Below, in pieces: positions 1-64,000 of a stretch of DNA of 64,000 bases (positions are counted from its first letter, which is position 1; each line of letters begins with the position of its first letter). The position numbers and the translations under genes are program-made. Origin of the DNA: a virus; IMG/VR virus record IMGVR_UViG_3300027963_000071, positions 2,909 through 66,908 of that record; one strand, written 5' to 3'. The notes under the pieces were generated by a model, which made no database searches, was not told where the DNA came from, and was given only the letters and a program-made list of their open reading frames with translations.

Positions 1-1
1 A

Positions 2-541
2 ACCCACACAGACGGCAGCAATCATTTTATCTATACAAGATTCCTAGTTCCTTATTTGATGTCTTGGACAGGCAGTGCTATATTCATAGATGGCGATATG
101 ATTGTGCGTGGGGATATAGCAGAGCTGTGGGCATTGAGAGAAATGGATAAGGACGTCATGGTAGTTAAGCATGACTATAAAACTAAAATGAAAGAAAAAT
201 ATCTTGGTTCAAAAAACGAAGATTACCCTCGCAAAAATTGGTCAAGTGTTATTTTATGGAACTGCAACAGCTATCCCAATCGCAAATTAACTCCTGAATA
301 TGTTATGAATGCCACTGGTGCGGAATTACATAGATTCTCGTGGATTGACGATGCACGAATAGGTGAACTGCCCAAAGAATGGAATTGGTTACCAGACGAA
401 TATGGTCCAAACCCGGCTGCCAAGTTGCTACACTATACACTCGGCACACCTTGCTTTCACGAGTTTGCTAATACTCCTATGGGTGACGAATGGCACCGTG
501 AAAGAATTCTTACAGAATATTGTCAACAAAGAGATATATGA
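2..541 (+). CDS. Glycosyltransferase (GT-A/GT8-like), 5'-truncated by window
   Basis: Frame open from base 2 (THTDGSNHFIYTRFLVPYLM...); FIDGDM DxD motif, NWSSVILWN, WNWL, LHYTLGTP. Confidence 0.75.
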   Translation, partial: THTDGSNHFIYTRFLVPYLMSWTGSAIFIDGDMIVRGDIAELWALREMDKDVMVVKHDYKTKMKEKYLGSKNEDYPRKNWSSVILWNCNSYPNRKLTPEYVMNATGAELHRFSWIDDARIGELPKEWNWLPDEYGPNPAAKLLHYTLGTPCFHEFANTPMGDEWHRERILTEYCQQRDI

Positions 542-1359
542 ACAATTGGATTTTCTTAAGTAAGAATGGCGAAGATCCTTACATTAATATGTTTGCCACA
601 GGAACCGGAGGCAGAGTAATTCGTACAGAGGATTTTAATTACGAAGACAGTCAAGATCCTATTGTAATGCGTGGAATTCTCAAACATAAAATAATGGAAA
701 AGTGTCTTGCTGATAAAAGAGATTTTTATTTTATCGATACTGGATACTTAGGCAATCAACGTACTAAAGAAAATCCAAACGGTTGGAAATATTATCATAG
801 AATTGTAAAAAACGATATCCAACACAATGAAATTATACCACGTCCGGCCGATAGATTTGAAAGACTAAATCTTCCTGTGTACAAATGGAAAAAAGGTGGA
901 CGCAATATTTTAATTGCCAAACCTGATGACAAACCTATGAAACACTACAGGATAGATTTAGACCAGTGGCTCGAAGAAACTATAGCTGAAATTAAAAAAC
1001 ACACCGATAGACCTATTGTTGTGAGGGAGCGAGTTAAGAGCAGAACAGAGCGTGTTGTTAATAAAAGTCTCAAAGAAGCATTAGGAGAAAATGTTTTTGC
1101 ATTAGTAACTTTTAATAGTAATGCAGCCACCGAAGCAATTATGTACGGGTATCCAGCGTTTACTCTAGCACCTAGTCATGCTGCTAAACCAGTATCTCTA
1201 CAGGATCTATCAAAAATAGAAACACCATATTATCCAGAAGAAGATAAAGTACGTGCATGGTTACACCACCTTGCCTATTGTCAATACCATGTTAATGAAC
1301 TACGAGACGGGTCAGCAAAAAGGATGTTAGATGAAACATATAATAACCCCTCAAGATAA
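538..1359 (+). CDS. Capsule-synthesis-like (GT-B-type) putative glycosyltransferase
   Basis: ATGA overlap with the upstream stop; TDRPIVVRER and TFNSNAATEAIMYGYP motifs shared with 2670..3605 and 7713..8546. Confidence 0.55.
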   Translation: MNNWIFLSKNGEDPYINMFATGTGGRVIRTEDFNYEDSQDPIVMRGILKHKIMEKCLADKRDFYFIDTGYLGNQRTKENPNGWKYYHRIVKNDIQHNEIIPRPADRFERLNLPVYKWKKGGRNILIAKPDDKPMKHYRIDLDQWLEETIAEIKKHTDRPIVVRERVKSRTERVVNKSLKEALGENVFALVTFNSNAATEAIMYGYPAFTLAPSHAAKPVSLQDLSKIETPYYPEEDKVRAWLHHLAYCQYHVNELRDGSAKRMLDETYNNPSR

Positions 1360-2005
1360 TTTTTTCTCTATTCTTTCGGAAAACAATAATATTTTATCTT
1401 TCGGAAAAGAATCAAGAGATATTGCAGTATCCTATGTTACTAATTTCAATGAAGTAATTGATATCGGAGCTCATGTAGGAATAAGTGTATTAGATTGGTC
1501 AGATAAGTTTAAAATGGTATACGCATTTGAACCAATGTTAGATCATTATAAGTGTTTAGAAACAAATACCGAAAATCTTAACAATGTTAAATTATTCAAT
1601 TGTGCAATTAGTGACGAAGAAAAAACAATGTACGGTGCGTATAGGACCAGTAAAAATTCTGGAAGTTTTCAAATTTTAGATTCGGTATATCAACAACCTA
1701 AGAAAAAAACGCCAAGACAAATATATGAAATAGAATCTAAAAGATTAGATAATTTTGAATTTTTAAACGTTGGATTAATTAAAATTGATGTCGAGGGTTG
1801 GGAGTTAGAAGTGTTGAAAGGGGCAGTTAATACCATCAACAAATTCAAACCTGTGCTGCTAGTAGAGTTCACCGGCGGCAGTTCGAAAAAAAGTCTGCAT
1901 CGATATGATGTAGAAGAATATTATAAATTAATAGAATTTTTAGGATATATTCCAGTATCACAATCCGGAGATGATACAATATATGTCCACAAGGAACTTA
2001 AATGA
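1331..2005 (+). CDS. FkbM-family SAM methyltransferase
   Basis: IDIGAHVG, YAFEP, IKIDVEGWELEVLKGA. Confidence 0.85.
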   Translation: MKHIITPQDNFFSILSENNNILSFGKESRDIAVSYVTNFNEVIDIGAHVGISVLDWSDKFKMVYAFEPMLDHYKCLETNTENLNNVKLFNCAISDEEKTMYGAYRTSKNSGSFQILDSVYQQPKKKTPRQIYEIESKRLDNFEFLNVGLIKIDVEGWELEVLKGAVNTINKFKPVLLVEFTGGSSKKSLHRYDVEEYYKLIEFLGYIPVSQSGDDTIYVHKELK

Positions 2006-2673
2006 AATTACACTTTATTACCAGTCTATCAAAAGAATATTGGGAAACCGTTGCAAAGAAATGTATACTTACTTGGAATCTTCCAGGAAAAGTTACGGTA
2101 TTCATCGATCAACAATTTGGAGACTTAGATTGGGCCGATGAAATCCCATTTCACAAACATCTACTATACGTACCGCCATTAAAAGTAGACGAATTCACAC
2201 CTACAGCAAAAGTTAGAAAGTTTTGGGGCAAAGCCTGCGCACAGATAGTGGCTGTTAGAAATAGGGAAGAAGATGAAAGAATCATTTGGTTAGATAGCGA
2301 TATAGAACAAATAGCTCCAGCACCAGAACAACTTTTTATAGATGAATTCGATGCTCCTATAGAAATGATGCATAGCGGTGACGGACAAGATTGTTGGGAA
2401 AGTGGCTTGGTTATATTCAATCAACAAAATGGTAAACTAAATCAATTTATGAAAAATTATGACATGAATTGGAACGATGAAGTATTACTTGCCGAATTAT
2501 GGAAGCCGTATGATGCACAAGTTATGGGATATACAGCCAGTCATAAAGGATACCAAAATCTATGTGCAGTTCCCTGCAAAAACGAAAGTGCCCTGCTAAA
2601 CACCAGATTCGGGACTATTTTTAAACATTGGATTAACAAAGAGAATAAAGAGATATTAAAAAATAAAGTATGA
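2002..2673 (+). CDS. Putative glycosyltransferase (GT-A)
   Basis: IIWLDSD DxD motif, ESGLVIFN; resembles 6478..7281. Confidence 0.55.
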   Translation: MKLHFITSLSKEYWETVAKKCILTWNLPGKVTVFIDQQFGDLDWADEIPFHKHLLYVPPLKVDEFTPTAKVRKFWGKACAQIVAVRNREEDERIIWLDSDIEQIAPAPEQLFIDEFDAPIEMMHSGDGQDCWESGLVIFNQQNGKLNQFMKNYDMNWNDEVLLAELWKPYDAQVMGYTASHKGYQNLCAVPCKNESALLNTRFGTIFKHWINKENKEILKNKV

Positions 2674-3605
2674 AGACCATAGCTGTTTATCATTCCTCTG
2701 TACCAAATGCTAAGAGTCAAGAAAAAATTGACATCCTAAGAAACTTTTCTGCTGGTGCAAAAACTGTTGGAGAAAATGTATTAGATATCTACGATAACAT
2801 AATACACACCGCAGATGTAGGAATTATTCAAGGTTGGTTAGGCCCAGGAACTCCGTCTAGTACTCATTTACAATTGAGAAACAATGTTATAAATCACCAA
2901 TTACAACAACAAAGATATGTTGTAGCTGTAGACAGCAATTTGTTTTTATACGCTGATACATCTAATCCAATGCACTATCTAAGATACAGTTTTAATGGTG
3001 TTTTTCCTAATACAGGAATATATTGTGATACAGAAATTGATCCAACTAGATGGCAAAAGATCAGTCGTAATTTAAATTTAAATTTAAAAAATTATAGAAC
3101 CAATGGTGATCACATTTTAATCTGTCTACAACGTAATGGTGGATGGAGTATGGGAAATACCGATGTACAAGACTGGGCAATTCAAACTATTGATACCCTA
3201 AGACAACATACAGACAGGCCATTTATAATAAGGGCTCATCCCGGAGATAAAGCAGCACGTGAATATTTAGATCCACGTAATCCTAAATGTAAAATTAAAT
3301 TTTCTAAACGTGTACGACTTAGTACTGAGGCAAACTTAGTTGATGATTTAAAAGGTTGTTGGGCAGCAGTTAATTATAACTCAAGTCCAGTAGTCGGCGC
3401 CGCAATGGAAGGATATCCTATTTTTGTAATGGACACCACAAAGAGTCAATGTGCTGAAATTGCCAATACTGACTTATCACAAATAGAAAACCCACTAATG
3501 CCGGACAGACAACAGTGGGTTGAAAGATTAAGCATGTTTCACTGGAACTTTGGTGAATTAAAATCTGGCGAATGTTGGCGCCATATGAAAAAATTTATTT
3601 CTTGA
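2670..3605 (+). CDS. Capsule-synthesis-like putative glycosyltransferase
   Basis: TDRPFIIRAHP, NYNSSPVVGAAMEGYP. Confidence 0.55.
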   Translation: MKTIAVYHSSVPNAKSQEKIDILRNFSAGAKTVGENVLDIYDNIIHTADVGIIQGWLGPGTPSSTHLQLRNNVINHQLQQQRYVVAVDSNLFLYADTSNPMHYLRYSFNGVFPNTGIYCDTEIDPTRWQKISRNLNLNLKNYRTNGDHILICLQRNGGWSMGNTDVQDWAIQTIDTLRQHTDRPFIIRAHPGDKAAREYLDPRNPKCKIKFSKRVRLSTEANLVDDLKGCWAAVNYNSSPVVGAAMEGYPIFVMDTTKSQCAEIANTDLSQIENPLMPDRQQWVERLSMFHWNFGELKSGECWRHMKKFIS

Positions 3606-4128
3606 TCTGAACAATAACATCATCTGGTCTATTTTTATTGTCTCTCATATCAAAAATTTGAACAGACGGATGTAAACTTAGAAACGCTTCTCTAGAAGAA
3701 TCAAGGTCTCGAATATCTTCAATAATATAAATCCCGCCTACATTTAATTTAGGAAATAATAAATTAAATGATTTAATTTGATGTTTAAAGACATGTGATC
3801 CGTCGTCGATAATAACATCAAACCCGTCGAGATTTTTAAATGTATCAGGATCAGTAGCATCGCCCTCAATCATTTGACATCCTGTATTAACATTAGGGAC
3901 TTTAATATCAACGCCTACTATTTCAGCTTGTAGAAAATACTCTTTCCACATCATTAGAGAATGGCCTTGGTTAATGCCAATCTCTAAAACTTTAAGAGCA
4001 GTGGTCCTATATGGTGCAAGAGCTGTGTCATAGTACTCATCAATATAACTATGCACCGTTCCTTTATCTCCACCGGCTACTGGAGATTCGGTACAATACT
4101 TGTTATAAATTTCTTGTAATGTCTTCAT
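3595..4128 (-). CDS. Class I SAM-dependent (sugar O-)methyltransferase
   Basis: DKGTVHSY, VLEIGI, DVIIDDGSH, GGIYIIED. Confidence 0.8.
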   Translation of the reverse strand: MKTLQEIYNKYCTESPVAGGDKGTVHSYIDEYYDTALAPYRTTALKVLEIGINQGHSLMMWKEYFLQAEIVGVDIKVPNVNTGCQMIEGDATDPDTFKNLDGFDVIIDDGSHVFKHQIKSFNLLFPKLNVGGIYIIEDIRDLDSSREAFLSLHPSVQIFDMRDNKNRPDDVIVQIKK

Positions 4129-5129
4129 TACATTAACCTATCTTTCCACGTGGCTGGGGTTTTTTCATTAATAATTTCTAGCTTATATCTATAATTAAAC
4201 GGATGAGGACCGCGATTACGAATATAATTAGCAGTTTCGTGAATACTCTGCTCTAGTGTTGCTTTTGTTTCATATCCTAAGACTGTTCTTGCTTTATCAG
4301 CAGTACAACTGGCATGTTTAACTTCACGTGGACGATCTGGCATGTGAATCGCTTCGCCTTCGAACCCACACTCTTTCATAACAAGTGCTGCCATGTCCTT
4401 AACAGTAATAGTGCCTTCGTCTGGCCCAATATTAATTGTTTGATATACTATAGTAGGATCCAATGCTAATTTTTCTAAACACTGAATACAGTCTCCCACG
4501 TAACTAAAACACCGAGTTTGCAATCCGTCGCCATAAATTATCGGTGGGTTGCCTTGTAATACACGATTAATCATAATGCTCATTACATTACGGAACGGGT
4601 CATCGTAACACTGACGAGGTCCGACAATATTATGTGGAATAGCAATGTTCCATTCCATTCCGTGTGTTTCACAAAGCATTTTTAAAACATCTTCTGATGC
4701 TACTTTAGCAACTGCATATGGATCTTCAGGAGCCGGTGGATAGTCTTCATGGAACGGAGCTACTTGATTTCCATAACGTGCCATACTTGAACAAAATACA
4801 AATCGTTTAACTTTGTTTTGTATTGCAGCACTGATTGTAGACACACTTGCTTCAAAAATATTACGTGTAATAAAACTTGGACTGAATACACTTAGCCCTT
4901 CATGCGCTGTGGCTGCGGCATGAATAACGATATCGGTACCAGCCATTACGGCTGATAGTTTTTCATTATCGCAACAGTCCATTTCATAAAAATGCACACC
5001 TGCTGGAACATTGTCTCGATACCCACCAATTAAATTATCATTACCCGATACTTCGTGTCCTAACTCGATCATTCTATCTGCAAGATGGCTTCCTAAAAAC
5101 CCTGCAACACCTGTAATAAAAATTTTCAT
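4128..5129 (-). CDS. NAD-dependent nucleotide-sugar epimerase/dehydratase
   Basis: GVAGFLGS Rossmann motif, YAVAK catalytic YxxxK, GDGLQTRCFSYV. Confidence 0.9.
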   Translation of the reverse strand: MKIFITGVAGFLGSHLADRMIELGHEVSGNDNLIGGYRDNVPAGVHFYEMDCCDNEKLSAVMAGTDIVIHAAATAHEGLSVFSPSFITRNIFEASVSTISAAIQNKVKRFVFCSSMARYGNQVAPFHEDYPPAPEDPYAVAKVASEDVLKMLCETHGMEWNIAIPHNIVGPRQCYDDPFRNVMSIMINRVLQGNPPIIYGDGLQTRCFSYVGDCIQCLEKLALDPTIVYQTINIGPDEGTITVKDMAALVMKECGFEGEAIHMPDRPREVKHASCTADKARTVLGYETKATLEQSIHETANYIRNRGPHPFNYRYKLEIINEKTPATWKDRLM

Positions 5130-5798
5130 TTACTGTCCTTTATAATTCTGAATAAATTGTTTTAATGCATCAGCATCAGCATTTTTATGTCGTTCACTGT
5201 TTTCCCAAATCCACGTGTCTCGTTCTAACAGCCATGTTTTTTGATATCTTCTCATAGTATCGTCACCAACGCTGGTTATTATGGGCATTATGAAATGAGG
5301 CAAGTGACAATACCGACCGATAGATTTTGCAACATCTCTGCACCAATGGTCAACATAATGTAGATGAAAGTGCGGTGGCACAAAATATCCTAATGTGTTT
5401 ATCCAATTTCGATGTAAGAAAAAATGAGGGCACTTGCTGTTTCCTAAATTTTCTGCTTTCGGTGCTACTATTGCTATCTTGTCGGGGAATTTATCAAACA
5501 CTTCGATAATAACTGGACCCCATAGCGGAGTATGGACCTGTGCATCGTCTCCCATTAAAAAGATAATATCATATTTGGCTTTCTTTGCCAACATGTTCCA
5601 AGAATATCCAGGACTTCTGTCCGGGCCAATTTCGTAGTGTACTGGGTTTAATCTTTTAATGTATTCGGGTAATGCCGGATCGTCATCATTGAGATAGATT
5701 AAAATTTCAATATCACATCCTGGATTATCTAGAAGAGATTTGATCATTCTTTCTGCCAATTCTGGTCTTCCCCTACTAGGGCATACTACGCTAATCAT
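5130..5798 (-). CDS. GT2-family glycosyltransferase
   Basis: ISVVCPSRGR N-terminus, WNMLAKKAKYDIIFLMGDD. Confidence 0.75.
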   Translation of the reverse strand: MISVVCPSRGRPELAERMIKSLLDNPGCDIEILIYLNDDDPALPEYIKRLNPVHYEIGPDRSPGYSWNMLAKKAKYDIIFLMGDDAQVHTPLWGPVIIEVFDKFPDKIAIVAPKAENLGNSKCPHFFLHRNWINTLGYFVPPHFHLHYVDHWCRDVAKSIGRYCHLPHFIMPIITSVGDDTMRRYQKTWLLERDTWIWENSERHKNADADALKQFIQNYKGQ

Positions 5799-6487
5799 AA
5801 TTTATATGTGTCCCAATTAAATTTACCTCTGGTCAAACTTACCTTGCCATCTTTTTTGGTTAATGCCATCCCCATAACGTAGTTGTGTATTTGTATTCTA
5901 ACATGATGTTGGTTAATTGCATTGTCTGCGGGAAGATATGTTTTGTTGTATATATCTAATAATTTCTTAGCAGTATGCGGCTTAACAGCATATCCGCAAC
6001 AGCCGGGCATAGAACTTTGATAGTAGTCGGCGGCATGCGGCTCTCCAACTGGACTGTCAAAATAATGCCTATATTTTTCTGTCTTGCTAGGATGTCCTAA
6101 TGCCAATACTAACACATCATCCCAGTCTATAGGAAGATAGTTTCTAACTAACACTATGTCGTCTTCCCATATAGCAATGGGTTCGTTAAGTTCTACACAT
6201 TTTTTCCATAATCTATAATGACTGTAAAAACAACCTTGCTCCCCAAGACCTAACTGTATAGAAGGATCCAATGGGTTGATAATTCCATCTGCCGGTGGCC
6301 CTTTGATGCCCCAGGGGTGTAGTGTCCTACCTTCTTGTTTTATAATAGCCGCAGCATCGTTGCCGTATGTGCCTTCAAATAATTCAACTGGTTGACCGTA
6401 TGCTTCTAATTGAGTTTTTAAATTTGTAGCAGTCTTTAACGATGCTTCAATTTTTGATAAGCAGATAATAAAATTTTTCATCGCCAA
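5795..6487 (-). CDS. GT25-family glycosyltransferase
   Basis: FIICL N-terminus, GEQGCFYSHYRLWKKC, IWEDD, GYAVKP...PAD. Confidence 0.8.
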   Translation of the reverse strand: MAMKNFIICLSKIEASLKTATNLKTQLEAYGQPVELFEGTYGNDAAAIIKQEGRTLHPWGIKGPPADGIINPLDPSIQLGLGEQGCFYSHYRLWKKCVELNEPIAIWEDDIVLVRNYLPIDWDDVLVLALGHPSKTEKYRHYFDSPVGEPHAADYYQSSMPGCCGYAVKPHTAKKLLDIYNKTYLPADNAINQHHVRIQIHNYVMGMALTKKDGKVSLTRGKFNWDTYKL

Positions 6488-7281
6488 TACGCTTCCTTTC
6501 TGCGAACCTTTAAGTCTTGTTGTTTACTACGACCAAGATTTTTTCTATCACCTTTAAGATGATCTAGCCAGCCACCCCATTCACTGTTAATCAGTGGATG
6601 TCCTTCGCCTGTGATCAAATGACTACTCCAGTCGAGTTCATATAGACTAACTGTTTTTCTAACAGCATCGAATACAAAACTATCGTGCCATTCTGCTAAA
6701 GTAAAAATTCCTGTTTCTGCGTCATCATAAAAATGTTGAAAATTTTCTAAAAACATTTTAGTTCGTAGACTACGAAGATTCATAGCATACAGTCCACATT
6801 CACTAAATTTGCCTTTACGTCCAAGGAAACATAAATCTCGATCCGCTGGACAAAGACGCTTTACATCTTCTATTCCTATTGGGCTATGACAAATCGTGTC
6901 TGCATCCATCCATAACAGAATATCAGCATCTGTGGTTTTAGCACAATGAAATATAGCATACACTTTATGAGCAAATCGCACAGCATCCCATTTAAAACCT
7001 TTGCCAGCATCTTTACGCTGACTTCTTACAGGGTCTTGGCTAACATCGCCGTTTGCTTTAGGCACACCTTTCCATTTTTCCTTAAACGCCATTAACTCTG
7101 GAATTTCCTCCAATCTAAATAATGTCACATGGTTATGATTTTTAATTGCAGGATTGCATGCCTCTGGATAAATGTGTAAGGTGACTTCTTCTGGCCACAT
7201 TTCACAAAAAGTATCAATCATACGTTGGCCATATTTTTTTAGGCCAGCTTCATTGAATGTTGTAACTACTGCAATTTTCAT
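6478..7281 (-). CDS. Putative glycosyltransferase (GT-A)
   Basis: RFAHKVYAI, LWMDAD, EWHDSFVFD, DHLKG. Confidence 0.65.
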   Translation of the reverse strand: MKIAVVTTFNEAGLKKYGQRMIDTFCEMWPEEVTLHIYPEACNPAIKNHNHVTLFRLEEIPELMAFKEKWKGVPKANGDVSQDPVRSQRKDAGKGFKWDAVRFAHKVYAIFHCAKTTDADILLWMDADTICHSPIGIEDVKRLCPADRDLCFLGRKGKFSECGLYAMNLRSLRTKMFLENFQHFYDDAETGIFTLAEWHDSFVFDAVRKTVSLYELDWSSHLITGEGHPLINSEWGGWLDHLKGDRKNLGRSKQQDLKVRRKEAYWR

Positions 7282-7685
7282 CGTCTAGGTTTCCATAATT
7301 GGGAATCTTTAAAAATTTCCACCACTTCATAATTTCTTTTATTAAAAAATTTAGCATACTGTGTGGGAATAAACTCGGGGGTACCTACATAAATTAATAA
7401 TTTATGTTTCCTTATAATTTCATCAATTGTGCCAAGATGTTCAAATTGATCTTCATCAATAAACACGGCACCGATATACGGCAAAGGATCAGTATCATTA
7501 AATTCTTTTCTATAAACAATATTCTTTTTTCGAATCTCATCAACTCCGTTTGACAATACAAACACAGTTTTAAAAATTTCAATTAGCTCATCAAAATGAC
7601 CATAGCCTCTTCCCAACACCACACAACACTGCGTATCTTTTACATTTTTGGTAATCTTTTTTATAAACTTGGTCATAATAATCAT
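7278..7685 (-). CDS. Hypothetical protein
   Basis: ORF coupled to the downstream gene, preceded by TATAAATA on the minus strand near 7697-7704. Confidence 0.6.
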   Translation of the reverse strand: MIIMTKFIKKITKNVKDTQCCVVLGRGYGHFDELIEIFKTVFVLSNGVDEIRKKNIVYRKEFNDTDPLPYIGAVFIDEDQFEHLGTIDEIIRKHKLLIYVGTPEFIPTQYAKFFNKRNYEVVEIFKDSQLWKPRR

Positions 7686-7712
7686 TAAATACTCTGTTAT
7701 TTATAACTTCCT

Positions 7713-8546
7713 ATGCGCTTCAGACTCTACCGTGAATATGGTGCATTAAACAGTGCGCCCGTTTTTAATGCCTTTGAACAGGGAATAAAATCTCTTGGGC
7801 ATGAGATCGTTCAAAACCACGAAGAAGTTGCGGTGATATGGTCAGTTTTATGGGCAGGAAGAATGCGTCCAAACAAAGATGTATATCGTCGATGCAAAGA
7901 AAATAATATCCCTGTAGTGATTATTGAAGTGGGAAATTTGTTGAGAGGAAGGTCTTGGAGGATCTGTCTTGACAACATCAACGGACTTGGAACATTTGGC
8001 AATGACCATGATCTCGACCCAAAAAGAACAGAAAAATTAGGCATTAGACTGCGACCAGAGAACACTAATAGAAAATCAGAAATTCTAATCGCATCGCAAC
8101 ACCAAAGCAGCCTGCAGTGGGAGGGTATGCCTACTATGGCACAGTGGGTTGAACGTATCGTGGCAAAACTAAAAGATTACACTGATAGAAAAATCATAAT
8201 TCGTCCCCACCCCAGATGCACATTTTCTTTAAATTTAAACAATTCTATAATAGAATATCCAAAAATTATTCAAGGCAGTTACGACGACTTTGATATAGAC
8301 TACGGTTATCATTGTGTGATAAATCACAATAGTGGTCCTGCTGTGCAAGCATCAATACACGGTGTTCCTGTAATTTGCGACTCTAGTAGTTTAGCTGCTG
8401 AACTCAGTAACAAGATCGAAAATATCGAATCAGTGACTGTTCCAAACAGAAATGAGTGGTTTTTAAAACTTTGTCATACCGAATGGACATTAGACGAAAT
8501 ATCACAAGGTATACCATTACGCAGATTACTTACAAAAATCTCTTGA
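7713..8546 (+). CDS. Capsule-synthesis-like putative glycosyltransferase
   Basis: TDRKIIIRPHP, NHNSGPAVQASIHGVPV. Confidence 0.55.
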   Translation: MRFRLYREYGALNSAPVFNAFEQGIKSLGHEIVQNHEEVAVIWSVLWAGRMRPNKDVYRRCKENNIPVVIIEVGNLLRGRSWRICLDNINGLGTFGNDHDLDPKRTEKLGIRLRPENTNRKSEILIASQHQSSLQWEGMPTMAQWVERIVAKLKDYTDRKIIIRPHPRCTFSLNLNNSIIEYPKIIQGSYDDFDIDYGYHCVINHNSGPAVQASIHGVPVICDSSSLAAELSNKIENIESVTVPNRNEWFLKLCHTEWTLDEISQGIPLRRLLTKIS

Positions 8547-8571
8547 CTTCTCCAACCCAGTAAGCTATAAT
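8543..8571 (+). promoter_or_regulatory. Sigma70-type promoter giving a leaderless transcript
   Basis: TTGACT-17-TATAAT, ATG 6 nt downstream at 8578. Confidence 0.75.
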
Positions 8572-8577
8572 TTATGT

Positions 8578-9756
8578 ATGGCATCATCTGTTTATATAGA
8601 AGACATTTTTGTAGAATTTGCTGAGTATGTTGATAGTAACAAAATATCAATCAACCCTCAAGACGTCGGTGCGATTCATAGTTTCTATAATCATATAACA
8701 AATAATTCTGCATTAACACAGAGCCAAGGCAATTTGTTAATTAAATTTTTGCACAAATATCAACCACAGGCAATACGTATTCACTTTGATTATTCTATCT
8801 TTTTAGCGGATCCACAATGGCGGATGCCGTTTAGATTTCTTGACCTTAGCAAGAGAGTATGGGCAGAGAACGATGAAGAAAAAGTAACGTGGGTCTGTTT
8901 AAAATTTCCTTACCAATTAAAAAAAGAATTTGACGATGAATTTGGAGATAACACAATTCATTCGATATGGGATTCAGAGCGTAGGGTTAGAAAACTAATT
9001 CTGTACAGATATAATCTTATACATGTCTATGAATTTGCAATAAAACACAATTTTGAAATCGACGATACGTTCATGATTGCTGTGGGAGATGTTGAAGAGA
9101 TTTGGCAAAATCAAGACGATATCGTACCGACAAGTGATTTGATTGCCGATTGGATTACCTTGTTTAACAACAGCGAAGAAACCGAAGATTGGTGGAAAGA
9201 ACACAAAACAGGTTGTTATGAAAATGACCTGCTATTGGCAAAAAGCATGGGGTATCCATATGCTGGAAAACCTCACAGTACAATAGAAAAAATAGCTGCT
9301 TCAAAAGAAAATGTTTTTTGGTTGAAAGACACTGTTGAATTTTTAAACATCTGCAATCAGGTACAGGGAAAGATCTGTATATTGCTAGACAGAGCAGGAA
9401 AATCGTTAGATTGGTTAGAACAGTTTGATCTTGCATTGGTACAATCATCTCTCCCAAGAGACACAGTTAGGGTATGTTTTAGAGCAGACAAAGAACAAGG
9501 CCCAGAACTTAATCAATGGATTAAAGATCACGGATTCGGTGGAAAAATTGATGGCGCCAAAGTATTAATTTTTAATCACAAGCCAGCTAAATGGTTGTTT
9601 AAAGAACAAGAAAGTGTTAAAATAATAGCAAGTAACAATATATATTCACCAACAAACACAATATCAAGAGATTGGTTCAACAGCCATCCTTGTGTAATTT
9701 ATATTGGTGATATAAAACCAACAATGTCAAAGGATCAGAAAATTGTCGAGTTGTAA
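8578..9756 (+). CDS. Hypothetical protein, first gene of the replication module
   Basis: 392-aa ORF overlapping the helicase start. Confidence 0.7.
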   Translation: MASSVYIEDIFVEFAEYVDSNKISINPQDVGAIHSFYNHITNNSALTQSQGNLLIKFLHKYQPQAIRIHFDYSIFLADPQWRMPFRFLDLSKRVWAENDEEKVTWVCLKFPYQLKKEFDDEFGDNTIHSIWDSERRVRKLILYRYNLIHVYEFAIKHNFEIDDTFMIAVGDVEEIWQNQDDIVPTSDLIADWITLFNNSEETEDWWKEHKTGCYENDLLLAKSMGYPYAGKPHSTIEKIAASKENVFWLKDTVEFLNICNQVQGKICILLDRAGKSLDWLEQFDLALVQSSLPRDTVRVCFRADKEQGPELNQWIKDHGFGGKIDGAKVLIFNHKPAKWLFKEQESVKIIASNNIYSPTNTISRDWFNSHPCVIYIGDIKPTMSKDQKIVEL

Positions 9757-11197
9757 ACTCATTATAAGAGATGAAGTTAATATCAAGATTGATGGTCTTG
9801 CTGTAGAGACAAGACGAAAAATTGTCAACAAATTAAAGTTTGATCTTCCCTATGCACGTCATATGCCAGCATACAAGCTAGGTCGTTGGGACGGAACTAA
9901 AACATACTTTGGCATTGGCGGTACTGGTTATCTTGCACACTTAGATGTTATATTGCCTATCATAGAAAATGATGGATATGAAATAGAAGTAGAAGATCTT
10001 AGGACGCATACTACATTTAAGTTTGAACCAGTTACTGAAAATTATTGGGCAGATAAAGGCAAGACGTGGCCCAAAGGACATCCTGCGGCTGGACAGCCTA
10101 TCGTACTGCGTGACTATCAATATGACGTTGTAAACAAGTTTTTAGAAAATCCTCAAAGTCTACAAGAGGTAGCAACAGGTGCAGGTAAAACCATTACTAC
10201 TGCTACGTTAAGTCACTTATGTGAGCCGTATGGACGCACAATGGTCATTGTGCCTAACAAGAGTCTTGTGGTACAAACCGAAGAAGATTATATCAATTTG
10301 GGGTTGGATGTTGGAGTGTACTTTGGCGATCGTAAAGAATTAGGACGAAAGCACACTATCTGTACTTGGCAAAGTTTGAATGTGCTGGATAAGAAAAGTT
10401 ATGACGAGGATGTAATGTCGTTGGCCGAATTTGCCGAAGGTGTTAATGCAATCATCATTGACGAAGTGCATCAAGCCAAAGCAGAAGTATTGACAAAATT
10501 GCTAACTCAGAATTTTAAAAACTGTTCTATACGTTGGGGACTGACTGGGACTGTGCCTAAAGAAGCGTGGGAGTTTCAAGGTATACTTGCCAGTATCGGA
10601 CCAGTTATTAATCAGGTATCAGCACACGATCTACAAGAAAAAGGTGTGTTGGCTCAACTGCAAATTAATATTTTGCAGACAAACGAAATTGAAGTTTTTA
10701 AAAGTTTTGCAGACGAATATGCATTTTTAGTCACAGACGATTCTAGGATCACTTGGATGGCTAACCAAATTAAATCGTTAGCATTAAGTGGAAATACTCT
10801 TGTATTAATCAATAGAATTGACACCGGAAACAAATTAATTGAACGTATCCCTGAAGCAGTATTTGTCAGTGGTGGTATGAAACTAGACGACAGGAAAGAA
10901 GAATATGATGAAATTAAAACGAGCGATGGCAAGATTATTGTGGCGACTTACGGTGTGGCCTCTGTTGGTATTAATATCCCAAGGATTTTTAATCTGGTTC
11001 TTATTGAACCCGGAAAGAGCTTTGTCCGCGTTATACAAAGCATTGGGCGAGGCATTAGAAAAGCAGAAGACAAAGACCATGTAGAGATTTGGGATATTAC
11101 AAGTCAATGCAAGTATAGTAAAAGACATTTAACAGAACGCAAAAAGTTTTACAAGGATGCAAAGTATCCTTTCACAGTAACTAAGGTAAACATATGA
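9743..11197 (+). CDS. uvsW: UvsW-like SF2 DNA helicase
   Basis: LRDYQ, ATGAGKT, DEVH, GLTGT, QSIGRGIR. Confidence 0.85.
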   Translation: MSSCKLIIRDEVNIKIDGLAVETRRKIVNKLKFDLPYARHMPAYKLGRWDGTKTYFGIGGTGYLAHLDVILPIIENDGYEIEVEDLRTHTTFKFEPVTENYWADKGKTWPKGHPAAGQPIVLRDYQYDVVNKFLENPQSLQEVATGAGKTITTATLSHLCEPYGRTMVIVPNKSLVVQTEEDYINLGLDVGVYFGDRKELGRKHTICTWQSLNVLDKKSYDEDVMSLAEFAEGVNAIIIDEVHQAKAEVLTKLLTQNFKNCSIRWGLTGTVPKEAWEFQGILASIGPVINQVSAHDLQEKGVLAQLQINILQTNEIEVFKSFADEYAFLVTDDSRITWMANQIKSLALSGNTLVLINRIDTGNKLIERIPEAVFVSGGMKLDDRKEEYDEIKTSDGKIIVATYGVASVGINIPRIFNLVLIEPGKSFVRVIQSIGRGIRKAEDKDHVEIWDITSQCKYSKRHLTERKKFYKDAKYPFTVTKVNI

Positions 11198-11700
11198 AAA
11201 TTTTAACATTGAATAACACTTCGTTTGATCTAAACGAACTGCCAGACGAGGTGGATGAAGATACAAGATTTAGTGTATTAGACAACAGCAATCCAGCAGA
11301 ACCAGATTTCTTTTTTATGCCGCTGATATTTTTAGAGTCATTTAACAGTCCTGCAATACTATTGAAGATTGGCGGGTACGAAGTACAAATGCCTTTAGAT
11401 TGGTGCATGATTGTTGGCGACAAGGACTGTGGACTTGATCCAGAAGTGTTACCATTAACTTCAATTAATGAACGTGGGTTTGACGCATTTATTTTTAATC
11501 CTATCAAAGGATTCAAACCAGAATACATGAGCATCGAAATCATTAATATTTTTCAAGATGTTAAATGGTACTTTCCTAAAATGAAAAACGGGCAATTACT
11601 AACAGTTCCATTGCATGATGAGTTTAATCCTCCGTGTGCTTATTTTGTAAAAGAAGTTAGTCGTCAGAGTGAAGTACTACAGTTACATAAGGTTCTTTAA
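11194..11700 (+). CDS. Hypothetical phage protein
   Basis: 168-aa coupled ORF. Confidence 0.65.
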   Translation: MKILTLNNTSFDLNELPDEVDEDTRFSVLDNSNPAEPDFFFMPLIFLESFNSPAILLKIGGYEVQMPLDWCMIVGDKDCGLDPEVLPLTSINERGFDAFIFNPIKGFKPEYMSIEIINIFQDVKWYFPKMKNGQLLTVPLHDEFNPPCAYFVKEVSRQSEVLQLHKVL

Positions 11701-11702
11701 TT

Positions 11703-12059
11703 ATGAAAGCAGGAAAAATCTGGGGTGTTACAAAACTATTCGAAGCCAACGGTGTTTTAGAGTTTCATCGAATTGAAGCCAACGCCGGTGGTGTATGTAG
11801 TAAGCATAAACACAAATACAAATGGAATGGCTTCTTTGTTGAAAAAGGAGAAATGATAATTCGTGTTTGGAAAAATAATTATGACTTGGTTGACGAAACC
11901 TTGTTAACAGCTGGCGAGTACACTAAAGTTGCTCCTGGCGAATATCATCAGTTTGAAGCAGTTACAGACTGCGTTGCCTTTGAATTGTATTGGGCAGAAT
12001 TTGACCACGATGATATCGAAAGAGATACTGTGGGATATAATAAAGATGGGCAATCTTAA
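11703..12059 (+). CDS. Cupin-domain protein (sugar isomerase-like)
   Basis: GKIWG, SKHKHKYK, PGEYHQF. Confidence 0.7.
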   Translation: MKAGKIWGVTKLFEANGVLEFHRIEANAGGVCSKHKHKYKWNGFFVEKGEMIIRVWKNNYDLVDETLLTAGEYTKVAPGEYHQFEAVTDCVAFELYWAEFDHDDIERDTVGYNKDGQS

Positions 12060-12333
12060 ACCTGGCGCAACATACATATACGAAAGAAATGGCGAGGAAG
12101 TTTATGCTCGCGAATTTGGTGAGACTGAACGTAAACTAATTGGATACAAATATGAAATGGAAGACAAGCCGGATCCTCGAACCGATGACGGTCGTCCGTT
12201 GCATGAACATATGAAAGAAAACCAGTTGTGGGGCGAAATTCGCCGGGCGGCCAAAACAAATAGTGCTTTACACGAAGCACTAGAACGTGCTATACTAATA
12301 TATCACTTGAGCAAAGACCATGGGACAAAATAA
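12046..12333 (+). CDS. Hypothetical protein
   Basis: Likely start MGNLKPGATYIYER, overlapping the cupin stop. Confidence 0.6.
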   Translation: MGNLKPGATYIYERNGEEVYAREFGETERKLIGYKYEMEDKPDPRTDDGRPLHEHMKENQLWGEIRRAAKTNSALHEALERAILIYHLSKDHGTK

Positions 12334-12799
12334 ACACGTAGACCTTTTCAAAGACATGATACCTGCTGTTGACATGGGTATTAAAGAACTTTGGGATGCA
12401 ACAACAGAAGACGGCCGTAAAGAGATCAAAGGTGATTTCTGGAATCTTAATCGATATATCAGCAATGTTAAATCTAACAATAGAGAATTGCAAGAGCATT
12501 TTGTGTTAACCACAAACGAATATTATAATAAGAACTGGAACGAAATTCAGAAGCATCCAAAGTTAGTTTGGCAGACATTATGTTTGTGCAGTCACGAGAG
12601 TAAGAAGACATTCTTTCACGAATGGATTCCTCTTAAAAAGCAAAAAAACAAAAAAGAAGAATTTTTAGCAGAACTATTTCCTAACACAAAACTCAATGAC
12701 ATCACTACACTTGCAGCCATTACCACAGACAAAGAAATTAAAAAGTACTGCGAAGACCTTGGTTGGGATAAGAAAAAAGTTAATGAAATTAGATTTTAA
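12320..12799 (+). CDS. Possible clamp-loader small subunit (T4 gp62-like)
   Basis: FWNLNRYIS...NEYYN...HEWI pattern and replication context; weak resemblance only. Confidence 0.4.
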   Translation: MGQNKHVDLFKDMIPAVDMGIKELWDATTEDGRKEIKGDFWNLNRYISNVKSNNRELQEHFVLTTNEYYNKNWNEIQKHPKLVWQTLCLCSHESKKTFFHEWIPLKKQKNKKEEFLAELFPNTKLNDITTLAAITTDKEIKKYCEDLGWDKKKVNEIRF

Positions 12800-13466
12800 A
12801 TGTGAATACTGCGGCAAAGAATTTGCCAAAGAAAAAACGTTAGTTGTTCATGTATGTGAACAAAAGCGTCGACACATGAGTAAAAACGAAAGACATGTTC
12901 AGGCAGGCTTACTCACCTTCCAACGCTTTTACGAAGTATCGCAAAAGTCTACAACGCCAAAAACATTTGATGATTTTGCAACAAGTTCATTTTATAATGC
13001 CATGGTAAAGTTTGGCAGTTTTATGATTAATACTGCGCCTATATATCCAGAAATGTTTATAGACTATGTTATAAAAAGCGGTGTTAAATTAGATCATTGG
13101 TGTCGTGATGAGTTATATGATCAGTATATCAGCGAGATGATTAAGAAAGAGCCTGCAGACGGAGCCATACAGCGTACAATTAAAACTATGATGGAATGGG
13201 GTGATTCTAACTCTGCACAGTGGGAACATTACTTTCAATATGTTAATTTAAATCGTGCTACACATGACATTAAAGAGGGTTTAGTAAGTCCGTGGATATT
13301 GTTAAATAGCAAGTCAGGAAAAGAAATGCTACAACGTATGAATGACGAGCAATTAGAAATCGTTGGTCCTATTATCGACCCGCAGTTTTGGTTACGTAGA
13401 TTTAAAGCACTACCAGCAGATCACGAGTTAGTTAAAGAAGTCATCAAGGAGGCGAAGATACTGTAA
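12783..13466 (+). CDS. Hypothetical protein with N-terminal zinc finger
   Basis: CEYCGKEFAKEKTLVVHVC. Confidence 0.65.
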   Translation: MKLDFKCEYCGKEFAKEKTLVVHVCEQKRRHMSKNERHVQAGLLTFQRFYEVSQKSTTPKTFDDFATSSFYNAMVKFGSFMINTAPIYPEMFIDYVIKSGVKLDHWCRDELYDQYISEMIKKEPADGAIQRTIKTMMEWGDSNSAQWEHYFQYVNLNRATHDIKEGLVSPWILLNSKSGKEMLQRMNDEQLEIVGPIIDPQFWLRRFKALPADHELVKEVIKEAKIL

Positions 13467-13690
13467 TGCCAAAAAGACCAGAACCTATTATTGAAGAAGA
13501 AGAATTGAAAGAAAACGAAGAGTTTATTTCAAGAGATGACATTGATATAGAAGTAGTAGTAGCAGAAGAATCAAACGATGTGTATGTAAAATTTTCAGGA
13601 TTTAACGATGATGAAGATGCTGAAGAATACGCACAATTCTTAGCAGAAACATTACCGTTATTATTATTTGAAAGCACAAGGTTACATTAA
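13466..13690 (+). CDS. Small acidic hypothetical protein
   Basis: TAATG coupling on both sides, E/D-rich. Confidence 0.6.
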   Translation: MPKRPEPIIEEEELKENEEFISRDDIDIEVVVAEESNDVYVKFSGFNDDEDAEEYAQFLAETLPLLLFESTRLH

Positions 13691-14268
13691 TGCCAGATAT
13701 TGACATAGACTTTTTAGACAGAGACCAATCACTAAAATTATTCAAACATATAGGCGCAAGCAGATATGATGAAGATAAATTGGTTAAGCATAACACAGGT
13801 GTATATTTCCATGATGTTCCTGTAAATGCAGTCACAGGTCTATGTGCAGTACCTTACGAAACAGCAGAAGATCGCGGATATTTTAAAGTAGATTTTTTAA
13901 ATGTCAGCTTGTACAAAGGTGTTAGAGATGAAGCACATCTCATTCAACTGATGGAGATTGAACCACTATGGGACCTGTTGGAGCAAGACGATTTCACGAA
14001 TTTATTGTTTCACATAAACGGGTATGGAGGCTTGTTACGCAAGCTGAAGCCGAAGAGTATATTAGAACTGGCCGCGTGCCTTGCCTTGATACGCCCAGGC
14101 AAGCGACATTTACAAGAGAAGACTTGGAACGATATTATGGACCAGATATGGGTGAAACCAGCGAATGGTGATTACCATTTTAAGAAGAGTCATGCAATAG
14201 CCTATGCAACTGCTATTGTTGTACAGATGAATCTAATCTGTGAAGGTATTAGCTACGAGTATAATTAA
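13690..14268 (+). CDS. Miniature DNA polymerase III alpha (DnaE/PolC-like) catalytic-domain protein
   Basis: PDIDIDF, KHNTGV, FKVDFL, ALIRPG, FKKSHAIAYA: family C polymerase motifs in order. Confidence 0.8.
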   Translation: MPDIDIDFLDRDQSLKLFKHIGASRYDEDKLVKHNTGVYFHDVPVNAVTGLCAVPYETAEDRGYFKVDFLNVSLYKGVRDEAHLIQLMEIEPLWDLLEQDDFTNLLFHINGYGGLLRKLKPKSILELAACLALIRPGKRHLQEKTWNDIMDQIWVKPANGDYHFKKSHAIAYATAIVVQMNLICEGISYEYN

Positions 14269-14636
14269 GAAGTTTTTCTTACCAACGTAATGCTCTTACG
14301 TTTGATGCGTTTTACAATGATATCATTTAGGCTTGTACACGGCCCAAATAACACTTTAACGTCTTTTGTGCTGAAATTTCGGATAGCATATCTATATGGT
14401 AGTATTTCTCTAAGTAAGAAAATATTGATAGGAATTTGTCTATTTGACTCCCACCACCATGCTTCCCCGAGCTCTAAAAATCGTGTTTTTTCTTCATCAG
14501 TTTTTATAGCAGTATAGTCGTATAAACTAGTTACCTGAGCATCTTGGTTGATAATTATACCCACATACTCGTGCTCAACATGGTTGATTACACTGATGAA
14601 TGGGAAGTTTTGTTGTAAGTTTTCAGTTATGCGCAT
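14265..14636 (-). CDS. Hypothetical phage protein
   Basis: 123-aa ORF with WWWESNRQIPINIFL. Confidence 0.65.
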   Translation of the reverse strand: MRITENLQQNFPFISVINHVEHEYVGIIINQDAQVTSLYDYTAIKTDEEKTRFLELGEAWWWESNRQIPINIFLLREILPYRYAIRNFSTKDVKVLFGPCTSLNDIIVKRIKRKSITLVRKTS

Positions 14637-14665
14637 TGATAAATATTATAAAGGTCCGCTAATGT

Positions 14666-15511
14666 ATGCAAAGTAATTCAGTGTATTTATATCCAAATAA
14701 AATTGACGCATATACTAACCCCTTGGATTCCCTAACCGCTGAGAGGTATCGTAGAGTGTATAATCGAAACTTAAAAATCTATCGTAGTGTTGATAACCGC
14801 ATCGACCTACAACTTCGTAATTCTGATCAAAAATCATTAAGCATCAGTAGCTCAGCCGTGATATTTAACATTATTGGTAGAGAGGATAACCAATTACTGG
14901 TCCAAAAAGAATTTACACTAATTCCTAATGACTCTGCTAGAAAAATCAAAGGTAGAGCATACGTGACCTTAACTGCATCAGACTTAGAAGGATTAGAGGA
15001 AGGCAGTTACAGTTATAGTATTCTTCAAGAAGAACGAGAAAATTTAGATTCAACAGGATATCAAGTAACATCACGAACACCACTATATGTTGACAGTCAA
15101 TATGGTGTTGTAGGAACTATCGACGTATCTGGTGATGCTTTAGGCAGCGTAATTAACAGTCTAGTTGTGAACAAATTTTCATATGTTAATCCGTTCACAG
15201 CAGGTGAAACAACACCAAAGTACTATATCAGTAGTATTATAGATGCACAACCAACATTAGGAACAGCCCAAAGCGTTCATACATTCCAAATGTATTTTAA
15301 CAACTATAGCGGAAGTATATCTATCGAGGGAAGTCTAGATGATCAAGGAGCTTCACCATCTAAATGGACAACAGTACTATCTCCTGTTGATCTTACAGCT
15401 CAAACCAATCCAGTCTATAAAAATATTGTAGGAAAATACAATTGGTTTAGAATCAAGCATATTCCATCCACAATAAACACAGGAACCGTTGACAAGATAC
15501 TTTATAGATAG
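14666..15511 (+). CDS. Putative virion structural protein
   Basis: Beta-rich S/T/G composition; ATAAATA late-type motif upstream at 14639. Confidence 0.5.
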   Translation: MQSNSVYLYPNKIDAYTNPLDSLTAERYRRVYNRNLKIYRSVDNRIDLQLRNSDQKSLSISSSAVIFNIIGREDNQLLVQKEFTLIPNDSARKIKGRAYVTLTASDLEGLEEGSYSYSILQEERENLDSTGYQVTSRTPLYVDSQYGVVGTIDVSGDALGSVINSLVVNKFSYVNPFTAGETTPKYYISSIIDAQPTLGTAQSVHTFQMYFNNYSGSISIEGSLDDQGASPSKWTTVLSPVDLTAQTNPVYKNIVGKYNWFRIKHIPSTINTGTVDKILYR

Positions 15512-15517
15512 TATACT
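15489..15517 (+). promoter_or_regulatory. Sigma70-type promoter for primase (leaderless)
   Basis: TTGACA-17-TATACT, ATG at 15524. Confidence 0.75.
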
Positions 15518-15523
15518 TGTTAC

Positions 15524-16534
15524 ATGACTCTTGTAGTTGATAAATTCCGAACACTAATACCAGCACGAGCTAAATCAAGTCCATCGGGCTGGACTAGCTT
15601 TAATTCTCCCTGTTGTCACCATCGCGGGCATAGCCAAGACACACGAAAACGTGGTGGCTTAAGATTTGATCAAGGTGTTATATTCAATTGTTTTAACTGC
15701 AAATATACTGCAAGTTGGCAACCTGGCCGCCCAATATCAGAGAAATTTAAATCATTATGTAGATGGATGGGAGCCAATGACGATGATATTAAATTATTAG
15801 TATTTGAAGCACTTAAGACAGAGTCCGAGGACTACGAGCCCGAAGCACAAGTTGCCAAAGTTGAATTTGAAGACAAAGAGTTGCCAGAAGGCTCGCTGTC
15901 TATTAGTGAATGGGTTAACTCTGCTTATCTTCCGGATATCTCGGAAGACATTGGACCTGTAATAGACTATGTCATAAGCCGAGGATATGATCCGTTCGAT
16001 GGAAACTTCTATTGGAGTCCTAGCGCCGGATATGAAAATAGAGTGATTATTCCTTTCCGTTACCAACATAGGATAGTAGGCAGTACTGCACGAAAAGTAG
16101 TAGATGGAAGGCCTAAATATCTATCAGATCAACATCCTCATTTTGTTTTCAATACTGATGCACAAAAAGAAAATCAAAAATACATATTTGTAGTAGAAGG
16201 ACCGTTTGATGCACTTAGCGTTGGTGGTGTAGCTTTACTAACTAATGATATCGCAGATCAGCAGGCAAGAATCATAAATGGTCTAGGCAGTGAAATCATT
16301 GTAATTCCAGACCAAGACGAGGCTGGATTAAATTTGATTAAAAAAGCCATGCATTATAATTGGAGTGTAGCATTTCCCACGTGGGATGACAATGTTAAAG
16401 ACGTAGCAGACGCAGTTCAAAAATATGGTAAATTATTTGTAATAGTCGATGCTATCAAAACCGCCGTTAGTGGTGATATAAAACTTACTATGGCTTTACG
16501 TAAACTGGAGAACAAACTTGAAAAAAATACTTGA
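15524..16534 (+). CDS. DNA primase (T4 gp61-like)
   Basis: N-terminal Zn motif (PCC...CFNC), TOPRIM VVEGPFDA, PDQD, KDVAD. Confidence 0.85.
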   Translation: MTLVVDKFRTLIPARAKSSPSGWTSFNSPCCHHRGHSQDTRKRGGLRFDQGVIFNCFNCKYTASWQPGRPISEKFKSLCRWMGANDDDIKLLVFEALKTESEDYEPEAQVAKVEFEDKELPEGSLSISEWVNSAYLPDISEDIGPVIDYVISRGYDPFDGNFYWSPSAGYENRVIIPFRYQHRIVGSTARKVVDGRPKYLSDQHPHFVFNTDAQKENQKYIFVVEGPFDALSVGGVALLTNDIADQQARIINGLGSEIIVIPDQDEAGLNLIKKAMHYNWSVAFPTWDDNVKDVADAVQKYGKLFVIVDAIKTAVSGDIKLTMALRKLENKLEKNT

Positions 16535-16631
16535 TTTTATTCTGTACCCTTACAGAAAATACAAAGAAAATAAAGAATGGAAAAAGCGTTTAGCAGAACT
16601 CCGCAAACGCGATCCGTTCATTTACAAATGA
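16518..16631 (+). CDS. 37-aa basic peptide not in the ORF track (…KRLAELRKRDPFIYK)
   Basis: GGAG RBS at 16507, TTG start, TGA overlapping the carbamoyltransferase ATG. Confidence 0.55.
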   Translation: MKKILDFILYPYRKYKENKEWKKRLAELRKRDPFIYK

Positions 16632-17596
16632 TTACCTGGGGGATAAACGCTCTTAATCACGATGCTAGTATTGCCGTTGTGATTGACGGACAGTTAAAAT
16701 TTTGGGAACGTAGCAGCAAATATTCTGGTATTCCGGGTGATGATAAAATACATTCTGGATTGTTCAGTGATGCAATTAATGCCAGTGGTTATCGTGGGCC
16801 GGACAATATTGTTTGGTACGAGCGTCCTTGGTTAAAGAAACTTAGACAATTCCGTGCCGGGCAGTATCATTGGGCATTTGATATGGATGAACTGCCTAGT
16901 CGATATTTAAAATCAATTGCATTAGGTTATCCGAGAATATCGTATATGCCTCATCATCTAAGTCATGCAGCCGCAGGATTTTTAACATCTCCATTTGATG
17001 AAGCCGCAGTTGTAGTATTAGATGCTATGGGCGAATGGGAGTCTGCAAGCATATGGCACGGTAAAGGCACAGACTTAAAAAAAGTGTGGAGCCGTAGTTA
17101 TCCTACTAGTTTAGGATTGTTCTATTCAGCATTCACAGATTTAATAGGGTTGAAACCGTTGGGCGAGGAGCATATTCTTCAACAGTACAGTAGCAAAGGG
17201 AATTACCACCGCTATCGTATTGAAGTTGAAAGTTATTGGAATTCAAATTGGACATTATCTGAAAATTTACACAAAGGTGTACGCTCGTGGAAGGATCCTA
17301 TTGTCACTGATCAAGATAGATATGACATTGCGGCCGCAGTACAATACGTATTTGAAAACCAAGCAATGCAGGTAATGAACACTGCTAAACATCTAACAGG
17401 TAGTGAGAATTTAGTTTATATGGGGGGATGTGCTATGAATAGCAAATTCAATCAAGAATTAGACTCTAGTTGGAATGGCATTTGGAGTTTGCCTATACCC
17501 GGTGATGCCAGCAGTACTATTGGTGCAGCATTATACTATCAAAAGAAAAGAATTAAGTGGCGTGGGCCTCTTGCAAATTATGTCAAGATCAAGTAA
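16628..17596 (+). CDS. Carbamoyltransferase N-terminal domain (NodU/CmcH/TobZ Kae1-like)
   Basis: WGINALNHDAS, HHLSHAAAGF, VLDAMGE, SLGLFYS, GGCAMN, PGDASSTIGAA; no C-terminal domain. Confidence 0.85.
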   Translation: MITWGINALNHDASIAVVIDGQLKFWERSSKYSGIPGDDKIHSGLFSDAINASGYRGPDNIVWYERPWLKKLRQFRAGQYHWAFDMDELPSRYLKSIALGYPRISYMPHHLSHAAAGFLTSPFDEAAVVVLDAMGEWESASIWHGKGTDLKKVWSRSYPTSLGLFYSAFTDLIGLKPLGEEHILQQYSSKGNYHRYRIEVESYWNSNWTLSENLHKGVRSWKDPIVTDQDRYDIAAAVQYVFENQAMQVMNTAKHLTGSENLVYMGGCAMNSKFNQELDSSWNGIWSLPIPGDASSTIGAALYYQKKRIKWRGPLANYVKIK

Positions 17597-17605
17597 AATA
17601 TAAGT

Positions 17606-18220
17606 ATGTTCACTGAAAAGAAATATGTTTGCGGAAATCAATGGCTCATAGATACAGAGTATCCTGCCTATGAAGAATTGTTACCATTTTTAAATATTGA
17701 AGACAAGTACGAATACAGTCGAGAAACCACTGCATTTGGTGCAAGGCAATTTCCATTATGGACCGATCAAGATTTGGCAATGGTTTACAAATCTAAAGAA
17801 CATCGTGATTTTACTCCACTGGATGGTTGGGATAAAGTGCTTGAAAAAACAGTAGCATGGACACAGGCCAAAGTATTACAGTATAGATTTTTTCATAAAC
17901 TACAACCTGCTATTTCTTGGTATATAACCTACGAAGAAGGCGGATGGCAAGGTATGCATACACATGATGAAAATTCAATTACACAAATCATTTACCTCGA
18001 TCCAACACCACACGTTACTCCGGACTCGCCAGCAAAGGCTGCTGGGTATGGTGCTATGTATGCTATGATGGCAAGTAAAGACAAACACAAATATGTAACA
18101 GTAAACGGATTTCCGGGTAGATGTATAATAATGCCAGGCAATATATATCACGGGGTATATCCGGTAAAATCCGTTCCAAGAAGGACAGTAGTCATAGACT
18201 ACATATATAAAAGACAATGA
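17606..18220 (+). CDS. 2OG-Fe(II) oxygenase-like protein
   Basis: MHTHD ... YHGVYP ... RRTVVID. Confidence 0.6.
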   Translation: MFTEKKYVCGNQWLIDTEYPAYEELLPFLNIEDKYEYSRETTAFGARQFPLWTDQDLAMVYKSKEHRDFTPLDGWDKVLEKTVAWTQAKVLQYRFFHKLQPAISWYITYEEGGWQGMHTHDENSITQIIYLDPTPHVTPDSPAKAAGYGAMYAMMASKDKHKYVTVNGFPGRCIIMPGNIYHGVYPVKSVPRRTVVIDYIYKRQ

Positions 18221-19632
18221 TAAAAACATACGATTACGAAGTACAGAAATTATATCTTGAGATAATGCTGTCAGATGCCGAAACATTTGTACGCTGTCAA
18301 GGTATTTTTGATCACAGCCTGTTTGATCGCAAACTGCAAGATGCGGCAGAGTTTATGAATGCTTATGCTAAAGAGTATAATGTATTACCGGACTACAATA
18401 TGGTTAATGCAACTTGCAGAACAGAGTTTGTAAAACCAGAAGACCTCAAAGATGGACATATGGATTGGTTCATGGATGAGTTTGAAAAGTTTACACAACA
18501 TAAAGCTCTTGAACGTGCAATCATACAATCAGCAGATTTATTAGAAAAGCATGACTACGGTGCAGTAGAAGTGTTAATCAAAGAAGCGGTGCAAATTGGC
18601 CTTGCTCGCGATATGGGCACTGACTATTTTGCTGATCCTCGTGGACGACTGTTGGGAATTAAAGATAAGAATGGACAGGTAAGCACAGGGTGGCCAAGTA
18701 TGGATCGTAGACTATTTGGAGGAATGAATCGTGGAGAGCTTAATATTTTTGCAGGTGGTTCCGGAGCAGGTAAATCTTTATTTCTTGCTAACTTGGGAGT
18801 CAATTGGGCATTGCAAGGACTTAATGTTGTTTATCTAACATTAGAACTTTCAGAAGCATTGGTTAGTATGCGTATTGATGCAATGCTCACAGGAGTTGCA
18901 ACTAAAGACATTTTTAAAGATCTAGACGACATCGAAATGAAAGTCAAGATGATTGGCAAGAAGGCTGGTATGTTACAGGTCAAGTATATGCCTAGTGGTA
19001 AGACTGCCAACGATATCCGTGCATATTTGAAAGAGTATGAAATCAAAGTAGGCAAGAAAGTAGACGTGTTGCTAGTTGACTATTTGGACTTGTTGATGCC
19101 AGTTAGCAAGAAGATTAGTCCAGCGGACTTGTTTATCAAAGACAAGTATGTGTCAGAAGAACTGCGTAATCTAGCAGTGGAAAAGAACTGTGTGTTTGTA
19201 ACTGCGGCACAATTGAACCGTGGTGCTGTTGAAGAAGTAGAGTTTGATCACAGTCACATTTCAGGTGGATTGAGTAAGATTCAAACAGCAGACAACGTGT
19301 TTGGTATCTTTACAAGTCGTGCTATGCGTGAGCGTGGACGTTATCAAATCCAGTTAATGAAGACACGTAGTTCAAGCGGTGTTGGCATGAAGATTGATCT
19401 AGAGTTTAATCTAGAATCATTAAAGATTAGCGATCTTCCAGAAGACGAGCAAGAGAATAGCGGAGCAACAAGCCGTGGTGCTAGTTCAATCATCGACAGT
19501 ATCAAACGAAAAACAGAGGTAGCACAGCGTGAAGAACCAACAGAAGGTGTACCTGTAGGAAAAGTTCGAGCACACGTCGAATCGACAAAATTAAGAGAAA
19601 TCTTAAACAGTATGGGCGGCGATGAAGAATAA
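18217..19632 (+). CDS. Replicative DNA helicase (T4 gp41/DnaB family)
   Basis: GGSGAGKS Walker A, LVDYLDL, TAAQLNR, KTRSS. Confidence 0.9.
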   Translation: MIKTYDYEVQKLYLEIMLSDAETFVRCQGIFDHSLFDRKLQDAAEFMNAYAKEYNVLPDYNMVNATCRTEFVKPEDLKDGHMDWFMDEFEKFTQHKALERAIIQSADLLEKHDYGAVEVLIKEAVQIGLARDMGTDYFADPRGRLLGIKDKNGQVSTGWPSMDRRLFGGMNRGELNIFAGGSGAGKSLFLANLGVNWALQGLNVVYLTLELSEALVSMRIDAMLTGVATKDIFKDLDDIEMKVKMIGKKAGMLQVKYMPSGKTANDIRAYLKEYEIKVGKKVDVLLVDYLDLLMPVSKKISPADLFIKDKYVSEELRNLAVEKNCVFVTAAQLNRGAVEEVEFDHSHISGGLSKIQTADNVFGIFTSRAMRERGRYQIQLMKTRSSSGVGMKIDLEFNLESLKISDLPEDEQENSGATSRGASSIIDSIKRKTEVAQREEPTEGVPVGKVRAHVESTKLREILNSMGGDEE

Positions 19633-19858
19633 AGTAGTTGAGCTGTTAAAGTGGTTGCCCGAAGAAAGCGAATACATCGAAATAAATTGGCCCAAAGTAC
19701 ACAAAACCATAGGGTTAGAACACACCAACTGGTTAATAAATCAACCCAAAGAAAAGTGTCAGCTAGTGCTGTTACGTAACGACATGTATTGTCGCCTGGC
19801 TGCAGAATTTTATGATAAAGAGACTTTAATCAATTATCATTTAATGTGGGCTAAATAA
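19622..19858 (+). CDS. Hypothetical protein
   Basis: Coupled 78-aa ORF. Confidence 0.55.
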   Translation: MKNKVVELLKWLPEESEYIEINWPKVHKTIGLEHTNWLINQPKEKCQLVLLRNDMYCRLAAEFYDKETLINYHLMWAK

Positions 19859-19861
19859 TGG

Positions 19862-20257
19862 ATGCGAGCAAAAGAGTTTATCAACGAAAATTGGACTGGC
19901 AAAAGCCACGGAAAACCCGGAAAAGTACGTAGTCGTCAAGCGGCTGCAATGCCAGGGGCATTTGTTCAACGACAGCTAAGAAATACCGATACTTACATGC
20001 AGTATCGATACGCTATTGCGGTAGCAGCAGCTCGTGCCAATAGAGATCACGGCGTTCCGTTTGAACAAGAATCAGCCTGGGCTGAAAACCTAGCACAGGT
20101 AATGTATGCCCCCGAAGACGAAGAAACCATTATGTTAGCTTCTAAATTAATGGGGGTTACTCCATCGAGAATCACAGACAACGCCAGTAGAGAACCCGAC
20201 TCTACAAACAGAGCAAGCCCTGTAGCAAAATCAAAAAGAAACAAATACGGAGTGTAA
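19862..20257 (+). CDS. Hypothetical protein, possibly head-packaged
   Basis: MRAKEFINE leader; TAAATA just upstream. Confidence 0.55.
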   Translation: MRAKEFINENWTGKSHGKPGKVRSRQAAAMPGAFVQRQLRNTDTYMQYRYAIAVAAARANRDHGVPFEQESAWAENLAQVMYAPEDEETIMLASKLMGVTPSRITDNASREPDSTNRASPVAKSKRNKYGV

Positions 20258-20258
20258 T

Positions 20259-20966
20259 GTGAAGTTACGTGAGTTTACAGAAACACCCCTAGTCACAGTC
20301 AATCGTAGATTAAATCCTAAGATTTGGAATGGTGATTCACTAGATCCAGAAGTAAGACAAAAACTCAAAGAAATTGCCGATGCATTTCAAGAGTTCATCG
20401 GTGTTGATTTAAACATCGTTGATTACACAATCACAGGGTCTAATGCCAACTATACTTGGACCAGCCATTCGGATCTAGATCTTCACATTATTGTTGCAGG
20501 ACTACCAAGTGACGAAGCTCGCGAACTGTTCAATGCCAAAAAGGCACTCTGGGGTGAGCAACATAACATCACAGTAAAAGGCCTTCCAGTTGAGTGTTAT
20601 GTACAAGGCGAAGATGAACCGCATCATTCAACAGGTGTGTATTCTATAGTAGATGATGCTTGGGTTTCAGAACCTAAAAAAATCAAACCAAAGATTAATG
20701 ATTCAGCAGTCAATGCTAAAAAAGAATCTGCCATTCACGATATTGAAACAGCATTTTTATCTAACGATCTCAATAAGTTGCGCTCAGTAAAAGAGAAAAT
20801 AACCAACATGAGAAAAGCTGGATTAGAACGTGCAGGTGAATGGAGTGTTGAGAATCTTGTATTCAAAATTCTGCGCAATCTAGGATTGATAGATAAGATT
20901 ACAGAAAAGATCCGTGAACTAGAAGATCAAGAACTTAGCCTAGAGCAGGCTAATGCTATCGATTAA
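20259..20966 (+). CDS. Pol-beta-superfamily nucleotidyltransferase
   Basis: TGSNANY...SDLDLH (GS-x-DxD), VECY. Confidence 0.7.
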   Translation: MKLREFTETPLVTVNRRLNPKIWNGDSLDPEVRQKLKEIADAFQEFIGVDLNIVDYTITGSNANYTWTSHSDLDLHIIVAGLPSDEARELFNAKKALWGEQHNITVKGLPVECYVQGEDEPHHSTGVYSIVDDAWVSEPKKIKPKINDSAVNAKKESAIHDIETAFLSNDLNKLRSVKEKITNMRKAGLERAGEWSVENLVFKILRNLGLIDKITEKIRELEDQELSLEQANAID

Positions 20967-21544
20967 TGTTTTTTATTGACTAGATAAGTTGAATTAAAAC
21001 TTACAGTAATTCTAGAGTCAGTTTTATTATTCACAGTGTCGTGTTCTAACCAACTGGGAAATATCACCATCATTCCTGTTACACAAGGAAATTCAAACCA
21101 CATTTGATTTAGCGGGCTGTCTCTTTCGATGTGTTCAAACATACGTAGATGATTCAACGGATTGTACAATCTCAACGGAACACTACCGGGATCTGCGTGT
21201 AGATATAATGCTCCTGAAACCACACTACATTCATGACGGTGTCTTTCAACTCGATGCCCTTGTCCTATCTTATTAAACCAAGAATTTGAAATCGCCACTG
21301 GCTCTAATCCTAGTTCACCTGTATATTGATCAACAGCACCCTGTATTCTACTGCGAATGCCTTTTAATAGCATGTTGTCTAGCAATCGTCCGTGTCCGTG
21401 AACATAACTGCTTTCTGCACCGCTGACTAGTCCATGTGGTGCTGTCTTTTGTCGTTCACATATATCTCGCAACAATTGAAATTCTGGATCTTGTGAAAAG
21501 TCATGTTGAAAAACCAGTGTGGGAAATAATGAAATTCTGTTCAT
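20963..21544 (-). CDS. 2OG-Fe(II) oxygenase (TIGR02466-like)
   Basis: SWFN, HRHE, VSGALY, FPSWLEH, RITVSFN. Confidence 0.8.
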   Translation of the reverse strand: MNRISLFPTLVFQHDFSQDPEFQLLRDICERQKTAPHGLVSGAESSYVHGHGRLLDNMLLKGIRSRIQGAVDQYTGELGLEPVAISNSWFNKIGQGHRVERHRHECSVVSGALYLHADPGSVPLRLYNPLNHLRMFEHIERDSPLNQMWFEFPCVTGMMVIFPSWLEHDTVNNKTDSRITVSFNSTYLVNKKH

Positions 21545-22380
21545 ATAAGATTTACTCGTTTACTCCAAGGCATAACTGTTTTACGTCCTTGTGCTTTAAT
21601 TTTTCTATTGTATTCGCAGACTTCAGCGCATAATTCTCTAGCACAAAATTCTAAATCGTCTAGGGTATTTTCTTTTAATAGTCCTGCAACAAATCCTGTG
21701 GTTAAATCCAATTGACTGTCGTTGGTTAATGCAGCCACAACTTTGTCTGCCATAATCTTATGATTGGTTAGACATAGATGATTGTATCGTGCATCAATGC
21801 CGCCAGGCCAAAAACTTTGATCATGTTTATCAAGATCACGAGGATCAAACTCAATGGCCTGTGTGTCGTCCATGAGAATTCCTTTGGCCCAATTGAGTTC
21901 TGAAAAATGTTCTCCCTGTGCAACATCTTGATCAAAACATTTTATCATCAATGGACGTTTTAGACCTTTCTTTAACACTTGATAGGCAATGTAACTCAAG
22001 CGATTATTAACATGTACGATATCTAAACTAGGACGTTGGATATATCGTATGTAATGTTCGATGGCCTTGCTCTGTTCTCGACTGCACCAGCGATCTAGAT
22101 CAATAACATACGGATGGCTTAGTCTTGGCTGTTCTTCAAAGAACCAAAATCTACTGGGGTGTGTTAATGCCACTATGACATAGTCATCTTCGGAGATTTC
22201 ACTGTCTAACCAAGTCTGTAGTTTTTGCCAGCACCAATCTTGCGCAGTTCCCATTTCTGACGGGTTGATCAACTCTAGGCCCATCTGTTCAGCAACCATC
22301 ATAGGCCATACTGCTGTAGGATCATTGGGTTTAGGAGGTGCTACAAAACTGTCACCTATAACATACAGTCGTGCCATCAC
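21541..22380 (-). CDS. SGNH/GDSL-like protein, paralog 1
   Basis: VIGDSF, LTHPSRFW, DARYNHL. Confidence 0.6.
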   Translation of the reverse strand: MMARLYVIGDSFVAPPKPNDPTAVWPMMVAEQMGLELINPSEMGTAQDWCWQKLQTWLDSEISEDDYVIVALTHPSRFWFFEEQPRLSHPYVIDLDRWCSREQSKAIEHYIRYIQRPSLDIVHVNNRLSYIAYQVLKKGLKRPLMIKCFDQDVAQGEHFSELNWAKGILMDDTQAIEFDPRDLDKHDQSFWPGGIDARYNHLCLTNHKIMADKVVAALTNDSQLDLTTGFVAGLLKENTLDDLEFCARELCAEVCEYNRKIKAQGRKTVMPWSKRVNLI

Positions 22381-23282
22381 GGATTCCTTATGCTCTTGTT
22401 TGGAGTTATTCCAGCACGTTTAAGCCAAGGCAATATGGGTTTGTAATATGGTTTTTTCAACTGTGTAGTTCTGTACTTCAGTGCGCTCATATCCAACTGC
22501 TGTTGACAAAATTCTAGATCGTTGACAGCATCATCAGTTAACAGTCCACGATGAAATCCATCAGTGATGTTCAACTGGGTTTGATGGAATAGGCTGGCAG
22601 ACACACGATCACTTAGAATCTCATGATTGCTTAGACACATGTGATTATACCGACAGTCGATGCCCTGCCAATAGCCATTGTTTTCTTCACGTACTGGATC
22701 GGCAAATTCCCAATACTGTATATCTTCAAATAGACTGCCCTGGCTTATCAGCAGTTCATCAGACTGTTCAAACTCTAACAGCAACTGATCAAAACCTTTG
22801 ATGACCAAAGGTTTTCGCAGACCCTGTTTTAAAACCTGATAACTGAGCCAACCCATTCTGTTGTTCAAGTGTATGGCATCTAGACTGGGTCGTTGTATGT
22901 GCTTGATGAACAGCTCTATGGCACGACATTCTTCCGGACTGCAATATCTGTCCAAGTCTATGATGTTGCTGTTTGACATACCAGGATCGCGTTCTAAGTA
23001 CCAAAACCTACTGGCATGTGTAAGAGCCACGATGAGATAGTCTTGGTCAGTGATAACTCCGTCGGCGATCCAGGCCTGTAGTGTCTGCCACATGTAGTCT
23101 TGGCTAACACCCATCATTGAACTGTTGACCAATAGCACAGGCTCTTGATGCAGAGCTGCTAACTTTTGAGCAGTGGCTCGAGTCCAGGTCATCGTAGTAT
23201 CTGACGACATGGGGCTTACAGAAAAACTGTCGCCAATTACAAATAGTTTTCTAGATTCTGGTAATGATAATCTGTCGGTCAT
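22377..23282 (-). CDS. SGNH/GDSL-like protein, paralog 2
   Basis: VIGDSF, LTHASRFW, DCRYNHM; start placed at the ATGA overlap. Confidence 0.6.
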   Translation of the reverse strand: MTDRLSLPESRKLFVIGDSFSVSPMSSDTTMTWTRATAQKLAALHQEPVLLVNSSMMGVSQDYMWQTLQAWIADGVITDQDYLIVALTHASRFWYLERDPGMSNSNIIDLDRYCSPEECRAIELFIKHIQRPSLDAIHLNNRMGWLSYQVLKQGLRKPLVIKGFDQLLLEFEQSDELLISQGSLFEDIQYWEFADPVREENNGYWQGIDCRYNHMCLSNHEILSDRVSASLFHQTQLNITDGFHRGLLTDDAVNDLEFCQQQLDMSALKYRTTQLKKPYYKPILPWLKRAGITPNKSIRNP

Positions 23283-24157
23283 TGTTTTATTGTAGCAGAG
23301 CGTAGCCAACTTGTCAAGTTTCGTTTCAATGCTTTGGTGTCTTTCTTCTGTTGCATCAGAGCCATCATTTCCAAATTCAGTTCTTCGGCGCAGAATTTGG
23401 CATCGCTCATCACTTGATCATCGAATATGTTTTCAATAAATTCTGGCTGTGTAAGATCCAACACCCTGTCGTTTTTCAAACTGTCGGCGATCAAAGCAGC
23501 CAATATCTTGTGATTGCTCAGGGTCAAATGATTGTATCTAGGATCAAACCCAGCAAAATACTCTGTAGTGGTGTTGTCTGTTCTTGTTTCTTCAGGGAAT
23601 TCTCGATTCTGTAGATCGTAAAGATTTCCCTGGGCAATGTTCAGCCCCTTGTAGACCTCAGCATCGTATAGATCAAATTCAAATGCTTTGATAACCAATG
23701 GACGACGAATACCCCATTGATGTGTGGCCATGGCCAACCAGCCCAAGCGACTCAACTGCTGAATGGTGTCCAATCTAGGACGCTGTATTTCTTTCATGTA
23801 CAGCCGTATTGCCTGGCTCTGAGCCTCGGTGATGTGATCATCGAGATCTATGGTGTAATGCCCATTGCTGAGATCAGGTTTTGAGTCAACGTACCAATAC
23901 CTATTGGGATGTGTCAGCACCACAATCACATAGTCCTCGGGCTGTATCAGACCCTCGTGAAGCCAACGCTGTAGATACATCCAACAGTAGTCTTGGCTGA
24001 CTCCGTGCCAACTTTCATTTACTATTTTGACTGTGGTGCCCGTGTCGACGGTCAACAGTGCGGCAACCAATTCAGGCCAAATTCTAGGACGATCAATTGT
24101 TGTTCGAGGTTGACTGAAGCTGTCGCCAATGATCCATAGGGTGGGTTCTTTGTTCAT
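23279..24157 (-). CDS. SGNH/GDSL-like protein, paralog 3
   Basis: IIGDSF, LTHPNRYW, DPRYNHL. Confidence 0.6.
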   Translation of the reverse strand: MNKEPTLWIIGDSFSQPRTTIDRPRIWPELVAALLTVDTGTTVKIVNESWHGVSQDYCWMYLQRWLHEGLIQPEDYVIVVLTHPNRYWYVDSKPDLSNGHYTIDLDDHITEAQSQAIRLYMKEIQRPRLDTIQQLSRLGWLAMATHQWGIRRPLVIKAFEFDLYDAEVYKGLNIAQGNLYDLQNREFPEETRTDNTTTEYFAGFDPRYNHLTLSNHKILAALIADSLKNDRVLDLTQPEFIENIFDDQVMSDAKFCAEELNLEMMALMQQKKDTKALKRNLTSWLRSATIKQ

Positions 24158-24247
24158 AGCAATACTTATCGTAAACAGCTAGTTTAATGATTTTTCTTGA
24201 CAAGATATAAATATGCGTATATAATATTATAAAAGGAACTGCACGAA

Positions 24248-24685
24248 ATGCTAGAGAAAATCACAGAACTCACCGACGAACTATTGACCTTGCTCAAAGA
24301 CGATCCCGTTCGCCCTGAAATCCCTGCTGATTTCCGAGTGGATAAAAATTCCAGAGTCTATGTGCTCAAAGATGATGCCACTGGCCAACCTCTGGCAGTG
24401 ACCTGCGTGAAATTCCTTGAAGGTATTCCTTCCAGTGTGCAGGAACTGGCTGATGTTTGTGTACACAGTACCACTGCGGTGTTTTATACCATTTGGAGTT
24501 ATGCTGCGGGTTCAGGTCGCAGCTTGATCACAGCGGCCCAAGAAGATATCAAACAGACAGAACCTGAAGTCAAGACCTTCGTGACACTGAGTCCAAAAAC
24601 AGAAATGGCTCGACGTTTTCATCACAAAAACGGAGCCACTACCTATAGAGAAAATGCTGATTCAGTGAACTACGAGTATCACTGA
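24248..24685 (+). CDS. Conserved-looking phage protein, possible GNAT-like fold
   Basis: FYTIWSYAAGSGRSLI...TLSPKTEMARRFH. Confidence 0.45.
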   Translation: MLEKITELTDELLTLLKDDPVRPEIPADFRVDKNSRVYVLKDDATGQPLAVTCVKFLEGIPSSVQELADVCVHSTTAVFYTIWSYAAGSGRSLITAAQEDIKQTEPEVKTFVTLSPKTEMARRFHHKNGATTYRENADSVNYEYH

Positions 24686-24897
24686 CTGCGAACCAGTTCG
24701 CTGCCTGGGCGATTGCCCACTGTGTATTCTTCTACTTCTGCTGTCCACAATGTGGTGTTGGTTTGAGCGCACTGCTTCTGTGCCAACTGTTCAGCTAACA
24801 GCCAAGCAGTTCTAAGATCAGTTACCACAGCGCCAGAGAGATCCTGTTGCTGTACACGAGTAGTTCCCAAACGGGCCATGATTTTGTATGCTTTCAT
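24679..24897 (-). CDS. Hypothetical protein
   Basis: 72 aa; GATAAATA late-type motif just upstream. Confidence 0.55.
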   Translation of the reverse strand: MKAYKIMARLGTTRVQQQDLSGAVVTDLRTAWLLAEQLAQKQCAQTNTTLWTAEVEEYTVGNRPGSELVRSQ

Positions 24898-24909
24898 ACA
24901 GTTATTTAT

Positions 24910-24963
24910 CGGGCAGCGTAATTTTGAGCGCGAAGCGTAAAACGTTTTTTTTACACGAAGTGT
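24910..24963 (+). repeat. Left arm of long-range inverted element, with GAA-loop hairpins
   Basis: CGGGCAGC-N10-GCGCGAAGCG-TAAAA, then ACAC-GAA-GTGT. Confidence 0.7.
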
Positions 24964-24977
24964 TAGCGCAGATTTTT

Positions 24978-25202
24978 TTAGTCGAATAAAGTGCGCACTA
25001 TTCTCGACTGTTCAGGATACTTGATCAACCATATGTCAGCGTAGAGACTGTTGTTAAACAGCAACCACCAGTCTGTAGGCACTGCCGCATTATACAGTTC
25101 AGTGTGTGCATAGCTACGAGGCCAATAACTGACCGCACGATTCCACCCTTGTAGTAAAGCGATCTGCGGTCGTTGAAACTGTTCTAGATACACTATAAGC
25201 AT
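24978..25202 (-). CDS. Hypothetical protein
   Basis: 74 aa; TAAATA upstream. Confidence 0.5.
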   Translation of the reverse strand: MLIVYLEQFQRPQIALLQGWNRAVSYWPRSYAHTELYNAAVPTDWWLLFNNSLYADIWLIKYPEQSRIVRTLFD

Positions 25203-25216
25203 ATCTAGTATTTAAG

Positions 25217-25801
25217 TTATTCGGGTAAGATACTGTAGTTAAAGGTCAATACATAGCGTTCTTCATGCTGTGTAGGACTTGTGCTAGAATGAAAGTGTGC
25301 GCCGTCAAAATCAGCCCAAAGATTAGCTTCGGGTGTGACACGCTCTGCTTCTGTATAAGTCTTAGGAACAGGATCGGGACGTGCATAGTCAGTGCGTTCA
25401 TTATAAACTATAGTATCACCGTCTGTAGGCATAACATAGTAAAGACCTGTACGATGTACAACACCTTGATCCACATGCGGGCTGTGTACCACTGGATAGG
25501 GTGTACGAGTGCAAAAACCGTAGCGTACACGATATACAGTATCCAGCTTCTGCCCCTGAGCATCTAATGCTGCCATTAATATATGAAAAGCGTTTTCCCA
25601 TAATGGACTTATAGGACCTACATCTGGCCCGTATATGGTATGACTGAACGATCCACGGTATTCTGCAATGTTGTCAAGATCCATATCACCCGCTGTAATG
25701 GGCATATAGAACCAATGGACGCCTAGATCAGCAAAACGTTGTACAACATAGCTTTGATGTGTATGTTTGAGTAAATTGGGTATTCGAGTGACTATAGACA
25801 T
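25217..25801 (-). CDS. 2OG-Fe(II) oxygenase-like protein
   Basis: PHVD, DGDT, FHSSTSP, RYVLTFN. Confidence 0.7.
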   Translation of the reverse strand: MSIVTRIPNLLKHTHQSYVVQRFADLGVHWFYMPITAGDMDLDNIAEYRGSFSHTIYGPDVGPISPLWENAFHILMAALDAQGQKLDTVYRVRYGFCTRTPYPVVHSPHVDQGVVHRTGLYYVMPTDGDTIVYNERTDYARPDPVPKTYTEAERVTPEANLWADFDGAHFHSSTSPTQHEERYVLTFNYSILPE

Positions 25802-25872
25802 AAGTGTATGATAAAGAATCCTATTAATAATATAACGACTACAATATAAGCTGGTCTCATACAGTAATTATG

Positions 25873-26103
25873 TTAGCAGTCAGCATCACCTATCGGTTCT
25901 GGATCTTGAACAGGATGACAGTGTTCAGCCCAGCGTAGAGCAAAGTCTGTGTAGAGTGGTGCGCCTAATGGGACCCAAAAGCGTGTGCGATTGAGATGTA
26001 TTTCATACAGTATGTTATGGTGTTGTATCCACTCAAGTACACCTACTGCATGAGCAGATTGATTGAGCACTGCATATTGCGCATGATTGGCCGGGTGTGT
26101 CAT
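25873..26103 (-). CDS. Hypothetical protein
   Basis: ATGA-coupled to 26100..26288. Confidence 0.55.
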   Translation of the reverse strand: MTHPANHAQYAVLNQSAHAVGVLEWIQHHNILYEIHLNRTRFWVPLGAPLYTDFALRWAEHCHPVQDPEPIGDADC

Positions 26104-26288
26104 ACTATTCCGGGACGAAACTCAATACAGTAAGCGCATATGGCTAGTACAACACATAAGACAATCCAAGCCCATTTGCTGATTGGACCTTCTACATCCT
26201 GTACACGATAATAGGCATCAAAGTCCGGATCATAGCGATACTGTTTACCACGTATTACTTCAATTTGATTATATTGATCATTGTTCAT
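26100..26288 (-). CDS. Small membrane protein
   Basis: C-terminal hydrophobic helix WAWIVLCVVLAICAY. Confidence 0.55.
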   Translation of the reverse strand: MNNDQYNQIEVIRGKQYRYDPDFDAYYRVQDVEGPISKWAWIVLCVVLAICAYCIEFRPGIV

Positions 26289-26653
26289 AGTAGTCTATCC
26301 GTTATACCAGTAATTAGTGGATCTTTCGATCCGTTTGCATTGATCCTGGCAATGTCTGATATGGCTGTTTCCAGTAGTTCTAATCGTTGTTGCTGTGTGT
26401 AGAATCGTTCTCGTAGAGAAGTTGCTTGTAATAAGCTGAGGATTTTACTGAGAATAATGGGGATCCAAGTGTGTGTCATACTTGTATATATAGCGACCAA
26501 ATGGGTCCTGCAGGTTAAAAAATCTGCTGCGTAAAAAATTTGGGTGGAGTACTTACAGATTCTGGGTGGTGAATTTAGACCACTAGCCGCTAAAATAGCT
26601 AGTACACACTAACATACACTATACCGGTCGGCCCCATACCGACCACCACCACC

Positions 26654-26878
26654 TCACCTCAGATGGTTGGTCCATGACCAGTACCGGAGATTCTCTGGGC
26701 TCATTCCCATCAACACACCTTCGTAGGCTGCGTAGGATATAGCCTTGAACTCACCGGCTTCCCACTTTGATCTAAAGGGATCTTTATTCAAGCGTCCAGC
26801 CTGCTGTTTAGCCGTGCGCTCTAGTTTATAGTAACGCTCTGCACGTCCGCTTGCTGTGTTGTATACGATGTATCCCAT
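26654..26878 (-). CDS. Hypothetical early protein
   Basis: AAAGGT RBS; YIVYNT..G...RYYK resembles 43631..43894. Confidence 0.55.
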   Translation of the reverse strand: MGYIVYNTASGRAERYYKLERTAKQQAGRLNKDPFRSKWEAGEFKAISYAAYEGVLMGMSPENLRYWSWTNHLR

Positions 26879-27061
26879 GCTACCTTTACTGCTGTGTTAC
26901 TCTAGTTACATCTAGGACTCTGATGTGGCTTACACTCTCTGCTCATACCACAGCACACATCATGGCTGCTGTTGTTGGGGATCTGATCCATGCCAATGCC
27001 CACACCGCCCTTGGGGTCCCAGGGTGCATCACGGCGATCCCCTAGTAGGCTACACGCTGCG

Positions 27062-27310
27062 TTAGCGCAGCATAGCAAGGCTAATACAGTCAGCCGCAGC
27101 GTCCTTGTATTCATCTAGTGCTCCTTCTTGTTCTAATGACTCTACCAATGCTATGTGCATAAGGCTACGGGCATCACAGCGATCCTTGTGCTGAGCTAGA
27201 CTATCCACTACTAGGTTAGCCTGCTCTAGACTGTCGCACATCCAAAGCACATCCATTATGGCCTTCTGCTTCTTTGTCAAGCCTTCGATGCGTATCATGT
27301 TATCGCTCAT
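27062..27310 (-). CDS. Hypothetical early protein
   Basis: 82 aa, coupled. Confidence 0.55.
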   Translation of the reverse strand: MSDNMIRIEGLTKKQKAIMDVLWMCDSLEQANLVVDSLAQHKDRCDARSLMHIALVESLEQEGALDEYKDAAADCISLAMLR

Positions 27311-27488
27311 CGTAGTAGGCCGCGCCCTTCAAGCCCAGGCTCCCGCACAGCATTGTGAGCAGTCCCACTATGGCGAACAGCATACAGCCCAACAGTTGCT
27401 CGTCGGCTGCTACTTCAATACCGCCCACTGCGCCCATTGTCATAATCAAACCTACGATCAGTACGAACATTGATTGCTTTGAAGTCAT
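27300..27488 (-). CDS. Small two-TM membrane protein
   Basis: Two hydrophobic helices; promoter at 27521-27549. Confidence 0.6.
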   Translation of the reverse strand: MTSKQSMFVLIVGLIMTMGAVGGIEVAADEQLLGCMLFAIVGLLTMLCGSLGLKGAAYYDER

Positions 27489-27545
27489 TTGCTTTCCTTT
27501 GTGTGTTTGTGTATGTGTTAATTATACTACCGTTTAGCCCGAATG

Positions 27546-27722
27546 TCAAGCAGTTTCTCGCTGTGCTTGCTTGACCAATTCGTGTGCCAAGTTCAGTGCC
27601 ATCATAGCTGCGACCATAGCGATCATGCGTTCCTGTCCCGAGAACTTCATGATCTGATCTTCCAGGGCCTGCATGGATTCTGGTGTGGCAAAGAAGTTGT
27701 TCTTTTGGATTGGGTTCTTCAT
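27546..27722 (-). CDS. 58-aa hypothetical protein (MKNPIQKNNFF...), not in the ORF track
   Basis: Own promoter and AGGA RBS; its TGA lies within the next TTGACA. Confidence 0.6.
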   Translation of the reverse strand: MKNPIQKNNFFATPESMQALEDQIMKFSGQERMIAMVAAMMALNLAHELVKQAQRETA

Positions 27723-27761
27723 GTGGGTTCCTGTTTGTTTGTGTATGTGTGTATTATATGC

Positions 27762-28055
27762 TCAAACGCCCAAACTGTCAACCAATAACCCTGCACTGTC
27801 TAGGTACTTTAGCTGTGTGTCTGCGGGCTGTTGCCAGAAGCGATCACCCTGCTTGACGGCCTCTATGACCCGAACGTGAATCTCGGGATAGGCCGCTACG
27901 ATTCTGCTGAATCGATTGTAGATCTCTTGCTGTTGCTCTTGGGTCAAACCATACTCGCTGCGTGTGCTGCGTACCTGGAAGGCCAATTGGTTGATCAAGT
28001 GATCGAGATCCTGGGTGGGCTGAGTCGTGCCCGATTTCAGTGTGTCAAAGGTCAT
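27762..28055 (-). CDS. Hypothetical early protein
   Basis: AGGAGCGA RBS. Confidence 0.6.
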   Translation of the reverse strand: MTFDTLKSGTTQPTQDLDHLINQLAFQVRSTRSEYGLTQEQQQEIYNRFSRIVAAYPEIHVRVIEAVKQGDRFWQQPADTQLKYLDSAGLLVDSLGV

Positions 28056-28074
28056 GTTCGCTCCTTGTTGCTGT

Positions 28075-28390
28075 TAGGCGGGGATGTTTGATAGAAATAA
28101 CAGTTTTGAACCTGCCCTACCGTGCCGTCCACGGACTTGTCTATCAACCACATTACACTCCAACTTGATCCGGCGTGCCTCGCCCTTTCGGGTCTGCTTT
28201 CGTGTTGCCTAGCAGTGCCAGTCCGTCAACTGGGAATCCACTAACTAGACAACCTACCGGAGTTGGTAACCCCTTATCTCATTACGCTTAGGCCGGGTCT
28301 CCAAACCCGCTTCGTATCCCTTGGCTACAACCCTTTTTGCATCACTGCGTGGGTTCTTGCATTTGAGGATCACCTTGCTTTCTAACTTGT
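28075..28390 (-). ncRNA. Candidate structured ncRNA or long leader (~310 nt)
   Basis: TTGACA-17-TACAAT promoter at 28395-28423, no ORF of 60 aa or more, several complementary helices. Confidence 0.55.
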
Positions 28391-28419
28391 CTCTATTGTA
28401 ACACCATTCGTCCAAACTG

Positions 28420-28650
28420 TCAACCTAGTGCTTTCAATAACCCTACAACACACAGGACTATTGCCACTCCATTTATAATCATCTGCGGCTTGTTCACCAC
28501 GCGATAACTCCAAGTAAAGAAGCACAGGGCACCTACCAAAGCCACTGCATTACGCAGGTTGTCATAGCCTGGAAAGAAGTTGCTTACGACATACATCGCT
28601 AGGATGAATGCTGTTCCTGTCCACTGTATTGCGTCATTTGTTTTGTTCAT
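28420..28650 (-). CDS. Small three-TM membrane protein (leaderless)
   Basis: MNKTNDAIQWTG start 6 nt after the -10 box; hydrophobic helices. Confidence 0.6.
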   Translation of the reverse strand: MNKTNDAIQWTGTAFILAMYVVSNFFPGYDNLRNAVALVGALCFFTWSYRVVNKPQMIINGVAIVLCVVGLLKALG

Positions 28651-28681
28651 GTGTGTATTATAACGCACTCTGTCCAAAATG

Positions 28682-28927
28682 TCAACCAATTTCCTGTTGT
28701 ATTTTAGCCACACCGTGTGCGAACTCATGTTGTGCCAAACGGTTGTGTCCCTGGATGGCTCGTTCCCGGGTAGGATACCGAGCAACCACGTTGCTTCTAC
28801 CGTTGCTGTAGAACAAGCAGGTTTCATACTGGTCCCCAGCAACAGCAGCCGAGTTCAACTTGACGGTTGATATCTCTACATCGCCAATGACGTTCAAGCT
28901 GATCTGTTTGGGCATAACGAAGTTCAT
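28682..28927 (-). CDS. Hypothetical early protein
   Basis: ISTV...YETCLF...RY. Confidence 0.55.
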   Translation of the reverse strand: MNFVMPKQISLNVIGDVEISTVKLNSAAVAGDQYETCLFYSNGRSNVVARYPTRERAIQGHNRLAQHEFAHGVAKIQQEIG

Positions 28928-29238
28928 GCTAGTTCTCCTAGTTCGATTGTGGGTTCTGGATAGCGGATCTCTCCGTCGTATTCCAGCTGGCTGCGTTCAA
29001 ACCAGCTGAGGTAATCGTCTGCTTCCACGTGGAAACCGATGATGGCAGTTGTGAAGTATTCATCATCGCGTTCGATCTGGCTGCGTACCATGTCTACGAT
29101 CTCTGAGGCATCTGCCCCGGCAGGAACATTTGTGATTTTATACGAGGATCCACCTTTGGCCTTCCAACGATAGGTACCGTCGAAACCTGTGTGGGCCGCG
29201 TAGTTCTCGTGATCCTGTGTGTCGATTACTATGATCAT
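28924..29238 (-). CDS. Hypothetical early protein
   Basis: TQDHENYAAH...WKAKGGS; GGAGCGA RBS. Confidence 0.65.
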   Translation of the reverse strand: MIIVIDTQDHENYAAHTGFDGTYRWKAKGGSSYKITNVPAGADASEIVDMVRSQIERDDEYFTTAIIGFHVEADDYLSWFERSQLEYDGEIRYPEPTIELGELA

Positions 29239-29301
29239 TGTCGCTCCTGTTATCTAACTATGTGCATAGTATAACAGGCATTAGCCAATTTGTCAACCAA
29301 T

Positions 29302-29691
29302 TTATGCGTTGTTTTTCTGCAACAGTTCAGCACCGTTGTTCTCGGATATCACCAGGCGAACATCTCGCATTCTGCTGGCGATAGATTTGACTAGATCATC
29401 CTGGTTAGCACCTTGCCCTAGGAACTCTTCAGTGTCTGTGCGGTAGGCAAACAGAACTCCCTGATGGCGCTCAACACGGATCTCAAGCACTGCCTTGGGC
29501 GGCTCTGCAGTGATGTCTGCGGGATTGATGCCATGGCGGATCATCACGTTCTTCAGTTGATCGGGCGTGATGTCCAATTCCTTCATCAGTTCGCTGAAGC
29601 TGATACGCATCCAGATGCTGACCAGCTTGCCTCCCACAAAGACTCCAAGGATGAAGATCAGGAGACCTTCTAAGAATGATTGTATGTCCAT
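29302..29691 (-). CDS. Membrane-anchored hypothetical protein
   Basis: N-terminal TM helix; TAAATA upstream. Confidence 0.6.
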   Translation of the reverse strand: MDIQSFLEGLLIFILGVFVGGKLVSIWMRISFSELMKELDITPDQLKNVMIRHGINPADITAEPPKAVLEIRVERHQGVLFAYRTDTEEFLGQGANQDDLVKSIASRMRDVRLVISENNGAELLQKNNA

Positions 29692-29710
29692 GTTGTTATT
29701 TAATTAATTC

Positions 29711-29968
29711 TTATTCGTATTCGTAAAATGTTACCGCTGGATCAAGTTGCTTCAACTCACGTGCGGCTGTGGTAAGTTGGCGATAGCGTTGCTTTACGGC
29801 ACTACGGCTCAGCTCACCATCACAGGTAAGGTTCTCTGGGCTTAGTTCGTTGTCGATCATCTCTGCGATACGCTGACGATCCTGTGCTGTGTCTAGGCTC
29901 ATTGCTGGGGAACCAAAGATGGCATTCCAGCGGTTCTTCTGATCTAGATAGGTGTTGAGGTTTTTCAT
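29711..29968 (-). CDS. Hypothetical early protein
   Basis: LSPENLTCDGE; promoter and GGAGCGA RBS. Confidence 0.65.
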   Translation of the reverse strand: MKNLNTYLDQKNRWNAIFGSPAMSLDTAQDRQRIAEMIDNELSPENLTCDGELSRSAVKQRYRQLTTAARELKQLDPAVTFYEYE

Positions 29969-30073
29969 TGTCGCTCCTAACTGTTAATATGTATATATTA
30001 TAGCATCTTTTGGCGAAGTTGTCAACCGCTGGACAGCGGGGCCAGTGTGGCATTTGCGCCACACCTTGTGCGT

Positions 30074-30451
30074 TTACAACTCCATGCTCGCCATGCCGTC
30101 CTCTTGCATGCCCTGCTCTGTAAACATAACCTCTGTACCTAACAGTGTGCTAATCGCATCTGCAAAGCCCGTGTCTGTATACAGTCTCCAGCTGTCCTCA
30201 TACTCTGTGTCGCCGTTAACATTGTAGCACACTGTAATGTGTATGCTACTGTCGCCGTCCAATTCGTCCCACCATTGCTCGTGTATGTGTATGCTTGTAA
30301 CTGTAACTGCCTCTAGCTCGCAGTCCCATATACTGTCACCTGCAAGTTGCACCTCTACGTTGCAGTCGTATGTTGTGCTAATGCTGTCTTCGCTAGTGTC
30401 TGTACCTGCTAGTGTCAGTTTGTCGCTAACATTAAATTGTGTTGCTTGCAT
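30074..30451 (-). CDS. Acidic proline-free early protein
   Basis: 125 aa, D/E-rich, GGAGAG RBS. Confidence 0.65.
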   Translation of the reverse strand: MQATQFNVSDKLTLAGTDTSEDSISTTYDCNVEVQLAGDSIWDCELEAVTVTSIHIHEQWWDELDGDSSIHITVCYNVNGDTEYEDSWRLYTDTGFADAISTLLGTEVMFTEQGMQEDGMASMEL

Positions 30452-30608
30452 ATTGCTCTCCTACTAATTCCCAACCGTTTAACTCCGTAGCACACACGTC
30501 GTCTGCGTTAACTTCTATCTCGTCCGCCGCAACGTCTGCCGCCTCTTGTGTATCTGCATCTACGTGCAAATAAAATGTTTGTGTTTGCTTGTATACAAAT
30601 GTTGCCAT
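30432..30608 (-). CDS. 58-aa acidic protein (MATFVYKQTQTF...), not in the ORF track
   Basis: TAGGAG RBS; no Pro. Confidence 0.6.
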   Translation of the reverse strand: MATFVYKQTQTFYLHVDADTQEAADVAADEIEVNADDVCATELNGWELVGEQYASNTI

Positions 30609-30617
30609 GTTGTGCTC

Positions 30618-30773
30618 CTAATCTACGTAATATTCTACAGTTTGTGTTAGTGTGCTAAGTGCACCTTCTACTTCCGCAAAACAACTTAGCTGTGCAAGTT
30701 GCTCGCCGTCTAGTGTTGCCTCTAACAGCATTTCCTCTACTTCCGCTAGCTTTGCAAGTATTGCGTCTCTCAT
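30618..30773 (-). CDS. 51-aa acidic helical protein (MRDAILAKLAEVEEM...), not in the ORF track
   Basis: AAGGGA RBS; no Pro. Confidence 0.6.
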   Translation of the reverse strand: MRDAILAKLAEVEEMLLEATLDGEQLAQLSCFAEVEGALSTLTQTVEYYVD

Positions 30774-30783
30774 TGTGTGTCCC

Positions 30784-30945
30784 TTATGCTACTGCTTTGT
30801 AAACTGTTACTGTAGTGTCTGCAAAATCTGCATGTGCATTGTAAAACGCTTGTGCTCGTGCAATAGCGTCTTCTGCGCTAGTTGCTTTTACTACGCACAA
30901 ATCTTCTATGTTGTCGTAGCGCAAATAAACTGTGTATTTCTGCAT
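30784..30945 (-). CDS. 53-aa protein (MQKYTVYLRYDN...)
   Basis: AAAGGA RBS, own promoter; no Pro. Confidence 0.6.
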   Translation of the reverse strand: MQKYTVYLRYDNIEDLCVVKATSAEDAIARAQAFYNAHADFADTTVTVYKAVA

Positions 30946-31019
30946 TGTGTTTCCTTTACTGCTTAAAAACGTATTATAGCACACTTGCATCCAAAATGCA
31001 AGTGTTGTGCTAATAACCC

Positions 31020-31286
31020 TTACGCTAAGTCTGCTTTTACACGTACATACTGTCCGCCAAATGTGTATGTTGCAAAGTTGCTTGCAACACCTGTGCGTGT
31101 TACTTCGTTTGCACAAGTAGCACGTAAGTAGTTTGCTAACGTGTCCGCCGCCTGTGCATCTCTAAAACAAAATACTACTGTACGTCTTTTGCTTGCTTTG
31201 TTTTTAGTTGTCCTGTCCGTATAACTTGCGCTTACGCTAGTTACGTTACGTGCTAATGCACGTATTTGCTTTGTGTTAAACAACAT
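31020..31286 (-). CDS. 88-aa basic protein (MLFNTKQIRA...)
   Basis: AAGGAG RBS, own promoter; no Pro. Confidence 0.6.
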   Translation of the reverse strand: MLFNTKQIRALARNVTSVSASYTDRTTKNKASKRRTVVFCFRDAQAADTLANYLRATCANEVTRTGVASNFATYTFGGQYVRVKADLA

Positions 31287-31366
31287 ACTGCTCCTTTTAC
31301 TGCTTAAAAAACAATTATAGCACACAATTGCATTTTGGGCAAATTATGTGCTAATACTGTACTAAA

Positions 31367-31618
31367 TTACTCTACTATTACAATGTTGTTTGTGCGCAAC
31401 ATCTTTTGTGCTGTTATAATTGTGCGTTGCACCTCTGCATCTATGTTATCTGCAAGCAAATCTCCGCTTACATAGTTACATTGCTTTTGTACAGGAAAAC
31501 GCATTTTATAGTTAGTACCTACTAACTCTTTGTGTACGTTAAATGCAATTTGCATTTTGTAGGAATTAAGTTTTTTATTGTAAACTAGTTTTGCGTATGC
31601 TATGCACTGTGTTAACAT
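31367..31618 (-). CDS. Hypothetical early protein
   Basis: AAAGGA RBS; promoter at 31648-31676. Confidence 0.6.
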   Translation of the reverse strand: MLTQCIAYAKLVYNKKLNSYKMQIAFNVHKELVGTNYKMRFPVQKQCNYVSGDLLADNIDAEVQRTIITAQKMLRTNNIVIVE

Positions 31619-31678
31619 TGTGTGTCCTTTTGTGTGTGTAAGCATGTATTATAACGCACTTTGTCCAAAATGTCAACC

Positions 31679-31708
31679 AAAAAAAAAGACCCTACGTAAT
31701 GTAGGGCC
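31679..31708 (-). terminator. Intrinsic terminator, overlapping an ACCC-N11-GGG operator-like site
   Basis: GGCCCTAC-ATTAC-GTAGGGTC followed by a T run. Confidence 0.65.
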
Positions 31709-31738
31709 TTTCAAAGCCTAGATTCGGGAGCGAACCGT

Positions 31739-32044
31739 TTAGGCTGTTACAGCAGCCTTCACTGGAGCTGCTTGTTTAACCACGGGCGCAGCCTCGGGGT
31801 TTTTCTTGGCTACGTAAGCAATTGCGTCTGCAACAGCTTTGCGGCCTTTGGCGTAATCAACGTCAACAAGGTGTTGAGCAATCTCGCCCTTAGTCATTTC
31901 ACGTGGAAGATCAATGAGATCCACGTCCTGGTGACCGTTCTTGGCCAGGATCTTGATGCGCATTGCATCGTTGGCGAAACGGATCTTAGTTTTACCGCTA
32001 AGTGTACTAACGCCTGCTACGCTAAATTTCTTTTCAGTTGCCAT
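31739..32044 (-). CDS. Basic hypothetical protein
   Basis: FSVAGVS...KIRFAND; GAGG RBS. Confidence 0.65.
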   Translation of the reverse strand: MATEKKFSVAGVSTLSGKTKIRFANDAMRIKILAKNGHQDVDLIDLPREMTKGEIAQHLVDVDYAKGRKAVADAIAYVAKKNPEAAPVVKQAAPVKAAVTA

Positions 32045-32132
32045 TTGTGTTACCTCTTTCTGTGTGTGTTTAAGTTAGCTGCACTAGCAGCATGTTATTA
32101 TTGTAGCATCAAACTACCAAATCGTCAACCAT

Positions 32133-32330
32133 TCATTTGTCCAAATTCATTGGTATCACTTGAATGGTTACCGACTCCTTCTCGTCCAGGGCAACGATGA
32201 ACTCGTCGTCATAGACCAGATCCTGCATACTCAAGTCAATCAGTTCCTCGACTCGAGTCAAATTGGGTGTACCCTCTCCCGCACAGGTAACCCTAAACGT
32301 GTATACATATTCTCTAGTCATTGTTAACAT
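32133..32330 (-). CDS. Hypothetical protein
   Basis: GAGG RBS, coupled. Confidence 0.5.
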   Translation of the reverse strand: MLTMTREYVYTFRVTCAGEGTPNLTRVEELIDLSMQDLVYDDEFIVALDEKESVTIQVIPMNLDK

Positions 32331-32625
32331 ACCTCTTGGTAAACCGATCCTTTGCCAACAGCAGTGTGGTCATTGCTACATCACGGGCATAGATCGAACC
32401 ATACTCATCCCAACCCCAAATCGGCACTTCACGACCTAGAGCCACAAACGCAGTTGCTTCTGATTCTCTACAGCCCGGACCGTAGTTAGCCCACATCCAG
32501 TTGCGATACTCTAAGAAGTTCATTTGCCAGTCTGTGGCCGTCTTGAACCCTTCGGGATCCGTTCTGTGGGTCCAATGGCCCCAGCCATTGAACCTACGAT
32601 CCAGCTTCTTTAGAGTCTGCCTCAT
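32314..32625 (-). CDS. Trp-rich hypothetical protein
   Basis: ATGA coupling. Confidence 0.55.
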   Translation of the reverse strand: MRQTLKKLDRRFNGWGHWTHRTDPEGFKTATDWQMNFLEYRNWMWANYGPGCRESEATAFVALGREVPIWGWDEYGSIYARDVAMTTLLLAKDRFTKRYVNND

Positions 32626-33251
32626 TCTGAAACCAAACCCAACTTCTTGTTCTGCTCAACGCCATCTTTGATCCACTCAGTGAGCTCTTCTTCTTGCTCA
32701 GCCTCGTATTCAGCCATGCATTCTGAGATACCAAAAGCCTCGTCAAGTTCTACGGGCAAGTCCTGTTCTACCTGCGATGAATTCATACCCTCTAGGTTGT
32801 AGTATTCATCATTGCCTTCTTCCCAAACACCGCAGTAGGCCATGCCGGGTTCGTAATACATTGCGCCTACAGTAAAGCCCATTGCAGTCAACTTCTCGTA
32901 GGCCGCGATCGGAGGGCTCCATGCTGAGTCGAAGTAGGTGTGTAGCATCTTGCCATCCGGATGCACATCAGTTGTGCTATCAGCACCCACATCCCACTTG
33001 GTGCCCCACTCGTTGACCTGATAGTCATACCAGTTGCCATAACCGTATTTCTCTACATTCTCAGCAGTCTTACGCTCGAGTTCTGCCTGCTCAACAGGAT
33101 CACCAACGGATCCCGCGACTATCTGCAGATCCTTCGGCACTGGAATAAACTCACTCAGGAACTCTCCACGCTCAAGGGCCTCAGCGGCTCGCTTGATCAT
33201 TGCAGGGTCTTCGTGTTGCAGTGTTAAGTTGTTGTTGCACCAATTTGGCAT
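32622..33251 (-). CDS. YubB/DUF1281-like ferredoxin-fold protein
   Basis: MPNWCNNNL, WGTKWD, FDSAWSPP, YYEPG. Confidence 0.7.
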   Translation of the reverse strand: MPNWCNNNLTLQHEDPAMIKRAAEALERGEFLSEFIPVPKDLQIVAGSVGDPVEQAELERKTAENVEKYGYGNWYDYQVNEWGTKWDVGADSTTDVHPDGKMLHTYFDSAWSPPIAAYEKLTAMGFTVGAMYYEPGMAYCGVWEEGNDEYYNLEGMNSSQVEQDLPVELDEAFGISECMAEYEAEQEEELTEWIKDGVEQNKKLGLVSE

Positions 33252-33306
33252 AGTTCGCTCCTATGTGTTGTTAATATGTTTATTATACAGTCATTTGGAC
33301 AAAAAG

Positions 33307-33624
33307 TCAACCATGTTCTGCCAAGTGTTTGCAGGTACCTCGATAAGTGTATCCTGGGCAAGAGCAGGTTTTTGCGTCTGGGTCGACTGTGTAGACTTGA
33401 CCCTTAGAACCAGTGATTGTGATTGCATTTGATTTACTTTCTTTAAATGGATTTGGTTTAACTGCTTCAAACTGTCTGCCTCGCTTGTCGAAGCCTTTGA
33501 TTCCCTTCTTGAAGTAGATGGGACTCCGTGTGCCAGCCTTAATGTAGGCTACCAGTGTTGTCCCATCTAGGAGATAGACATGAGGGTGAAACTGTCCCCC
33601 AGTGGTTTCTCTCAACGCTTCCAT
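33307..33624 (-). CDS. SWIM zinc-finger protein
   Basis: YTV...CSCPGYTYRGTCKH. Confidence 0.75.
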   Translation of the reverse strand: MEALRETTGGQFHPHVYLLDGTTLVAYIKAGTRSPIYFKKGIKGFDKRGRQFEAVKPNPFKESKSNAITITGSKGQVYTVDPDAKTCSCPGYTYRGTCKHLAEHG

Positions 33625-33872
33625 CAGGAGTAATCCTTACGATCGCCGTAGAGTTCGTTGTAGGTGTATCCTGCTTGATACTCTGCTACTTCTTCAGCAG
33701 TCAGCGACTCAACACGGGCACCACTGTTGCCACCCACACCACCATAGTGCGGATCACGTGATCGACCGTAGTATGAATCGGCACTGCCACGATCAAACAG
33801 GCAACCGTGTTGCTTACGGTCCCACTGCCATCCCTTAAGGATCTTTAAAACTCTTTCTTGTTCTTCAATCAT
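33624..33872 (-). CDS. Hypothetical early protein
   Basis: FDRGSADSYYGR. Confidence 0.6.
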   Translation of the reverse strand: MIEEQERVLKILKGWQWDRKQHGCLFDRGSADSYYGRSRDPHYGGVGGNSGARVESLTAEEVAEYQAGYTYNELYGDRKDYS

Positions 33873-33910
33873 CTTCGCTCCTAACTATTCACTATACCTA
33901 TAGTATAACA

Positions 33911-34153
33911 TCAAACATCCAAACTGTCAACCGATTTGTAGTCTTTAACCATGACGTATAAAGGGTCAATACATTCCTTGCTTTCCACCACGTAGTTGTC
34001 ATCGTACCAATCGAGGAACTCTAGATCCGGGCCCTCAGCTTCGCAGTTGCCGGCTTTCTCTATGGCTTCTTCTTCGGTGTCAGCTTCGACCCAATAGGTT
34101 TCACACGTGATGCTTCTTCGGTATAGTTCGAATTTGAATTTCGGCATGAACAT
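33911..34153 (-). CDS. Acidic hypothetical early protein
   Basis: VEADTEEEAIEKA motif. Confidence 0.6.
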   Translation of the reverse strand: MFMPKFKFELYRRSITCETYWVEADTEEEAIEKAGNCEAEGPDLEFLDWYDDNYVVESKECIDPLYVMVKDYKSVDSLDV

Positions 34154-34219
34154 TCCTTATTGTCTATACCCATAGTATAGCACCAAAATGTCAAGTTGTC
34201 AATCGGTTTGGAAAAGACC

Positions 34220-34546
34220 CTACGAACGTCTGGGTTTTAGTAGAGCTGAAGCTTCTTTGCGTAGCCTGCCCGCTTCCTTATACATCGCGTCTGCTGTTTC
34301 CTTCATGACGTCGGAACGTGCTCGTGCCAGTTTGCCACCCCCGAACTCTCGCTCAACGTAGTAGCGGATCAAGCTATGCTGGATCATAGTAGGTAGATCC
34401 ATACCATGATCCTCTGGGCAGATAAAACGGACAGGGCTCATGCCCCATCCGCCGTATTCTAGAAACTCTGCATAATATCTACGGTGATCCTTATTGCTAG
34501 GATCAAATGCCACTAACGGACGTGCTAGATATTCCAGTTTGCTCAT
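34220..34546 (-). CDS. Hypothetical protein
   Basis: FDPSNKDHRRYY; TATAAATA just upstream. Confidence 0.6.
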   Translation of the reverse strand: MSKLEYLARPLVAFDPSNKDHRRYYAEFLEYGGWGMSPVRFICPEDHGMDLPTMIQHSLIRYYVEREFGGGKLARARSDVMKETADAMYKEAGRLRKEASALLKPRRS

Positions 34547-34547
34547 A

Positions 34548-34724
34548 TCAACTATTTATAGTCCCGTGTGGGCTGTATTCATCGCCCTCGTCGACATGTG
34601 TGTCTTGGAGCCAATCGTATACCAAGCTCAATGGAATGCCCAAGTTGCGAGCGATAGATGTAGGATGCTCACCTTCGATATACAGTTGCTCGATATCGTA
34701 TGCTACTTCTTTCAACATGCTCAT
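34548..34724 (-). CDS. Small helix-turn-helix protein, not in the ORF track
   Basis: LYIEGEHPTSIARNLGIPLSLVYDWL HTH pattern; ATGA-coupled to a 42-aa membrane ORF at 34721..34849. Confidence 0.6.
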   Translation of the reverse strand: MSMLKEVAYDIEQLYIEGEHPTSIARNLGIPLSLVYDWLQDTHVDEGDEYSPHGTINS

Positions 34725-35236
34725 CGCGCAATCTCCACAGATTTCTCTTTAACAGTGTCAACACCCTTGTCTAGCATACGTGCGATTCCAGAGAACCCCA
34801 CAGTTGCTAACACAAGCCCAAAGATTGTACCAAAGATAAATGCTCTCATGATTACTCCTCGAAGTTAGGTTGAGGTTGATTACGAAGGGCTCGTTTGTAC
34901 TTCCACATCGCGTACATCGTTTGAGGAATGCCAAGACGCCAAGCCCACATAACGTCCATGACAATCATACCTGCTAAGAATACTAAGATCATTTCCATAA
35001 CCGCTCCTATCTCTGTTAGTGTAAGTGTATTATAGCACCAATCTATCTAGATGTCAAGACCTAGATATACGCATACGTGTAGCAGCGGGGCCTAATAGCA
35101 GAGTGTGGCTTTTTAGCCACACCCCCTGGCACTCCTGTATAGGTGGGCACAGAGTTGGCACCGCGCATGGTTTTCTCTGTATTAAGGCTGTATCCTAGGA
35201 CAGTAAAGTTTTCCGCCAACAGCCACCCGTAGAACA

Positions 35237-36454
35237 TTAAGCCACTTCTTTCTCGTAGATAACAGTTTCGCCGAACGGTGCTTTGGCTTCTGTGTTACCT
35301 TTAACGATAAAGATTGTATCGCAGTAGTCCTCGTCACCCCAACTACCACATGGGTAGCCGTCTGTGAACATAATGAACTTCTTAGGAGTAATGCCGTTCT
35401 CTTTCATAAACTCCCAATTGGCTTCAAAGTCTGTGCCACCACCACCCTGAGGTTCATAGTCCATCAAGTCTTCACTGTTGTCATGTGTGATCTCTTGATG
35501 ATTGTAAATGGCTGTGTCAAAGCACCACAAGTTGATCTTGAAGTCTTCGTATTGATCCATAATGCCTTTGATCTCACCTAAGAAGGTTGAAGCATCCTCT
35601 TCGCCAATACTACCTGACATATCAATACCAATGCCTACGTCAATTGTAGTTGCTTCCTTCATGCCTGGAAGGATTGCGCCACAGTGAGCACTCTTACGAT
35701 TGAAACGCTGGAAGGAGAAGTCATTACGCACAATGCTCTGGATCTCTTGACGAACCAATTGACGCCAATCCATCTTAGGCTCTGTCATGTCTTTGATCAT
35801 ACGCTGGATTCCTGCAGGAACTTTGCCAGCACCAGCCGCCGCGGCACTTTGCACCATAGCCTGTTTGATCTCGTCACGGATAGCCTGTGCTTCTTCTTTA
35901 GTAAGGCTAGGCTTACCGCCGCTACCTTTGCCGTCTTTGCCTTCCTTGTCGCCAGCACCGGCACCTTCTTCTTCGTTAATGTGCTCGTCCAACAAGTCGC
36001 CCAGTTGCTGAAGCAGTTGTGGCATAGAGATCTTTTCTGCTTTCTCATACAATTGATCGTAGATCTCTTCCCAAGCCAAGCCGCGATATTTGTTATCTAA
36101 ACAGATCTTAACTTCAGTGATCTTCTCACCAATGCGTTCGTCTACAAGGATCTGGTTCACAGCGTAGTCTTGTGCTATGTTGCTGAGCTGACGATCGCGT
36201 GATCCAACACGACCAAAGTGATCAAAGATGCAGTGACATATCTCATGCCCAAAGAGGAACTCTAGTTTCTTTGTGCTGAGCTTCTTAACGAACTCTGTAT
36301 TGTAATAGAAGTCACGACCGTTAGTTGCCGCAGTAGGGCACCAGTCGTCTGCTTGGACTAAACGCATACGGGTTGCCATGTTGCCAAAGAACGGTGCTTT
36401 GAGCAATAAGCCGATACGGGCAGTTGTTAGTTTTTCTACGATTGGATCATTCAT
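35237..36454 (-). CDS. DUF2201-type putative metallopeptidase plus VWA-like domain
   Basis: PTAATNG, HEICH (HExxH), DMSGS MIDAS, GGGGTDF, FTDG. Confidence 0.85.
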   Translation of the reverse strand: MNDPIVEKLTTARIGLLLKAPFFGNMATRMRLVQADDWCPTAATNGRDFYYNTEFVKKLSTKKLEFLFGHEICHCIFDHFGRVGSRDRQLSNIAQDYAVNQILVDERIGEKITEVKICLDNKYRGLAWEEIYDQLYEKAEKISMPQLLQQLGDLLDEHINEEEGAGAGDKEGKDGKGSGGKPSLTKEEAQAIRDEIKQAMVQSAAAAGAGKVPAGIQRMIKDMTEPKMDWRQLVRQEIQSIVRNDFSFQRFNRKSAHCGAILPGMKEATTIDVGIGIDMSGSIGEEDASTFLGEIKGIMDQYEDFKINLWCFDTAIYNHQEITHDNSEDLMDYEPQGGGGTDFEANWEFMKENGITPKKFIMFTDGYPCGSWGDEDYCDTIFIVKGNTEAKAPFGETVIYEKEVA

Positions 36455-36567
36455 TGTTCGCTCTCCTTAGTATGTGTATATTATAGCATCGTTCTACACA
36501 TCTGTCAACCAAAAAAGGTGGACGGGCAAGCCCTGAGAAGCCCCCCGCCCGTGCTATGTTAGAGGTC

Positions 36568-37653
36568 TTAATTCTCCATAGCAGTCAAAACATACTTACC
36601 AAAACGCTTGTGGAACTCGCTAAACGACTCCATCTTAGTTGCGTCCAGTGGCAAGTCATAGTTGGTAAGTGCTGTCTTAGCACCCATCACAACCAACTCA
36701 GTTGGGAAATTATCCATCATGTAGCGGAAGAATTTGTCAGCCATAGCATCCCAACCTTTGGCTTTCTTCTCTGCACGGTCCTTCAACTCATAGCACAAAG
36801 AGACTGTCAATGAATACATCGCTGACACTTCTTTGATCTGCAGGTCCTTGACCTTACCGTCGAGGATGTCCTCTGCCTTAGGCAGTTTACCTGCAATCTT
36901 GCGGTGAGCCATAAACTTAACGCTCAAACCATCACCAATCGCACCAGCGATCAAGTTGTGCAGGGTATCCTGATCAGTGTCGTCATCTTTGAGCAAATCG
37001 CTAACGAACACCCAAGAGCGTGGAGTTGCAAATGCCTTTGAAGAACCCTTAGGGTCAAAGTCATACAAGTCCTGCTTGGCGAAGCCTACATAACCCACAA
37101 CCTCTGGATGCACCTTGTTAAGGGTAGCCCAGTCCTGGAAGTCGTCAAAGTCTACTTTGGCTTCCAAGTGGATGAAGCGGTTAGCCAGTGGGCTAGGCAT
37201 ACGGTATGTCACGCCACGGTCACCTTCGCGGTTACCTGCCGCGATGATGTCAACACCCTTAGGCAAACTGTATGTGCCAACTCGACGATTAAGCACCAAC
37301 TGATATGCCGCGGCTTGAACAGCCGGAGGAGCAGAGTTCAATTCATCCAAGAAGATGATTGCAGTAGACTCTGGGTCTGTAGGCAGTTCTGCTGGAGGAG
37401 CCCACACCATCTTGCCCATGTCACTGTTGTAATAAGGAATACCTTTAATGTCTGTAGGTTCCCACAGGGCTAGTCGAACGTCAACGACTTCGCGTCCTGC
37501 GTCATCGCCAATCTGTTTGACGATATCACTCTTGCCAATGCCTGGAGGGCCCCAAAGGAACACAGGACGGCGTGTGGTTAGTGCTTTGCGGATTGCTTTC
37601 TTAGCGGCTTTTGGGCCAACTAGACGAATGCTTTGATCTGTGTTTTTTGCCAT
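36568..37653 (-). CDS. MoxR-like AAA+ ATPase
   Basis: GPPGIGKS, FLDELN, AAGNR, LANRF, TPRSW. Confidence 0.85.
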   Translation of the reverse strand: MAKNTDQSIRLVGPKAAKKAIRKALTTRRPVFLWGPPGIGKSDIVKQIGDDAGREVVDVRLALWEPTDIKGIPYYNSDMGKMVWAPPAELPTDPESTAIIFLDELNSAPPAVQAAAYQLVLNRRVGTYSLPKGVDIIAAGNREGDRGVTYRMPSPLANRFIHLEAKVDFDDFQDWATLNKVHPEVVGYVGFAKQDLYDFDPKGSSKAFATPRSWVFVSDLLKDDDTDQDTLHNLIAGAIGDGLSVKFMAHRKIAGKLPKAEDILDGKVKDLQIKEVSAMYSLTVSLCYELKDRAEKKAKGWDAMADKFFRYMMDNFPTELVVMGAKTALTNYDLPLDATKMESFSEFHKRFGKYVLTAMEN

Positions 37654-37730
37654 TTTAAGACCTCTTTAAGTTTACGGGTTAAACAATTACTTTCTCAGTA
37701 TCATAAGTATAACACCAAATTGCTTTGCTG

Positions 37731-38360
37731 TCAACCGGTAGTTTTCACAAAGTTTAATTGTGTTGTATTATTGCCACGCTGGGCTTTTACTTTGCCCTTG
37801 ATTCCCACACGGCCCTCTAACGCTGTTCCGAACCAGAAGTCCACGAACGAATCCCCTAGCTTGGCAGTGATACGGAACTTGTTGTAGTCCTTACTGTAGA
37901 AGCTCTTGATCACTTCGATCTCTCCCTGGACGCGATCTCCTACAGCAGCACTCAGTTGGGTGGAGCTACGGATCTCGCTGTCTAGCTCCTTACGGCTTTC
38001 TTCTCGCAGCATAGCAGCTGGCAAGCAGCTGATGATGGCAAAGTCCAGCATGTCGCGCCCTGTGAACTCGTCCTTTTGGGCGATACGCAGTGCCTGACGC
38101 TCGAAGTCGTTGATCTTCCCGGACAGTTCCTTCAGCAGCAGGCCGTTGAAGTAATGACGGATCTCTTGTCCCTGGGTGATGTCTGCTGCTGTTGCAGCTG
38201 AGAAGTTGCCCTCGCGTAGCCAACCTTTGACTAGGGTCTTGTTGGCTGTTCGCAGGACTGTTACCATATCTTCTGCGAACTGAGCGTCTTTGAAGTAGCC
38301 ACCGTTGATACGATCTGCGGCTACGGCTAAACCCCATACCTGTTCTGCTGTGAATTGCAT
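37731..38360 (-). CDS. Hypothetical protein with possible C-terminal OB fold
   Basis: VGDRV...IKGKVK...TQLNFVK. Confidence 0.55.
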   Translation of the reverse strand: MQFTAEQVWGLAVAADRINGGYFKDAQFAEDMVTVLRTANKTLVKGWLREGNFSAATAADITQGQEIRHYFNGLLLKELSGKINDFERQALRIAQKDEFTGRDMLDFAIISCLPAAMLREESRKELDSEIRSSTQLSAAVGDRVQGEIEVIKSFYSKDYNKFRITAKLGDSFVDFWFGTALEGRVGIKGKVKAQRGNNTTQLNFVKTTG

Positions 38361-38438
38361 TCTCGCTCCTAATCTCTTAGTATGTGTCTATTATAACACT
38401 ATGTATCCAATTTGTCAACCAGGGAGTGCCGGCCAAGA

Positions 38439-38466
38439 AAAAAGGTGTTGTATTTCTACAACACCC
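38439..38466 (-). terminator. Intrinsic terminator, also a class A operator palindrome
   Basis: GGTGTTGT-AGAAAT-ACAACACC followed by a T run. Confidence 0.65.
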
Positions 38467-38516
38467 TCAAAAGACTCCCCGGGAGCGAATCGGCTTGTCT
38501 GTTTGAAACGGTTACT

Positions 38517-38798
38517 TTAGATTGTTTCTAAAGTGAAACCAGCTGCCTTAGCCTTGTAACCAAGTGCAACGATTTCGCGTGATGGCTTGCCCATTACGTA
38601 TTCGGTAACAGTCACACCATTGCCAGCCTTGCGGTTGTTGGCATAAACAGCGTAACCATGTTGACGGATACGTGAAGCTTCAGCGGCCAAGTTACCTACG
38701 CCGAATTGCTTAGTGGCTTGGCTCTGTGTTAGAGAAGCGCCATTGTAAAGTGCATTAAACACTTTGAAAGTTTTTGTATTTTTAGAAATACGTTTCAT
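38517..38798 (-). CDS. Winged-helix DNA-binding protein
   Basis: GASLTQSQATKQFGVGNLAAEASRIRQHGY. Confidence 0.6.
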   Translation of the reverse strand: MKRISKNTKTFKVFNALYNGASLTQSQATKQFGVGNLAAEASRIRQHGYAVYANNRKAGNGVTVTEYVMGKPSREIVALGYKAKAAGFTLETI

Positions 38799-38892
38799 TT
38801 GCCTTTTTCCTTTATTGTTATAGCTGAAGTTCATCAGCATTTTATTAGTATAAAGCCTTACCATTACCCTTGTCAAATCGCATATTACCGAT

Positions 38893-39093
38893 TTAACTCT
38901 TTTTGGAAATCTTAACCGGGCTACGAATAAACGTGCCCAAGATCAAGGTTGCCGCCCATGTCCAGAAGGTGTAGTCGATTGCGCACACCGATCCAAACAG
39001 AGTATTCCAGGCCCAAATTACAAAGAACGGTCCCGCAATTACTAAAATCAATACCAACACTGCCGCTATCGCGACACCCAAAGTCTTAAACAT
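38893..39093 (-). CDS. Small membrane protein
   Basis: Two hydrophobic helices. Confidence 0.6.
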   Translation of the reverse strand: MFKTLGVAIAAVLVLILVIAGPFFVIWAWNTLFGSVCAIDYTFWTWAATLILGTFIRSPVKISKKS

Positions 39094-39340
39094 TTACGTC
39101 CTCCACGTCCGCCTCTTGTTCGGCGATTAGTTTGTGCAGTTCGAGTTCTGCCAACTCTTTCTCTATCAGCTTCTCCATACGCTTGGCACCCGTGTTGCTG
39201 GATCCCTTACGATACATCTGATGATAGTGTTCAGCACAGTAGCTCTTGCCCTCTATGCTCTTTTGGCCGCAGAATGTATACGGCCACTCCTTCTGTTCAG
39301 CACCAATGTATTGGCACTCCTTGATTGGACCGTCGTACAT
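39086..39340 (-). CDS. GcrA C-terminal-like protein
   Basis: CQYIG...FCG...GKSYCAEH...MY matches the GcrA Cys/His pattern; TAATG coupling. Confidence 0.6.
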   Translation of the reverse strand: MYDGPIKECQYIGAEQKEWPYTFCGQKSIEGKSYCAEHYHQMYRKGSSNTGAKRMEKLIEKELAELELHKLIAEQEADVEDVNV

Positions 39341-40413
39341 TACACACCTCTCTTCATAACAGTTACTTCTGCCATAGATTTCCAATTAGCACTGAAGCTC
39401 TTACGCAAGTCTGCTACCTTCAGTACCGTACGCAAGCTGAGCTCACGCATCTTAGCACGATTCTCTACAATGTAGTCTACAACTTCATCGCGCTGTACAT
39501 CCTCAAGCTCGTATGAGTCCAACATGCCGTCTTCAACGATCTGCTTGATACGGAGCACCTTCTCACGATCTGTGTCCATTTGCAAGTCGATATAGTGACA
39601 GCGTGACTCTAGTGCCGCCAAGTGATCCTGCAGTTTCTTACTACGCACATTCTCAAACTTGATGTTGGTGATAAAGATAGCACCTGCTTTGAATTCGAAG
39701 CGATCTGGCACTCCTTCGCTTCGCAGTACACGACTGTCCGTGTTCCACGAAATGGTACGCTTCTTGCTACTGTCCAAAGCCGCTTTAAGAATGTTCAGCG
39801 ACAAGTCATCTAACAGCACTGAGTCACAGTCATCGAACACGATAACATTGCCCTTCTCGCTGTATTGATAGAGCTTGCTGTACAAGCCAATCGCGGACAT
39901 TGCGCCCTTGACAACTTCATACTTGGGTTTACGCTGACCCATTACGTCAAACAGATCGTCTTTGCTTAGTACTTCTTCAACACCAAAGCTCTTGCCCACG
40001 CCTGGGGGCCCTGTGACAATCATAGCACGAACAGTACCAGCTTTCACAGCCTTAGTCATCTCTGTTAACACGGCAAAACGGTTGCGAGTACGCTCGATGA
40101 TCTCTTCATCCGTTTCGTGCGCTACAACAGCGTCTGACACTTTGATCTGTTCCAAACTCTTTTCTCCTACGGGTGAGGCACTGACGTCCCCTGCCACGAC
40201 CACGTAGCTCTGTGCGCTAATGCATTTGATACGGATCTTGCGATCAGGGATACCTGAGCTACTAGGGTTAGCAGTTGAGCCGTCAACAGTAACATAGCCA
40301 CCGTTAACACCCTCTTTGAAACCTTCTACTAGTTCAAAACGGATACCGCTCATAGACACGTCTTGTCCGCGAACTTTGTAAGTACCCTCTGCTATTTCGA
40401 TAATTGCTGGCAT
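39340..40413 (-). CDS. P-loop AAA-type ATPase
   Basis: GPPGVGKS, VFDDCD, FITN, ESRC; start MPAIIE after GGAGCGA. Confidence 0.8.
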   Translation of the reverse strand: MPAIIEIAEGTYKVRGQDVSMSGIRFELVEGFKEGVNGGYVTVDGSTANPSSSGIPDRKIRIKCISAQSYVVVAGDVSASPVGEKSLEQIKVSDAVVAHETDEEIIERTRNRFAVLTEMTKAVKAGTVRAMIVTGPPGVGKSFGVEEVLSKDDLFDVMGQRKPKYEVVKGAMSAIGLYSKLYQYSEKGNVIVFDDCDSVLLDDLSLNILKAALDSSKKRTISWNTDSRVLRSEGVPDRFEFKAGAIFITNIKFENVRSKKLQDHLAALESRCHYIDLQMDTDREKVLRIKQIVEDGMLDSYELEDVQRDEVVDYIVENRAKMRELSLRTVLKVADLRKSFSANWKSMAEVTVMKRGV

Positions 40414-40499
40414 TGTTTTCGCTCCAATGTTTGTTAGTAAGTCTCTATTATGCACTCAAACAAGGGCTTTGTCAACCCCTGTTTTGGCCCTGTTGTTAT

Positions 40500-40970
40500 T
40501 CAGCCACGGCCAACAGCTTGGCCTTCTGTAAGATCAACTTCAAACTGTTCCTTCTCAGGGTTGCAGTAGTCCAGGAACTCGATCACGTTACCGTCGAACA
40601 GAGTCTCGTTGGTGTCATCCATCGTAAGCCCAAACATGTTGAAGCCGCGATTGGTAACACGTACACGGAGCTCATTCTCACGTTCGTAGACGTGATACTC
40701 GTAGTCCTGCCCGCACTCAGTGTCTGTTACAGGGTGGATGTAGAACCCGCCGGGGGTCTGTTTGAAGTTAGCGATCATCTGTGCTGCCAAGCAGCCCATG
40801 CCGTTGAATACTGTTTCGTTCTTGCCACTCAAACCGTTTACCAGCTTGCCCTGTGTAAGGAACTCCGCTAGCTCTTGTCCGTGTCCGCTGGGGTAGCCGT
40901 CGTATTGACGGTACATGTTGATGATGGGCGTTTCGCCATCGTATACAAAAGTAAGTGCTCTGGTACCCAT
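40500..40970 (-). CDS. Conserved-looking hypothetical early protein
   Basis: MGTRALT...YRQYDGYP. Confidence 0.65.
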   Translation of the reverse strand: MGTRALTFVYDGETPIINMYRQYDGYPSGHGQELAEFLTQGKLVNGLSGKNETVFNGMGCLAAQMIANFKQTPGGFYIHPVTDTECGQDYEYHVYERENELRVRVTNRGFNMFGLTMDDTNETLFDGNVIEFLDYCNPEKEQFEVDLTEGQAVGRG

Positions 40971-41041
40971 AGTCGTCGCTCCTATTAAGTGTGTGTAAGC
41001 CTAGATTATAACACGGGCCGGAGCCCGTGTCAACCTCTTTT

Positions 41042-41395
41042 TTAAATACCCTGGAAAGCAGTAAGGGCTTGTTGTGCATCTGCATCCAACATAGCAGAGT
41101 CCTCAGCTCGTTGGCGCTCTTGTGCTACTGTAGTCTTGTAAGCCTCTAGCTCTGCAGACTTTGCTTCCATAGCAGGCCACTCAACGTCTGTAGGGTTAAG
41201 GTAAGGACCAGTGTAGTCCCGCTTTTCCTCTTTAAGGGTGATCTCTCCGGACGCAATGCCTTCAAACACCATGCCCCATGTAGGCTGTTGCGGACGGCCA
41301 GTAGGACCAAATAGTGCTACAGCCTTGGCCTCAACCTTGGCCTGTGCAATTTCGTTAAGACGACGTACAAAATACTCTCTCTGTGCTTGTTCCAT
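41042..41395 (-). CDS. Hypothetical early protein
   Basis: GGAGCGA RBS before MEQAQRE. Confidence 0.6.
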   Translation of the reverse strand: MEQAQREYFVRRLNEIAQAKVEAKAVALFGPTGRPQQPTWGMVFEGIASGEITLKEEKRDYTGPYLNPTDVEWPAMEAKSAELEAYKTTVAQERQRAEDSAMLDADAQQALTAFQGI

Positions 41396-41434
41396 GCTTC
41401 GCTCCATGTTGTTAAGTAAGTGTATATTATATGC

Positions 41435-41824
41435 TCAAACTGTCACGTTGTCAACCGGTATTTTAGATAACCCTTCAAGTATCTGGGTTACTCGCTTTTT
41501 GGCGTCCTCGATGGTCTCACTGATCATGTCCTCAGCGACTCCATCCCGCAAGACTTCTGCAGCATCCTCGTAGACAAAGCCCCCTACATAGTTAACAGCC
41601 AGTTCCACGTCCTCGTACATGGCGCGGACCCTGAGCATGAAGTAGTCCAGCTTGCCCGAGTCAATGTCACGTGCCATCTGCTGAACATCGTAGTAGGGCA
41701 GGCCCGTGTCTGGGTCTAGGCCGGTGTCGAACAGGTCCTCTAGGGGCAAGTCTTCCCAGGTCTTGTCTACGATGATGTCAAAGCCTGCTCGCGTGTATTC
41801 TGCCAGTGTGTCATAATAGCGCAT
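41435..41824 (-). CDS. Acidic hypothetical early protein
   Basis: GAGGAG RBS. Confidence 0.6.
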   Translation of the reverse strand: MRYYDTLAEYTRAGFDIIVDKTWEDLPLEDLFDTGLDPDTGLPYYDVQQMARDIDSGKLDYFMLRVRAMYEDVELAVNYVGGFVYEDAAEVLRDGVAEDMISETIEDAKKRVTQILEGLSKIPVDNVTV

Positions 41825-41825
41825 G

Positions 41826-42149
41826 TCAATCTCCTCGTGTGTCAGTGTTAAGTGCGGGTTTGAACTGTCTGCGCAGTTCTACTTCTCGGCGATGTGCTGC
41901 CGCTTTACCACGTACCATTTCTACGGCACGTATGTCTATGGCCAGCTTGTCGTCCAGTGTACGCAGGTATTGGCACAACAGCCAATCTTTGGCTTCTGTT
42001 TTGGCACGATAGAAGTGCTTGGCAGCACGGCTACGCAGGCTCTTTAGTACTGTTGATTCGGTTTTGGCAGTAACGCCGATGTAGGACCCTTGGGGTGTGA
42101 CGATCTCATATATGATATGATTACGATCTACTCTGGGTTTACGTGACAT
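41826..42149 (-). CDS. GIY-YIG-like small protein
   Basis: IIYEI...SYIGVT, R..H, E...R...P.LN. Confidence 0.55.
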   Translation of the reverse strand: MSRKPRVDRNHIIYEIVTPQGSYIGVTAKTESTVLKSLRSRAAKHFYRAKTEAKDWLLCQYLRTLDDKLAIDIRAVEMVRGKAAAHRREVELRRQFKPALNTDTRGD

Positions 42150-42315
42150 TGTTCGCTCCAATCTCTTACTATGCATATAGTATAACACCGATTGGGCCCG
42201 ATGTCAACCGTTATTTTGGTGCAAAAAAGCCACAGTTTGGCGATCCGCTGCGGCACTCTCCTTCCTGGATCGACCCTACTGCGGCTAGGGTTGTTCGCTG
42301 TTCACGAACGTGTTG

Positions 42316-42393
42316 TGGTGGGCCCTCCCAGAGTCGAACTGGGCACCAATGGATTATGAGTCCACTGCTCTAACCAACATGAGCTAAGGGCCC
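42316..42393 (-). tRNA. tRNA with CAU anticodon, most likely tRNA-Ile2 (lysidine type)
   Basis: GGGCCCTTAGCTCA...GGTTAGAGCA-GTGGA-CTCATAA-TCCAT...GTTCGA...GGGCCCACCA; cloverleaf with encoded CCA, resembles bacterial ileX. Confidence 0.9.
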
Positions 42394-42405
42394 GTATCGA
42401 TGCTG

Positions 42406-42699
42406 CTAGGCCAGCCCCGTGCCCTTGAGTGGATGCCCCTTGTCCTGTGCTGCTGCGCTGTTGTTCTGATCACGTGTCCATGTGCTGCTGAACTGATCGG
42501 GGTCTATAGCTGTGTCAGCAGCTGATTCCAATGCTGCAAAGAACCGTTCCATCTCCTCTGGTCCAATCTGATCCGCATCTGGACGAAACCCTGATTGATC
42601 CTCGGGTATACGTACGATCTCTTCAGCTGAGAAATCCCACTCCCACCCACGTGGCGGTGCATAAGCTGCTGCACGACTTTTAAAGTTTGTAATCTTCAT
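42406..42699 (-). CDS. Hypothetical protein
   Basis: 97 aa, coupled. Confidence 0.5.
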   Translation of the reverse strand: MKITNFKSRAAAYAPPRGWEWDFSAEEIVRIPEDQSGFRPDADQIGPEEMERFFAALESAADTAIDPDQFSSTWTRDQNNSAAAQDKGHPLKGTGLA

Positions 42700-42949
42700 C
42701 TACTTGATCCTCTAGGCTCTTCTGTAATACCATCTTGTACAAGGGTTCCATCCGCTTCTGGAACACATGCTGCGCACCACTTTCGCTGGCACGATCCAAA
42801 TCATAATCAGAAGGAAAGTGTCGCAGCAGACTTAATGCTCGCTGCCGGATCTCCCGAGGTACACGTGGAGTAGCTGCTGCACTGCAGAGATCCTGTAAGA
42901 ACTGCTGTGTTTGTACAACAGCACGATAGCGTTCATCTGGTAATGTCAT
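42680..42949 (-). CDS. Hypothetical protein (MTLPDERYRAV)
   Basis: GAGGA RBS; TPRVP..IR..A..LLRHFP. Confidence 0.6.
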   Translation of the reverse strand: MTLPDERYRAVVQTQQFLQDLCSAAATPRVPREIRQRALSLLRHFPSDYDLDRASESGAQHVFQKRMEPLYKMVLQKSLEDQVDEDYKL

Positions 42950-43026
42950 AGGGTCCTCTCTTGACTGTGATAATCTTCGCTTCTTAAGCATGTAGTTATT
43001 ATACAGTCAAACTTTGATAATGTCAA

Positions 43027-43645
43027 GCAGCGGGGCCTATGTTAGTCGTGATAAATTTTGGATGATTTAGAATGGGATCTAAAGTAAACTCAGTATCTTG
43101 TACACTGTATAAGGGATCACTCTTATACTGTACTACTGTATAGTAACCCGCGGGTGTATACTGTCGAGTACATAGTACAGTGTATAAGACTCTTGTGGCT
43201 TCATCAACGGAGATCATGTATATATTTACGCAGCGGGGCCACCGTTTGATCACCGTATACGCACTGGTATATGGTTGATCACGGTACTTTTATTGTAGAT
43301 CATTGTGGAAGAAACCCTGAATCCGAACCGTTTGAGCAGAGTAGAGATAGATTTGATATAATAAAAAATTATTAAGAACGGTGGAATGACTGGCTATGCT
43401 CAAATGGTCACACAATTCTACACAATTCCACACTTTATTGCACTTTCTACTACTGTGTCGCGTACCAATACCACAGCAGCGGGGCCTATACGCAGGGTGC
43501 ATACTCTATCACTGACAGTAAATCACACTTTACCACGCAAAACCACACTTACTGAGCCTGTTCTCTACAGAAAATCCAGCGTAATCCTACAGTAAATCAC
43601 ACTATGCACATCATATACGTATGCGCACAATCACGCAGCGGGGCC
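43027..43645. repeat. Cluster of GCAGCGGGGCC and other short direct repeats
   Basis: GCAGCGGGGCC at 43027, 43230, 43476, 43635; ACAGTAAATCACACT at 43515 and 43589. Confidence 0.8.
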
Positions 43646-43894
43646 TATAGTTAAGTCCATTTGTTCTACTGTATCTTCTACTATGCAGTATGTTCCCGTC
43701 ACCACTGTGCCGTCCGGCAGAAGATACTGTTCTACTTCACAGTTGTCGTATAGCTCTACTCGTTCTATTCTGTTATCAAAGCCCAAATGCGAGTTACGAG
43801 CATGTTGGGCGATTCGTGCGCCAGCACGAGTCTTATAGTAGCGCAGTCTTTCACCTGTATCTTTGTGTACTATGTAGTATACTGTCAGTAGCAT
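43631..43894 (-). CDS. Hypothetical protein
   Basis: GAGGA RBS; YYIVHKDTGERLRYYKT. Confidence 0.55.
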   Translation of the reverse strand: MLLTVYYIVHKDTGERLRYYKTRAGARIAQHARNSHLGFDNRIERVELYDNCEVEQYLLPDGTVVTGTYCIVEDTVEQMDLTIGPAA

Positions 43895-44119
43895 ATATAA
43901 TCCTCTAGGGCTCGCGCAGCGTTCTTAGTCATATCAACTCGCTATATAGTATACCAGCGATCATACCCAATCCAAAGCACAGGGCACACATCACTAACAG
44001 TAGCACACAGTAATAGAGTTCATCCATTACAATGATTTCTACTATGCGTTTTGTGTCTTTGTCCATATCGATATTTACACGCTTTTGAATACATACTAGT
44101 ATAAGACTCCGGGGGCGCC

Positions 44120-44338
44120 ATGTTAGAATCTTACATAACACTATACTGTATTACCTACGATCCATATCGCTGTAGAGTTGATCCAGAACGAGTTTGGACA
44201 CTGGTACAGAGCGCAGGAGGATCATGTCATGCAGGTGCCGCTGGCCATTTGGACTTTTATGTACCTGAGGCCGTTGCCAGCCTAGTCATGTTAATGGATT
44301 CGGGACTACGCATAGCGCACAAGAAGAGCTACATATAA
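44120..44338 (+). CDS. Hypothetical protein
   Basis: 72-aa ORF. Confidence 0.45.
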   Translation: MLESYITLYCITYDPYRCRVDPERVWTLVQSAGGSCHAGAAGHLDFYVPEAVASLVMLMDSGLRIAHKKSYI

Positions 44339-44373
44339 TATACGCAGATAATTATTGGAATTTGCTTGAAAAT

Positions 44374-44406
44374 TTTTGCGCTTCGCGCAGCTCTTCGAGC
44401 TGCCCG
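44374..44406 (-). repeat. Right arm of long-range inverted element, with GAA-loop hairpins
   Basis: Minus strand CGGGCAGC-N10-GCGCGAAGCG-CAAAA; hairpins GCAGCTC-GAA-GAGCTGC and GCGC-GAA-GCGC. Confidence 0.7.
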
Positions 44407-44434
44407 TGAATTATCCTCGCTATCCAAACGAGCC

Positions 44435-44442
44435 TATAAATA
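44435..44442 (+). promoter_or_regulatory. T4-type late promoter
   Basis: TATAAATA 6 nt before the ATG at 44449. Confidence 0.7.
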
Positions 44443-44448
44443 CACTAT

Positions 44449-45180
44449 ATGATCACATTCAGTCTAGATCTACTACAACAATTAACTCTTGCAGCCCCTG
44501 GAGTCAGTTTCACTGCGGTACAACAACAGCTACACATAAAGTATCTGCCAGAAGAAGTAACAGTACCCAGTGTGCCTGTCGTGGAGTCGCCACAGACCAT
44601 TGCCAGCTTGCGCATAGGCTCTACTCAGTACACTAACAGTCGTGCTTGGAACTCAGCTTGGCTAGCTCAGTTTGAATTGAACATACAGGCGGGAATAGCT
44701 CGGCGACAAACACGTTATAACACTATCACTGCGGATCTAGCACATGTGGTCACAGCCGCTGGTGATGCACTGGTCTCTGCCACTCTACAGCCTGTTATTA
44801 CCCCCACAGGGCAGGACACTACTACTATTATAGAACTGGCTCCGCAACGTGGTGAGCAGGGTGAACCTGGCCCGGGTGTTATAGACTTGTCAGTGAATGA
44901 ACTGGGCAATCTAATAGTAACCTACGAGGATCAGCATACCAGTGATGCAGGCTATGTGATAGGACCCCCACCCGTGATCACTGTGGGCTCTACCAGCACA
45001 GTCAACTATGGTGTGGGCTCTAGTGTGTCTGTATCTAACCCTAGCCCAGGCACATATAACTTGGCGTTTACTGTAGAGCGCAGTGACCCCCAGAACCCTA
45101 CACTGGTTGGAGTAGGTACCCTTAACGGACAACGCATAGCCACTGAGCCTCAGGTGTTTGCACTAGGACTAGCATTCTAA
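44449..45180 (+). CDS. Putative structural protein with short collagen-like segment
   Basis: GEQGEPGPG; T/V/S-rich; late promoter. Confidence 0.55.
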   Translation: MITFSLDLLQQLTLAAPGVSFTAVQQQLHIKYLPEEVTVPSVPVVESPQTIASLRIGSTQYTNSRAWNSAWLAQFELNIQAGIARRQTRYNTITADLAHVVTAAGDALVSATLQPVITPTGQDTTTIIELAPQRGEQGEPGPGVIDLSVNELGNLIVTYEDQHTSDAGYVIGPPPVITVGSTSTVNYGVGSSVSVSNPSPGTYNLAFTVERSDPQNPTLVGVGTLNGQRIATEPQVFALGLAF

Positions 45181-45181
45181 T

Positions 45182-45580
45182 ATGAAATCATTAATACAGT
45201 ATAAGCCACAGTTTAACCCCACCCTAGGTACATTGGACTTTCGTACCCTAGGCACATTCAACATCAACCGGCTCTACGGAGTTATCAACGTCACACGCAA
45301 TGCTATACTGTATGCACCAGGTGCTATAGGCTATGGAGTCACTGCTGTCAATCGTGGGGTAGTGACCCTGGAAGTGGCCACTGCTAGCCATAGTGCTACT
45401 GATGTGATCAATGTCTATTATGAAATGGATCTAGCACAGGATGTCACAGCACAAGAACTGCAATTTCAAATACTCACAGAGCTTAAGGTAATGAATCAAA
45501 TACTGGCTCAAGGGCTAAATATTGATAACAGAGACGTAGACAATCTACGTGCAGAATACACAAAAAATAATATCAGCTAG
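45182..45580 (+). CDS. Putative structural protein
   Basis: In the late operon. Confidence 0.5.
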   Translation: MKSLIQYKPQFNPTLGTLDFRTLGTFNINRLYGVINVTRNAILYAPGAIGYGVTAVNRGVVTLEVATASHSATDVINVYYEMDLAQDVTAQELQFQILTELKVMNQILAQGLNIDNRDVDNLRAEYTKNNIS

Positions 45581-45591
45581 GAGAGCATGAA

Positions 45592-46281
45592 ATGATTATT
45601 CAAGGACAAGTGGGCCCACAATCGGGTAATACATCGCTGGGAGCTGGCACGAATCCTAGTATGCGTCAAGGACAGTTAGGCGAAGTTATCGTATCAGAAC
45701 TACATGGTCTTTACTATGAGCAGACCTATCGTGGCAACCTATTCAGCACTGGGCAAACAGCTCCGGCAGCACTGACTTCTACCAATCAAATTGGTACATT
45801 AACAGCTTCATGTACTCCTATACTGGGCCTATGGAATCCTATAAACAACACCAACAACGTGGTCCTGCTCAAGGCTAACCTACAGGTAATGGCCAACAAC
45901 TTAACCTCAGGTGCTGCTCCAGGCGCATTTGTTTGGGCAGTCAGTGTTAACAATTCAGGTATTACCACAGGTGGTGCACCTTGGAACCGTAAGAGTCTAA
46001 CACAACAGGGCAGTCAGGTCAAAACATTCACTGGAACAACAGCACTAACTGGGCTGACCAATAACCTAGTGGTAATGGAAACAGCAGACTTCAACACCAT
46101 GGGTGCTGTTACCTATACCACTTTAGGTTCAACTACACTACAGCCCAGCGTTGGCGGCATCCAGTTGTTTGAGGGTGGTTTGATTGTGCCACCAGGTGGC
46201 GTAATTGCACTGTTAAACACCACAACAGCCACAGCATTCTCAGTAGCAGGCAAACTGCTTTGGGAAGAAGTTCCACTGTAA
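45592..46281 (+). CDS. Putative virion structural protein
   Basis: G/T/N-rich beta composition, ends WEEVPL. Confidence 0.55.
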   Translation: MIIQGQVGPQSGNTSLGAGTNPSMRQGQLGEVIVSELHGLYYEQTYRGNLFSTGQTAPAALTSTNQIGTLTASCTPILGLWNPINNTNNVVLLKANLQVMANNLTSGAAPGAFVWAVSVNNSGITTGGAPWNRKSLTQQGSQVKTFTGTTALTGLTNNLVVMETADFNTMGAVTYTTLGSTTLQPSVGGIQLFEGGLIVPPGGVIALLNTTTATAFSVAGKLLWEEVPL

Positions 46282-46323
46282 TCAGGTTCAACGCAGTCAC
46301 AGCCGCTGTGCATTAAATAGTGC

Positions 46324-46908
46324 ATGGCGGTTTTTTATGACAACAATTTCATCAGGGTGATTGACAACGCTGTGAGCTCGGAACTCTGCGAGCAGATCAT
46401 CGCAGAGTTCAAGCGTGATCACACACTGCATCACCACGACGGGGATCGTTACATAGAGCTAGAAACTTATGATCAACGAGGGCAGGGCAAATGGAACCCC
46501 AAACTAGAAGCCAGAGCTAGACGTTGGAACCCACTGACAGACAGCATAGCCCAAACAGTGGTGGAAATGACAACCGATTATCGAGCTCGTTGGGACCCTT
46601 ACCTAATGACTCCGCAGGTATGGTCTATGGAAGGCATACGAGTCAAGAGCTATGAGCCCAACGTACACGAATTTAGGCTGCATGTAGATCAGGGCAATCG
46701 TGACAACGCCTGTAGATTTATAGCCTGTTTGATCTATCTCAATAACAACGAAGCTGGTACAGAGTTTCCACAGGAACAGTTTACCGTTTCAGCTGAACAA
46801 GGGCGCATGGTACTGTTTCCACCCAATTGGCAGTTCCCACATAGAGGGCTGATGCCCACAATAAACACTAAGTACATTTTGAGTACATACTTACACTTTA
46901 AGGATTGA
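46324..46908 (+). CDS. 2OG-Fe(II) oxygenase (prolyl-hydroxylase-like)
   Basis: HVD, IYLN, GTEF, FPP.W.FPHRG, KYILS. Confidence 0.8.
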   Translation: MAVFYDNNFIRVIDNAVSSELCEQIIAEFKRDHTLHHHDGDRYIELETYDQRGQGKWNPKLEARARRWNPLTDSIAQTVVEMTTDYRARWDPYLMTPQVWSMEGIRVKSYEPNVHEFRLHVDQGNRDNACRFIACLIYLNNNEAGTEFPQEQFTVSAEQGRMVLFPPNWQFPHRGLMPTINTKYILSTYLHFKD

Positions 46909-46910
46909 TT

Positions 46911-47489
46911 ATGCCCGCAATGGATTTTTTCGCAGTACCCGTTTTAGTATTAGATTTTGAAGATAGAGAGCTTGCTGACATTCAAGCAGAGATCACAAAG
47001 AATTTACCCAATATATTGAATTCGTCAATGGCAGCACCCTGGGGTGATAACGTCAGCACAACCTTCAAGCCGGGCAGAAATCAAGACATCATGAGCTTTG
47101 TGTTAGAAAACACTGCCAAGGGCATTGTCAGAGCCACAGTGGAATATCTAGGTGAAATCGGCTATCAGGGCTTGGATCTAAGACTAAAAGACAGTTGGTT
47201 CACTTGGTACAAGAAGGGCGGTTTCCAGTTTGATCACCTCAACGCAGAAGCTAGGGTATGTGGAGTTTACTATTATCAGACCAACGGAGAAGACGGAGCC
47301 CTACGTTTTAACAATCCCAATCATGCATCAGCATTAGGTATGTTTCCATACGATGGTCAGACCATGCCTGTACAATACATTCCACCAAAAGTAGGGCGCA
47401 TGGTGTTATGGCCTGCATGGCTAAGCCATCGTATTGAACCCAACTGCACAGATAACGAAAGCATCTCGCTTAATTTCACACTGCATTAA
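46911..47489 (+). CDS. 2OG-Fe(II) oxygenase (TIGR02466-like)
   Basis: SWF, DHLN, GVYY, WPAWLSH, ISLNF. Confidence 0.7.
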   Translation: MPAMDFFAVPVLVLDFEDRELADIQAEITKNLPNILNSSMAAPWGDNVSTTFKPGRNQDIMSFVLENTAKGIVRATVEYLGEIGYQGLDLRLKDSWFTWYKKGGFQFDHLNAEARVCGVYYYQTNGEDGALRFNNPNHASALGMFPYDGQTMPVQYIPPKVGRMVLWPAWLSHRIEPNCTDNESISLNFTLH

Positions 47490-47515
47490 TTTCCTGCTGC
47501 GAGAGTAAATACTTG

Positions 47516-47905
47516 ATGCGTCGATTACTTGCTATCATAACATTAATATCGTTAACAGGTTGTGCTTCAATAGCCAACATGATTCCCAGCTTTTGGGACG
47601 ATAATCAATCAGCTAAAATTGTTGATGTTAGACTAAAGACTGACATGATCAATTGCGAACAGGCTCAGTTGCCCCAGGCACAACAGCTACAGTCAGACCT
47701 ACGTTGGTTTGAACTGTACAGTGAAAGCAAGGGAGGACGCCAACAAGATGTACAGAAAATTATTGCACCCATGCAGGAGTCAGTTGCTGATTGGGTAAAG
47801 CGTAGCACTGAAGGACAGGGTTCTAAAGGCTACTGCGAAATCAAAAAGAAACTATTACAAACTCAGGCTAAGTCAGCGGCTTCAGCCATATTGGGGAGAT
47901 TCTAA
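47516..47905 (+). CDS. Lipoprotein
   Basis: Signal peptide with LTGC lipobox. Confidence 0.7.
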   Translation: MRRLLAIITLISLTGCASIANMIPSFWDDNQSAKIVDVRLKTDMINCEQAQLPQAQQLQSDLRWFELYSESKGGRQQDVQKIIAPMQESVADWVKRSTEGQGSKGYCEIKKKLLQTQAKSAASAILGRF

Positions 47906-48138
47906 TGTTAGACGATTTACGTAACATTGCAGGATGTGGACGTCCTTGGGCAGCTGAACGTGCGGCCTTTGCTGTGCAGATTACTGAGCAATATAATGCA
48001 GGCGGTATTACTCGTCCAGAGTACGAAGAACTATGTAGAGACCTAGTTCGTATGGATAGACTAGATGAAGAAGCAGACGACCTAGAATTAAAAACAGCGT
48101 TGGTTACTGCTATCTATGCTGTAGCACAATTGAGTTAA
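47905..48138 (+). CDS. Hypothetical protein
   Basis: TAATG coupling. Confidence 0.55.
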   Translation: MLDDLRNIAGCGRPWAAERAAFAVQITEQYNAGGITRPEYEELCRDLVRMDRLDEEADDLELKTALVTAIYAVAQLS

Positions 48139-48141
48139 ACT

Positions 48142-48672
48142 ATGAAAATATCAGAAATCATTACCGAAAACATATTCACAACAGACTATCACAAGGTCAT
48201 GCAGGCCGTTGCTGAACTGTATAAAAACCATTACGATATCAACGTATGGGAAAACGGTGAAGCTCATGATGAGGCTGCTAAAGTATTATTAAAAGTACAT
48301 CCAACAGATGAAGAGCTAGACTTTATTATCAGCAACAGTCAACTGCCAGAACGCTTTCTCGAACTTGACTTTCCAATCAACGACGACCTGATGTTTAACG
48401 GCAGTTCCGCAACTGACAGCGACCTAGACGAAATGGGTGATAAGGGATTAGATGAAAGTGTTGTAGATGAAGAACCGGCCAGTAGAGATCTTTGCACATC
48501 AGGAAAACCAGATAGTGCATTAGGTGCTAGTCAATTGGCATCATGTAAAAGTCAAGGCTATCGCAGCCGTGAAGGTGGCAAGAGTCACAAGGTAGGTTCA
48601 GAAAGAGTCAAAGTCCGCGGCAAGAAAATCAAGGGCAAAAAATACGGCGGCCCATTACCAGACTGGTCATGA
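48142..48672 (+). CDS. Hypothetical protein, possibly head-packaged
   Basis: MKISEIITE leader; acidic middle, basic C-terminus. Confidence 0.55.
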   Translation: MKISEIITENIFTTDYHKVMQAVAELYKNHYDINVWENGEAHDEAAKVLLKVHPTDEELDFIISNSQLPERFLELDFPINDDLMFNGSSATDSDLDEMGDKGLDESVVDEEPASRDLCTSGKPDSALGASQLASCKSQGYRSREGGKSHKVGSERVKVRGKKIKGKKYGGPLPDWS

Positions 48673-49220
48673 CACCAAAAAGCTCGGACCTTTTAATCGC
48701 TCCGCCTAGGATTCCAGATCCTAGATTTAAAAAATCTGTCTTAATGCTCACACATGATCATAAAGGCGGCAGCTTTGCTCTTTGTGTTAATCGTCCAACA
48801 GAGCACACACTACAAGATATCATTTCCGAATTAGGTATTGATACCAACTTAAACTTTCCGTTATATTGGGGCGGCCCTGTAAGTCCAAACACTGTTTGGA
48901 TGTTACACGATGCAGGGTGGAGTTGCGAACATACAGTACCAGTTGATGACGAGTGGGCCATGACATCAAACGTAGAAATGTTTAGAGACCTAGCCAATGG
49001 CAATTTTCCTAAACACTTTAGATTGATGCTAGGCTATTGCAGTTGGGGTAAGAATCAACTACAAAGTGAGATAGATGGTATGCCGCCCTGGAACCATAAC
49101 AACAGTTGGCTATTGGCAGAGAACCTAGGGCCAGAATGGCTGTTCGAACAGCCAGTTGAATTGATTTGGGACAATGCTACAACGCTCAGCAGCCATCAGG
49201 CTGTGAGCAGTTGGCTATAA
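48669..49220 (+). CDS. YqgE/AlgH family protein
   Basis: LLIAPP..DPRF..SV, VNRP, GGPV, LGYCSWG..QL..EI. Confidence 0.85.
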   Translation: MTPKSSDLLIAPPRIPDPRFKKSVLMLTHDHKGGSFALCVNRPTEHTLQDIISELGIDTNLNFPLYWGGPVSPNTVWMLHDAGWSCEHTVPVDDEWAMTSNVEMFRDLANGNFPKHFRLMLGYCSWGKNQLQSEIDGMPPWNHNNSWLLAENLGPEWLFEQPVELIWDNATTLSSHQAVSSWL

Positions 49221-49223
49221 TCC

Positions 49224-50543
49224 TTAGATCTTTTCGCCCTTTTTAAATCCACGAAAACGTAAGAATCGAGGAAAGCGCAGGCTATATGTGCCGTCTTGAT
49301 TTTGTGAAACAGCATCGGCACGTACTTCTACAACCTGCCCAATGACATCATTATTTGACTCCCAATACTCAGCACGATCAGCATCAGTAAAACCGGAGCC
49401 AACGTTGACGACAATGCGTTTATTATCGTCGACACCTTCACAGACCAATGCACCAAGTTTTCCAACGTTTCTTCCAGTGCCCTCTTCAACTGCTGTGACT
49501 TCCAAAGACACTTCAATAAAAGGCTTTTGCTTAAGCCAGCTAGTTGATCTCTTACACTCATATTTTGCCTCTGGGTCCTTAATCATAATGCCTTCAAAAC
49601 CAGCATTAACCATTTCCTTGTTGTAGTCTTTAAATTCTATTTCATCAGTGAACACATCTAGATTAAATTCCTTTTGTGGAATAATATCAATATGACCCAT
49701 TTGTTCAAATAGATTTTTAAATGAACGCAACAGATTAGAACGTCGACGTTGTGCCATCACACTCTGGCCAGCTTTAAACTCTACCAGTGGCACAATGTCG
49801 AACAACATTAAACGGGCATCTTGTGCCTGTACGTTATCCTTACGATGAACCTGCTTCATAAGGTCGTTAAATGAATTGCTAACTACCTCACCGTCCAAAA
49901 TATAACTACGTCCCAGCTCATCAATGTTGGCTAGGATACCGTCTGTAATATGGCTGAAGTTTTCTAATACTTTACCGTTACGAGTATACTGTACAACAGT
50001 TCTAGATTCAAAATCTACAACAGTGATACAACGAACACCGTCTAGTTTAGGCTCAACTAGTTTAACACCTGTAATCTTGCTTTCGTGATTAGCACCGTCG
50101 TGGGCCAGTTGTACATCAAACACAGGAACAGCGTACTGTGGTTTCTTGGCTTTCTTTGCAACAGTGTTAACTGTCTTTTCGCTAAAGCCTGCTCGCATGT
50201 CTTTGATAAGAATACGGCGATACCAATCGTTCCATTGAGGCTTAGTTGCTACACCCATTGCTAGATTAATAGCATCACGTGCGGCGTGTCCTGTTAGTTT
50301 ACGTCGATACAGCGCATCAGCTAACTGTAAGAAGTTAGGCCAAGACAATCCCTGTCCACCTTCCTCTTCTTTAATAGGAACCTGCTTAACACCAAAGGTA
50401 TAGAGTTTATCTAAAGCCATGCGCAGCCCCTCAAAAAACTCATCAAGCTCTTCATCCATCGCTTTGGCAAGGATGTCTTCTTTGGCAAGTCGTGAGTTAT
50501 CTGCTTCTAGACTTTGAATAATTACTTCTGGTTGTGTACGCAT
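49224..50543 (-). CDS. ATP-dependent DNA ligase
   Basis: EPKLDGVR, LDGE, EGIMIK, WLKQK, VGSGF, SLRFPRF; promoter TTGACT-17-TATACT at 50574-50602. Confidence 0.92.
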   Translation of the reverse strand: MRTQPEVIIQSLEADNSRLAKEDILAKAMDEELDEFFEGLRMALDKLYTFGVKQVPIKEEEGGQGLSWPNFLQLADALYRRKLTGHAARDAINLAMGVATKPQWNDWYRRILIKDMRAGFSEKTVNTVAKKAKKPQYAVPVFDVQLAHDGANHESKITGVKLVEPKLDGVRCITVVDFESRTVVQYTRNGKVLENFSHITDGILANIDELGRSYILDGEVVSNSFNDLMKQVHRKDNVQAQDARLMLFDIVPLVEFKAGQSVMAQRRRSNLLRSFKNLFEQMGHIDIIPQKEFNLDVFTDEIEFKDYNKEMVNAGFEGIMIKDPEAKYECKRSTSWLKQKPFIEVSLEVTAVEEGTGRNVGKLGALVCEGVDDNKRIVVNVGSGFTDADRAEYWESNNDVIGQVVEVRADAVSQNQDGTYSLRFPRFLRFRGFKKGEKI

Positions 50544-50605
50544 ACGTGGCTCCTAATCGTTTACTATAACAATAGTATAGCATCATTTGGTAGAAAAGTC
50601 AAGAA

Positions 50606-51505
50606 CTATTCTTCAGTGAACAATTCGGTAAATGTGCTAGAAGTAACGGTTTCTACATTATTTGGATCATACAGATCTGTTCGTTCTGCAGGAATCATAA
50701 AACGATCCATCATCTTTTTAACATAACACCAATCTTTACCACGAACTACTCCGTCCGCAGTTGTAATAACATAGTTACGAGTATTAAAGAAATCCATTAA
50801 GTCCTGTATGGTTTTACCAAATGCACGAGGTTGTGTTTCAACACACTCGACCTGTACGATTGGGCGATTAGTAGCAATAGTATTGGTTGCACCTTCTAAC
50901 ACATTAAGTTCATAACCTTCTACGTCAATCTTGATAATGTCAACATCTGTAAAGTTATAGCTGTCTAATGTAAGTTGTGGAACACTAACACGCTGATAGC
51001 CTGTGTTTACTTTAACAGCCTTGCCGGTAACAGTTTGATAGCCGTCGTTACTTACACGATTGTGTCCGTCGTTCTTTTTAATGTGCATTTCAACGGTGCT
51101 TGCGACAGGACCTAACGCCACATTGTATGTTTGTATTTTGCCCGACACAGCAAGACTTGCCCATGTGCCGTCTGGCTGCTTCCACCAACCGTTATTAGGA
51201 TCTTGGTGATTAATGTTAAGAGCAATGTTGTCTAGTGCTACTTGATATGTACTTGGCACGGGTTCAAAGCCGTGTACCTCTTGAGCAAAGGTTGCATACT
51301 CCCAAGTGTTCATACCAATGTTCATACCAATATCTAGTATCTTGCGTGGACTAGGACATAGTTCGCGAAGATGTAAAAGGTTTTGCTTTTGGTAAGGTCC
51401 TGCTTGTAGTCGCTGAGTATAGAAGCTGTCGCTATCCCATACCCACATCTGTCTGCCTATTTTGTTTGTGATTAATATTTTTTGTGTTTGAGCCTGTACG
51501 GTCAT
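50606..51505 (-). CDS. FkbM-family SAM methyltransferase
   Basis: LDIGMNIG, GFEP, IKIDVEGYELNVLEGA. Confidence 0.85.
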   Translation of the reverse strand: MTVQAQTQKILITNKIGRQMWVWDSDSFYTQRLQAGPYQKQNLLHLRELCPSPRKILDIGMNIGMNTWEYATFAQEVHGFEPVPSTYQVALDNIALNINHQDPNNGWWKQPDGTWASLAVSGKIQTYNVALGPVASTVEMHIKKNDGHNRVSNDGYQTVTGKAVKVNTGYQRVSVPQLTLDSYNFTDVDIIKIDVEGYELNVLEGATNTIATNRPIVQVECVETQPRAFGKTIQDLMDFFNTRNYVITTADGVVRGKDWCYVKKMMDRFMIPAERTDLYDPNNVETVTSSTFTELFTEE

Positions 51506-51564
51506 AGAATTCTCCTTGTGCTAATACTTATGGTCTCCGATCAAAAAGTCTGGCAAAAGTGGCC

Positions 51565-52110
51565 TTAAATATCCCAAACTTGGAATAGACTTTCTTCGGT
51601 TGAATTACAGAATGGTATCATACCATACTTGGCTTCATATGCACCCATAAGCTGATCTTCAAGCTCATCAAACTTATCAGTAAACCAAAATGCTACTTCA
51701 ACATCATCCCAGGTTGTTAATCCTTTTTCTAAACGCAGTTCGCGATATTTGGCAAAGTTCTCTGTAGTTCCTACGCCCTTGTTCCATTTGTCAGTGCCGT
51801 CTAGTTTGACACCGTGCTTCCAAATACGATCATAGATGTCTTTGCCCTTGCCAATATAAAAACCCTGTGGAAACACCGAGTCACGTAGAATGTAAATGCC
51901 AGGCTGTCCTTCTTTGAGCGGGCAGGGACGTTGCTCTAGAGTTTCAGTTAACGGCAGTTTGGCAAAGGTGGCCGTTGGTCCGTATTTTTTATTACGCAAG
52001 CGCCAGCCATTGTCTGAGTGTGTTCGTTCTTTTGAACTACGATCTTGTTCGTAATGTTCAAAGACATCACCTACAAATTTATAAAACTTAGTACGATTTA
52101 CTTTCGCCAT
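51565..52110 (-). CDS. GIY-YIG-like nuclease
   Basis: PGIYIL...FYIGKG..IYDRIWKH, E...P.CN. Confidence 0.6.
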   Translation of the reverse strand: MAKVNRTKFYKFVGDVFEHYEQDRSSKERTHSDNGWRLRNKKYGPTATFAKLPLTETLEQRPCPLKEGQPGIYILRDSVFPQGFYIGKGKDIYDRIWKHGVKLDGTDKWNKGVGTTENFAKYRELRLEKGLTTWDDVEVAFWFTDKFDELEDQLMGAYEAKYGMIPFCNSTEESLFQVWDI

Positions 52111-52490
52111 TCTTCACCGCCTATCTTAAAGTTAACATCATCTTGCTTAATTGGAAATTCAAAATCCAACGGAGCAATGTGGAATCGCCATCCTTGTATT
52201 TCACTATTCACTACTGTGATAAGATTATCGATCGTGATATCGGTGATCCATTCAGACTCACCTAGCCTGTCACTTTCGATTTCCCATTTGTATTGTTCTT
52301 TTAACACACGTTCAAGTCTTTCTATTTGCTTTGACGGGCCTTCCCATACATAATCAAAACAAGCACGATGACTCTTGGCACTGTAAGAACATTGATAGAC
52401 TCCAAGTCGCATCTTTGGGTTGCTGGTGATGCCTACTTTAACATCACCAGAACCCATCGGGTCTTTAAATGCGTATAACCATTTGGCCAT
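52098..52490 (-). CDS. T5orf172/GIY-YIG-like protein
   Basis: LYAF...VKVGITSNPKMRL...Q, ESEWI. Confidence 0.6.
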   Translation of the reverse strand: MAKWLYAFKDPMGSGDVKVGITSNPKMRLGVYQCSYSAKSHRACFDYVWEGPSKQIERLERVLKEQYKWEIESDRLGESEWITDITIDNLITVVNSEIQGWRFHIAPLDFEFPIKQDDVNFKIGGEEWRK

Positions 52491-53707
52491 TACACACTCC
52501 AAACATAATCAGAAGTTGGAAGCACAGCTAATCGTCCACAGCTTTGATTATAAAGATTAATAAGACCGTTCATTACAATTGCAGTATCGTTCTTAAGCAG
52601 TTGGCCACGTCCAAGATTGTTTATGATTGCATCATTATAACTTTTCTTAATCTCTTCTTGTGCTGTCTCTGGATCACCATATCTAGCAGTGATAATGTTT
52701 TCAAGCTCTGTGTCAAACTGTGCATCAATAACATAGTTTCCAGAATTGAATGCTTGATAGAGATAACTCATTGGGCGGAACATCTCCAACACCAACGGTG
52801 CTTTAGGCCATACCCTGCGGTGAAACTCTAGAGCATGTTGCCAAAACACTCCGTTACTTGGCAATCCATTGCCTAGCAATAGGTCATAACATTCTTCACC
52901 TGAATTAATCTGTGTCCAAGAACCCGGAGTCTTTGCTTTTCGGTTAACTACACAGTTGGTTGTTTGAATGATTCGATTCATTTTTACTGCTTTGGCATCT
53001 AGTGTATTAAGCAGAATCATAAACTTGTCATAATGCTCAAGTCCACGCTTGTTTGTACTGTTGATACGAATCATGTTTCGTCCAGCAATCCAACAGCCGT
53101 ACTTGATACGACCTTCTTCATCATCGGCAAATCCTGCAGATGTTATAGTTGCGGAATCAACTTTATCAACATCAATATACCAAACAGGAAATTGTGTGTA
53201 GCCTGCGAGTTTTAAAACTTGCATGGTATGGTGACCGTCCCAGATACAGTAATATACTTTTCCTTGCCAAGTAAATTTGATAGCACAGGGTATAATGACT
53301 GCTGAGTGGTCAAAGTCTTTTAGAATTTTTGCAATGTGTCTTGGGGATACATCGCGTTGAAAAACAGAATATAGATAAACTTGATCCCAAGTAATATAAT
53401 CCATCTTTGGTCCTGCACCTGGAACGTTTGGAGGGCTCCAAACATTTCCAAACAACGGATCATATTTTGAATTTATCCGTGTGGTATAATTTGGTCCTAG
53501 CACTGCAACAATCAATTCATGAATGTCGTTTGCAGGGATAATATCATGCATGTGAGCATAATTTTGCGACATAGTTCGCAGGTCGATATAGTCTGATTCA
53601 GCATCAAACTTAATGCTAAATTGAGCTAGAGCTTTTTTAATAGCTATTTTTGGATTCCAGCTTGATTGCTGTTTTTGAGCCAATAAGGCTGTTGTGTTAT
53701 GTTTCAT
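52490..53707 (-). CDS. ParB/Srx-like N-terminal domain protein
   Basis: FQRDV...I..DFD...P...IWDGHHT. Confidence 0.55.
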   Translation of the reverse strand: MKHNTTALLAQKQQSSWNPKIAIKKALAQFSIKFDAESDYIDLRTMSQNYAHMHDIIPANDIHELIVAVLGPNYTTRINSKYDPLFGNVWSPPNVPGAGPKMDYITWDQVYLYSVFQRDVSPRHIAKILKDFDHSAVIIPCAIKFTWQGKVYYCIWDGHHTMQVLKLAGYTQFPVWYIDVDKVDSATITSAGFADDEEGRIKYGCWIAGRNMIRINSTNKRGLEHYDKFMILLNTLDAKAVKMNRIIQTTNCVVNRKAKTPGSWTQINSGEECYDLLLGNGLPSNGVFWQHALEFHRRVWPKAPLVLEMFRPMSYLYQAFNSGNYVIDAQFDTELENIITARYGDPETAQEEIKKSYNDAIINNLGRGQLLKNDTAIVMNGLINLYNQSCGRLAVLPTSDYVWSV

Positions 53708-53772
53708 TGTCTTGTCCTTGTTAAACAAATTGTGTGCTCTGCATACTCCAACCGTTTCTGCGCACTGTATAA

Positions 53773-53801
53773 AGTATAACAGGACCCGAAGGTCCTGTCA
53801 A
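53773..53801 (-). promoter_or_regulatory. Sigma70 promoter with a palindrome across the spacer
   Basis: TTGACA-17-TATACT containing ACAGGACC-TTCG-GGTCCTGT. Confidence 0.7.
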
Positions 53802-53818
53802 GTGGTATTTTGGATTGG

Positions 53819-54328
53819 TTAACCCAAATAGTCTGCCCAGCTAGGGTGAGCCATAGTATATCCACGCTGTCTACGCTTGTCTACAAGTTCCCAATAGTCT
53901 GGTTTGTAAGGCACACGCACAGGTTTCATTTTGGTATGATTGGCCTTACGATAGTTACAGGGCTTGCAAGCAGTTGCTAAATTGACCCATGTGCTTTTAC
54001 CGCCTTGACTAACTGGCTGTACATGATCCAACGTGGCGGTTTGATCTGTAACTGCTATGCCACAAAATTGGCAAGCATAATGATCACGTAGAAAAATATT
54101 GCGTTTGGTTAATCGAACAGTGGCTTTTGGTTTTTGGTATTCTTTAAGCATGATAACCGCTGGCACACGAGTTTCCCAACGAGCAGAGCGCACAATCCAA
54201 TCATCGTACCAACTCATTACTGATACTTTGTCCAAGACGATATAACGAATGGCTTCTTGCCAATCTACTATGCTTAACGGTAATAGAGTTGCAGGCTGTG
54301 CGTCTGCATTTAGAACTAGGGTTGTCAT
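53819..54328 (-). CDS. HNH endonuclease
   Basis: LVLNAD, RNIFLRD..CQFCG, TLDHV.P.S.GG, CKPCN..K. Confidence 0.88.
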   Translation of the reverse strand: MTTLVLNADAQPATLLPLSIVDWQEAIRYIVLDKVSVMSWYDDWIVRSARWETRVPAVIMLKEYQKPKATVRLTKRNIFLRDHYACQFCGIAVTDQTATLDHVQPVSQGGKSTWVNLATACKPCNYRKANHTKMKPVRVPYKPDYWELVDKRRQRGYTMAHPSWADYLG

Positions 54329-54456
54329 GATGTGAATCTTAAACAAGTATTTACAAAAATACCATTATAGGCTCAGTTTACTTGAAACGCAAGACTCTTT
54401 ACAATAATTATTAAAGAGTGTACACTTAATAAGTTAATCAACAAAAAGGATCGAAA

Positions 54457-55044
54457 ATGAGTTTAGTACCAATGGTAATTGAGTCAACCAGCAAAGGCGA
54501 ACGAGCCTACGACATTTACAGTCGCTTGCTTAAAGAACGTGTAGTAATGCTCAATGGAGAAGTAGAAGACCATATGGCCAATTTGGTTGTTGCCCAATTG
54601 CTGTTCTTGGAAAGCGAAAACCCAGACAAGGATATCAGTCTATTCATTAACAGCCCAGGCGGCGTAGTAACAGCCGGCATGAGCATCTACGATACAATGC
54701 AGTTTATCAAATGTGATGTGGCAACTTATGTTATGGGACAGGCTTGCTCGATGGGCAGTCTACTAGCACAAGCAGGTGCTCCAGGCAAACGTTTTATGTT
54801 GCCCAATGCTCGTCACATGATCCATCAGCCAAGCGGCGGTGCTCGTGGACAAGCAACTGATATTCAAATTCAAGCACGTGAGATTCAAAAGATGAAAGAA
54901 TCTCTAACAAAGATATATGCTAAACACAACAGCAAGGGTAAGACATACGATCAACTGATAGCAGACATGGAACGTGATTTCTTTATGTCAGCCGAAGAAG
55001 CTCTTGAATATGGATTAGTTGATAAGGTTATTGACAAACGATGA
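54457..55044 (+). CDS. clpP: Clp protease proteolytic subunit
   Basis: [38 protein letters not shown]. Confidence 0.95.
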
Positions 55045-55763
55045 CAGCAAGGTTTTTTGCTTTTGGCTGTAGTTATACTGCGTTTGCGTGGCCCACGTGG
55101 AGTGACTTTGTTGGATTAAAGTTTCCAGGCAAATATCATAACTACGGCAGAAGTGGAGCAGCCAACAACTTTATATTTCATCATTTTGTTGAGATGCACG
55201 AGCGTCATCAGTTTACCAAAGACGATTTAATTATCATTCAGTGGACTGAAATGATGAGGGAAGCGAGATATCTAAATGGCATGTGGCATACCAATGGTAG
55301 CATTGCAAAAAGTTATCCCAAAGAATACATCAAACAATATGTAGATCCTAGAGGGTTCCTAATACGTGATCTAACAATGATTGCTGCGATTACTCGCATA
55401 CTAGATAACATTGGCTGTGAATATCATTATCTAAGTTTAAATGATTACGCATTCTCAGAAGATGTGTCGGGATTGTATGCAGAATATCTAAACATAATGA
55501 AGCCCAGCTACCAAACAGTAATTGGAGAATTAAAGTCTAGAACATTGTGTAAACGGATTTTAATAAAAGATCCACATCCAACTCCAGGTGAGCATTATAA
55601 ATTTTTATCACAGGTGTTGCCACAGTGGGCACCCGAAGACGATACTCTAGCAAATGCCTGGGATCAACAATTGGCAGACAGTTGGTACACACATGCAGAG
55701 GGCTGGGAATCAACCTGGCCCGGAATTGATAGAGGGTTTTTAGAAACCTATCCCGGATTATAA
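55041..55763 (+). CDS. SGNH-like protein
   Basis: FGCSYT, WPTW, G..N, DPHP. Confidence 0.55.
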
Positions 55764-56542
55764 TGGCAAAACTTTATACATTAGGGTCTAGCCTTACTAG
55801 ACATTTTTGGCCTACCTGGGCAAATATCCTAGGACGTTCTTACGACGAGTTTGAGAATTGGGGACACGCTGGCATTGGCAATCGTGCATTGTTAGAACGA
55901 TTAAACGAACTGCTGATACATCAAGACCCGGGGCCCGATGATGTTGTGATCGTACAATGGGCGACACCACATAGATTTGATCTACACAAAAAAGACAGTC
56001 CAGAACATCAAGGATGGATACCCAAAGGTGATGTCCGCAAATTGTATCTAAGCTCAGACGCTTGGCTCAAACAGTATTGGAATGAATACAGTTATGTAAT
56101 GCACACAGCAAACTTTATTTCAATTGCTCAACGTCTATTAGAACAACAGGGATGTAAATGGATATTTCTAAGTGCAGACGATCTACGTCAAGACATTGCC
56201 AAGTTTCTCGAGCTTGGTGCATATCTCGAAATATACGACAGCATAGATTGGGCTCCTCCAATGTATGATTGGTTTAACAACAGCGGCTTACCAAAAAAAG
56301 AACTAATACAAAAAGTAGGTTTGGTAACTTCAAAATCTGTAGTAGATGAACACCCAACGCCAATGTCTCATTATCAGTATGTCGACCTTTACTTAAAGGA
56401 TAAATTGAATATAGAGTTAGACAAGATGTGGGCAGAGCAAGCAGAAACAGTATTAGAAACGGCAACACACTACAAAGACATACGCCAATTGTATATAGAT
56501 CAAATGAATTGGGATTGCTATAACTGTATAAAAGGACTATAA
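55763..56542 (+). CDS. SGNH-like protein
   Basis: LGSSLT, WPTW, GIGN, DEHP. Confidence 0.55.
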   Translation: MAKLYTLGSSLTRHFWPTWANILGRSYDEFENWGHAGIGNRALLERLNELLIHQDPGPDDVVIVQWATPHRFDLHKKDSPEHQGWIPKGDVRKLYLSSDAWLKQYWNEYSYVMHTANFISIAQRLLEQQGCKWIFLSADDLRQDIAKFLELGAYLEIYDSIDWAPPMYDWFNNSGLPKKELIQKVGLVTSKSVVDEHPTPMSHYQYVDLYLKDKLNIELDKMWAEQAETVLETATHYKDIRQLYIDQMNWDCYNCIKGL

Positions 56543-56940
56543 TGACACAACGATTACAAGGAAAAGTAGACAAGGGTTGGGGATATGAACTCATATGGGC
56601 AACCAACGACCACTACGCAGGAAAGATTTTGGTATTTGAAAAAGCAGGCGCTAAGTTTAGTATGCACTTCCACAAAGAAAAAGATGAAACGTGGTTTGTC
56701 AACGCAGGAAGTTTTAAGTTAATTTACTGCGATACTAACACAGCTACCTATGTTGAGAAGATACTCAAAGAAGGTGACACTTGGAGGAACCCTCCAATGA
56801 TGCCACATCAGCTGATTGCATTAGAACCCGATTCAATGGTGTTCGAAGTTAGCACAGCAGATTCAGTAGAAGACAATTATAGAATTATTCCAGGAGATAG
56901 TCAAAGTGCAGCCCCCACAGAACCAATCGCAAACACCTAG
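56542..56940 (+). CDS. Cupin (sugar isomerase-like)
   Basis: KGWGYE, SMHFHKEKDETW, PHQL, EVST. Confidence 0.75.
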   Translation: MTQRLQGKVDKGWGYELIWATNDHYAGKILVFEKAGAKFSMHFHKEKDETWFVNAGSFKLIYCDTNTATYVEKILKEGDTWRNPPMMPHQLIALEPDSMVFEVSTADSVEDNYRIIPGDSQSAAPTEPIANT

Positions 56941-57526
56941 AGTCTTTTATAGCGGAGCAGAAAACCTACGATCAAAATGTGTAGTAGGTTTAGATCGTGA
57001 CGGAGTCTTGAATAGAGACCTCGGAACATATTGTTTCCGTCCAGAGGATCTAGATCCTATACCCGGAAGTATGGATGCTGTGGCAAGCCTTAGACGTAAA
57101 GGTTACAAGATAGTAATTATTACAGATCAAGGCGGCATTGAAAAAGGTCTGTTCACACAAGAGGATGTAGACAATACCAACATGCGTCTAATGGAACTGT
57201 TAGGACAGGTAGGCTGTTTGTCCATTGATGCTCTATACTATTCAGCCAGCAGTGACAAGCGAGATCCGTTTGCCAAACCCAATACAGGCATGTTCAAACG
57301 CTGTGAAAAAGAACATAAAGATATCAAGTTTAAAGAAGGTTACTATGTGGGTGACAAGATCAAAGATCTCAAAGCCGCTGTAAATGCAGGAGCCAAACCC
57401 GTATTGGTGCGTACAGGCTACGGATTAGAAACCGAAAAAGAATTGAACAAGTGGACCTATCGTGAACTTAAACGTAGGACTATTATATTTGATGACTTGG
57501 CAGCATTTGTCGACACCCTAGCATGA
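56906..57526 (+). CDS. gmhB: D,D-heptose 1,7-bisphosphate phosphatase (HAD-IIIA)
   Basis: LDRDGVLN, KPNTGM, VGDK..D..A, LVRTGYG. Confidence 0.85.
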   Translation: MQPPQNQSQTPRVFYSGAENLRSKCVVGLDRDGVLNRDLGTYCFRPEDLDPIPGSMDAVASLRRKGYKIVIITDQGGIEKGLFTQEDVDNTNMRLMELLGQVGCLSIDALYYSASSDKRDPFAKPNTGMFKRCEKEHKDIKFKEGYYVGDKIKDLKAAVNAGAKPVLVRTGYGLETEKELNKWTYRELKRRTIIFDDLAAFVDTLA

Positions 57527-57924
57527 AACGAATTGTAGTCAACGGTACCTTTGATATACTACACAGAGGACATATAGAATTACTAAACTATGCAAAAGGT
57601 TTAGGGGATTATCTATTGGTCTGTATAGATAGTGATGCACTGGTCAGCTATAAAAAAGGACAGGATAGGCCCATCAATAATCAATGGGAAAGAATGTTGC
57701 TGTTAAAGAATCTCAAAGCAGTTGACGATGTTTGGATTTTTAACAGCGATATAGAACTAGAAGATCAGTTATGCGAATACAAGCCAAACATCATGGTCAA
57801 AGGCAGCGACTATAGAAACAAGCCCATAGTAGGTGCTGAGTTCTGTATCGAAATTAATTTTTTTGAAAGACTATATGAATACTCAACAACAAAAACAATT
57901 CAAGATATTATTGATAGGGGATGA
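57523..57924 (+). CDS. Heptose-1-phosphate adenylyltransferase (RfaE domain II, HldC-like)
   Basis: NGTFDILHRGH, KGQDRPIN, VKGSDY, STT. Confidence 0.85.
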   Translation: MKRIVVNGTFDILHRGHIELLNYAKGLGDYLLVCIDSDALVSYKKGQDRPINNQWERMLLLKNLKAVDDVWIFNSDIELEDQLCEYKPNIMVKGSDYRNKPIVGAEFCIEINFFERLYEYSTTKTIQDIIDRG

Positions 57925-58639
57925 TTGCATGGATGTGTACCAATACGGTACAGTCGATCGCATCAGTCCAGAGGCTCCTGTACCGGTATTCAAATACAGT
58001 CATCGTCATGAGCGTGGAGGCATGGCTCGAAATGTAAAAGCCAACCTAGAAGAACTAGGATGCAGTGTTGCTTACCTTTGTGGAACAACCAGCGTTAAGA
58101 CAAGACTAATTGATATCCGTAGCAAACAACAGATAGTTAGGATCGACAATGATAACAGAAGCCAGCCATTGTTATTTCCAGACATCGAACACGATCTTAA
58201 TGACTTTGATGCTATTGTGATCAGCGACTACGATAAGGGTTATGTCAACTACGATTTGATTCGCATACTGACAGAAGAGTTCATAGGACCTATCTTTGTT
58301 GATACAAAGAAAACTGACATGCTACAATTAGAAACCTGTATCATTAAAATCAATGCACAGGAGTACAGTAGGTTAACCAGCTTTCCAAGCGAGTACACTG
58401 ATGTTATTGTTACACACGGAGACAAGGGTGCAACGTGGAAGGACAAAAAGTTTCCAGCTAAACCTGTAGAAGTTGCAGATGTATGCGGTGCTGGTGATAC
58501 ATTCCTTGCTGCCTTGTGCTTTCAGCACTTGAACACTAGTGGCGATATGGAACAGTCTATACAGTTTGCCATACAGGCAAGCTCGGTAACTGTACAACAC
58601 CTAGGAGTGTATGCTCCTACCTTAGAGGAAATGGGATGA
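57875..58639 (+). CDS. Heptose-7-phosphate kinase (RfaE domain I, HldA-like, PfkB family)
   Basis: RISPEAPVPV, SDYDKG, DVCGAGDTF. Confidence 0.88.
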   Translation: MNTQQQKQFKILLIGDDCMDVYQYGTVDRISPEAPVPVFKYSHRHERGGMARNVKANLEELGCSVAYLCGTTSVKTRLIDIRSKQQIVRIDNDNRSQPLLFPDIEHDLNDFDAIVISDYDKGYVNYDLIRILTEEFIGPIFVDTKKTDMLQLETCIIKINAQEYSRLTSFPSEYTDVIVTHGDKGATWKDKKFPAKPVEVADVCGAGDTFLAALCFQHLNTSGDMEQSIQFAIQASSVTVQHLGVYAPTLEEMG

Positions 58640-59502
58640 TTGCTTTAACAGGCGCAGGCGGCTTTATCGGCAGCGTGGTATTAGGATATTTAAACAGTCA
58701 AGGTATTGACGATATAGTATTGTTTGATGATTTGCCCACAGGCTCACAGTATAAAAATCTCGTTGGTAAACAATATATTTCTTTACACTCAACAGAAGAG
58801 ATATTCCAAGATCCTAAAGACCTTACCTGCGTAATACATATAGGTGCAGACTCAAGCACACTTACTACTGATTGGGCAAGCCTGTATAAAACCAACGTGC
58901 TTTCTACTCGACGTTGGAATCAATTCTGTACAGACAATAATATTCCTTTTATCTTTACTTCCAGCGCAGCAGTTTATGGTAACGGCAATGGTCCGTTAAA
59001 TCATTATGCATTCAGCAAACAGGTTAGTGAAAGTGAAATACAAGGAGTTGTTCTTAGATTGTTCAATGTGTATGGGCCGAATGAATACCACAAAGGGCGA
59101 ATGGCCAGTACAGTGTATCATTGGTACCAACAGTTAAAAGAAAATAATACCCTTAAGGTATTTGAAAACAGCAATGGTTATCGTAGAGATTTTATTTGGG
59201 TTGAAGATGTTGCTCGAGTAATACATCACTTTGTCAACAACTATCATCCGGGAATATATGATGTAGGCACAGGAGAAAGTGTGTCATTTGAAATCATTGC
59301 CAATTGTGTAATCAACGAGTTTGGCAGCGGAACTAAAGAGTACATCCCTATGCCAGAGGATTTAAAAGCACAGTATCAATTAGATACCCGAGCAGATACC
59401 GCAAGTTTATCAGCAGCCGGCTTTGATACCACTCAACTGTTTGAACCTTGGCAGGGTATTAAAGAATATGTCAAGTATCTAAAGACTAATCAAACTTACT
59501 AA
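58636..59502 (+). CDS. hldD: ADP-L-glycero-D-manno-heptose 6-epimerase
   Basis: [44 protein letters not shown]. Confidence 0.88.
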
Positions 59503-60688
59503 ACGTAGCAGTCAGAGCAGAGATCAAATCTTCAATCATTCCATCATCGTGAAACGGAGTAGGTGCTAGTCGCAATCGTTCTGTTCCCACAGCAACAGTA
59601 GGTGAATTGATAGGTTGAATGTAAATGTTATGTTCATTCAACAGTTCATCGCTGATAGCTTTACATTTCTTAGCTTCACCAACTAGAATAGGTACAATGT
59701 GTGTTGTTGAACATTCCATAACAGGTAGTCCTGCAACAGTTAATCTATGCTTGAGCTTACGAGCACGTTCTTGGTGCTTGTCACGCACTTCATTATGATC
59801 TTTAAGATACTTGACGGCCGCAAGTGCGCCTGCACAACTAACTGGACTCATGCTTGTGGTGAATATAAAACCCGCAGCTACTGAACGGATGGCATCGATG
59901 ACCTCAACATCGGCAGCAATATAGCCACCTTGGACTCCATAGGCTTTCCCTAATGTACCATTGACTATGTCAATACGGGATTGTAGCCCAAGCTCTTCGA
60001 CCTTCCCACCACCGTGGGGACCATAGAGTCCTACCGCATGTACTTCATCGATATATGTAATGGCATCATACTTATCGGCCAGGTCACAAATCTCTTTGAT
60101 ATGCCCTACATCGCCATCCATTGAGTAGACTGATTCAAACACAACGCAAGGAACATTGCCTGTTAATCTTACTGCGGCAAGAGCATCTTCTAGTTGTTGT
60201 AGATTGTTATGTTCAAATATTGTTTTGGGTGCTTTGCTGTGGATCATGCCTACAACAAGACTGTTGTGATTTTCGCTGTCGCTGACAAAATGTATGTTTG
60301 GAATGATCTTGCTCAGAGCGATAAGCGTCCATTCGTTAGCTACATAAGCTGATGAAAATAACAGGGCTTTGGCTTTGTTATGTAGGGTTGCAAGTTCATG
60401 TTCTAGGGCCACATGATAGTGACTGGTGCCACCGATATTGCGAGTACCACCAGATCCTGCGCCTGTCATGTCTAGGGCTGTATGCATGGCATCTAGCACA
60501 ACCTTGTGCTGCCCCATGCCCAAATAGTCGTTTGAACACCAGTTTACAATGTTTTTAATATTGTACGGGCCGTACCAAATAGCTTCTGGAAACTTGCCGC
60601 TTTCTCGTAGGATATCGTTAAAAACACGATATTTGCCGTTGTCTTTGAGTGTTTTAAGTAGGGTGTTAAATGGTTTTTTGTCTATCAT
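59486..60688 (-). CDS. hemA: 5-aminolevulinate synthase
   Basis: [55 protein letters not shown]. Confidence 0.92.
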
Positions 60689-60714
60689 AGTAATGTTATT
60701 TAACCGATAAATAT

Positions 60715-60957
60715 ATGACTATGGATATAATCAAACTGGACGTGCCCCTTTTTATTCGCCTGCTAGAACTGGCCCGCGAAGAAATCAAAGACGATGCTGA
60801 CATCCACGATGTTGCAGAAATTGTAACGAAACTCAGTCAACATGGTGTTGTCGGCATGGACAAATACAACGAAATCGTCCGCTTTATGAGCAAACAGGGC
60901 GACGATTCGGAGTTAGAAAGAATACGCAAACTTAGTGGAATGAACAACAATGACTAA
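60715..60957 (+). CDS. Hypothetical protein
   Basis: [15 protein letters not shown]; GATAAATA upstream. Confidence 0.6.
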
Positions 60958-63900
60958 ACAGACAATCAATACTGGTGCAACACCCAACGACGAACAGGGC
61001 GACAGTTTACGAGGTGCATTTACAAAAATCAATGAAAACTTTACTGAACTGTACACTGCATTGGGAATAAATGCAGACGTTAATTTAAATCTCGGTGCGT
61101 TTGAATTCAACGGCAGTATAATGACTACTACTGATAGTTCAGCTATTGTGATTGATCAGGCAACTACTATTACCAGCAACCTGTCAGTGGGTGGAGACGT
61201 TTTGCCCAGTGTGGCTCTTGGTGGTGATCTAGGCTCATCTGCTAGACCTTGGCGCAGCCTGTATGTGAGCAACAACACAATTTTCTTGGGTGGCACAGCA
61301 TTATCTGTAAACGGTGCAGGTAATCTATTGGTCAACGGCAGTTTAATAACAAGTAGTTATGCTGACTTGTCAGGTAAACCCGCATTAACCGCTGTGGCTA
61401 CCACAGGTGCCTATGCTGACCTAACTGGCAAGCCAACTATCCCTACCAGTTTTAGCAGTTTAGTCAACAGCACACAAACTGTGAGCCTTAGTTCTAGTGG
61501 CGTCTTAACATTGCCGTCAGGACTCACCTTTCGGAAAAATGGCACGCCTTACTCTACTATAACCGCTGATCTTAACAAAGTGTTGCAAATTGAAACACAA
61601 ACTTCTGATGGTGTTAAACAGTGGAGTCTTGGCACAGATGGTAGCTTGACATTCCCCAATGCCACGGTACAGACCACAGCATGGACTGGCAGTGTAAGTA
61701 GTTTGGTCAACGGTACAAAGACAGTGAGCCTTAGCTCGGATGGCACATTGACGCTACCAGCACAGTCAGCTACACTGACCAATGTGAATCAAATTGTCTC
61801 AGCTAAAATCTATCGAGCTGGTGCCAGCACAGATACAGCCACAATACAAACTGCTCTAGAAACTTGGTTGGGGGCTGAGCAGACGTGGATAGATATACGT
61901 ACTGAAGATGCAATAACAAATGCTCCGAGAACAAGACCGTGGGCAGGCATGCCCAGCTACACAGCATATCCATTAGTGGTGGGTTATCAGCCAACTGGCG
62001 GACAATTACCACCGTTAGGGGCTATGGCTCCCACAGCCAAGACCGCAAGCGATCTTTACCTAGCATACAAAGAACTGCAACGCAACATTGACATTGTGGC
62101 AGGCGCCAACACATTCAGTTTTGAGAACACTGGCGCCTTGAGAGTTCCAGGTGTAATCACCAAAAACAATAATCTCCAATTGGTCAGTGTAGGCACAACC
62201 GTCTATCAAGGGTTATCTGATCAAGGATTATCTGTAGAAGTTCGAAACGATCTAACAGCGGCAGTTGTTGCTGACGGAGAGAATGGCAGAGTGTTCGTAA
62301 GAACAGATGATGGAACAACATTACGCACTTGGCAGTTTGATAAAAATGGTAGCTTGACATTCCCCAACAACACAGTACAAACCACAGCCTGGCTTGGCAG
62401 TGTAAGCAGTTTGGTCAACGGCGCAAAAACTGTTAGCCTTGGATCTGATGGCAGTTTAACTGTAGCAGGACCAATTATACTATCAAACAATGGTGAACTA
62501 CGACAAAGTACCACTGCCTATGACGCAGCATTGGCTGTATGGGAAAGTATTCGCGGCGGAGAGATTGCAAGTAGGATTGCTAACGGTCAGGCACTTGTTC
62601 AATATTACCCAATGGTCAACTGGTATCCAACTGGCGCCACTGCTCAAGGCTATATTGACTTCTTGCTAAATGCTTGGACCTTACAAAGTACTCCTGGTGC
62701 AACATTGATTATTCAGCCACCAATGACGTCATCATTCTATGCTCAATTAAGAGCTGTTCTAACTCTTATTCGTGATAGTTATAACGCTAGTACTAAGGCA
62801 GTTTCACTTTCTTCAGCGTACGGTCAGTCTTGGAACTTTGGCACAGATGGCAGTCTAACACTCCCAGGTGATATCCGCAGCGACAGCAACATCAACATTG
62901 ACATCAACCTCGGAGATTCAACTCTGCGCAGATGGCAGTTCGGTGAAGATGGTATATTGACATTACCTAGTGTAGGTAAGATTAATAATGGTGCGTATGA
63001 CTGGACATTTGGATCAACTGGCAACACCACATTTCCAACAGGACTTACGCTAGGGGCACCGAGAGGTGTTGGCACAGTTAACTTTACTGCTGCTGTTGAC
63101 AAAGAGTTTCAGATTGAAACAGGAACTGCCACCAGTGGTAAACTATGGCAGTTTGGTACAGATGGTAGCCTAACACTACCAGGTGATATCAAGAGCAACG
63201 GCAACATCAACATTGACATCAACTTGGCAGATTCAACACTGCGTAGATGGCAGTTTGGTGAAGATGGCAATCTAACATTCCCAGATGGCACTAATCAAGC
63301 CACAGCCTTTCCCGGCGTTTATGCTCAAAGTGGTGCTACTAGTGCTTATGCAACTAAAAGAATTTTACAGTATAATCCGTCAACCAACGTTGTCACCTAT
63401 AGTAACTATATAGATGCGGCAAGCATATACATCACAGGATACAGTTCAGAAATTCACGTTAGTCCTGTTGCGGTTGATGACACTGGCAACGGAACCATTG
63501 GTGATCCAGTTAAAACCATTGCTCGTGCCAAGGTACTCTTAGCCGCGGCATTTGAAACAACAGGTGCTGGCCAAAGAAAGACAATTATCTTACATCCGGG
63601 CAGTTATACAGAAGATGTAACAATTGATACTCAGTACACTGTTTTAACCACACACGAGTTGGTGGGTAAAAGTACAACACTGAGTGGTACATTGACTCTT
63701 ACAACAGGATGTACCATTGATGGTTTAAAGATGACCAATCTTGTTATTTCAGGATCATCAGCAGGAGGTTCGATTGATATTATTGGTTGTACAGTAACAA
63801 CAGCAACTACAAAAACATCAACAGCATATACAAATTTTAGAGGGTGTGATTTATCTTCATCCACAATGAGCATCACTGGTGGCGGCACAACAATACTAAG

Positions 63901-64000
63901 TGGTGGTAATTATTTTACACTTACAGTGAACAATGCGGCCGCTGGAGTTTTAGCCAAAGCAGTTATTAGTATGGGTCCGGTGACACTGACACTAGGAACG
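60950..64000 (+). CDS. Long baseplate-attached tail fibre/spike protein, 3'-truncated, not in the ORF track
   Basis: [35 protein letters not shown] (T4 gp9/gp10-like N-terminal motif); repeated W.FG.DG.LT.P modules; same frame reads ...VISMGPVTLTLGT at the window end. Confidence 0.8.
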   Translation, partial: MTKQTINTGATPNDEQGDSLRGAFTKINENFTELYTALGINADVNLNLGAFEFNGSIMTTTDSSAIVIDQATTITSNLSVGGDVLPSVALGGDLGSSARPWRSLYVSNNTIFLGGTALSVNGAGNLLVNGSLITSSYADLSGKPALTAVATTGAYADLTGKPTIPTSFSSLVNSTQTVSLSSSGVLTLPSGLTFRKNGTPYSTITADLNKVLQIETQTSDGVKQWSLGTDGSLTFPNATVQTTAWTGSVSSLVNGTKTVSLSSDGTLTLPAQSATLTNVNQIVSAKIYRAGASTDTATIQTALETWLGAEQTWIDIRTEDAITNAPRTRPWAGMPSYTAYPLVVGYQPTGGQLPPLGAMAPTAKTASDLYLAYKELQRNIDIVAGANTFSFENTGALRVPGVITKNNNLQLVSVGTTVYQGLSDQGLSVEVRNDLTAAVVADGENGRVFVRTDDGTTLRTWQFDKNGSLTFPNNTVQTTAWLGSVSSLVNGAKTVSLGSDGSLTVAGPIILSNNGELRQSTTAYDAALAVWESIRGGEIASRIANGQALVQYYPMVNWYPTGATAQGYIDFLLNAWTLQSTPGATLIIQPPMTSSFYAQLRAVLTLIRDSYNASTKAVSLSSAYGQSWNFGTDGSLTLPGDIRSDSNINIDINLGDSTLRRWQFGEDGILTLPSVGKINNGAYDWTFGSTGNTTFPTGLTLGAPRGVGTVNFTAAVDKEFQIETGTATSGKLWQFGTDGSLTLPGDIKSNGNINIDINLADSTLRRWQFGEDGNLTFPDGTNQATAFPGVYAQSGATSAYATKRILQYNPSTNVVTYSNYIDAASIYITGYSSEIHVSPVAVDDTGNGTIGDPVKTIARAKVLLAAAFETTGAGQRKTIILHPGSYTEDVTIDTQYTVLTTHELVGKSTTLSGTLTLTTGCTIDGLKMTNLVISGSSAGGSIDIIGCTVTTATTKTSTAYTNFRGCDLSSSTMSITGGGTTILSGGNYFTLTVNNAAAGVLAKAVISMGPVTLTLGT

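Follow-up and report, generated by a model that had tools for sequence, protein, structure and literature searches.

Conserved 3'UTR hairpins complementary to the extended Shine-Dalgarno sequence of early genes in a freshwater jumbo phage

Background

Small RNAs exposing C-rich or CUCC loops that pair with Shine-Dalgarno (SD) sequences are known in several bacteria. They include Listeria LhrC, alpha-proteobacterial alpha-r14 and alpha-r15, which have the loop CUCCUCCC, and RNAIII, RsaE and SprD of S. aureus, which have UCCC or CUCCC loops (PMC3346310, PMC4132741). Bacterial 3'UTR-derived sRNAs are described as modules in which a conserved 3'UTR hairpin is joined to the mRNA's own terminator (PMC9731577, PMC12704781, PMC13250501). 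Early messages of phage T4 are targeted by RegA, a translational repressor of about 30 mRNAs, and by RegB, an endonuclease that cuts GGAG in early SDs and whose label is the SD with a 3' extension, GG*AGRAYARAA (PMC3014915). The C4 antisense RNA of phages P1 and P7 is encoded in the same region as its targets, and blocks downstream genes by pairing (PMC8198154). C4, which is processed from a precursor, serves as an immunity factor, acts on a single operon and is located upstream of its target. Citron and Schuster reportedly placed, in 1990, the pairing of the C4 loops at the RBS region. In phage lambda, nutR/boxB is a hairpin with conserved loop and variable stem, which separates a small HTH gene from a terminator and is present in two copies per genome. 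No 3'UTR element by which a phage would target its own SDs is described in the papers listed by literature searches, which is weak evidence of absence.

The window analysed here (64,000 nucleotides, positions 2,909 to 66,908 of IMG/VR record IMGVR_UViG_3300027963_000071) is a fragment of the genome of an uncultured freshwater jumbo phage, apparently lytic. Two early genes of the window, called here carrier genes 1 and 2, are followed by hairpins (sites 1 and 2), whose loops are complementary to the SD of many early genes. As in the C-rich-loop sRNAs described, a pyrimidine-rich loop lies by a terminator and shows complementarity to the SDs of a number of mRNAs. Such sRNAs sometimes repeat the motif in several loops, and some lineages here feature two tandem loops. 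Like anti-SD loop sRNAs, the elements have a C/U-rich loop motif predicted to be unpaired. Unlike them, they are encoded by a phage in the 3'UTR of protein-coding mRNAs, the loop fits the extended, phage-specific SD GGAGCGAA and not the generic SD, and early genes of the same phage are the predicted targets.

The location between stop codon and intrinsic terminator, conserved beyond the flanks, is that of bacterial 3'UTR-derived sRNAs, and the hairpin is similarly combined with the mRNA's own terminator, a discrete RNA being putative here. The proposed mechanism would share with RegA and RegB, as these are described, the post-transcriptional, group-wise inactivation of early messages via translation initiation regions, but the T4 factors are proteins, and the effector proposed here is an RNA loop. 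Unlike C4, the hairpins are in 3'UTRs and have at least 10 dispersed predicted targets; compared with the C4 layout, a GGAGCGA SD is found downstream of site 2, and not of site 1. Unlike nutR/boxB, the loop is complementary to an SD motif, and a promoter follows each terminator. A lambda-type nut site (boxA and boxB) was also considered, but boxB has a 5-nt GNRA-like loop and the loop here measures 9 nt.

The extended Shine-Dalgarno sequence

The window has 14 copies of the heptamer GGAGCGA, where 2.97 are expected (none of 100 shuffles reached 14, the largest count being 8). Eleven copies are on the minus strand, and 10 of these are followed, 2-8 nt further on, by the ATG of an ORF measuring 40 aa or more (Table 1). 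Nine of the 10 RBSs are located about 20 nt downstream of a near-consensus -10 hexamer. The first-pass annotation had regarded GGAGCGA as an RBS common to many early genes; this is borne out, and its ten coordinates are right, save that 38362 should read 38363-38369. Of the 36 GGAG-type RBSs of the contig, 10 continue with CGA, all of them in the early region. The existence of an island free of GA and GG, in which genes do not use GGAGCGA, had also been claimed correctly: the + strand lacks both dinucleotides from 30050 to 31336 (1287 nt), and none of the 10 sites falls inside. A near-variant target, GGAGAGCGAAC, starting at 36466, had escaped that annotation.

In relatives, 350 promoter-leader cassettes have been collected, 249 of which are of the GGAG type, and GGAGCGA is found in 158 of the latter. 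The positions following GGAG in these 249 cassettes are occupied by C (81%), G (90%) and A (68%). The leader preceding the SD is variable, and the letters after CGA are more variable.

Table 1. Features of the early region of the window
Feature	Position	Strand	Remarks
Predicted target SD GGAGCGA	28058..28064	-	gene 28055-27762
Predicted target SD GGAGCGA	29241..29247	-	gene 29238-28924
Predicted target SD GGAGCGA	29971..29977	-	gene 29968-29711
Intrinsic terminator 1	31676..31712	-	12-pair stem (31712-31684) and U9; directly 3' of hairpin 1
Hairpin 1	31715..31745	-	outer helix AGCCUA/UAGGCU, takes in the stop codon
Carrier gene 1	31739..32044	-	101 aa; no family match in PHROG/Pfam
Carrier gene 1 promoter	32128-32100	-	the gene's own
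Predicted target SD GGAGCGA	33255..33261	-	gene 33251-32622
Predicted target SD GGAGCGA	33875..33881	-	gene 33872-33624
Predicted variant target SD GGAGAGCGA(AC)	36458..36466	-	gene 36454-35237; pairs with UUCGCUC, -12.6 kcal/mol
Predicted target SD GGAGCGA	38363..38369	-	gene 38360-37731, first after terminator 2
Intrinsic terminator 2	38435..38468	-	12-pair stem (38468-38441) and U run; directly 3' of hairpin 2
Hairpin 2	38466..38507	-	irregular outer helix UUCAAACAGAC.../...GUCUUUUGA; 3-bp inner stem CCG/CGG
Carrier gene 2	38517..38798	-	winged-helix protein, about 93 aa from the conserved ATG
Carrier gene 2 promoter	38876-38847	-	the gene's own
Predicted target SD GGAGCGA	40419..40425	-	gene 40413-39340
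Predicted target SD GGAGCGA	40976..40982	-	gene 40970-40500
Predicted target SD GGAGCGA	41399..41405	-	gene start 41395
Predicted target SD GGAGCGA	42153..42159	-	gene start 42149

Hairpins at the 3' end of two early genes

Exactly two copies of the decamer TTCGCTCCCG are present in the window, on the minus strand in either case (31725-31734 and 38480-38489), against 0.03 expected, and none of 100 shuffles reached two. Each copy is found between a stop codon (31741-31739 and 38519-38517, respectively) and a strong terminator of the early region. The two complements of GGAGCGA lying between stop codon and terminator, as initially reported, are both confirmed in place. The two terminators are the only 12-pair terminator hairpins found on the minus strand between 27 and 45 kb, and a consensus promoter is located downstream of each. 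No promoter-like site was listed in the 3' parts of the two carrier genes. The leader of carrier gene 1 has a 5' stem-loop and the SD AAAGAGG; that of carrier gene 2, analysed along with the leaders of 37 distinct relatives, has a 5' stem-loop and the SD AAAGGAAA. The carrier gene 2 product matches Pfam HTH_39 (29.4 bits) and phrog_4973.

Hairpin 2 (58.2 bits with model R1) exposes the 9-nt loop AUUCGCUCC (38490-38482). The loop is open in the minimum free energy (MFE) fold, opening of the 8-mer costs 0.09 kcal/mol, and the probability of being unpaired is 0.89-0.98 per nt. The tract CCCGGG within site 2 is a palindrome. Hairpin 1 scores 26.5 bits, and a search with R1 detected only these two copies in the window. 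The loop region of hairpin 1, GUUCGCUCC, is at 31735-31727. In this phage an alternative fold, GGUUCG/CGAAUC closing a CUCC tetraloop, is the MFE structure; only CUCC is exposed in it, and opening of the site costs 4.51 kcal/mol. The first-pass annotation had described precisely this fold, which therefore stands for site 1 of the window but not for the family, where a 9-nt loop, RUUCGCUCC, is carried by a short covarying stem. CUUU(U)GA had been noted after each copy. CUUUGA and CUUUUGA are indeed present, but do not make a shared motif of their own, because in relatives these letters belong to different structural parts: at site 2 they form the 3' side of the outer helix, and at site 1 they contribute to the terminator stem.

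No Rfam 15 covariance model matched either site at or above its gathering score. The best hit, RF00519 (suhB / mmgR), concerns site 1 only and is rejected, scoring 22.9 bits where the gathering score is 41; its alignment involves GUUCGCUCCC and the terminator alone. Matches of site 2 are to unrelated families, the best scoring 16.6 and 11 bits.

Conservation and covariation

Far from lacking conservation in relatives, which the first-pass annotation had set as a result that would refute its proposal, the hairpins are kept and their stems covary. At site 2 the 10-mer is found at the homologous place in 73 of the 80 loci that have the winged-helix gene; one of the others is truncated, and six do not have it. 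At site 1 the hairpin is present in all 12 loci hosting carrier gene 1, and the exact 7-mer in 11, the exception (L083) being a variant loop with one inserted U. Two syntenic copies, 6-8 kb apart, were found in all five related records examined. In some lineages tandem hairpins feature the same loop on unrelated stems, CCUAGG/CCUAGG and CCUUGG/CCAAGG.

At both sites an 8-nt core, UUCGCUCC, remains unchanged, the family loop being a 9-nt R-UUCGCUCC. Paired residues occupy 98.6% of the 147 cells of the inner stem, and compensatory changes are found in all three pairs, a result reached by none of 500 shuffles; in the outer helix 17-20 double changes per pair have been counted. The MFE fold leaves the 9-nt loop open in 34 of 49 distinct elements; when the flanks are shuffled, the mean is 8.2 (maximum 15). 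The loop is enclosed on average by 11.8 pairs against 6.9. Since the loop is invariant, bar the L083 insertion, compensatory change between loop and SD, the strongest evidence that sequences could offer, is not observable.

Match between loop and SD

The invariant UUCGCUCC is the exact complement of GGAGCGAA. The exact 7-mer complement is found at 10 RBSs of the window, and at six of these the match extends to 8 nt. Duplexes of 7-9 bp between loop and SD have computed energies of -11.4 to -13.4 kcal/mol, and opening of the leaders costs 0.7-4.4 kcal/mol. When 130 putative start regions are ranked, the 12 best, all at or below -12.6 kcal/mol, include those of 11 early genes. Any loop containing CUCC pairs with GGAG, however, and shuffled loops still bring a mean of 5 (maximum 19) of 40 early start regions to -10 kcal/mol. 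The leaders of the carrier genes do not use GGAGCGA, either in gene 2 (none in 37 distinct relatives and the window) or in gene 1 (none of 9 distinct leaders).

Hairpin and SD motif tend to occur together. The hairpin is present in 49 of 70 distinct winged-helix lineages, and a GAGCGA-type RBS is found in the locus of all 49 (two or more in 48), while 19 of the 21 hairpin-less lineages have none, a co-occurrence that is phylogenetically weak, the best tree having 5 changes, only 1 of which is forced by supported branches, and a sign test being unable to reach significance. GGAGCGA-ATG sites number one in a complete 357.6-kb hairpin-less relative, and 9-14 in four hairpin-bearing records.

Proposed function

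The interpretation given in the first-pass annotation, according to which 3'UTR sRNAs of the phage shut off early translation as a group, is partly supported. Judging from the sequences, the hypothesis that a 3'UTR-borne anti-SD RNA represses early translation in this way has an even chance of being right. Two monocistronic early mRNAs end in a conserved hairpin just before the intrinsic terminator. The loop R-UUCGCUCC would serve as an anti-SD tuned to the phage's own (A)GGAGCGA(A), which about half of the promoter-proximal early genes carry. Pairing in trans with the short early leaders would occlude binding of the 30S subunit, and translation of labelled genes would be lowered as a group. 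Both carrier mRNAs use other SDs, and would therefore be exempt. The acting form may be the full-length mRNA, or a released 3'UTR-derived small RNA made of hairpin and terminator. We infer that loop and leaders pair in the cell, that the outcome is repression rather than activation, and that the role is in early shut-off; a separate sRNA may be freed from the 3'UTR. RNA-library contigs span both carrier genes, a weak hint that speaks only for the presence of the region in RNA libraries. Ends of such contigs were seen at 38484, in the loop and joined to adapter letters (run X4), and at 31717 (run X2), but contigs cannot reveal a small RNA, nor its ends or abundance.

Some observations go against the anti-SD model. 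Eight contiguous pairs in a 9-nt loop are sterically demanding, so that initial pairing may involve just a portion of the loop. At site 1 of this phage UUCG is predicted to be hidden in the stem. The stoichiometry is unfavourable, two sources facing at least 10 targets located behind consensus promoters, and the exact motif is found in only 158 of the 350 cassettes.

Alternative explanations

The loop might be the operator of a phage or host protein, acting in nut/boxB-like antitermination or as a stability or processing signal, with an incidental complementarity to the SD. Invariant loops on covarying stems are typical of protein-bound hairpins, each genome has two copies, both placed directly upstream of a terminator, and carrier gene 2 encodes a winged-helix protein; the order small HTH gene, hairpin, terminator resembles lambda cro-nutR-tR1. 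However, it would be left unexplained why the invariant 8 nt are the exact complement of the phage's conserved extended SD, why the SD motif comes and goes with the hairpin, and why carrier genes avoid GGAGCGA. The 9-nt loop is not a boxB-type pentaloop. PHROG and Pfam scans of 20 proteins recognised no RNA-binding protein family among the neighbours, which argues against a protein ligand encoded there, and no N-like antiterminator family. Moreover, a consensus promoter follows each terminator, and downstream genes therefore do not need read-through. Protein binding is considered rather unlikely.

Pairing of loop and SD may be real and have another outcome: early mRNAs could be protected or activated, leaders could act on the stability or termination of carrier mRNAs, or host RNAs could be the main targets. 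The evidence for pairing is identical, and is compatible with regulation in either direction; the carrier mRNAs have stem-loops at the 5' end and structure at the 3' end, which suggests regulated stability. Yet pairing at the SD normally blocks initiation, as established for C-rich-loop sRNAs (PMC4132741, PMC3346310), and a geometry of many targets and few sources suits the hairpin as the regulator. Such outcomes are distinctly unlikely.

Alternatively, the hairpins could be insulators in cis, in which the loop of a read-through transcript silences the SD of the next gene, about 110 nt downstream, leaving that gene to be translated only from its own promoter. In the window (38369-38363), as in most of the relatives displayed, the SD of the gene following site 2 is GGAGCGA, but early cassettes carry this motif so often (158/350) that the match is expected. 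The SD of the gene following site 1 is AAAAGGA in the window, not GGAGCGA, and in relatives is only sometimes related to it, yet the hairpin is found in 12 of 12 loci. Both terminators, with 12-pair stems and long U runs, also look strong, and insulation in cis is improbable.

A motif in double-stranded DNA appears in complementary form when the opposite strand is read, and site 2 includes the CCCGGG palindrome, but an operator or recombination site working at the DNA level in both orientations, or chance, is highly improbable and already largely refuted, given that compensatory stem changes argue for a folded single strand and that orientation is fixed, all SD copies preceding ATGs and both complements being in 3'UTRs; chance origin of the two 10-mers is excluded by their expected number and by conservation at both sites.

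Implications

Returning to repression by an anti-SD loop, the broader picture can be drawn tentatively, at somewhat less than even confidence. This freshwater jumbo phage clade may have a private SD/anti-SD code, in which GGAGCGAA labels about half of the early genes, and the loops carried by two stable early mRNAs accumulate and switch the labelled genes off. If true, the private SD code would be an RNA-only counterpart of T4 RegA and RegB, operating without a dedicated gene.

Origin of the contig and its early region

The window covers 64 kb of a single 66.9-kb contig with a G+C content of 42%. Its larger proteins match phage families (helicases, primase, DnaB-like helicase, ligase, ATPases), and one protein has only distant relatives (≤44% identity), found in jumbo phages of 280-490 kb. 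Related records in IMG/VR run to 280 kb (estimated completeness 79%) and 357.6 kb (100%); the contig is therefore regarded as part of the genome, about 350 kb long, of an uncultured jumbo phage. Public RNA runs containing parts of the contig are labelled freshwater or lake water. Megablast found no match to 10 kb of the window among GenBank phages. Blastn with the hairpin element described below returned nothing relevant and no GenBank phage carrying it, and tblastn with the winged-helix protein encoded next to one hairpin returned only a distant Pelagibacter phage match (37.5% identity), so that there is no cultured relative to inspect.

In the block entered in the table as early region, genes lie on the minus strand, and 20 promoter-like sites agree with the sigma-70 consensus at 11 or all 12 of its positions. 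This block is the predicted early region, transcribed by the host polymerase. A tRNA-Met gene is also located there.

Coordinates in the window of the features discussed
Feature	Position	Strand	Remark
Early region	~25.8-44.4 kb	minus	
Hairpin 1	31715-31745	minus	3'UTR of carrier gene 1, before terminator 1
Carrier gene 1	31739-32044	minus	
Leader stem-loop, carrier gene 1	~32091-32078	minus	
Hairpin 2	38466-38507	minus	3'UTR of carrier gene 2, before terminator 2
Carrier gene 2	38517-38798	minus	winged-helix gene
Leader stem-loop, carrier gene 2	~38839-38824	minus	
Leader stem-loops, both			e.g. GCUGA...UCAGC, GCUGUU...AACAGC, GUUGAU...AUCAAC
CCGGCACTC(C) box	38424-38432	minus	between terminator 2 and next -35
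tRNA-Met	42316-42393	minus	anticodon CAT
GG/GA-free stretch	30050-31336	plus	1287 nt
Further GG/GA-free runs	31339-31493, 31564-31687, 31983-32151	plus	

An extended SD in early genes

The heptamer GGAGCGA is found 14 times in the window against 2.97 expected. Of the 11 copies on the minus strand, ten lie 2-8 nt ahead of an ATG and serve as ribosome-binding sites, and all ten fall in the early region, in agreement with the first-pass annotation, which had taken the motif for a shared early-gene ribosome-binding site. Nine of the ten have a -10 hexamer about 20 nt upstream; with an assumed transcription start 7 nt downstream of the -10, the SD begins only 13-16 nt from the 5' end of the mRNA. 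CGA follows GGAG in 10 of the 36 GGAG-type candidates of the contig, and the next commonest triplet does so 3 times.

The same preference is seen in relatives. Among 350 distinct promoter-leader cassettes taken from all loci, which include orthologues and are not independent, 249 have a GGAG SD, and in 158 of these it is GGAGCGA. In the cassettes, the positions after GGAG are C (81%), G (90%) and A (68%), followed by A in 53%; leader positions 2-4 nt before the SD are conserved at ≤56%, and those after the motif at ≤53%. The pattern GGAGCGA-N1-8-ATG occurs 9-14 times per record in four hairpin-bearing records, mostly clustered round the hairpins, and once in the complete hairpin-less genome; a reversed-pattern control was found 0-1 times per record.

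The complement of the motif in two 3'UTRs

TTCGCTCCCG, the complement of GGAGCGA, occurs twice on the minus strand of the window (0.03 expected). Each copy sits, as first reported, between a stop codon and a strong minus-strand terminator, and only two such were found at 27-45 kb; scans of 7-27 kb and 44-64 kb gave few further strong terminators.

Homologous loci were fetched from IMG/VR around relatives of the two upstream genes, here called carrier genes. At site 2 the 10-mer is found at the homologous place in 73 of 80 loci; of the other seven, one is truncated 8 nt past the stop and six are without the 10-mer. CCGATTCGCTCCCGGGG is constant in these relatives while the flanks differ widely. 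At site 1 the element is present in 12 of 12 loci (8 distinct), 11 with the exact 7-mer and one (L083) with an extra U in the loop. Conservation in relatives, on which the first-pass annotation had made its proposal depend, is thus found at both sites. Across all relatives the two have only UUCGCUCC in common, with A or G before it.

In one lineage (L013, L044, L054, L097) a second TCGCTCC (CGCTCC in L054) directly follows the stop of the winged-helix gene, in its 3'UTR, 25 nt upstream of the loop copy. The box CCGGCACTC(C), found once in the window, is kept in most site-2 relatives. It may serve as an operator, conceivably one bound by the neighbouring winged-helix protein, or belong to a read-through structure.

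Structure of the hairpin

For structural comparison, 49 distinct 53-nt elements (2 from the window, 47 from relatives) were aligned ungapped. They were chosen by a regular expression demanding the loop core, L083 and truncated copies being excluded, and invariance of the core within this set is therefore by construction. Of the 147 cells of a 3-bp stem around a 9-nt loop, 98.6% are paired. Each of the three pairs changes on both sides, the observed values being reached by 0 of 500 shuffles, and pairing falls to 31-64% when the partner is slid. RNAalifold predicts an additional outer helix, with three pairs undergoing 17-20 double changes each. Single-sequence folds have the open 9-nt loop in 34 of 49 elements (flank-shuffled mean 8.2, maximum 15), and 11.8 pairs enclose the loop, versus 6.9 with shuffled flanks. 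Two tandem hairpins found in each of four lineages (L040, L108, L157, L160) present the same 9-nt loop on unrelated stems. The tandem stems are CCUAGG/CCUAGG or CCUUGG/CCAAGG, then CCG/CGG.

At site 2 of the window the predicted cost of opening the loop is 0.09 kcal/mol, which leaves it fully accessible. For site 1 the favoured fold is the GGUUCG/CGAAUC stem capped by a CUCC tetraloop, already drawn for it in the first-pass annotation, with a predicted opening cost of 4.51 kcal/mol. The UUCG with which the loop begins would agree with the YUNR U-turn motif known from loops of antisense recognition. Whatever its mechanism, the hairpin stands as a new structured RNA motif with good support.

Distribution and co-occurrence with the SD motif

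In the window a covariance model of the element (R1) picks out only the two sites, at 58.2 and 26.5 bits (next match 12.2), and it finds two strong copies, 6-8 kb apart, in each of five related records. No copy was detected in five other records, among them the complete 357.6-kb genome. No Rfam family matches at threshold, the best being RF00519 at site 1 (22.9 bits versus 41). A 17-mer scan of 185,579 prokaryote genomes gave 102 stretches, which by our own rough, uncomputed estimate is of the order expected by chance from the collection size. R1 scored well above the 17-mer baseline in only four of the 80 loci listed (L177, L195, L220, L221), all short MAG contigs under four unrelated taxon labels. 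Because prokaryote matches are at about the chance rate and true copies are limited to these contigs, the element is considered phage-specific. The MAG taxa were discarded as a lead to the host, since their labels are unrelated and mis-binning of phage fragments is the likeliest origin of the contigs.

The winged-helix gene was found in 133 of 141 loci, 130 of which have enough downstream sequence and correspond to 70 distinct proteins. The hairpin is present in 49 of these 70 lineages; all 49 have at least one GAGCGA-type ribosome-binding site in the locus, and 48 at least two. Among the 21 lineages lacking the hairpin, 19 have no GAGCGA-type site in the locus. On the protein tree (90 columns) the hairpin state changes five times and the SD state follows, but supported branches force only one change, and the sign test is underpowered and cannot reach significance. 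The pattern is consistent with, and no proof of, co-evolution of hairpin and SD motif.

At the position of the hairpin downstream of the winged-helix gene, seven hairpin-less loci (L109, L112, L116, L117, L122, L124, L129) have a palindrome of 14 nt, GGWTAGGCCTAWCC, with an A/T to T/A compensatory change. In several hairpin-less loci (L112, L124 and others) the next ATG lies within about 10 nt of the -10, with no GGAGCGA, and these next genes look leaderless.

Carrier mRNAs and RNA data

Each carrier gene has its own promoter and forms a short monocistronic unit closed by hairpin and terminator. Both leaders open with a stem-loop that covaries among relatives and is probably a 5' stabiliser. 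The SD of the winged-helix gene is AAAGGAAA-type in 37 distinct relatives' leaders and in the window, and never GGAGCGA; that of carrier gene 1, AAAGAGG in the window, is mostly AAGAGG-type in 9 distinct leaders, and GGAGCGA in none. These features suggest that the carrier mRNAs may be stable RNAs escaping their own anti-SD. The product of carrier gene 2 is a winged helix-turn-helix protein (Pfam HTH_39, 29.4 bits); no family match was obtained for that of carrier gene 1.

Parts of the window occur in 20 metatranscriptome runs, four of which were examined, all as contigs. Both carrier genes are covered by contigs from the RNA libraries. An error-free contig stops at 31717, immediately ahead of terminator 1, and another contig at 38484, within loop 2, where it is joined to adapter letters; contig ends need not be RNA ends. 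Word depth, not readable as expression, is high over 38428-38900 and near zero over 38177-38427. Strand, RNA ends and levels cannot be read from contigs, DNA may be present in RNA libraries, and uncovered stretches are uninformative; the contigs show the presence of the region in RNA libraries only.

A stretch devoid of GG and GA

The plus strand contains, right after terminator 1 and its promoter, a long stretch with no GG or GA (see table), so that UC and CC are absent from the minus-strand mRNA. Proline is missing from five of the six ORFs of the stretch. Similar runs follow hairpin 1 in L084 (1613 nt), L090 and L099 (949 nt) and L102 (619 nt), and none was seen in L081, L086 or L092. Speculatively, the strand asymmetry suggests that selection acts on single-stranded DNA or on RNA, for instance to evade a nuclease or a deaminase with TC/CC specificity.

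Possible mechanism

Eight nucleotides are invariant at both sites, and they form the exact complement of the conserved SD extension, which the usual SD does not account for. Judging from the sequences, such a coincidence of loop and SD would be very unlikely without mutual pairing. Variation of the loop among the relatives is too small for a compensatory loop-SD comparison. A 16S rRNA helix was considered as another target of the loop and discarded. Most predicted targets lie in other transcription units, and the hairpin loop would therefore pair with GGAGCGA SDs in trans, repressing the labelled early genes as a group. Pairing that covers the SD normally blocks initiation, as documented for sRNAs with C-rich loops (PMC3346310, PMC4132741). 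Because of the loop-SD complementarity, the trans layout and this precedent, group repression by the 3'UTR hairpins is the favoured reading, held with about even confidence. T4 RegA and RegB would be functional parallels, and P1 C4 RNA a looser one (PMC3014915, PMC8198154).

Perfect duplexes of 7, 8 and 9 bp have predicted energies of -11.4, -12.4 and -13.4 kcal/mol, and opening the SD in modelled leaders takes 0.7-4.4 kcal/mol. Eleven of the 12 best loop duplexes (≤-12.6 kcal/mol) among 130 crude gene starts belong to early genes. A cut-off of -10 kcal/mol is passed by 12 of 40 early starts versus 5 of 90 others, but is weakly discriminating, as with shuffled loops 5 of the 40 early starts still pass on average (maximum 19), because CUCC alone pairs with GGAG.

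Among the alternatives, the most credible is that the covarying hairpin is a protein-binding, nut-like element, which is rather unlikely next to a loop so exactly complementary to the SD. Loop-SD pairing may also be real with a different outcome, a quite improbable case. The location before a terminator is where a cis insulator against read-through might be sought, and this role we hold for a long shot. A DNA-level site is scarcely credible.

Significance

To our knowledge, the end of the early programme of lytic phages is known in detail for few model phages only, and there it is brought about by proteins, such as RegA and RegB of T4. A limited literature search, mostly at listing level, found no phage 3'UTR element targeting SDs of the same phage, which hints weakly that such an element may be unpublished. 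The conserved extended SD calls for an explanation even if the mechanism differs. Should group repression be true, the SD/anti-SD pair would be compact, portable and directly testable in reporter systems, and the hairpins would constitute a new RNA family. A large uncultured clade of ~350-kb freshwater phages would then end its early programme with a 9-nt RNA loop in 3'UTRs, acting on a label that its targets carry in the sequence of their ribosome-binding sites.
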